A program made the translations under genes and the position numbers. 30,845 bases of DNA from an uncultured Hyphomicrobiales bacterium. GTDB taxonomy: Bacteria; Pseudomonadota; Alphaproteobacteria; Rhizobiales; Kaistiaceae. Below are positions 1 to 30,845 of the stretch, in pieces. The stretch spans positions 1-30,845 of the forward strand of contig CAYOUO010000050.1 in the NCBI GenBank assembly GCA_964407155.1. The letters are read 5' to 3'. The notes below the pieces were generated by a model. The model saw nothing but the letters and a program-made list of their open reading frames with translations. It made no database searches and was not told the origin of the DNA. The number at the start of each line of letters is the position of its first letter. Position 1 is the first letter of the stretch.

Positions 1-44
1 TGCGTAGGATACCCGATTTTGCCGACTAGTACAAACAGGGAACA

Positions 45-203
45 TCAACTCTCGTCGCTAGGCTCGAGACGATGTTTCGGCCGCCGTTTGTACACGCCAG
101 GGCTGTTGACCAGGCGCTGGCGGTATTTGGGCGACCGCAGGTCGCGCGCCAGCGGGTTGCGCCGCACAGGCTTTTTGCCGGTGCTTGGCCGGGCCTTCTT
201 CAT
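45..203 (-). CDS. Small basic protein (52 aa), ArfA-like alternative ribosome-rescue factor candidate; absent from the ORF track
   Basis: Hand translation from ATG at 203 to TGA at 45-47: [52 protein letters not shown]. The pattern N-x5-L-x2-P-x-[YF]-RQR...G-x-Y-x-R-x2-KH matches E. coli ArfA as I recall it. GGGG lies 8-11 nt upstream. Confidence 0.6.
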
Positions 204-234
204 TGTTGCAACCCCGCTGCGCTCATGTCTTCGA

Positions 235-263
235 TTGACCCTTTGCGGGCGGTTTCATATCTG
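235..263 (+). promoter_or_regulatory. Putative def promoter (TTGACC-N17-TATCTG; also readable as RpoH-like TTGAC-N16-CATATCT)
   Basis: TTGACC at 235-240, 17-nt spacer, TATCTG at 258-263, 6 nt before the GTG at 270. Confidence 0.45.
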
Positions 264-269
264 AGGGGC

Positions 270-806
270 GTGTCGAAGCTTGAAATTATCACCCTTCCCG
301 ATCCCCTGCTGAGAAGCCGTAGTCTGCCCGTCGAACGGGTGGACGGCGAGCTGCGCGCTTTCATGGACCAGATGCTGGAGACCATGTACGACGCGCCCGG
401 CATCGGCCTGGCCGCCGTTCAGGTCGCGGTGCCCCGGCGCATCGTCACCGTCGATGTTGCCCAGCGCGAGGACAAGGACGCGCCTGCCGCGCCGCTGTTT
501 CTCATCAACCCGGAGATCCTCTGGGCCTCGGATGAGCGCGCCGCGGCGGAGGAGGGCTGCCTGTCGATCCCGGAGTATTTCGCCGAAGTAGAGCGCCCGG
601 CAAAGGTCCGGGTCGCCTACCTCGACGAGAACGGCAAAAGGCAGGAGATCGAGGCCGATGGTATCCTCGCCGTCTGCCTTCAGCACGAGATCGACCATCT
701 CGATGGCAAGCTGTTTATCGATCGTCTTTCGAAGCTGAAACGCGACATGGTTATCAGGAAGTTCACCAAGCAGGCCCGCGTTGGCAGCCGGCCGGCCGCT
801 CTGTAA
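270..806 (+). CDS. def: Peptide deformylase
   Basis: Motifs [13 protein letters not shown] and QHEIDH. Start moved from the track's 72 to GTG 270 ([15 protein letters not shown]), which matches the typical Def N-terminus. Confidence 0.96.
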
Positions 807-944
807 CGGCGGTCACACTTCCTCGCACAGCCGGCCGCAATTCGGCTGTATTCCTGCCCAGTGATTGAGCTTGCCGCGGGCCCGCCAGGGAACCTTTGTT
901 CCCGATCGGGCGTTTTGCCGCTTGCGAGATCACGGAGAAACCCA

Positions 945-1202
945 ATGATTAGCAAGACCGTAATGGCTTTGGCCATCGTTTCGGCAATTGGATTGGCCGG
1001 CTGCACCACGGACGAGAAGATCGCCTCGGGTGCGGGCATTGGTGCGGCGATCGGTGGGGTCGCGACCAATTCGGTGGGTGGCGCTCTCATCGGCGCGGGC
1101 GTGGGCGCTGTCACGGCGGCTGTCCTCGTCAGCAATCACCACAACGGGTGGTGCACATATCGTTCACCGCATGGTCACGTTTACAACGCGCGCTGCCGTT
1201 AA
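945..1202 (+). CDS. Small glycine-zipper lipoprotein (85 aa) with His/Cys-rich C-terminus
   Basis: GGAG RBS before ATG 945. Signal peptide ends in lipobox LAGC, followed by a GAGIGAAIGG...GALIGAGVGA zipper and tail HHNGWC...HGH...CR. Confidence 0.85.
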   Translation: MISKTVMALAIVSAIGLAGCTTDEKIASGAGIGAAIGGVATNSVGGALIGAGVGAVTAAVLVSNHHNGWCTYRSPHGHVYNARCR

Positions 1203-1220
1203 CTGACGGCAGCCCTTCAC

Positions 1221-1257
1221 GCCGGGGCGCGTACTTCCTCCCCGTACGCGCCCCGGC
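1221..1257 (+). terminator. GC-rich 14-bp perfect stem-loop after the lipoprotein gene
   Basis: GCCGGGGCGCGTAC (1221-1234) pairs with GTACGCGCCCCGGC (1244-1257); 9-nt loop; no clear U-tract. Confidence 0.55.
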
Positions 1258-1305
1258 TGACGTCCTGCTCTTGCTCTCCTGGACGGTGGTGGCTAATCCG
1301 CAGGC

Positions 1306-2229
1306 CTGCGCATAGCCTTTTTCGGGACGCCCGCCTTTGCGGTGCCGACCCTCAGCGAACTCATCGGACATTCCCACGACGTCGCCGCGGTCTATACCCA
1401 GCCGCCGCGGGCAGCCGGTCGCGGCATGGGCGCGCGCCGCTCGCCAGTGCATGAAGCCGCGGACCGCTTCGGCCTTCAGGTTTTCACGCCCGAGCGACTG
1501 AAGGCGGAAGGCGAGGCGGAGCGCTTCCAGGCGCTCGGCGTCGAGGCCGGTGTGGTCGTCGCCTACGGCCAGATCCTGCCGCGTGCTTTTCTCGTCGTCC
1601 CGGCGAACGGCTGCCTCAACCTGCACGCCTCGCTCCTGCCGCGCTGGCGCGGGGCCGCTCCGATTGCGCGCGCCATCATGGCGGGCGATCCCGAGACCGG
1701 CGTCATGGTCATGCGCATGGAGGCGGGTCTCGATACCGGACCAATCGCGATGAGCGAGCGTGTTACTATCGCACCCGACGCGACGGCCGGCGAATTGACG
1801 GAGCGGCTGGCGGTGCTCGGCGCCGACCTGATGGTGCGGGCGCTGGCGGCGTTGTCGCGCGGCGGCCTGTCGTTCGCGCCGCAGGCCGACGAGGGTGTCA
1901 CTTATGCGGCCAAGCTCGACAAGAACGAGACCCGCATCGACTGGACGCGTCCGGCCGCTGAAGTGCACAACCACATTCGCGGGCTGTCGCCCGATCCCGG
2001 TGCGTGGTTCGAGCTCGACCTCGGCAAGGCGCCCGAGCGCGTCAAGGTGCTGAGGTCGCAATGCGCGGACGGCGCCGGCGAGCCCGGCGCCGTGCTGGAT
2101 GGTGCGCTGACCGTCGCGTGCGGAACGGGAGCCGTCCGGCTGCTCCAGATCCAGCGTGCCGGCAAACAGCCGGTCGCGGCGGCCGAGTTTCTGCGCGGCC
2201 TGCGCGCGCCGCTTATTCGCCTCGCCTGA
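1306..2229 (+). CDS. fmt: Methionyl-tRNA formyltransferase (start uncertain: CTG 1306, or frameshifted GTG 1289)
   Basis: Motifs [33 protein letters not shown] and GLDTGP. The conserved [13 protein letters not shown] is encoded in frame upstream of the track's GTG 1342. In-frame TAA at 1294-1296. Confidence 0.93.
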
Positions 2230-2231
2230 GC

Positions 2232-2969
2232 ATGCCGCGCTACAAGCTCACCATCGAGTATGACGGCGGGCCATTCGTCGGCTGGCAGCGGCAGGAGAAC
2301 GGCCTCTCCGTGCAGCAGGCGCTGGAGGAAGCGATCGCCGCGTTCTCCGGCGAAACGGTAATCGTGAAAGGGGCGGGGCGCACCGATTCCGGCGTCCATG
2401 CGCTGGGACAAGTGGCGCACATCGATCTTGCCCGGGAACGCAGCGCCGATGTCGTGCGCGATGCCACCAACGCCAATCTCAGGCCGCACCCGATCTCGGT
2501 CGTTGCCGCGGAGGCGGTCTCCGGTGAATTCGACGCGCGCTTCTCGGCGGTGAAGCGGCATTACCTCTACCGCATCCAGCAGCGGCGCGCGGCGCCCGCG
2601 CTCGACCGCGGTCGCGTATGGTGGATCGCGCAGCCACTCGACGTCGCGGCAATGCACGCCGCCGCGCAGGCGCTCGTAGGCAAGCACGATTTCACCACGT
2701 TCCGTTCGGCGCAATGCCAGGCGAAATCGCCGGTGAAGACGCTGGACCGGCTCGACGTCTCGCGCGAAGGCGACGAGGTAGTGATCCGGGCGAGCGCACG
2801 CTCGTTCCTGCACAATCAGGTGCGCTCGATGGTCGGCACGATCCGGAAAGTCGGCGACGGAAGCTGGCCGCCCGAAGCGGTCGGCGAGGCGCTCGCAGCG
2901 CGCGACCGCGCCCGCTCCGGCCCCGTCGCGCCGGCCGATGGGCTTTATCTGGTCGCCGTCGATTACTGA
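2232..2969 (+). CDS. truA: tRNA pseudouridine(38-40) synthase
   Basis: [13 protein letters not shown]-terminus, catalytic [23 protein letters not shown] is 2 nt after the fmt stop. Confidence 0.96.
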
Positions 2970-3566
2970 TCAACTGGTGAACGGATAGCCCGTCACCTGA
3001 TTGATGACGAGGACGATCGCGATGCTGACCAGCCAGTCGAGTGCGACCAGCCCGGCCGCAACGTCGGGTGCGACGCCCAATGTCCGGCGCGCAATCACGA
3101 AAGTGAGGCGCAGCGAAAACGCGAGCGCGATCAGCGATGGCAATAGCAACACCTCGTCGCTCAGCCCGAGCAGGCTGAGAACGGCGATGATCGCAAACGG
3201 CACCGTCATCAGGATGGTCGCCCAGTTGCGAATGGCGACGTAGGGCACGTAACCGCGGCCGACGCCGATGAAGCCGGCGATGAGCGCGATCAGGATCGGG
3301 AATGTCACCCAGTCAAGGGCGAGGCTGACCGCCTTGCCCGACCAGAACACGCTGTCGCTGAAACCGTCCGGTGGCAAACTGCGCTCGATCGCCACGCGGT
3401 CGGCAAGCGCCGCTATGGCATAGAGCGGCGCCACGACGATGATCGCCTGGAAGGAGCGCCAGAAGCCATCGACGCCGGTCTCGAAAAACTGCGGTGCGTC
3501 CGGCTTGTTGAGAAAAAAGCGCCACGCGCCGGTGAGCGCGCGTTCGGTCTCGCGCCGGTCGATCAC
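2970..3566 (-). CDS. Multi-pass inner-membrane protein of unknown function (198 aa)
   Basis: About 5 hydrophobic segments; GTGA overlap with the dapE stop implies translational coupling. Confidence 0.8.
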   Translation of the reverse strand: MIDRRETERALTGAWRFFLNKPDAPQFFETGVDGFWRSFQAIIVVAPLYAIAALADRVAIERSLPPDGFSDSVFWSGKAVSLALDWVTFPILIALIAGFIGVGRGYVPYVAIRNWATILMTVPFAIIAVLSLLGLSDEVLLLPSLIALAFSLRLTFVIARRTLGVAPDVAAGLVALDWLVSIAIVLVINQVTGYPFTS

Positions 3567-4735
3567 CGCGGCTGTCCGAAGAAGCGGCCCAGGAATTCGC
3601 GGTAGATGGCGGTGAGCCGATCGAGATCGGCGAGCGGAATGCGCTCATCGGTCTGATGCATCGTGTCGCCGACGGGGCCGAACTCGACCACCGGGCAGAA
3701 ATCGCGGAAATAGCGCGCGTCGGAGGTGCCGCCGCCGGTCGAGCTGTCGGCGGCCAGGCCGGTGACGTGGCTGATCGCGGCCCTGATTGTTTCCAGCAGC
3801 GGTCCGGGCGCCGTCACGAATGACTGGCTGGGGTTGGGCTCATAAACGATCTCGACGTCCCGCTCGGCAACCTGGATGATCTCGCTGCGCAAAAGCGCGT
3901 TCAGCGACATCGGCGTCCACAGGTCGTTGAAGCGGATGTTGAAGCGGGCGCACGCTTCGCCGGGGATCACGTTGAAAGCACCGTTGTCTGTGGCGAGACC
4001 CGTGATCTCAAGGTTTGACGCTTGGAAGCCCGGGCTGCCGTCGTCGATCTCCAGCATGCTCAGGCGGTCCAGGATGCGCACCAACTCCGGCACGGGATTG
4101 TCGGCAAGATGCGGGTAGGCGACGTGCCCCTGCTTGCCGCGCACGATGATCGTTCCCGACAGCGACCCGCGCCGGCCGACCTTGACGGTGTCGCCGACGG
4201 CCTTCTGTGATGTCGGCTCGCCGACGATGGCCGCGTCGAAGCGGTGGCCGGCGCCCTTGGCCCAGTCGAGCAGCTTGACGGTGCCGTTGATCGCCGGGCC
4301 TTCCTCGTCGCCGGTGATCGCCAGCGACAGCGTTCCTGCCTGGCCAGACCTCGCCCAGTCGAGTGCGGCAGTCAGGAACGCGGCGATGCCGCCCTTCATG
4401 TCGACCGCGCCGCGGCCGTACATTGCCCCATCCGCGACCTCTGCCGCGAAAGGCGGATGCCGCCAGCGCGCCTCGTCGCCCGGCGGAACGACATCGGTGT
4501 GGCCGCCGAACACGAGGTGCGGAGCACCCGAGCCGACGGTGGCAAACAGGTTGCGCACGGCCGGCATGTCGGGCTCGGAGAAGGTCAGCTGCTCGACCGT
4601 GAAGCCGGCGGCGGCCAGCGCTGTGGCGAGGTAATCCTGCGCGCCGCCATCTTCCGGCGTCACCGACCGGCAGGCGATCAGCGAGCGCAGATGGTCGGCG
4701 GCGGTCCTGGGGTTCGGCTGGGTCTGGTCCGGCAT
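3563..4735 (-). CDS. dapE: Succinyl-diaminopimelate desuccinylase
   Basis: M20 motifs GHTDVVP, GRGAVDMKG, GDEE, GEPT, GGTSDAR and MHQTDE; near dapD. Confidence 0.95.
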   Translation of the reverse strand: MPDQTQPNPRTAADHLRSLIACRSVTPEDGGAQDYLATALAAAGFTVEQLTFSEPDMPAVRNLFATVGSGAPHLVFGGHTDVVPPGDEARWRHPPFAAEVADGAMYGRGAVDMKGGIAAFLTAALDWARSGQAGTLSLAITGDEEGPAINGTVKLLDWAKGAGHRFDAAIVGEPTSQKAVGDTVKVGRRGSLSGTIIVRGKQGHVAYPHLADNPVPELVRILDRLSMLEIDDGSPGFQASNLEITGLATDNGAFNVIPGEACARFNIRFNDLWTPMSLNALLRSEIIQVAERDVEIVYEPNPSQSFVTAPGPLLETIRAAISHVTGLAADSSTGGGTSDARYFRDFCPVVEFGPVGDTMHQTDERIPLADLDRLTAIYREFLGRFFGQPR

Positions 4736-4795
4736 GGATACTGCGTACAGCGGGCGAGGTTGACGGGGGGGTTTAGCTATCGCGCAACTGCGGCG

Positions 4796-5170
4796 TCAAC
4801 CAGCCCGCCTGCCGAGAGGATCCGGGCCAAACCGGTTCATCCCGAGGGTTCCGCGCTGGCAGAACCAGACCAGCAATATGATCGAGCCGATCAGCGGTAT
4901 GAGGCAAAGGAGAAGAAACCAACCCGACCTGTCGCGGTCGTGCAGCCGCCGAACGGAAACCGCGATATCGGGAATGAGCAGGCCGAGCGAGACGATTGCG
5001 CTGACCATCGCGATGCGGGAGTCTCCCGTCAGGGCGAAGTCGATGATCCTGGCCACCAGGCTGGTCAGTGCAACAAAGAGCACCCAGTACCAGTATTCCG
5101 ATCGCGATGCCCGCCCGCTGAAGCGAACGTAGTTCCGAAAGCCCGCCGCGATAGCTTCGCCAAATCCCAT
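4796..5170 (-). CDS. DUF805-family inner-membrane protein (124 aa)
   Basis: FSGRASRSEYW, VRRLHDRDRSGW and NRFGPDP motifs; GGAG RBS before ATG 5170. Confidence 0.9.
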   Translation of the reverse strand: MGFGEAIAAGFRNYVRFSGRASRSEYWYWVLFVALTSLVARIIDFALTGDSRIAMVSAIVSLGLLIPDIAVSVRRLHDRDRSGWFLLLCLIPLIGSIILLVWFCQRGTLGMNRFGPDPLGRRAG

Positions 5171-5235
5171 CTCGCCCTCCTGCCACCTGATTCCAGTTGC
5201 AGGGGCACAGGATACACGCCCTTGTTTTGCCGAGG

Positions 5236-6081
<846 letters not shown>

Positions 6082-6140
6082 TTTCCTGCCCTCAAGGGAT
6101 AGCGGCGACCGCTGGCAATATCGGGTTTTCGCAGACGGCG

Positions 6141-6869
6141 CTACCCGCCGGCGACCACGGCAAGCACGCCCTGGAGAAATCCCGCGAGATCATCGGTCAC
6201 GAAGTCCACGTGCGCAGCTTCGCGGCCTTCCTGCTCCCAGGCTTCGCCGAGGACTTCCGTGGCTTCCGCCGGGACGATCAGCACGGTTGCCATGCCGAGC
6301 GCGGCCGGCACCGCGAGGTTGCGCGACAGGTCCTCGAACATCGCGGCGCGGCGTGGGGTCACGCCGGTTGCGGCGAGAAACCGGTCATAGGTCTCGGCCG
6401 CCGGCTTCGGCAGAAGATCCGAGCTCACGATGTCGAAGATGTCCTCGAAGTGGCGGGTGACGCCCAGCCGCTCCGCCACCTTCTCGGCATGAGCCCGCGA
6501 GCCGTTGGTGAGGATGAACTTGCGGCCGGGCAGGCGCTCGATTGCCGCGGCTAGTGCCGGGTCGGGCTGCACCACCGAATGGTCGATGTCGTGGACGTAG
6601 GCGAGGAACTCGTCCGGCGCGATGCGATGTTCCTCCATCAGCCCGCGCAGCGTGGTGCCGTAGCGCTGGTAGTAATCCTTCTGGATGCGCCGGGCGTCGT
6701 CGCGCGACAGCTTCAGCAGGTTGGCGACGTAGTCGTGGATGCGCCGGTCGACCTGCTGGAACAGGTTGGTGCTGCGCGGATAGAGCGTATTGTCGAGGTC
6801 GAAGACCCAGGCATCGACGCCGCGGAAACGCGCGAGATCACCGGCTGGCGCCGCTGCGGCGTCCGTCAT
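6141..6869 (-). CDS. HAD-family pyrimidine 5'-nucleotidase
   Basis: HAD motif [17 protein letters not shown], and MFED motifs; ATGA overlap with argB. Confidence 0.9.
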
Positions 6870-7765
6870 GGCTTGATCAGCGTGCCGGCGCCGTGGTCGG
6901 TGAAGAGCTCGAGCAATACGGCATGCGGCACCTTGCCGTTCAGGATGACGACGCCCTCGACGCCCTGGCGGATGGCGTCGATGCAGGTCTCCACCTTCGG
7001 GATCATGCCGCCGGAAATCGTGCCATCCTTGATCAGCGCGCGGGCTTCCTTGACGGTGAGCTGCTTGATGAGCGCACCGTTTTTATCGAGCACGCCCGGC
7101 ACGTCGGTCAGGAACAGGAGACGTGCGGCGCCGAGGCGCCCGGCAATGGCGCCGGCGAAGGTGTCGGCGTTGACGTGGTAGGTATTGCCGTCGTCGCCCG
7201 GAGCCACCGGTGCGATGACGGGGATGAGGCCTGCTCCCAGTACCATGTCGATCACCGCGCGGCTGACCCGCTTGGGCTCGCCGACGAAGCCGAGATCGAT
7301 CTCGCGTTCGATGTGGGAGTCGGGATCTTTCTCGGTGCGGGTGACCTTTTCGGCGAAGACCATGTTGCCGTCCTTGCCGGAAAGGCCGACCGCCTTGCCG
7401 CCTTCGGCATTGATCGCCATCACGATCTCTTTGTTGATCGAGCCGGCGAGCACCATCTCGACCACCTCGACTGTTGCCTTGTCGGTGACGCGAAGGCCGC
7501 CGCGGAACTCCGATTTGATGCCAAGCAGGTCGAGCATGCGGCCGATCTGCGGACCGCCGCCGTGAACCACCACCGGCCGCGCGCCGGCGGTCTCGAGCAG
7601 CGTGATGTCGCGGGCAAATGCCTTCGCGAGTTCGGCATCGCCCATGGCGTGACCGCCGTACTTCACGACCACGATCTTCTGGTCGTAGGCGAGCATGTAG
7701 GGAAGGGCGGCCGAGATCAGCCGTGCGGTCGTGACGGCGTCGGCGGCTTCGGCGGTGTCGGTCAT
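6866..7765 (-). CDS. argB: Acetylglutamate kinase
   Basis: [23 protein letters not shown] and GGMIPKV motifs; start taken at ATG 7765 with GGAG upstream. Confidence 0.96.
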
Positions 7766-7802
7766 GGTCTCTCCCCGGCGGGCTCGGGCGGGCGCTCTAT
7801 AG

Positions 7803-7829
7803 CGGGTTTGGGCGGCGGCCACAAACCCG
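7803..7829. terminator. Stem-loop between yihA and argB
   Basis: CGGGTTTG-GGC...GCC-A-CAAACCCG inverted repeat just after the yihA stop; no U-tract. Confidence 0.35.
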
Positions 7830-7835
7830 GCGGAC

Positions 7836-8492
7836 CTAGTCGCTGCGCGACAGAAGTTCGGCGATTTCGGCCCTGAGAACGTCAATGCCGCTGCCGGTCT
7901 CCGACGATGTAGCGAGAACCGTGGGGTGGGTCGCGGCGCGTCTCGCGATCGCCGCTGTCACGCCGTCAACCGCCGCCGCAACTTCGGCCGCCTTCAGGCG
8001 ATCGGCCTTGGTCAGCACCACCTGGCAGGAGACCGCGGCCCTGTCGATGGTCTTCAGCGTCTCGACGTCGCTGTCCTTCAGCCCGTGACGCGCATCGACC
8101 AGCAGATAGATACGGCGCAGCCGGGCGCGGCCACGGAGAAAATCGGCGACGAGTTTTTCCCAGGCGGCGGCATCGGCTTTCGAGGCGCGGGCATAGCCGT
8201 AGCCCGGCATATCGACGATCGTCAGGCCGGAGCCGGCGGAGAAGAAGTTGAGCTCACGCGTGCGCCCCGGGGTCGCCGACGTACGGGCCAGCGCCTTCTG
8301 ACCGGTGAGAGCATTGATCAGCGACGACTTGCCGACATTCGAGCGGCCGGCGAAGGCGACCTCGACTTCGGTCGCCGGCCTGAGCGCGCGCGCGTCGGGG
8401 GCGCCGAAGACATGTTGCCATGGCCGGGCGAACAGAAGGCGCCCCCGTTCGAGCCACGCCTGTTCATCGTCGTCGTGGTGATCGTCGCCCAT
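7836..8492 (-). CDS. yihA: Ribosome biogenesis GTPase YihA/EngB (YsxC)
   Basis: G1 [10 protein letters not shown]3 DMPGYG, G4 TKAD; start ATG 8492. Confidence 0.95.
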
Positions 8493-8526
8493 GGCGCGCC
8501 TCGTTGCGACGCCGGCGAGCCGCTGC

Positions 8527-10437
8527 TCAGCCCTTGGCCTTGCCGGTCTTCGCCTTGACCTTCTTCTTGTCGTCGTTGGCAACCGCTGGGGCGGCTATCG
8601 CTGGTGCCGTCGCGGGCTTCGCCGGTCTGAGGCCAAGCGAAGAGACGATGTTGCCCCAGAGGTCCACGTCGGCGCCCTGACGGCGCATGATGAAGTACTG
8701 CTGCGTCACCGACAGCGTATTGTTCCACGCCCAATAGATGACGAGCCCTGCCGGAAACGAAGCCAGCATGAACGTGAAGATCAGCGGCATCCAGGTGAAG
8801 ATCGCGGCCTGCGCCGGGTCCGGCGGCGTCGGATTGAGGCGCATCTGCACGAACATCGTGATGCCCATGATGATCGGCCAGGCGCCGAGCAGCAGGAAGT
8901 GGCCGATGACCGGCACCTGCCCGGGGTCATAGGGCAGGAGGCCGAAGAGGTTGAAGATCGTGGTGGGATCGGGCGCCGAGAGGTCGTGAATCCAGCCGAA
9001 GAACGGCGCATGCCGCATTTCGCTGGTGACGTAGAGCACCTTGTAGAGCGAGAAGAAGACCGGGATCTGGATCGCCACCGGCCAGCAGCCGGCGAGCGGA
9101 TTGATCTTCTCTTTCTTGTAAAGCTCCATCAGGGCCTGCTGCTGCCGGGCCTTGTCGTCCTTGTACTGCTCGCGAAGCGCGGCCCTCTGCGGCTGCACGC
9201 GCTTCATCGCGCTCATCGACTTGTACGACTGGTTGGCAAGCGGAAAGAACAGCGCCTTGACGCAGACCGTCACCGCCAGGATCGCGAGGCCGAAGTTGCC
9301 GAACAGGCGGTAGAAGAAGTCGAGGACCGCGAACATCGGCTTGGTGATGATCCACAGCCACTCGCCCCAGTCGATGAGGAGATCGAAATGCGGGATGCCG
9401 CCGACCTGCGCGTCGCGGTAATCGTTGACGACGGCGACCTGCTTGGCGCCAGTAAAGAGCCGGCTGCTCATCGATGCGGTGGCGCCCGGCGCCAGCGATA
9501 CGGTGTCGCCGGTGTAATCCGCCTGATAGCCGGCCGGCGTCTCGATGCGCTCGAATTTGGCGACGAAATCCTTGCCTGATTCCGGAATGAGCGCCGTGGC
9601 CCAGTACTTGTCGTTGATGCCGAACCAGCCGCTCGTTGCCTTGTCGAAGGTCACCAGCTTGTCGCTGTCGAGCGACTTGTAGGCCTCCTGCTTCAGGTGC
9701 TGGTCGCCAACCACTCCGATCAGGCCGAGATGAAGGATGTAGCTGCCGTTGGCGGGCGCACCGAAACGGGTCACGCGCCCATACGGGGTCAGGGCTGCCG
9801 TCGCGCTGCCGTTGTTTTTCACCGCGTCGGTCACGGTGAACATGAACTTGTCGTCGACGGCGATGGTGCGGCTGAACACAAGACCGGCGCCATTGTCGAA
9901 AGTCAGCGTCACCGGCGTCGTCGGGGTGAGCTTGGCACCGGCCGGCGCTATCCATTTCGTTGTGGGACCGGGGAGGGGCCCCGCCGTCGCGCTGCCAACC
10001 CAGCCGAACTCGGCAAAGTAGCCGTCCGGTGCATTGGCAGGACTGAGGAGAGCAATCGTCGGACTGCTCTTGTCGACGGTCTCGTGATAATCGTTCAACC
10101 GCAAATCATCGATGCGGCCGCCGGCCAGATTGATCGAGCCGGTGACCGACGGGGTCGTGATCGGCACCCGCGGCGTTTCGGCGAGCGCCGCCTCGCGGGT
10201 GAGCGCGCTGGCCGCGGCGGTGCCGACCGGCGTTGCGCCCTGGCCCCTGTCTTGGACTGGCGTCGGGGAAGCGCTGCCGGGAGCGGCAGCGCCCGAAGCG
10301 GGCGCCGCCTGCTGCGCGGCGATTTCCTGCTGTTGCTGGGCCTTCTGCATCTGCGGCCCGGCGATGAAGAACTGCCAGCCAAACAAGACGACGAGCGAGA
10401 GGGCAATCGCGATGAGAAAATTGCGGTTATCTGGCAT
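8527..10437 (-). CDS. yidC: Membrane protein insertase YidC
   Basis: N-terminal TM, large periplasmic domain, DWG, NFGLAI, NPLAGCWP, and GLVIYWAWNN. Confidence 0.97.
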   Translation of the reverse strand: MPDNRNFLIAIALSLVVLFGWQFFIAGPQMQKAQQQQEIAAQQAAPASGAAAPGSASPTPVQDRGQGATPVGTAAASALTREAALAETPRVPITTPSVTGSINLAGGRIDDLRLNDYHETVDKSSPTIALLSPANAPDGYFAEFGWVGSATAGPLPGPTTKWIAPAGAKLTPTTPVTLTFDNGAGLVFSRTIAVDDKFMFTVTDAVKNNGSATAALTPYGRVTRFGAPANGSYILHLGLIGVVGDQHLKQEAYKSLDSDKLVTFDKATSGWFGINDKYWATALIPESGKDFVAKFERIETPAGYQADYTGDTVSLAPGATASMSSRLFTGAKQVAVVNDYRDAQVGGIPHFDLLIDWGEWLWIITKPMFAVLDFFYRLFGNFGLAILAVTVCVKALFFPLANQSYKSMSAMKRVQPQRAALREQYKDDKARQQQALMELYKKEKINPLAGCWPVAIQIPVFFSLYKVLYVTSEMRHAPFFGWIHDLSAPDPTTIFNLFGLLPYDPGQVPVIGHFLLLGAWPIIMGITMFVQMRLNPTPPDPAQAAIFTWMPLIFTFMLASFPAGLVIYWAWNNTLSVTQQYFIMRRQGADVDLWGNIVSSLGLRPAKPATAPAIAAPAVANDDKKKVKAKTGKAKG

Positions 10438-10461
10438 CAGTCGGACCCGTGCGCCCGCGTT

Positions 10462-10812
10462 TCACTTTGTGCCCTGGCGTGCCAGGAGTTCGAACCCGCT
10501 CGATAGATCGGTGACCAGACGCCCAAATTGAAGGGTCAAAGCGGCCGGACGCGCGACGACGACGTAATCGGTGGCGGCGGCTGCGTGCGCCGACGCCTGC
10601 TTCACCGCTTCCCTCAGCCGGCGCCGGACGCGATTGCGAACCACGGCATTGCCGATCTTCCTGGTCACGGTGAACCCGAAGCGGGGGAGATCGCCCCTCA
10701 CCCCCGGCACCGGCTTTTCGCGGGCCAGTGCCTGCAAGACAAAGCCTGAACGCGTGACACGTTTCCCGGCCGCAACGGCCTTGAACGCCGCACGGCGCTT
10801 CAGGCTTTCCAT
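10462..10812 (-). CDS. rnpA: Ribonuclease P protein component
   Basis: RFGFTVTRKIGNAVVRNRVRRRLREA (RNR motif); lies between rpmH and yidC. Confidence 0.95.
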   Translation of the reverse strand: MESLKRRAAFKAVAAGKRVTRSGFVLQALAREKPVPGVRGDLPRFGFTVTRKIGNAVVRNRVRRRLREAVKQASAHAAAATDYVVVARPAALTLQFGRLVTDLSSGFELLARQGTK

Positions 10813-10841
10813 CAAGTTTGCCGGCCTTGCCGGCTCATGCG

Positions 10842-10976
10842 TCAAGCCGTGAGCTTCTTGCGGCCGCGCGCCCGCCGGGCATTGATGACCTGGCGTCCGC
10901 CGGGCGTCGCCATTCTGGCGCGAAACCCATGCCGCCGCTTGCGCACGAGCTTGCTCGGTTGGTACGTCCGTTTCAT
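10842..10976 (-). CDS. rpmH: 50S ribosomal protein L34
   Basis: [44 protein letters not shown]. Confidence 0.98.
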
Positions 10977-11009
10977 CTCGTCTTCTCCGCGCGGCTCGAA
11001 TGCGTCGGG

Positions 11010-11038
11010 CTTATAAGGAGGGAGCCGAATCGAGTCAA
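11010..11038 (-). promoter_or_regulatory. Sigma70-type promoter of the rpmH-rnpA-yidC-yihA operon
   Basis: Minus strand TTGACT (11038-11033), 17-nt spacer, TATAAG (11015-11010). Confidence 0.8.
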
Positions 11039-11109
11039 CGCGCACGGGCGGCGGGCAAGGCCTGAATCGGCAGGTTTTCCCTTCAGGCTGGCCGGAAATA
11101 AAGGCAACC

Positions 11110-12558
11110 ATGGCGGAAGTCATTACCCCCGACATCTGCGTCATTGGCGGGGGCCCCGGTGGAATTGCCGCGGCAAAGGCAGCGGCGGCGGCCGGCGTCA
11201 GCGTGGTTCTGATCGAAAAGGGCGCGCTTGGCGGCAATTATCTTGCTGCGGCAGTCCCGTCGAAGGCGCTGGTCGCGGCTGCAGAAACCCACGAAGCCCT
11301 CAGAATCGGCCCTTCGCTCGGAATCAGCGGCGCGCCGCTCCAGGTCAATCTCAACCGCGTCCGCGACCACATCCAGGCGGCTGCGGCGGATGCTGCGCGG
11401 ACGCTGACGCCGGAAAGGCTGGCCGTCCTGGGCATTCAGGTCGTCCCGGGGGCAGCCCGCTTCGTCGATCCGGCAACGGTGGCTGTGGGCGAGCGCGTCA
11501 TCCGCGCCCATCGCTTCATTCTGGCCGTGGGCCTGCAGCCCGCCCTGCCGAAGCTGCCCGGCCTCGACACCGTGGAGACGATGTCATTTGCCGATGCCCT
11601 CGATCTCGACCGGCGACCGTCGCACCTCGTCATCATTGGTGCCACCCGCTATGCGCTCGAGCTGGCGCAGGCCTATGCCCGGCTCGGGATCGATTCCACC
11701 ATCGTCAGCACCGGGGCCGCGCTTTCCGGCGAGGACCCCGAACTCGCCGCCATCATCGTGGAACGTCTGCGCGCGGACGGCATCCGCGTTCGTCACGGCG
11801 TCACCATCCACAGCATCGCCCGGCGTCGAAGCGGCATTCGCCTCGTCCTTGTCGATCCCTCCGATGCGGAGGCGGACGGCGCCGAGATCGCGGTGGACGG
11901 ATCGCACGTCCTGGCCGCATCGAGTGGGGTGGCGGCGACCGTCGGTCTCGGCCTCGCCGCCGCCGGGATTACGAGCAGCGAAACCGGCATTGCCGTCGAC
12001 GGCAACCTCCGCACGTCCAACCGACGCGTCTATGCCATCGGCGATGCCGTGCGGGGCACGCGCTCCGTGGCGCGCGCCGAGCTTCAGGCCGAGGCGGTCG
12101 TCCGTTCCATTCTCTACCGTGTGCCGCGCAAGGGCGACGACTGGCTGGCGCCGCGCGTGGCCTTCACCGATCCCGGGTTCGCGACGGTAGGCCTCAGCGA
12201 GGCGGCGGCGCGGGCGCGTTACGGCACCGTGCGCATATTCCGGCTGCCGTTTGCGGAAAGTGCGCGGGCCCGCATCGAGCGGCAGCCGGCCGGACTGATC
12301 AAGGTGATTGCGACCCGCGGCGGGCGCATTCTCGGGGCAGGCATCGCGGGCCGCGACGCGGCGGAGCTTATTGCTCCATGGTCGCTCGCGGTCGCCAACC
12401 GCGTGACACTGCCGGCGATGGCCGCAATGGTGCCGGCGTCGCCGACGCGCGCGGCGTTGACCGCGGCCATCGCGCGCATGGAAGGAGAGAACCGGGCCGC
12501 GGGTTTGACGGCTGCCCTGCGGCAGCGCATCATCTGGCTTCTGAGGAAGTTCGGCTGA
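11110..12558 (+). CDS. Class I pyridine nucleotide-disulfide oxidoreductase family flavoprotein (LpdA/MerA-like), lacking the redox disulfide
   Basis: FAD motif [31 protein letters not shown], and dimerisation domain. The CxxxxC site reads [12 protein letters not shown]. Confidence 0.88.
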
Positions 12559-12565
12559 GCGCGCC

Positions 12566-14035
12566 ATGAACGAGCAGACCGGCGGGCCGCAATCCACCTC
12601 GGAGCCTTCAGCGAGAGCGGCGGGGGTTCGTGCGTCGACAGGGCGCCGCGTGGGGCTGTCGACACGGCTGTTCGTGCTCACCGTGCTGTTCGTGACGGTC
12701 AGCGAGATTCTCATCTACGTTCCTTCGATCGCCAACTTCCGCACCAGTTGGCTGATGGATCACCTGACAATGGCGGATGCGGCCAGCCTCGTGCTTGCCG
12801 AATCCGGCGACCAGACGGTGCCGCGCGACATCCAGGACGATCTGCTGAAGGCGGTCGGCGCCATGGGCATCGCGATCCGCACCGGCAGCGTGAGCCGCCT
12901 CATTGCGACCGTGGAAATGCCGCCCGCCGTGGACAGCGTGGCCGACCTCAGGGTGATGAACCCCACCGCCGACATCGGCGATGCGTTCGCAACCCTGTTT
13001 GCACCCGGCATGCGCATCCTGCGGGTGATCGGCCAGTCGCGGACCGGCGCGACGCTCGAGATCATCATCAGCGACCGCGCGCTCCGCGACGCGATGCTGC
13101 ACTATTCGATCAACATCATCTGGCTGTCGCTGATCATCTCGGTGCTCACCGCCGGATTGCTCTACTTCTCGATCAACCGGCTGTTCGTGCGGCCGATGCG
13201 GCGGCTCACCGACAACATGGTCGCCTTCTCGGAGAAGCCCGAGGATTCCACCCGCATCATCGTGCCGAGCGGGCGCGGCGACGAGATCGGCGTCGCGGAG
13301 GAGCATCTCGCCGACATGCAGTCGGCGCTGCAGGGAACGTTGCGCGAGCAGCGGCATCTCGCCGACCTCGGGCTCGCCGTCTCCAAGATCAACCACGACC
13401 TGCGCAACATGTTGGCCGCGGCGCAGCTCTTTTCTGACCGGCTGGCGGGTGTGCCCGACGAGAACGTGCAGCGCTTCGCGCCCAAGCTGATCGCCACGCT
13501 CGATCGCGCCATCGCCTACGCGCAGGCGGTGCTGACCTATGGCAAGGCGCGGGAGGCGGCCCCGGCACGGCGGTTGCTCGCGCTCGACCGGCTGGTCGCG
13601 GACGTTGCCGACTCACTCGGCCTTTCCGGCCACCCGGCGATCGCATTCGAAAATCGCGTGCCGCACGACCTCGAAATCGATGCCGATCCCGACCAGCTGT
13701 TCCGCGTGCTGCTCAATCTCTGCCGGAATGCGGTGCAGGCGCTCGACGGCGATGCCGGCCCGGCCGTCGTGCGGCGGCTTACCGTGCGCGCGGAGCGCCA
13801 CCAGGCGGAAGTCATCATCGAGGTTGCCGATACTGGTCCGGGGGTGCCGGCGCAGGCCCGGGTCAATCTCTTCCGCGCCTTTCAGGGCGCGACGCGACCC
13901 GGCGGCACCGGGCTCGGCCTCGCCATCGCCGCCGAAATCGTGCGGGCGCACGGCGGGTCGATCGAACTCGTTGACCGTCGCGGGCCGGGCGCAACTTTCC
14001 GTATCGTCATTCCCGACCGCCCGGGCCGGGAATAG
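12566..14035 (+). CDS. Membrane HAMP sensor histidine kinase (orphan)
   Basis: Two TM segments flanking a periplasmic domain, HAMP (DEIG), H-box NHDLRN, N-box NLCRNA, G1 DTGPG and G2 GTGLGL. Confidence 0.93.
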   Translation: MNEQTGGPQSTSEPSARAAGVRASTGRRVGLSTRLFVLTVLFVTVSEILIYVPSIANFRTSWLMDHLTMADAASLVLAESGDQTVPRDIQDDLLKAVGAMGIAIRTGSVSRLIATVEMPPAVDSVADLRVMNPTADIGDAFATLFAPGMRILRVIGQSRTGATLEIIISDRALRDAMLHYSINIIWLSLIISVLTAGLLYFSINRLFVRPMRRLTDNMVAFSEKPEDSTRIIVPSGRGDEIGVAEEHLADMQSALQGTLREQRHLADLGLAVSKINHDLRNMLAAAQLFSDRLAGVPDENVQRFAPKLIATLDRAIAYAQAVLTYGKAREAAPARRLLALDRLVADVADSLGLSGHPAIAFENRVPHDLEIDADPDQLFRVLLNLCRNAVQALDGDAGPAVVRRLTVRAERHQAEVIIEVADTGPGVPAQARVNLFRAFQGATRPGGTGLGLAIAAEIVRAHGGSIELVDRRGPGATFRIVIPDRPGRE

Positions 14036-14080
14036 CGCGATATGCAGCAGATGGTTTGCGCTGTGACTATATCGAGGAAA

Positions 14081-14157
14081 TGGCGCGCCCGAAGAGATTC
14101 GAACTCCTGACCCCCAGATTCGTAGTCTGGTGCTCTATCCAGCTGAGCTACGGGCGC
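14081..14157 (-). tRNA. tRNA-Arg(ACG), 77 nt, CCA encoded
   Basis: Minus strand GCGCCCG TAGCTCAGCTGGATAGAGC A CCAGA CT-ACG-AA TCTGG ... GGAG TTCGAAT CTCT T CGGGCGC G CCA; cloverleaf stems pair. Confidence 0.98.
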
Positions 14158-14165
14158 GTGCGTGT

Positions 14166-14194
14166 TAGCTACTGAAAGCCTCTACCGAATGCAA
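14166..14194 (-). promoter_or_regulatory. Putative tRNA-Arg promoter
   Basis: Minus strand TTGCAT (14194-14189), 17-nt spacer, TAGCTA (14171-14166), 8 nt before the mature 5' end. Confidence 0.55.
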
Positions 14195-14223
14195 GTGCGG
14201 CGCTTGATTGGCCTGCGCGCCAA

Positions 14224-18281
<4,058 letters not shown>

Positions 18282-18314
18282 GTTGGACGGGCTCCGGCCG
18301 ATGCGCGGCTCCGG

Positions 18315-19190
18315 TCAGGCACCATTGTGGGTGCCGACAATCCGGTCGCCTTCCAGCTTGGTGAATGGCACGAAGGGAACGACCGCGCCGCCGTAGATAT
18401 CGGAACGGGCGACTGTGAGCGTGCCGTCGGTGCCTTCGTTCTTCACGATCTTCAGGACGTGCTGGGCGCCGGGCGGGCCGACCGGAATCGCCATGACGCC
18501 ACCGGTGCTGAGCTGGCGCAGCAGCGGCGGCGGAACATGGTCGATGCCGCAGGTCACGATGATCTTGTCGAAGGGAGCATTCTCCTCCCACCCGTAGTAG
18601 CCGTCGGCATTCCTGGTCGTGATCGCCTTGTACTCCGTATACCCACGGGCGATCAGCGAATCGTATACACCCCGGGTGCGCGCTGCGAGACCGGGGATGA
18701 TCTCGATCGACCAGATTTTGTCGGTGAGGTTGGAAAGATAGGCCGACTGATAGCCGGAGCCGGTGCCGATCTCGAGCACCTTGTCGCCGCGTCTGACGTC
18801 CAGCGAGTTGGTCATGCGGCCGACGGTATGCGGGCCGGTGATGGTGACCCCGAACCCGATGTCGAGGTGATGCCACTCGTAGGCCTGGGTGAGATTGGCC
18901 TTCGTGACGAATTCCTCGCGTGGCGTCATCAGGTAGGCGCGCTCGTCCTTCGCGTCCCAGACGTCATGGTGGGCGAGCATCGCCTGGTAGCGGTCGAAGC
19001 GCTGGCCGAGGAAATCCGGGTCTTCGCCGCGGTTGGCGACCATCCATGCAATGAAGTTCGCCCGCGAATCGGTCGGAGGCGTCGCGTTCCAGTCGTACGG
19101 CCGGGGAACGTTGGCGCGCGCTACCGCCGGCACAAAGGCCGTAGCGAGCAGGGCGGCCGTTCCCGCTTTCAGGAAATCCCGTCGGTTCAC
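18315..19190 (-). CDS. Tat-signal protein-L-isoaspartate O-methyltransferase homolog (paralog 1)
   Basis: MNRRDFLK Tat motif, h-region and ARA cleavage site. PIMT motifs TITGPH, KVLEIGTGSGYQ, SIEII, DGYYGW..APFDKIIVT, QL..GG.M.IPVG and FVP. Confidence 0.92.
   Translation of the reverse strand: MNRRDFLKAGTAALLATAFVPAVARANVPRPYDWNATPPTDSRANFIAWMVANRGEDPDFLGQRFDRYQAMLAHHDVWDAKDERAYLMTPREEFVTKANLTQAYEWHHLDIGFGVTITGPHTVGRMTNSLDVRRGDKVLEIGTGSGYQSAYLSNLTDKIWSIEIIPGLAARTRGVYDSLIARGYTEYKAITTRNADGYYGWEENAPFDKIIVTCGIDHVPPPLLRQLSTGGVMAIPVGPPGAQHVLKIVKNEGTDGTLTVARSDIYGGAVVPFVPFTKLEGDRIVGTHNGA
18556..18625. repeat. 70-bp perfect inverted repeat, copy A (partner at 20534-20603)
   Basis: Reverse complement equals 20534-20603 exactly (cgatcacgaccaggaat...gacaagatcatcgt); both flanking bases mismatch. 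Confidence 0.92.
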
Positions 19191-19215
19191 GGCGCGCCCC
19201 TCGAATTATCGCAGT

Positions 19216-19749
19216 CTACTTGGGCTTTGCGGTCAGCGTGCCGTAAGCGACGACAGCCTTGTCGTTGTAGCCTGTCATCCAGCTCATGACGACGCCGTCG
19301 GCGCTGCGGTAGAGGGTCAAGCTGCCGTCGAGACATCCCGCCTTGGAGGCCGGATCGAACTTGCCCGTCGTGATCGTTTCGGCGAAGGCCGCATAGTCGC
19401 TGTTGGCGCCGAGCTTGACCAGTTTGCCGGCACAATTCTGGCCCGGATAGCTCGTGTCTCCGCCCTTGGCGGTCAGCGTGATCTCGATCGGATAACCCTG
19501 GGCCCTGCCGACCTGCTGCACCGTGCCCGTCCACGCACCGACCCATGGCTGCGCAGCCGGCTTTGGAGCGACCTTTGCCTTCGCCTTTTTCACGGCCGGC
19601 GCTGCAGCGGGTTGCCCGGTTGCGTCCGGGGCGGGCGCGGTCGTGACGGACGTGTCGGGAGCCGGCGTAGTGTCCTCCGCCCATGCGCTGCCGGCAGACA
19701 TCGCGACCGCCGCACCCAACGCAATACCGGTCAAAAGAATTCGCTTCAT
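19216..19749 (-). CDS. Secreted protein (177 aa): Sec signal, Pro/Ala/Thr linker, beta-rich two-Cys domain
   Basis: MKRILLTGIALGAAVAMSAGSAWA signal, APD..APAP..AAAPAVKK linker, then WVGAWTG...YPGQNC...GCLDG. Start ATG 19749 (TTG 19761 is an alternative). Confidence 0.85.
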   Translation of the reverse strand: MKRILLTGIALGAAVAMSAGSAWAEDTTPAPDTSVTTAPAPDATGQPAAAPAVKKAKAKVAPKPAAQPWVGAWTGTVQQVGRAQGYPIEITLTAKGGDTSYPGQNCAGKLVKLGANSDYAAFAETITTGKFDPASKAGCLDGSLTLYRSADGVVMSWMTGYNDKAVVAYGTLTAKPK

Positions 19750-19830
19750 GGCCTTGTCCAAACCTCCACGCCGATGCCGTTCGCCCGCGGAATCCGGATT
19801 GGGCGCGGGCGCCGCAATTCATCATCGCCG

Positions 19831-19848
19831 TGTAACCGGCATGTTTCA
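19831..19848. promoter_or_regulatory. Palindromic operator copy 1, TGTAAC-N6-GTTTCA
   Basis: tgtaaccggcatgtttca; its reverse complement matches copy 2 at 16/18. Confidence 0.6.
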
Positions 19849-19898
19849 GTTCACCACCTCGCCCCCCGATCCGGAGGGGTCGATGGCAGCGTATCCGG

Positions 19899-19916
19899 TG
19901 AAACAGGCCAGTTACA
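19899..19916. promoter_or_regulatory. Palindromic operator copy 2, TGAAAC-N6-GTTACA
   Basis: tgaaacaggccagttaca, in the same divergent intergenic region as copy 1. Confidence 0.6.
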
Positions 19917-19971
19917 TGCGGTCAGTATAGCTGGTTCCGGGAAACCTCCTTAGCGCTTTCAGGAGAACAGA

Positions 19972-20844
19972 GTGAATCGGCGGCAATTCCTTTTGTCATC
20001 CTCCGCCGCGATGGCGGCGGGCCTTGTTCCTTCACTCGGCCGGGCGGACGTCCCCGTGCCTTACGACTGGAACCTCAATCCGCCGACCGACAATCGTGCG
20101 AACTTCATCGACTGGGCGATGAAGAATCGCGGCGAGGATCCGAAATACCTGGGCGAGCGCTTCGACCGCTATCAGGTTTTGATCGCGAACCACGACATCT
20201 GGGACGACAAGGACAAGCGCGCCTTTCTGCTCACGCCGCGCGAGGAGTTCTGTCGGCCGGCCAACCTGCCACGCGCCTACGCCAATGCCTTTCTCGACAT
20301 CGGGTACGGGGTGACGATTTCGGGCCCTCATCTCGTGGGCCGCATGACCAGCACCATTGACGTGCAGCGCACCGACAAGGTGCTGGAGATCGGTACCGGG
20401 TCCGGCTATCAGTCAGCGTATCTGTCGCATTTGACCGACAAGGTCTTCTCGATCGAAATCATCAAGCCGCTCGCGGAACGCACGCGCGCCACTTATGACG
20501 CGCTGATTGCGCGCGGCTACAACGAATTCAAATCGATCACGACCAGGAATGCCGACGGCTACTACGGGTGGGAGGAGAATGCTCCCTTCGACAAGATCAT
20601 CGTCACCTGCGGCATCGATCATGTTCCGCCACCGCTCCTCCGCCAGCTCAAGCCCGGCGGCATCATGGTCATTCCGGTCGGTCCGCCCGGCTCGCAACAC
20701 GTACTGAAGGTCACCGCGACGCAGGCGGCCGATGGCACGACGACAGTTGCGCGCTCGGACATCTATCACGGCACGGTCGTCAACTTCGTGCCATTCACCA
20801 AGCTCGACGGCGACAAGATCGTCGGAACGCATTTCGGTTCGTAG
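19972..20844 (+). CDS. Tat-signal protein-L-isoaspartate O-methyltransferase homolog (paralog 2)
   Basis: AGGAG RBS and GTG start; MNRRQFLL Tat motif; TISGPH, KVLEIGTGSGYQ and APFDKIIVT. Hand count gives 195/264 (~74%) identity to paralog 1 in the mature region. Confidence 0.92.
   Translation: MNRRQFLLSSSAAMAAGLVPSLGRADVPVPYDWNLNPPTDNRANFIDWAMKNRGEDPKYLGERFDRYQVLIANHDIWDDKDKRAFLLTPREEFCRPANLPRAYANAFLDIGYGVTISGPHLVGRMTSTIDVQRTDKVLEIGTGSGYQSAYLSHLTDKVFSIEIIKPLAERTRATYDALIARGYNEFKSITTRNADGYYGWEENAPFDKIIVTCGIDHVPPPLLRQLKPGGIMVIPVGPPGSQHVLKVTATQAADGTTTVARSDIYHGTVVNFVPFTKLDGDKIVGTHFGS
20534..20603. repeat. 70-bp perfect inverted repeat, copy B (partner at 18556-18625)
   Basis: See copy A. Confidence 0.92.
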
Positions 20845-20937
20845 CGCCGGAGACGGGCACGCCGGACGGCCGAAACCGCGCGACCCCGATTGTGATATCG
20901 TGTGCGCCAAGGCGGCGTGAAACGGGCGAAGGCGTAT

Positions 20938-21999
20938 ATGTCTTTCTGTCGGCGCAGGGCCGGGCTGGCGCTGGCGGCGGTGCTGGCTGCCAATGCGGGC
21001 GGCGCTTTGGCAAGCGGCGCGCCGGATGTCCTCAGACCGCCGTTTCCCCGCGTTTCGCCGGTCGATCACGCGTCCGGCCGGGAAGCCACAATGAAGGATG
21101 CGGATCGCACCAGGCTCGGGCCTCTTGCCGCCGGCCGCAGTACGATCGTTCCGTTCGTCAACTCGCCCTTTCCCTACGAGGGCCTCATCCCGAAAAAGGA
21201 GACGCCATTTCTGGACGTCGCGGAAGGAGGCCGACGGGGGCACACCTCGGTACGTGCCGGGGTCTACTGGGAGGATGAGAGCTACAGCGACCGCAGCGTG
21301 CTGATCGCGTTTCCCCGGGGTTTCGATCTCCGCAAGCCGGCGGTGATGATCGTCTTCCTGCACGGCAACAACGCGCTGCTCGAGCGGGACGTCGTATTGC
21401 GGCAGCAGGTCGTCGATCAGGTCGAGGCGTCCGGCCTCAACGCGGTTCTGGTTGCCCCGCAGCTTGCCCACGATGCGCAGGATTCGAGCGGCGGCAATTT
21501 CTGGCGGCCGGACTTCTTCGCGCGCTTCCTGAAGGAAGCAGCGGTGAAGGCCGCACGGTTTTATGGCGCACCTGCATCCGCCGCAGAGTTCGAGCGCATG
21601 CCGGTCGTCCTGGTTGCCTACAGCGGTGGCTACAATCCGGCCGCTTATGCGCTTGCGCTCGGTGGGGCCGGCCACCGTGTCCATGGGGTCATTCTTCTCG
21701 ACGCGCTTTACGGCGAGGAAGACAAATTCATCGACTGGATCGAGCGCGCGCGGCGCTCGGCGTTTTTCCTCAGCGCGTATTCGCTTTCGTCGGCGGACGG
21801 CAACGGCGATGTCGAAGCGGAGCTCAAGGCCGAGCATTTGGATGTGACCGACACGATGCCCCGCCGCCTCACAGCGGGGACAGTGACGTTTATCGCGGCG
21901 ACCGACCCTTCGATCGTCCACGACGATTTCGTTACTGCCGCGTGGGTGCCACAGCCGCTGGCGTGGGTGCTGTCGCACGTACCAGGGTTTCCGCGCTAG
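20938..21999 (+). CDS. Exported alpha/beta hydrolase-fold protein
   Basis: N-terminal RRR plus hydrophobic segment ending ALA; VFLHG; nucleophile elbow AYSGG; candidate acid LLDAL; candidate His IVHDD. Start uncertain (GTG 20902 is an alternative). Confidence 0.8.
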   Translation: MSFCRRRAGLALAAVLAANAGGALASGAPDVLRPPFPRVSPVDHASGREATMKDADRTRLGPLAAGRSTIVPFVNSPFPYEGLIPKKETPFLDVAEGGRRGHTSVRAGVYWEDESYSDRSVLIAFPRGFDLRKPAVMIVFLHGNNALLERDVVLRQQVVDQVEASGLNAVLVAPQLAHDAQDSSGGNFWRPDFFARFLKEAAVKAARFYGAPASAAEFERMPVVLVAYSGGYNPAAYALALGGAGHRVHGVILLDALYGEEDKFIDWIERARRSAFFLSAYSLSSADGNGDVEAELKAEHLDVTDTMPRRLTAGTVTFIAATDPSIVHDDFVTAAWVPQPLAWVLSHVPGFPR

Positions 22000-22080
22000 G
22001 CGCCGGCGGCGCGACCAGAATTGCGCTGTGTCAACGGCGCTCACAATCCGGGGTGCTAGCTGCGCGACCTGAGGTCTGTC

Positions 22081-22896
22081 ATGCCCGATTCTGCCGCGCA
22101 GCCACTCATCATCGACACCACAGGATTGACCAAGTCCTTCGACGGCCATGTCGCCGTGGACCACGTCGATCTAAAGGTTCGCGGGCAGGAAATCTTTGCG
22201 CTGATCGGTCCGAACGGGGCCGGTAAATCGACCCTCATCAAGATGCTCGCCACTCTGGTGCCGCCGACCGGCGGCGACGCGCAGATCGCGGGCTATGATC
22301 TCAGGCGGCAGGCGAAGGAGGTACGGGCGCACATCGGATATGTGCCGCAGCTGCTTTCGGCGGATGGCGCGCTGACCGGGTACGAGAACCTCCTGCTCTC
22401 GGCACGGCTCTATCTCATTCCGCGTGGCGAGCGCGAGGCGCGCATCCGCGAGGCCCTCGAGCGGACGGAGCTGACCGCTGTCGCCGACCGGCTGGCCCAA
22501 CACTACTCCGGCGGAATGCTGCGGCGCCTGGAGATCGCGCAAAGCACGCTGCACCGTCCGGCGCTGCTCATCATGGACGAGCCGACGGTCGGTCTCGATC
22601 CGGTAGCGCGGACCGCGGTATGGAACCACGTGCGCGATCTGCGCGAGCGCTTCGGCACGACGATCCTGATCACGTCACACGTGATGGACGAGGTGGAGGC
22701 GCTCGCCGACCGTATCGGCATCCTGCATCACGGACGACTGGAGACGGTAGGCACGGCGGCAGAACTGAAAGCCGGCGCCGGCCCAGGCGCGACGCTCGAT
22801 GACGTGTTTGCCAAAGTGGTCAGCGGCGATAGCGAGGCCGGCGACGAAACGCAGGACGCCCGCCGAGCGCGAAGGAGCGCGATCTCGCATGGCTGA
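22081..22896 (+). CDS. ABC-2 type exporter ATP-binding subunit (DrrA/NodI-like)
   Basis: Walker A GPNGAGKST, signature YSGGM, Walker B LLIMDEPT, H-loop TSH. Confidence 0.95.
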   Translation: MPDSAAQPLIIDTTGLTKSFDGHVAVDHVDLKVRGQEIFALIGPNGAGKSTLIKMLATLVPPTGGDAQIAGYDLRRQAKEVRAHIGYVPQLLSADGALTGYENLLLSARLYLIPRGEREARIREALERTELTAVADRLAQHYSGGMLRRLEIAQSTLHRPALLIMDEPTVGLDPVARTAVWNHVRDLRERFGTTILITSHVMDEVEALADRIGILHHGRLETVGTAAELKAGAGPGATLDDVFAKVVSGDSEAGDETQDARRARRSAISHG

Positions 22897-23683
22897 GGGG
22901 CTCGTCGCGACGGCGCGCAACTATCTGACCGAAGTCCACGCGGTGGCGGATGCCGAGGTGCGCAAACTTCGGCATGACCCCAGCGAAATCCTCACACGCG
23001 CCATCCAGCCGGCGATCTGGCTGGTGCTCTTCGGCGAAGTCATGGCGCAGGTGCGCGGGCTCGCCGGCGGCAATGGACGCTATATCGACTTCCTGGCGCC
23101 CGGGATTCTCGCGCAGAGCGTGCTGTTCGCGGCGATCTTCTATGGCATTGCAGCCATCTGGGAACGCGACCTTGGCGTGCTCCATCGCTACATGGTGAGC
23201 CCGGCGCCGAGAAGCGCGCTGGTGCTCGGCAAAGCGGCGTCCTCGGCGGTCCGTGGCCTGTCGCAGGCGGTCGTCGTCTATCTGCTCGCACTGGCGCTTG
23301 GCATTTCGGTCAATCTCAGCGCCTTCAACATTCTGGGCGTCGCCGTCCTGATCGCGCTGGGCTCGGGGCTGTTCTCCACGTTCTCGCTGATCATCGCGTG
23401 CATCGTGAAAACCCGCGACCGCTTCATGGGCATCGGGCAGGTGCTGACCATGCCGATATTCTTCGCCAGCAATGCGATCTATCCGATCGACATCATGCCG
23501 GGCTGGCTGAAAGTGGTCTCCCTCGCCAATCCCCTCACTTACGAAGTCGATGCGCTGAGATCACTGATGCTGACCGGCGGAACGAGTGCTTACGGGATCG
23601 CGACGGACTGCGCGGTCCTGGTGGCGATCTCGGCAGTGCTTCTGGCGATTGCCGCGCGCATGTATCCCCGAATGACGTCGTAG
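22889..23683 (+). CDS. ABC-2 type exporter permease
   Basis: Six hydrophobic segments, FLAPGIL, WERDLG and NPLTY; 8-nt overlap with the ATPase gene. Confidence 0.93.
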   Translation: MAEGLVATARNYLTEVHAVADAEVRKLRHDPSEILTRAIQPAIWLVLFGEVMAQVRGLAGGNGRYIDFLAPGILAQSVLFAAIFYGIAAIWERDLGVLHRYMVSPAPRSALVLGKAASSAVRGLSQAVVVYLLALALGISVNLSAFNILGVAVLIALGSGLFSTFSLIIACIVKTRDRFMGIGQVLTMPIFFASNAIYPIDIMPGWLKVVSLANPLTYEVDALRSLMLTGGTSAYGIATDCAVLVAISAVLLAIAARMYPRMTS

Positions 23684-23686
23684 ACG

Positions 23687-24148
23687 TCAGGGAAGGGCCG
23701 CTTCCCTGGCGCCGCCGCGGCGCGCGTTCACGGTGACCGAGTAGACCAGTTCTTCGCCGAACATGAACAGGCCGATGTCGCAGAAGCGGTGGTTGCCGCT
23801 CTGGTGGCAATTGCCGACCGAATTGATCGCGGGATAGGTGATGGTGCAGGCGAAGCCCGGATACGAAAAGCCGGGCTGGACAGCATTCGGCTTGACCGGT
23901 TTTGCGATCGGGTCGGCGCGGCCGGTGAGATAATAAGTGCGCGTCGACTGGTTGCGCATAAGCAGACGCACCGTCGCCGTTGCCCAGGCATAAGTATCGG
24001 CGATGCCCATCTGCAGGTCATCGACACGCACGCCGGCGACGTCCGGATGCGTCGGCTGGCAGGAAAACAGGCCATCGGCGCGCGCAACCGTTGTCGTCGC
24101 CAGCGCGGCCAGAACCAGCAATCCCGCCCTTTTCACCCCTGTCTTCAT
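23687..24148 (-). CDS. Secreted Cys-containing protein (153 aa), possibly Ig-like (DUF11/CARDB-like)
   Basis: MKTGVKRAGLLVLAALATTTVARA signal; four Cys; ATVRLLMRN and CDIG..GE...VTVNA strand pattern. Confidence 0.65.
   Translation of the reverse strand: MKTGVKRAGLLVLAALATTTVARADGLFSCQPTHPDVAGVRVDDLQMGIADTYAWATATVRLLMRNQSTRTYYLTGRADPIAKPVKPNAVQPGFSYPGFACTITYPAINSVGNCHQSGNHRFCDIGLFMFGEELVYSVTVNARRGGAREAALP
23688..23708. terminator. Hairpin at the convergence of the ABC permease and secreted-protein genes
   Basis: CAGGGAAG-ggccg-CTTCCCTG, 8-bp stem. Confidence 0.4.
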
Positions 24149-24280
24149 AGCCACTCCACGCCGTCCTCCGCGGCGCCGCACGTTGGAGCGAGACTACCAC
24201 AGGTCGCGTCTCCGGCCAGCCTCTCCGGTTTCGGCCGGCTGGGGTTCCATGCGATAAGCCGTGGTGCAGGCGAGGGCGTA

Positions 24281-25180
24281 ATGGCGGCTGATCAGCGGGA
24301 AACGGCGGCGGCAGAGCGGGTTTCGCGGCTGCCCATCTGGAAAGGGACCGTCAGCCCGTCGCGGCTCGCCGGCGGCATCACCAACCTCAATTTCAGCGTG
24401 ACGGATGCCGGTGAGCGATTCGTCGTCAGGGTGGGCGAAGATATTCCCGTCCATCACGTGCTCCGTTTCAACGAAACGGCAGCCAGCCGTGCCGCAGCCG
24501 GCGCCGGTGTATCGCCGGAGGTCATCCATGCCGAATCCGGAATTCTTGTCATCCGCTACGTCGATGGTGCGACGCTCACGGCAGCCGATGTCCGCGAACC
24601 GGCGCGGCTCATGCGGATTGTCCAACTCATCGGCCGGGCGCATCGCGAGGTGCCACAACATCTGCGCGGACCGCTGCTCGTCTTCTGGGTATTTCATGTC
24701 ATTCGCGACTATGCGCACGCATTGAACGAACTTGGCAGTCGCTATGTGGCGAAGTTGCCGGCGCTGGTGGCAACCGCAGAAGAACTGGAACGTGCGGTGG
24801 GGCCGATCGATCTTGTATTCGGCCACAACGATCTCCTCCCGGCCAATCTCATCGACGATGGTGACCGCATCTGGCTCATCGATTGGGACTATGCCGGCTG
24901 GAATTCGCCGCTGTTCGACCTCGCCAACCTGGATTCCAACGCCGAGCTTGATCCCGACAGCGAGCGGCTGGTGCTCGAAACATATTACGGGCGACCGGCT
25001 GATGCGGCGCTGATCCGGAGCTACACCGCGATGAAGTGCGCCTCCCTGCTGCGCGAGACATTGTGGGGCATGGTGTCGGAGCGCACCTCGCGCCTTGCAT
25101 TCGACTACGCCGCGTACGCCGAAGATTACCTCGCGCGGTTCGAGCGGGCGGACGCTGAACGGCGGAATACGAATTTATGA
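24281..25180 (+). CDS. Choline/ethanolamine kinase-like phosphotransferase (APH superfamily)
   Basis: GGITNLNF, Brenner motif HNDLLPAN, and IDWDYAG; start ATG 24281 with GAGGG upstream. Confidence 0.9.
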   Translation: MAADQRETAAAERVSRLPIWKGTVSPSRLAGGITNLNFSVTDAGERFVVRVGEDIPVHHVLRFNETAASRAAAGAGVSPEVIHAESGILVIRYVDGATLTAADVREPARLMRIVQLIGRAHREVPQHLRGPLLVFWVFHVIRDYAHALNELGSRYVAKLPALVATAEELERAVGPIDLVFGHNDLLPANLIDDGDRIWLIDWDYAGWNSPLFDLANLDSNAELDPDSERLVLETYYGRPADAALIRSYTAMKCASLLRETLWGMVSERTSRLAFDYAAYAEDYLARFERADAERRNTNL

Positions 25181-27633
25181 CGCTCCCAACCCATGCCGAA
25201 ATCGTCGTGATCGGCGGCGGCATCATCGGCTGCTCGACCGCCTATCATCTGGCGCGCGATCACAAGGTCGACGTGGTCCTCATCGACCGCGCGCGGCTGA
25301 CCGGCGGCTCGACGTGGCATGCCGCAGGGCTGGTGGGCCAGCTCCGCTCGTCGGCATCGATCACGCAGGTGCTGCGCTATTCGGTCGGTCTCTATGAAAA
25401 ACTCGAGGCGGAGACCGGACTCGCGACCGGCTGGCGGCAGACGGGGTGTCTCCGGCTCGCGACCAATGCCGACCGCTGGATGGAGTACAAACGACAGGCG
25501 ACCACCGCGCGGTCGTTCGGGCTCGACATGCACCTCATTTCGCCGGCCGAGGCGAAGGCGCTGTGGCCGCTGATCGAGACGCGCGATCTGGTGGGCGCGA
25601 CTTTCATGCCGAGCGACGGGCAGGCGTCGCCCTCCGATATTGCGCAGTCGCTGGCCAAAGGCGCGCGCAATCATGGTGCGAAGCTGGTCGAGGGCGTCAC
25701 CTGCACCGGGTTCGACATCCATGACGGCCGGGTAACAGGCGTGCACACGGACCACGGCACCGTCGTCTGCGAGAAGGTGGTGCTGTGCGCGGGGCTCTGG
25801 TCGCGCCAGATCGCGGCACTGGCAGGCGTCAGCGTGCCGCTGCAAGCGGTGCAGCACCAGTACGTCATCACCGAGAAAATGGACGGCATCACGACCGGCA
25901 TGGCGACCATCCGCGATCCGGACCTCAGGACGTACTTCAAGGAGGAAGTCGGCGGCCTCGTCTTCGGCGGCTACGAGCCCAACCCGCTCGCGTGGTTGCC
26001 CGAAGGGCAATCCGGAGATGCGCCCAATCATTTCGAGTTCCAGCTGCTCGAAGACGACTGGGACCATTTCGAACAGCACATGGAGGCGGCGCTTGCGCGT
26101 ATTCCGGCGCTGGCAAATACCGGCATCAAGCAGATGATCAACGGGCCGGAGTCGTTCACCCCGGATGGGAACTTCATCCTGGGCGAGGCGCCGGAGGTGC
26201 GGAATTTCTTCGTCGGCGCCGGCTTCAATGCATTCGGCATTGCATCCGGCGGCGGTGCTGGCTGGGTGCTGGCCCAATGGGTGAAGAGCGGCGAGCAGCC
26301 GATGGACCTGTGGGTCGTCGACATCCGTCGCTTCTCGGACCTGCACAGGGACCGCGCGTGGACTCGCGAGCGCACGCTCGAAGCCTACGGCAAGCATTAC
26401 ACGGTCGCCTATCCATCGGAGGAATACGAAAGCGGGCGCCCCCGCATCGTCTCGCCGCTCTATGAACGCCTGAAGGCGCGTCGCGCCGTCTTTGGCTCGA
26501 AGCTCGGCTGGGAACGGGCCAACTGGTTCGCGCCTTCGGGCATCGAGGCGGCGGACCGCTATTCCTTTGGGCGCGGCAATTGGTTCGAGGCAGTGGGCAA
26601 TGAACATCGGGCGGCGCGCGGGCGTGTGGCGCTGTTCGACCAGTCGTCGTTCGCGAAATTCGAGCTGAAGGGGCGGGACGCCGAAATGGCGCTGTCGTGG
26701 ATTGCCGCCAATGATGCCGCCAAGGCACCGGGCAGGCTGATCTATACGCAGCTGCTCAACTCGCGCGGTGGCATCGAATGCGACCTGACCGCGGCGCGGC
26801 TGCGCGACGATCTCTACTACATCGTCACCGGCACCGGTTTCCGCACCCATGATTTTGCGTGGATCCACCAGAACATTCCGGCTGGTCTCGACGCCACGCT
26901 CAGCGACGTCACGGAGCGGTATGGCACGCTTTCGCTGTTCGGGCCGCGCGCCCGCGATGTGCTCGCTGCCGTCACCGAGGCCGATGTTTCCAACACCGCG
27001 TTCCCATTCGGGCACGTGCGCGAGATCGACGTCGCGGGCCGACCGGTGCGAGCACTTCGGGTCACGTATGTCGGGGAACTCGGCTGGGAGCTGCACCTGC
27101 CGATCGGGGACACCGGCGCGGTGTTCGATGCGCTCATGGCGGCGGGTGCCGCGTATGGAATCACGCCCGCCGGGTATCGCGCGATCGAATCGCTCCGGCT
27201 GGAAAAAGCCTATCGCGCCTGGGGCCAGGACATCACGCCGAACGACGATCCCTTTCAGGCAGGACTGGGCTGGGCAGTGAAGCTGAAGTCGGCGGCGCCC
27301 TTTCTCGGGCGCGACGCGCTTGTGGCGCGGGTGAATGCGCCGCTCGCCAAGCGGCTGACGACGTTCACCGTCGCCGATCCGGAGGTCATGCTGCTCGGCA
27401 GGGAGACAATCCTGCGCGATGGCGAACGGGTCGGCTATCTCACGTCAGGCGGCTGGGGCTACACCATCCGAGCCAATATCGGCATGGGATACGTGCGGAA
27501 TCCGGCCGGCGTCAGCGACGATTTTCTGAAAACCGGCACCTACGAACTCGAGGTGGCGCGCCAGCGCGTGCCGGCCGAACTGCATGTCGGCGGGGTGCTC
27601 TACGATCCCGCGATGGCGCGGGTGAAGGCCTAG
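25177..27633 (+). CDS. GcvT-family FAD-dependent oxidoreductase (dimethylglycine/sarcosine dehydrogenase-like)
   Basis: VIGGGIIG, GSTWHAAGL, NGPESFTPDG, FDQSSFAK, ELGWELH, SLRLEKAY; ATGA overlap with the kinase gene. Confidence 0.93.
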   Translation: MTLPTHAEIVVIGGGIIGCSTAYHLARDHKVDVVLIDRARLTGGSTWHAAGLVGQLRSSASITQVLRYSVGLYEKLEAETGLATGWRQTGCLRLATNADRWMEYKRQATTARSFGLDMHLISPAEAKALWPLIETRDLVGATFMPSDGQASPSDIAQSLAKGARNHGAKLVEGVTCTGFDIHDGRVTGVHTDHGTVVCEKVVLCAGLWSRQIAALAGVSVPLQAVQHQYVITEKMDGITTGMATIRDPDLRTYFKEEVGGLVFGGYEPNPLAWLPEGQSGDAPNHFEFQLLEDDWDHFEQHMEAALARIPALANTGIKQMINGPESFTPDGNFILGEAPEVRNFFVGAGFNAFGIASGGGAGWVLAQWVKSGEQPMDLWVVDIRRFSDLHRDRAWTRERTLEAYGKHYTVAYPSEEYESGRPRIVSPLYERLKARRAVFGSKLGWERANWFAPSGIEAADRYSFGRGNWFEAVGNEHRAARGRVALFDQSSFAKFELKGRDAEMALSWIAANDAAKAPGRLIYTQLLNSRGGIECDLTAARLRDDLYYIVTGTGFRTHDFAWIHQNIPAGLDATLSDVTERYGTLSLFGPRARDVLAAVTEADVSNTAFPFGHVREIDVAGRPVRALRVTYVGELGWELHLPIGDTGAVFDALMAAGAAYGITPAGYRAIESLRLEKAYRAWGQDITPNDDPFQAGLGWAVKLKSAAPFLGRDALVARVNAPLAKRLTTFTVADPEVMLLGRETILRDGERVGYLTSGGWGYTIRANIGMGYVRNPAGVSDDFLKTGTYELEVARQRVPAELHVGGVLYDPAMARVKA

Positions 27634-27681
27634 TCCGCACGGTGCTTGCACACCTGAGTAGGCGCGGAGGCCCCCGCGGCG

Positions 27682-27687
27682 TATAAT
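27682..27687 (+). promoter_or_regulatory. Perfect TATAAT -10 element 7 nt before the cyclase ATG (leaderless candidate)
   Basis: ...gcgTATAATcgcaggcATG; no SD at normal spacing and no good -35. Confidence 0.5.
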
Positions 27688-27694
27688 CGCAGGC

Positions 27695-29107
27695 ATGGGC
27701 GAAACCGAATCCCTGTTTTCCCCACTTCGGCGGACGGCTGACGCGGCGACCGTCGCTGCCATGGAGCAGCTCGTCGCCAGCGGCAGCGACCGTGACCTCA
27801 ACCGCATCAACGTCCTTGCATTTGCGCAGCAGCATGGCCTCAACGAAGAGGCAGCGATTGGGGCTTTTCTCCACGCCGCGCGCCTCGGCATCTTCGATAT
27901 GGCGTGGAATGTGCTCTGCCCGGGCTGCGGCGGCGTTCTCGGCGCGAATGCCAGCCTGAAGAGCGTCCACGAGGACGTCTATGCCTGCCGCCTCTGTGCC
28001 GCCGACTACGAGCCCACGCTCGACGAGCGCGTCGAGGTCGTTTTCACCATCAGCCCGCGCCTGCGGCGGATCGCGGCGCACGATCCCGCCACCCTGCCGC
28101 CGTTCCAGTATTTCGCTCAGGTGTTTTGGAGTTCCGGCGTCGATCTGCCCGCAGACGACGCGCTGGAGCGAGCGATGGCCGACGCCACTCTCGATATCAT
28201 CGAACTGCCCGCTGGCGAGAAGGCGTTCCTCACTGTGCTCTTGCCAGAAGGCGAGATCGCCTGTTTCGAGCCGGTGACCCATGCCGCGCACTTCTTCACC
28301 GTCTCCGGCGAACCGACCCGCGAGCGACAGAACCTCGCCATCACCTACAATGAATTCAGTCCGCCCAGCGGTTTCGACAAGATGCGGCCGGGGCCGTTGC
28401 GCATCGCTTTTGAAAACAAGGCGGCGACGCGCGTCATCCCCTCGATCTGGGTGCGCAACGATCGCATGTACGCGATCCTCAATCGCCGCCGTCCCTTCCT
28501 CACGGCCAAGCGCGTTCTCTCCAACCAGACCTTCCGCGATCTCTACCGCACCGACGCCCTCGACATCGATCAGCGGCTGAAAATTCTGAGCCTGACCTTC
28601 CTCTTCACCGACCTCAAGGGATCGACTGCGCTGTACGAGCGCGTCGGCGATCTCGCCGCCTACGATCTGGTGCGTTCGCATTTCCATGTGTTGCACGACA
28701 TCGTGGCGGAGGAGACCGGCGCGGTGGTGAAGACCATCGGCGATGCAGTGATGGCGACGTTCGTGACGCCGGATCATGCGCTGGTCGCGGCGCTGCGCAT
28801 GCGCGAGGGGATGGATCGGCTGAACCGGGAGCGCGGGCACCAGGACCTGATGCTGAAGATCGGGATGCATGAAGGCCCGTGTCTCGCGGTCAACCTGAAC
28901 GACCGGCAGGATTTTTTCGGCCAGACAGTCAACATCGCATCGCGGGTGCAGAATCTCGCGGTCGACCGGTCTATCTTCGCCACCGAGCCGGTGGTGAGAA
29001 ACGATGCCGTGGCGGCGCTGCTCGCGGCGAGCCATCTTTCGCCGGTGGCGCGCGACACCATCCTCAAGGGCGTCAGCGAGCCTGTGCGCATCTACGAAAT
29101 TCCCTGA
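27695..29107 (+). CDS. Soluble class III adenylate cyclase with N-terminal DUF5939-like domain
   Basis: Catalytic motifs FTDLKGST, VKTIGDAVMA and DFFGQTVNIASR; Lys/Asp specificity pair indicates ATP; N-terminal CPGC...CRLC; no TM segments. Confidence 0.88.
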   Translation: MGETESLFSPLRRTADAATVAAMEQLVASGSDRDLNRINVLAFAQQHGLNEEAAIGAFLHAARLGIFDMAWNVLCPGCGGVLGANASLKSVHEDVYACRLCAADYEPTLDERVEVVFTISPRLRRIAAHDPATLPPFQYFAQVFWSSGVDLPADDALERAMADATLDIIELPAGEKAFLTVLLPEGEIACFEPVTHAAHFFTVSGEPTRERQNLAITYNEFSPPSGFDKMRPGPLRIAFENKAATRVIPSIWVRNDRMYAILNRRRPFLTAKRVLSNQTFRDLYRTDALDIDQRLKILSLTFLFTDLKGSTALYERVGDLAAYDLVRSHFHVLHDIVAEETGAVVKTIGDAVMATFVTPDHALVAALRMREGMDRLNRERGHQDLMLKIGMHEGPCLAVNLNDRQDFFGQTVNIASRVQNLAVDRSIFATEPVVRNDAVAALLAASHLSPVARDTILKGVSEPVRIYEIP

Positions 29108-29179
29108 TGCCCGCAAGGCGGGGCCTCATTTCGGCGATACCGGAACGATCCGAATTCGGGTACCACTGCGCCAGTGGCG

Positions 29180-30628
29180 ATGAGCGAGGAAGGCCATCCG
29201 GTGATCGTGCCCGTGATCTTGTGCGGCGGCGCGGGGACGCGCCTTTGGCCGGTGTCGCGCGAGGATGCGCCCAAACCCTTCATCCCGATCATCGACGGAC
29301 AGACAACTTTTGCGATGACGCTCGAGCGCGTGGCCGATCCCGGCCTCTATGCGGCACCCATCGTCGTGGCTGGGGTTGCGCAGCGCCGCCTCGTCGAGGA
29401 GGGCCTGAGATCCGCCGGCGTGGCGGGGACCGTGATGCTGGAGCCGGAACGCCGCGACACCGGCGCGGCGGTGACGGCGGCAGCCATATTTGCCGCCGCG
29501 CGCGATCCCCACGCCACGATTCTCGTCCTCGCTGCCGATCATGTCATTCGCGACGTGGCTAAGTTCCGGAGCGTCGTTGGCGCTGCCTTGCCGGCGGCCG
29601 ATGACGGCCACATCGTCGTGTTCGGGCTGAGGCCGACCTATGCGGCGACGGGATTCGGGTATATCCGCGCCGGCGATCCGGTTGGCGGAGAAGCTGTGCG
29701 AGCAGTCGCCGCGTTCGTCGAGAAGCCGGACCTGGCGCGGGCGGAGCAGTTCGTCGCCGAGGGGCTGCTCTGGAACTCGGGAATCTTTCTCATGAAGGCG
29801 ACGACGGCGCTCGCCGAAATGCGGCACCATGCGCCCGAAATTTTCAAAGCCGCGGAGGCCGCGCTCGGGCGCGCCGAGGCCGATGGCGATGCAGTCCTGA
29901 TCGACCGCGTCGCGTTTGCGGCCGCACCGAAGCGTTCCTTCGACTACGCGGTGATGGAGAAGACCGACCGCGCGGCGGTGGTGTCTGCCGACTTCGACTG
30001 GTCGGACGTCGGCACCTGGGCGGCCGTCTGGGATGGTGCAAGCAAGGACGCCGATGGCAATGTCGTCGTCGGTGATGCCTACACGGTGGACAGCCGCAAT
30101 GCCTACGTGACCACTGACGCTTACCGCGTCGGTGTGGCGGGGATCGACGACGCGGTGGTGGTGGCGTCGGCGGGCGCCGTGCTGGTCACCACGCGGCAGC
30201 ATTCCGGCGCGGTGAAGGAACTCGTGGTTGCGATGGAGCGAGCGCCGGAGAAGGTGATCGGCGATTTCGTCCGGCACTTCCGACCGTGGGGATACTATCA
30301 GGCGCTCGATTGGGGTGCGCAGTACCAGGTGAAGCGCATCGTCGTGAATCCCGGCGCGCGGCTTTCGCTGCAGAGACATCAGCATCGTGCCGAACGGTGG
30401 ACGGTGGTCGAGGGCACGGCCGAGGTCACTGTCGGAGCGGACAGAACCTCGCTGCAAACGACGCGACTTGCGGTCGGCGGGCACGTGAAGATTCCGAAGG
30501 GCGCCATCCACCGCATGGCCAATCCCAGTACTACGCCGATGACCATCATCGAGGTGCAGACCGGGGAGTACCTCGGCGAGGACGACATCGTGCGTCTCGA
30601 GGATGATTACGGCAGGCAGGCGCGGTAG
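29180..30628 (+). CDS. manC: Bifunctional mannose-1-phosphate guanylyltransferase / mannose-6-phosphate isomerase
   Basis: PVILCGGAGTRLWPVSR..PK, LEPERRDT, FVEKP, WNSGIF, WSDVGTW, then cupin RPWG, LSLQ.H and GEDDIVRLED. GTG 29174 is an alternative start. Confidence 0.94.
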   Translation: MSEEGHPVIVPVILCGGAGTRLWPVSREDAPKPFIPIIDGQTTFAMTLERVADPGLYAAPIVVAGVAQRRLVEEGLRSAGVAGTVMLEPERRDTGAAVTAAAIFAAARDPHATILVLAADHVIRDVAKFRSVVGAALPAADDGHIVVFGLRPTYAATGFGYIRAGDPVGGEAVRAVAAFVEKPDLARAEQFVAEGLLWNSGIFLMKATTALAEMRHHAPEIFKAAEAALGRAEADGDAVLIDRVAFAAAPKRSFDYAVMEKTDRAAVVSADFDWSDVGTWAAVWDGASKDADGNVVVGDAYTVDSRNAYVTTDAYRVGVAGIDDAVVVASAGAVLVTTRQHSGAVKELVVAMERAPEKVIGDFVRHFRPWGYYQALDWGAQYQVKRIVVNPGARLSLQRHQHRAERWTVVEGTAEVTVGADRTSLQTTRLAVGGHVKIPKGAIHRMANPSTTPMTIIEVQTGEYLGEDDIVRLEDDYGRQAR

Positions 30629-30683
30629 CCCTGTTCCGGCAAAGCGCTCCGTTTCCCGCTCCCTGGGAGCACGTCGTGGCTGA

Positions 30684-30845
30684 TCAGTTCCCGCGCATAG
30701 CCGAAAGCTCGCGGCGAAGAAGTTTACCATTGGCCGACCGCGGCAGGGCCTCGACGAACAAGACTCGCTTCGGCCGCGTGTACGGCGCGAGCTCTCCTAC
30801 GCCGTGCGCGAGGATCGCCGCCTCGTCCGCCGGGGCGCCGGCACG
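30684..30845 (-). CDS. 3' end of an AMP-binding acyl-CoA synthetase/ligase (truncated by the window edge)
   Basis: Hand translation ...LAPYTRPKRVLFVEALPRSANGKLLRRELSAMRGN* (TGA at 30684-30686), containing the ANL A10 motif LPR..NGK. Confidence 0.85.
   Translation of the reverse strand, partial: RAGAPADEAAILAHGVGELAPYTRPKRVLFVEALPRSANGKLLRRELSAMRGN

Follow-up and report, generated by a model that had tools for sequence, protein, structure and literature searches.

The window, 30,845 nucleotides from an uncultured Hyphomicrobiales bacterium of the Kaistiaceae (contig CAYOUO010000050.1), starts with a small minus-strand ORF that is oriented away from the peptide deformylase gene def (Table 1). 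The ORF listing contains a single frame of this kind, with an ATG start and 52 codons, as described in an earlier note on this DNA. Its product is highly basic, as was also claimed there: 17 lysine and arginine residues stand against 4 aspartate and glutamate residues, giving a net charge of about +13.

The ORF lies antisense to a plus-strand ORF of 244 aa (72..806), and the codon registers of the two coincide. The longer frame contains def, and the suspicion that this call was over-extended proved correct. Its Pep_deformylase domain starts only at residue 70, and conservation of Def among relatives begins around '...KLDIITLPD'. Given the late start of the domain and the lack of conservation upstream of it, we place the start of def at the GTG at 270, which makes the 72-806 frame 66 codons too long. 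The two divergent starts are then separated by exactly the 66 bp reported earlier. The proposal that this interval acts as a shared divergent promoter fits the geometry, but no sigma-70 promoter consensus (nor an intrinsic terminator consensus) was found in a scan of positions 1-420. The SD-like sequence of the small ORF is weak. Upstream of def a promoter-like pair (TTGACC-N17-TATCTG) ends at 261, the only SD-like run (GAGGGG, 263-268) stops 1 nt short of the GTG, and the Def domain begins about 9 nt past it; def may be leaderless or carry a very short leader.

Downstream of def follow fmt and truA. A further small ORF between def and fmt (945-1202, plus strand) encodes a signal of the lipoprotein type (...AIGLAGC) as well as a stretch resembling a glycine zipper, GAGIGAAIGGVATNSVGGALIGAGVGAV, and finds no match in Pfam. 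On the other side, the arrangement seen in Kaistiaceae places the gene of interest between the divergent def and a same-strand rmuC (Pfam RmuC, 201 bits). The window does not include this next gene because the contig edge lies 44 nt past the stop codon of the ORF. A second locus of the same composition (def, small ORF, LexA box and rmuC) is present in the same assembly on contig C372 (L097, 716-874, plus strand), where the small protein, MKKARRPASKKTTRRNPLARALATAKFRQRVVKDSGQYRRRPKHPPPADDES, shares 57% identity with the product of 45-203. The assembly is a MAG of 69% completeness and 2% contamination, and the C372 copy may represent either a true duplication or two related populations binned into one MAG.

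Table 1. Position of the genes and sequence elements discussed in the text. Motif assignments are based on the alignment with E. coli ArfA.
Feature	Position	Strand	Remark
Small ORF, 52 aa	45..203	minus	ATG start, TGA stop at 45-47; small basic protein assigned from sequence to the ArfA superfamily, DUF7230 lineage
N-P-L-A-R-D-L, codons 16-22	138..158	minus	aligns with ArfA N14-L20, the region holding A18
Y-R-Q-R-L-V, codons 27-32	108..125	minus	aligns with ArfA F25-E30, including beta-strand Q27-E30 that pairs with RF2
Y-K-R-R-P-K-H, codons 38-44	72..92	minus	aligns with ArfA Y39-H45, the mRNA-channel tail with the KH motif
R-L-E-P-S-D-E-S, codons 45-52	48..71	minus	acidic tail at the position of the hydrophobic tail of canonical ArfA
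Hairpin, 64 nt	29..92	minus	in the window's transcript, encloses codons 38-52 and the stop; not kept in relatives
GTTC-N7-GTAC box, GTTCCCTGTTTGTAC	29..43	minus	begins 1 nt past the ORF stop, outside the ORF; putative SOS operator of the next gene
Divergent intergenic region, 66 bp	204..269	.	between the ATG of the ORF and the GTG of def
def (peptide deformylase)	270..806	plus	start corrected
fmt	1342-2229		downstream of def
truA	to 2969		downstream of def, after fmt

Conservation of the reading frame

A six-frame search of 60 relatives recovers the frame intact, with a length of 51-58 aa, in the window's own genus and in sister genera. Extending this with a profile to all 87 Kaistiaceae genomes, we find the ORF intact in 43 genomes from 6 of the 13 genera, and uninterrupted everywhere, so that the frame singled out by the earlier note is clearly conserved in relatives. 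Within a 30-codon core of 19 clade members the pairwise differences per site are 0.29, 0.32 and 0.52 for codon positions 1, 2 and 3, respectively. The conserved residues R15, N16, P17, A19, Y38, R40, P42 and H44 are each written with 2-4 synonymous codons. The excess at third positions together with the synonymous codon use indicates purifying selection on the reading frame. The clade consensus reads M-x-K-x-x-K-R-P-...-R-R-N-P-x-A-R-A-L-x(4)-F-R-P-R-V-V-x(5)-Y-K-R-R-P-K-H and is followed by 7-14 mostly acidic residues.

It might be argued that the frame is non-functional, arising by chance in G+C-rich DNA antisense to the extended def, or that it merely encodes a leader peptide regulating rmuC or def. 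The ORF is indeed short, its expression signals are poor (see above) and the window's protein is without a database match. Against this stand the conservation of the amino-acid sequence across genera with synonymous changes and no stops, and the fact that homologues in other alphaproteobacteria sit away from def and rmuC. Moreover, the def extension opposite the ORF is itself unconserved, the Def domain being confined to the part from residue 70 onwards, and between the small ORF and rmuC lies a separate operator for the latter. We consider a non-functional frame extremely improbable, and 45..203 is almost certainly a real protein-coding gene. Synteny with def was also tried as functional evidence and rejected, since ArfA-type genes outside the Kaistiaceae have other neighbourhoods.

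A single-sequence search of 5.8 billion proteins returned one relative only, which is explained by small ORFs rarely being called as genes. A hand-made degenerate DNA pattern yielded 26 loci, 6 of which are chance matches in unrelated phyla. No RNA sequencing runs with the ORF sequence were found; the matches are soil and rhizosphere DNA metagenomes only.

Relationship to ArfA and DUF7230

In scans up to E 10, none of the Pfam and NCBIfam models matches the window's protein, and the Pfam ArfA model (PF03889) has no match anywhere in the window's genome. The gathering threshold of this model (25.5 bits) is reached neither by the window's protein nor by the 4 of 19 clade members that score with it at all (12-15 bits). 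PF23876 (DUF7230) is matched by 15 of the 19, two of them above its 27-bit cut-off (L015 with 39.1 and L019 with 47.2 bits), and both of these align with the window's protein over the full length. These relatives (39-47 bits) thus fall within DUF7230, whereas the window's sequence (no match) and most of its genus (14-25 bits) remain below the cut-off; the second copy on C372 reaches 22.7 bits. Most matches of the clade profile carry PF23876, and NCBI's Bauldia proteins belong to the same profile family, the name given in Bauldia litoralis being 'DUF7230 family protein'. Pfam assigns this family neither a function nor a link with ArfA, and no paper naming DUF7230 was found in the literature library searched. 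The earlier description of the gene as unannotated therefore holds for the window's own protein, but not for its family, which is known to Pfam and of which three members are labelled 'stalled ribosome alternative rescue factor ArfA' by the automatic annotation of JGI.

With the direct Pfam and NCBIfam scans being empty, the connection of the window's protein with ArfA is visible only through profiles. A profile of the 19 clade members, run against 177,635 distinct PDB sequences, places six E. coli ArfA chains on top (E 0.002-0.006), while the next match follows at E 0.54. The HMMER alignment between the clade and E. coli ArfA has the register proposed in the earlier note, including the gap of 3 residues at KGKGS that had been read there as a shorter linker, and the E. 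coli sequence given there agrees with the PDB chains. For comparison at the level of families we collected 28 canonical ArfA genes in the genomes of gamma- and beta-proteobacteria. Aligned with hhalign, 29 DUF7230-like sequences match this set with a probability of 90.4% (E 1.4e-6, 39 columns), so that profiles recover the similarity to the ArfA family even though PF03889 does not match the window's protein directly.

Intermediate sequences are found as well. In G708, an alphaproteobacterium outside the Kaistiaceae from our phylum sample, the ORF MAKRQSPTPPKNPFAKALSSGLFQQKKVRAKKGKGAYIRRQKH... scores 31.6 bits and thus exceeds the Pfam ArfA cut-off, and this ArfA aligns with the clade profile at 96.8% (E 2.2e-10). 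It is located on contig C1 at 1303171-1303375 (L096, 2928-3132, plus strand); its linker reads KKGKGAY, its tail is hydrophobic and a strong hairpin lies within the ORF. When 1.84 billion representative proteins were searched exhaustively with the profile, 786 clusters of short proteins were obtained. Two bridging proteins, P0260 (..RRLNPVAKALRTPVFRPRRVKKLKGKGSYNRRPKH..) and P0265, match at E 7.6e-7 and 8.9e-7 and score 35.7 and 36.4 bits with Pfam ArfA (cut-off 25.5); both combine RxNPxAxAL, KGKGSY and RRPKH. Together with the profile matches, these proteins indicate that the ArfA and DUF7230 families of Pfam form one continuum.

Among short basic peptides, composition can inflate similarity. 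A purely compositional match is made less likely here by the bridging proteins and by the PDB search, which was specific for ArfA. We conclude that the window's protein is very probably homologous to ArfA; as judged from its sequence, it is a member of the ArfA superfamily without the KGKGS insert and belongs to the DUF7230 lineage. The ArfA-type call and the alignment put forward earlier are thereby supported by the PDB search, the profile-profile comparison, the bridging proteins and a distribution complementary to that of ArfB (see below).

The functional parts of ArfA are well described: its tail binds the empty mRNA channel with the KH motif in a pocket, Q27-E30 adds a strand to RF2, and the region of A18 governs RF2 opening (PMC8012679). 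By alignment only, the strand segment corresponding to F-R-Q-R-V-E of ArfA is present, as Y27-R-Q-R-L-V32 in the window and as F-R-P-R-V-V in the clade consensus. The basic C-terminal segment with K-H is present too, with Y38 and R40 invariant and P42 and H44 retained in at least 90% of the members. The RF2-pairing strand and the KH channel tail of ArfA thus coincide in the alignment with the segments that the clade conserves best, whereas A18 is off by one residue. In the helix region R15, N16 and A19 are invariant across the clade. ArfA A18, whose replacement in A18T abolishes RF2 activation, aligns with R20 (variable, R or K) and the invariant A19 lies one position earlier, a helix shift of one residue being beyond the resolution of sequence. 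The KGKGS linker is missing: N-S-P-G-V is found instead, 3 residues shorter and without GKG. G-K-G is the most conserved canonical motif, G35, K36 and G37 of KGKGS being invariant in the 28 canonical sequences. Finally, the tail following KH comprises 7-14 residues that are not conserved in sequence but are acidic in nearly every member. AlphaFold2, run with the family alignment, predicts one helix (residues 17-23) and an otherwise extended chain (pLDDT 77, pTM 0.32), a model that fits a peptide folding on the ribosome.

Overall, the window's protein resembles ArfA of gamma- and beta-proteobacteria (YhdL; PF03889; PDB 5MDV, 5MGP, 5U4I, 5H5U) in being small, basic and free of GGQ. The two also share a coexistence with tmRNA-SmpB and the order of motifs: an N-x-hydrophobic-x-A-L helix region, a (D/S)P-x-F/Y-R-x-R/K-V strand region and a Y-x-R-K/R-x-K-H tail. 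In length the protein approximates the active, truncated form of ArfA. It differs by a basic N-terminus where ArfA has MSRYQHTKGQ, and the clade as a whole differs by its alphaproteobacterial hosts, its scores under the Pfam ArfA threshold, the loss of KGKGS, the short acidic tail, its own stop codon and the lack of any hairpin or terminator conserved within the ORF. The short ArfA of the Pseudomonas type (MSKKRPNKAKSIIAQPLFRSRQERAGKGKGSYRREAFQS...) resembles the Bauldia form more than enterobacterial ArfA does. In it, a short basic N-terminus likewise leads straight into R-(P)N-x-A-K/R-x-hydrophobic, followed by QP-L-F-R-x-R; unlike the Bauldia form, it has KGKGSY, lacks KH and contains a very strong intra-ORF hairpin (p = 0.00-0.03). 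BrfA of Bacillus subtilis and ArfT of Francisella are also small rescue factors that depend on a release factor, and BrfA shares a KH motif and an RF2-pairing strand (PMC8012679). No sequence relationship with either was found, and the BrfA chains in the PDB are not matched by the clade profile at E <= 10.

Stop codon, hairpins and the adjacent SOS box

In canonical arfA an intra-ORF hairpin serves as RNase III site or terminator, so that translation of a non-stop mRNA yields the active protein; in its full-length form the protein carries a hydrophobic tail that destabilises it (PMC8012679). Compared with dinucleotide shuffles, 8 of 9 canonical ArfA genes taken as positive controls have a local hairpin at p 0.00-0.03, and p is 0.00 for the alphaproteobacterial ArfA of G708. 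The 19 Bauldia-like clade members behave differently, with a median shuffle p of about 0.3 and only 3 members at p <= 0.05; these values do not support the conservation of a hairpin or terminator near the 3' end of the clade ORF. Every clade member ends at its own stop, 7-14 codons past KH. Many canonical ArfA frames (L072, L074, L075, L081-L089, L092-L095) end in ...LLAA, ...FLAA, ...SKAA, ...LMAA or ...RQAA and so resemble the C-terminus of the SsrA tag (...ALAA).

The own stop codon, the acidic tail and the absence of a conserved hairpin suggest that the clade protein is made full-length and not from a truncated non-stop mRNA. The Bauldia-like clade has thus probably left tmRNA-gated synthesis. 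An escape from non-stop/tmRNA control had been anticipated in the earlier note, and for the clade the same features speak in its favour; for the window's own copy the idea stands less firmly, as its 64-nt hairpin leaves room for processing.

This hairpin could mean that the window's genome still produces an ArfA-type factor from truncated non-stop mRNA, with RNase III cutting the 64-nt structure and tmRNA gating the level as in E. coli. Its predicted stability is considerable (-24.2 kcal/mol over 68 nt, z = -3.3), though the best local hairpin is borderline at p of about 0.05, and hairpins that also hold the stop codon occur in some canonical ArfA genes (L085, L072). On the other hand, the structure is not conserved (z = -1.3 in the C372 copy; clade median given above), and a cut in its 5' arm would take away part of the essential Y-K-R-R-P-K-H tail. 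Its 3' arm, moreover, is formed by the LexA box in front of rmuC, an element whose conservation has a different cause. Altogether we regard such processing as very unlikely.

As to this box, a GTTC-N7-GT(A/T)C element precedes the start codon of rmuC by a constant distance of about 44 nt in L003, L006, L007, L009, L011, L014, L019 and L097, and contig C287 of the window's genome has a similar box, GTTCTTGCTTTGTAC, 57 nt upstream of lexA. The constant spacing to rmuC and the similar box before lexA identify the element at 29..43 as the likely SOS operator of rmuC, which looks like a LexA-regulated gene in Kaistiaceae. We had also considered the conserved DNA past the stop as the 3' arm of an arfA-style hairpin; this was rejected because its distance is fixed to the start of rmuC and not to the stop of the ORF, and because of the box before lexA. 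With the 3' arm being the rmuC operator, the complementarity in the window is probably incidental.

A different picture is seen in long-tailed DUF7230-type ORFs from other alphaproteobacterial families (L099 and L101 from G317 and G194, and L027 from a Stellaceae MAG). Their tails are unconserved, and a strong hairpin followed by a U-run lies inside the ORF, directly after Y-S-R-K-G-R or Y-I-R-R-P-K-H. This sequence pattern marks it as an intrinsic terminator whose position would yield a non-stop mRNA, like that of canonical arfA.

Occurrence alongside ArfB and the proposed role

ArfB (YaeJ), studied in Caulobacter (PMC4235212), is a backup to trans-translation whose basic C-terminal tail detects that the mRNA channel is empty. 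In a survey from 2024 that covered more than 15,000 genomes, arfB was reported for 2,022 of 2,376 Alphaproteobacteria and arfA for 0 of 2,376 (PMC11633108). We scored ArfB by counting RF-1-domain genes: relatives have two such release-factor genes, presumably RF1 and RF2, and a third copy, where there is one, is ArfB (NF006718, 178-184 bits). For 56 high-quality Kaistiaceae genomes, the ORF is present and ArfB absent in 16, both are present in 6, ArfB alone is present in 34, and both are absent in 0 (Fisher p = 1.8e-9, shared ancestry among the genomes being ignored). All 7 ORF-less genera retain ArfB, and 5 of the 6 ORF-bearing genera are wholly or partly without it; genus g8 retains both. 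No sequence exceeds the cut-off of the ArfB model in those carriers whose genomes are closed or have a completeness of at least 94% (G001, G002, G006, G014, G024, G032, G011, G022, G023, G031). ArfB was likewise not found in 5 of 5 unrelated alphaproteobacteria with a DUF7230 or ArfA-type ORF; it is absent from G708. The window's own genome is 69% complete, and the absence of ArfB cannot be read from it. It does contain a two-piece alphaproteobacterial tmRNA with the tag ANDNYAPVALAA, and 7 of 8 high-quality relatives encode SmpB. The pattern of ORF and ArfB, complementary within the Kaistiaceae, is as expected for two interchangeable backups to trans-translation.

The two proteins are nevertheless very different, ArfB being a GGQ hydrolase of about 140 aa that works independently of RF1 and RF2, whereas the 52-aa protein has no GGQ, no RF-1 domain and no NF006718 match. 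Hydrolysis by the protein itself is impossible without this motif. Our analysis favours a release-factor-dependent rescue factor for non-stop ribosomes, a variant of ArfA, as the likely identity of the protein. On a ribosome halted at the 3' end of a stop-less mRNA, Y-K-R-R-P-K-H would insert into the vacant mRNA entry channel, its KH occupying the KH pocket, and Y-R-Q-R-L-V would supply domains II/IV of a class-I release factor (probably RF2) with an additional beta-strand. With the N-P-L-A-R-D-L helix aiding its opening, the release factor would hydrolyse the peptidyl-tRNA through its GGQ loop. By analogy with ArfA, which pairs with RF2 in a species-specific manner, the partner may be RF2; by analogy with ArfT, it may be either release factor.

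An ArfA homologue might also have taken up another task while associated with the ribosome or RNA, for instance in hibernation or assembly, as a chaperone of nucleic acids or as an accessory protein of the ribosome, keeping the channel tail without recruiting a release factor. The loss of the KGKGS linker and of the A18 register would agree with this, as would the disappearance of ArfA-style regulation, the genus that retains ArfB in addition, and the new, consistently selected acidic tail, which has no counterpart in ArfA. Yet the equivalent of the RF2-pairing strand (F/Y-R-x-R/K-V-V) is among the best-conserved parts, none of the high-quality Kaistiaceae genomes lacks both the ORF and ArfB, and the bridging proteins connect smoothly to true ArfA. 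Such a change of task seems unlikely to us, and we retain the release-factor-dependent rescue factor as the preferred reading. In a wider sense, the balance tips slightly towards some Kaistiaceae and scattered Alphaproteobacteria using an ArfA-type factor instead of ArfB, with the Bauldia-like form rebuilt into a constitutive, full-length protein free of tmRNA control.

According to reviews and the survey mentioned, ArfA is restricted to gamma- and some beta-proteobacteria, next to BrfA in Bacillus (PMC8012679, PMC11633108). The clade protein, by its sequence, is an undescribed variant of a known system in a class thought to lack it; its architecture is changed and its regulation probably as well. 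If true, this would be the first case of an ArfA-type system in Alphaproteobacteria, and also of an ArfA relative made other than from non-stop mRNA. It would also provide a function for Pfam DUF7230, a family with at least several hundred metagenome sequence clusters, and suggest that small rescue factors are under-counted by surveys at the nucleotide level or with a single HMM. The clade would offer a natural experiment, namely an ArfA relative without the non-stop-mRNA/tmRNA feedback loop thought typical of the family, and Bauldia litoralis is a cultured carrier that lacks ArfB. For alphaproteobacteria without ArfB, the finding would explain what backs up trans-translation.

Follow-up and report, generated by a model that had tools for sequence, protein, structure and literature searches.

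Two divergently oriented PIMT genes of an uncultured Hyphomicrobiales bacterium, PIMT-A and PIMT-B, lie 1.9 kb apart and share 72% protein and 73% DNA identity (~27% DNA divergence), and both contain the same perfect 70-nt tract in opposite orientations. The question raised by this locus is how such a tract has come to be identical in two otherwise divergent paralogs. The identity could be the footprint of gene conversion, it could be maintained by an invertible cassette that uses the two copies as crossover sites, it could reflect selection or chance, or it could be an artefact of assembly. Here we analyze the tract in the window, which we define as the whole 30,845-nt stretch of DNA, by comparing it with orthologous loci, with unlinked members of the PIMT family and with metagenome assemblies. 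The sequence comparisons point, with high confidence, to a short and lineage-specific ectopic gene conversion between old, divergent PIMT paralogs as the origin of the 70-nt repeat.

The PIMT locus and its inverted tract

The locus comprises two PIMT genes and three further genes that serve as synteny markers:

15531..18281, minus strand: 916-aa membrane protein, weak SpeE-like domain, encoded downstream of PIMT-A (A-side outer synteny marker)
18315..19190, minus strand: PIMT-A, 291 aa, twin-arginine signal and PCMT domain (PF01135, E=1.8e-39), A-type orthologous group
19216..19761, minus strand: MID, secreted protein of 177-181 aa located between the repeats and co-oriented with PIMT-A (synteny marker for orientation)
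19972..20844, plus strand: PIMT-B, 290 aa, RR signal and PCMT domain (PF01135, E=5.7e-44), B-type orthologous group
20902..21999, plus strand: exported protein of 365 aa, downstream of PIMT-B (B-side outer synteny marker)

The PF01135 scores of PIMT-A and PIMT-B (136 and 151 bits) exceed the curated cut-off of 20.3 bits, and the PIMT alignment to E. coli Pcm 3LBF (E=5e-34) includes the VLEIGTGSGY and APFD.IIVT motifs. The two proteins are nevertheless PF01135 family members and not canonical Pcm, because both score under the equivalog cut-offs of the NCBIfam PIMT models. The TAT_signal profile reaches 21.1 bits on PIMT-A, slightly below its cut-off. Profile searches of Pfam and NCBIfam returned no match for MID and no family match for the 365-aa exported protein, and the 916-aa membrane protein matches NF002956 (E=2e-6) far under the cut-off.

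The tract and the less conserved extension on its 3′ side occupy the following positions:

18556..18625, minus strand: tract copy in PIMT-A, from the second base of codon 189 to the second base of codon 212, encoding ITTRNADGYYGWEENAPFDKIIV
20534..20603, plus strand: tract copy in PIMT-B, in the codons matching those of PIMT-A and encoding the same peptide, ITTRNADGYYGWEENAPFDKIIV
18510..18555, minus strand: soft 3′ extension on the PIMT-A side, codons 212-227, partner of 20604-20649
20604..20649, plus strand: soft 3′ extension on the PIMT-B side, partner of 18510-18555

Direct comparison of the two copies bears out the perfect inverted identity reported in the preliminary description: 18556-18625 and 20534-20603 are reverse complements of each other without a mismatch over 70 nt, and the bordering bases differ on both sides. 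When the A/B pair is scanned in 60-nt windows, the tract alone reaches 100% identity, and third-position identity is 1.0 within it and 0.3-0.75 elsewhere. The 5′ edge is abrupt, with 11 mismatches within the adjoining 27 nt and type-specific residues (YTEYKA vs YNEFKS). The soft 3′ extension accumulates five differences in 46 nt, all of them synonymous, and codons 190-227 as a whole are 95.6% identical between A and B in the window, compared with 77-90% in six other genomes; the extension may be an older or longer portion of the conversion tract. The stretch originally put forward as a contrast, DKVLEIGTGSGYQSAYLS, has the seven synonymous differences in 18 codons that were claimed for it. The accompanying statement that the tract includes uncommon codons holds for AGG (6% of Arg codons in the window's genes) and GCT (7% of Ala) but not for AAT, which at 36% of Asn is not very rare; GGG makes up 15% of Gly codons.

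Tract identity in the PIMT family and at orthologous loci

The observed identity could be explained without recombination if purifying selection acted on a nucleotide-level element (an RNA structure, a binding site or a translational signal), or if codon bias acted on an invariant peptide. The family background lends this explanation some weight. The catalytic motif most conserved in the family lies within the tract, which in PIMT-B falls on the motif aligned with E. coli Pcm 3LBF, and baseline identity is high for that reason: the segment is the most conserved of the PIMT family, with 51-65 of 72 nt shared across 95 unlinked homologs (about 74-90% nt identity) whose exact runs mostly measure 17-50 nt, and long exact runs cluster in it family-wide. 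In a set of 1398 PIMT-family pairs with 70-80% nt identity, the longest exact run has a median of 32 nt and a 99th percentile of 53 nt. A single pair, unlinked and with a run of 71 nt, attains 70 nt or more, yielding an empirical p of ~1e-3 on that null. It had been anticipated that equal codon conservation in unlinked homologs would indicate selection; conservation there is indeed strong, but none of these homologs is identical to the window's tract.

Two further nulls depart from chance more clearly. Under a GENECONV/Sawyer-style permutation over 475 family-polymorphic columns, a check that the preliminary description had recommended, the window's identity run of 24 consecutive concordant sites is significant (p<=5e-5), and the same permutation on the A-B pairs of other genomes returns p = 0.011-0.99. 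Independent draws from codon usage produce the tract identity with P ~1e-6. Judged against these sequence backgrounds, part of the tract identity is background conservation, with 70 nt still standing out as an outlier.

Orthologous loci provide a more direct comparison. The comparison set consists of seven further loci with the same gene order, six of them with both PIMTs complete; at L124 the A-type PIMT alone was recovered, and among non-strain relatives its protein is the nearest (88% aa). The longest exact run between A and B, 70 nt in the window, measures 20, 32, 29, 33, 35 and 17 nt within the six other genomes and 17-50 nt between genomes (n=42). Across the tract, A and B show no differences in the window and 5-13 nt differences in the other within-genome pairs, and the window's tract differs at 5-10 positions from each of 12 orthologs and at 11 from the L124 A gene. 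Quartet site patterns (by genome/by orthology/cross) are 6/0/0, 4/0/0 and 3/0/0 inside the tract and, respectively, 11/94/12, 7/97/7 and 26/65/15 outside it (Fisher p = 3e-6, 5e-5 and 0.017), a phylogenetic discordance in which the window's paralogs cluster by genome within the tract and by orthology beyond it. On each side of the tract, A orthologs form one clade and B orthologs another, and the two genes are therefore old paralogs and not the product of a recent duplication.

No tract site carries a shared derived state private to the window among 14 orthologous sequences: every nucleotide state is also present in at least one ortholog, and the combined haplotype alone is unique to the window. 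We consequently dropped shared derived states as a criterion in favour of permutation, distance and quartet tests. When JGI metagenome contigs were searched with the 51-nt tract core, no exact copy was detected, and exact-protein look-ups of MID and PIMT-A returned no match. We also considered a mosaic PIMT-A, derived from an ancient swap at the tract, when single sequences gave different nearest clades for its N- and C-terminal parts; this candidate was ruled out with six orthologs per type, which place both sides in the same clade. A weak residue of the mosaic signal is left for PIMT-B.

The orthologs also bear on the explanation by selection or chance. Synonymous variation in the tract is free among orthologs, with 24 polymorphic sites within the 70 nt and any pair differing at 5-13 positions, and the tract is therefore under no strict nucleotide constraint; moreover, the window's haplotype is common to its own two paralogs only. 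An RNA element was ruled out by folding of the tract, which shows no excess (z=+0.91), together with an Rfam search that gave no match. The ortholog comparison largely refutes selection or chance without recombination, which we regard as very unlikely. An identity run of excess length, phylogenetic discordance and a lineage-specific haplotype, the features on which conversion tracts are tested, are all found here, and the comparison with orthologous loci lends strong support to the recent intra-locus recombination originally suggested for this locus.

Assembly of the tract and orientation of the interval

The window belongs to a fragmented MAG of 420 contigs, 69% complete and sequenced at a depth of ~8-13x, and at low coverage repeats below the read length can be mis-threaded. 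An assembler that collapsed or cross-threaded the two paralogs would have generated a false identity or a misoriented interval. This explanation can be confronted with Logan k=31 contigs from soil and rhizosphere runs, in which k is shorter than the repeat and the graph is hence the same for either orientation. Logan contigs from several independent runs break precisely at the tract edges, and those of X1-X4 and X7 stop at 20563, having entered the repeat by 30 nt, the break that a k=31 graph should show at a true repeat. The tract constitutes a separate graph node, covered roughly twice as deeply as its flanks, as seen for a 70-nt unitig in X2 (16.2x vs 8-13x) and for a tract 31-mer in X7 (18x vs 8.4x in the flank). 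This two-copy node, bordered by four distinct flanks, recurs in the independent graphs of at least six runs from several studies, and the sole tract variant is one SNP in X7, a synonymous C/T difference between the tract copies of that strain, as neutral decay following conversion would predict. The collapse of the tract that the preliminary description had named as grounds for rejection does not apply to a repeat that independent k=31 graphs show in two copies. The orientation of the window, in turn, agrees with every related locus and with an independent JGI assembly that spans MID, PIMT-A and the membrane protein gene at 99% identity. We therefore assign an assembly artefact a near-negligible probability.

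In an invertible cassette, crossovers between the repeats would flip the interval back and forth, through RecA or through a recombinase supplied in trans, and the identity of the repeats would be preserved by, or for the sake of, this flipping. The geometry proposed for such an event is correct: crossing over between the tract copies would invert ~1.9 kb, swap the N-terminal 189 codons of the PIMTs in frame and re-orient MID and the promoters. Several observations are compatible with it. The 70-nt repeat exceeds the ~40-bp minimal efficient processing segment for RecA recombination (PMC4824099), and tufA/tufB conversions were accompanied by inversion in almost half of the selected events (PMC5485169). 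Four tyrosine recombinases and one serine recombinase occur elsewhere in the 69% complete MAG, as profile matches to PF00589 (contigs C405, C93, C330 and C371) and PF00239 (contig C226). Against this, and as had been stated for the window, neither type of recombinase is encoded on its 30.8-kb contig, C50.

The comparison of orientation among relatives, which had been suggested as a check, runs counter to the cassette. The order membrane protein <- PIMT-A <- MID | PIMT-B -> 365-aa protein is conserved in every related locus recovered, none of which is inverted, and the same orientation and gene order are shared by the window, L093-L103, L105, L124 and the independent JGI assembly. MID homologs (>=55% identity) always have a B-type PIMT on one side and an A-type PIMT on the other, the latter downstream of them; counterparts of the 916-aa membrane protein are found downstream of the A-type PIMT in L093, L096, L097, L124 and the JGI contig carrying P0036, and proteins of 357-364 aa hold the position of the 365-aa protein in L093 and L097. 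A-type N-terminal halves are paired with A-type C-terminal halves in every case, and no A/B chimera was detected among 33 typed homologs (28 AA, 5 BB) from a collection of 5.8 billion proteins, both types being cladal on each side of the tract. The long repeat is itself missing from the six related genomes, where exact runs span 17-35 nt, and is thus not conserved at this locus. With constant synteny and half pairing, the cassette is left unsupported, and we deem it highly improbable.

Two sets of Logan contigs deserve separate mention. In X5, a 267-nt contig runs from the N-terminal flank of B through the tract and into 15 nt whose single diagnostic base (20604) has the A state, as expected at an inversion junction. 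This contig is ambiguous, because its signal amounts to one base and because a k=31 graph does not distinguish the two orientations; a tract extended by at least 15 nt in the X5 strain would explain it equally well. Apparent joints between opposite strands, through matches of 33-38 nt (18200->20831 in X3/X4, 18747->20574 in X1), were rejected as inversions; the X3/X4 contigs are ~87% identical to the window over the part that aligns to it, and the joints are consistent with PIMT genes of relatives that map to the other paralog. There is a slim chance that the repeat, once made by conversion, supports a low-frequency, reversible and RecA-mediated 1.9-kb inversion in this lineage only, with the X5 junction as its first trace. 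A subpopulation would then carry chimeric A_N/B_C and B_N/A_C exported PIMTs, with MID moved to the other operon arm, and the locus would represent an incipient intragenic switch without a recombinase.

Probable gene conversion within an identity island

Gene conversion is the most probable account of how the tract arose. The paralogs have no long islands of near-identity outside the catalytic motif DGYYGWEE.APFDKIIVT, whose invariant residues, together with a strong GC3 codon bias, already yield exact runs of 20-35 nt. Homologous pairing, presumably RecA-dependent, would have begun in this island, and a heteroduplex or synthesis patch would then have copied the sequence of one paralog over the other, halting sharply at the 5′ end, where the paralogs strongly differ, and fading gradually at the 3′ end. 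High divergence is known to shrink recombination patches to small identity islands (PMC4824099). Resolution probably took place without crossover, leaving the interval in its original orientation. The event probably postdates the split from the nearest sampled relatives (82-86% nt identity) and predates the 1-2% strain divergence among soil and rhizosphere metagenomes, and it was presumably selectively neutral.

The closest parallels are found in other paralogs that exchange sequence. In Salmonella enterica, tufA and tufB are also inverted paralogs on one chromosome that undergo non-reciprocal homologous exchange (Hughes 2000; Paulsson et al. 2017, PMC5485169), and there too a crossover would invert the DNA between them; conversion between these genes often comes with inversion (PMC5485169, citing Hughes 2000). 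The tuf genes, however, share ~99% identity across 1.2 kb, are separated by hundreds of kb and undergo homogenisation over their full length, whereas the PIMT genes are 27% diverged and 1.9 kb apart, would have been converted over a 70-nt island (at most ~115 nt) and show no inversion or recombinant product in any sampled lineage (0/33 chimeras, uniform synteny). As in the concerted evolution of rRNA operons (E. coli rrn, PMC8022953), the tract has lineage-specific states common to the paralogs of one genome and not to orthologs. Frequent conversion keeps rrn-type families near-identical overall, in contrast to the single small patch of the PIMT genes, which are otherwise independent and lack a comparable tract in six related genomes. 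Intragenic invertons (10.1101/2023.03.11.532203) and the hsdS "epigenetic invertons" of Type I R-M systems (PMC7672463) likewise bear inverted repeats inside coding sequence, so placed that inversion would recombine halves in frame. Those systems are invertase-catalysed and their repeats recur in related strains; conversely, the contig of the PIMT locus encodes no invertase, the long repeat is not conserved and database homologs include no chimeras.

The tract is an ordinary recombination footprint and gives no sign of a DNA-flipping switch, a clean negative by which the locus is not to be counted as a candidate for phase variation. For scans that search for such switches it also carries a caution, in that the proper null is the same segment in unlinked homologs and not the remainder of the gene. 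The locus would provide a well-controlled natural example of conversion between 27%-diverged paralogs that is confined to a pre-existing identity island, the catalytic motif. The five-gene exported-PIMT cluster is itself kept across several uncultured Hyphomicrobiales lineages, a conservation that is useful for the question of what the cluster does.

The shared tract and its degree of conservation

The window is contig C50 (30,845 bp) of a MAG that is 69% complete and comprises 420 contigs. It contains two paralogous genes for protein-repair methyltransferases (PF01135), PIMT-A and PIMT-B, which point away from one another with a divergent promoter region between them:

18315-19190, minus strand: PIMT-A, 291 aa, PCMT/PIMT family
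19216-19761, minus strand: MID, secreted protein without family, 177-181 aa, located between the two PIMT genes
19972-20844, plus strand: PIMT-B, 290 aa, PCMT/PIMT family

Both PIMT products carry an RR-type signal peptide and an N-terminal extension of ~80 aa. Overall, the two share 72% protein and 73% DNA identity, and 76 of their 202 identical degenerate codons are synonymously different. The perfect inverted identity between them reported in the preliminary description was confirmed: the reverse complement of 20534-20603 equals 18556-18625 exactly over 70 nt, with mismatched bases adjoining both ends. In both genes this tract starts and ends on a second codon position (codons 189 and 212, respectively) and specifies ITTRNADGYYGWEENAPFDKIIV; it aligns with a 22-residue motif of E. 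coli Pcm (3LBF) and hence covers the conserved catalytic core. Third-position identity between the paralogs is 1.0 in the tract and 0.3-0.75 elsewhere. The 5′ edge is sharp, with all nine adjoining codons different, and the 3′ edge is soft, the next 46 nt holding 5 synonymous differences. A separate 18-nt direct repeat (16473-16526, 36 nt apart; GTCGCCGTTCGGGTTGAC / GTCGCCGTTCGGATCGAC) lies within the gene for a 916-aa membrane protein, where it codes for the NGD-type units repeated within an insertion rich in Pro, Ala and Gly.

In the window's genes, AGG accounts for 6% of Arg codons, GCT for 7% of Ala, GGG for 15% of Gly and AAT for 36% of Asn, and the 22 tract codons would agree by independent draws from this usage with P ~1e-6. 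Such a null is too generous, because no other segment of the PIMT family is as conserved as the tract, and an empirical null was therefore derived from 1398 pairs of family members with 70-80% nucleotide identity. The longest exact run per pair has a median of 32 nt and a 99th percentile of 53 nt, and long runs concentrate in the tract's own region. The concern that unlinked homologs might be equally conserved was justified in part: in 95 such homologs from other genomes, 51-65 of the same 72 nt match the window's sequence, but a run of at least 70 nt occurs in only one of the 1398 pairs. The identity of the tract is real, with a significance of ~1e-3 on the family-pair null, not 1e-6. Strict selection on the nucleotide sequence is excluded as its source, because 24 of the 70 positions vary freely among orthologs; the tract also shows no excess RNA structure (folding z=+0.91), and searching Rfam with it returned no match.

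Orthologous loci and probable gene conversion

Homologs of MID were found, and all recovered loci with MID at ≥55% identity share one arrangement, with a gene for a ~360-aa protein and a B-type PIMT in one direction and MID, an A-type PIMT and a gene for a ~900-aa membrane protein in the opposite one. Besides the window, both PIMT genes are complete in six loci (L093, L096, L097, L099, L100 and L102), corresponding to about four additional lineages with A-A DNA identities to the window of 75-82%. A-type and B-type genes are each monophyletic in both N-terminal (codons 27-189) and C-terminal (codons 228-291) trees, and they clearly form separate, old orthologous groups.

The longest exact A-B runs within the six related genomes are 20, 32, 29, 33, 35 and 17 nt, versus 70 nt in the window; between genomes they span 17-50 nt (n=42). 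Over the tract the window's copies show no differences from one another, and both depart by 5-10 nt from every one of 12 orthologous sequences. L124, which supplies the nearest non-strain protein found (88% aa), has an A gene that is 11 nt different from both copies; the other genomes' own pairs differ there by 5-13 nt. Quartet-informative sites in the tract (by-genome/by-orthology/cross: 6/0/0, 4/0/0 and 3/0/0) place the window's paralogs together, whereas beyond it orthology prevails (11/94/12, 7/97/7 and 26/65/15; Fisher p for the inside-outside contrast 3e-6, 5e-5 and 0.017). In a GENECONV-style permutation test (475 polymorphic alignment columns, 20,000 permutations) the window pair showed 24 consecutive concordant sites, a value reached in none of the permutations (p≤5e-5), with p = 0.011-0.99 for the A/B pairs of other genomes. 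This pattern is the classical signature of lineage-specific ectopic gene conversion, which very probably explains the tract. The recent intra-locus recombination put forward in the preliminary description is strongly supported by ortholog distances, quartet sites and this permutation result, and in a sliding-window comparison of the paralogs (60-nt windows) identity reaches 100% at the tract only.

The L099 and L100 pairs (p ~0.011 each, with at most 13 concordant polymorphic sites) hint at small recurring conversions, marginal after correction. At codon 181, part of the LIARGY motif and 9 codons before the tract, both paralogs encode Gly in L099 and Thr in L102, and Ala in all other genomes. 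These lineage-specific, non-synonymous changes, common to both paralogs of one genome, could reflect older small conversions or protein co-evolution, for instance at a shared interface.

The tract in public metagenomes and the orientation of the interval

The region is present as Logan contigs (k=31) in twenty public soil and rhizosphere runs. Contigs from runs X1-X4 and X7 end exactly 30 nt inside the tract, the break that a genuine repeat forces on a k=31 graph, and the tract forms its own graph node at ~2x flank depth (X2, 70-nt unitig at 16.2x versus flanks at 8.4-12.9x; X7, 31-mer at 18x versus 8.4x). Given these breaks and the two-copy node depth in independent runs, an assembly artefact was rejected; the collapse considered earlier gives way to a true two-copy repeat. 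Strains in X3 and X4, 1-2% diverged from the window, also carry the repeat, and the conversion is therefore older than this strain divergence. X7 shows a single synonymous difference between the copies (20565 = 18594, C/T, TAC/TAT; ~8x each following the shared 31-mer at 18x), which looks like the neutral decay expected after conversion. In X5, a 267-nt contig passes from the B N-terminal flank across the tract and continues for 15 nt with an exact match to PIMT-A (20380-20618 and 18541-18625), showing the A state at a single diagnostic base, 20604 (= 18555). Neither X5 nor X7 yielded the inner flank on the A side (18634-18724) at ≥94% identity. With one base as its basis, this join could be explained equally well by a tract extended by 15 nt or more in that strain and by a chimeric junction, or could be a graph artefact.

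It had also been proposed that the repeats serve as crossover sites of an invertible cassette. The geometry is as claimed, since crossing over within the tract would flip ~1.9 kb and swap the N-terminal halves (the first 189 codons) in frame, and a passage in PMC5485169, citing Hughes 2000, states that inversion accompanies almost half of selected conversions at Salmonella tufA/tufB. A functional or recurrent switch is nevertheless very improbable. The k=31 graph is the same for both orientations of the interval. Orientation and gene order are identical between the window and all related loci, and an independent JGI contig with 99% identity, spanning MID, PIMT-A and the membrane protein gene, has the window's orientation. 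Among the best 120 homologs of a 5.8-billion-protein collection, 28 were typed A-N/A-C, 5 B-N/B-C and none as chimeras. The long repeat is absent from the six related genomes and therefore does not belong to the conserved features of the locus. As previously remarked, no tyrosine or serine recombinase gene was found on the contig; the MAG's recombinase profile matches (four PF00589 and one PF00239) all lie on other contigs. The cassette is thus not supported, with at most a small probability of inversion at low frequency.

Family context and proposed mechanism

The tract resides in a five-gene cluster whose conservation extends to several lineages of uncultured Hyphomicrobiales, sampled in metagenomes of soil, rhizosphere and wood (the six complete loci and, partly, L094, L095, L098, L101, L103, L105 and L124):

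15531-21999: 9xx-aa membrane protein (weak SpeE-like domain), Tat-signal PIMT-A, secreted MID; divergently, Tat-signal PIMT-B, ~360-aa exported protein

Tat export of a SAM-dependent repair methyltransferase is unusual in itself, and the exported PIMT family is large, comprising at least 3655 proteins at E≤1e-80 among the 8000 scored candidates sharing most words. Loci L016, L020 and L063 hold tandem same-strand PIMT-family pairs, ~100-165 bp apart and without MID, so that pairing of two exported PIMTs recurs in differing arrangements. The N-terminal part of the B-type clusters with Dongia homologs L041 and L049 (SH-aLRT 85) and its C-terminal part with L020/L016/L006/L069/L019 (SH-aLRT 79), whose own N-terminal parts fall in the A-side clade; this conflict may reflect an ancient swap of modules at the conserved motif, or else 64 columns may simply resolve the tree poorly.

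For diverged repeats, strand invasion requires a segment of near-perfect identity. For RecA recombination in B. subtilis, a minimal efficient processing segment of >40 bp is quoted, and at ~20% divergence the patches that are integrated shrink to just a few nucleotides in length (PMC4824099). Under gene conversion, recombination between PIMT-A and PIMT-B would have begun in the catalytic motif; this motif is the sole island of near-identity in the pair, which would explain why the tract lies there and why it ends at the start of the type-specific residues (YTEYKA in A, YNEFKS in B). Resolution without crossover would have left the interval in place. A direction of the conversion, its RecA dependence and its neutrality are presumed features of this model.

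The tract is a further example of a well-known process, gene conversion, providing a clean and well-controlled case of it and a warning about the choice of nulls in conserved motifs.
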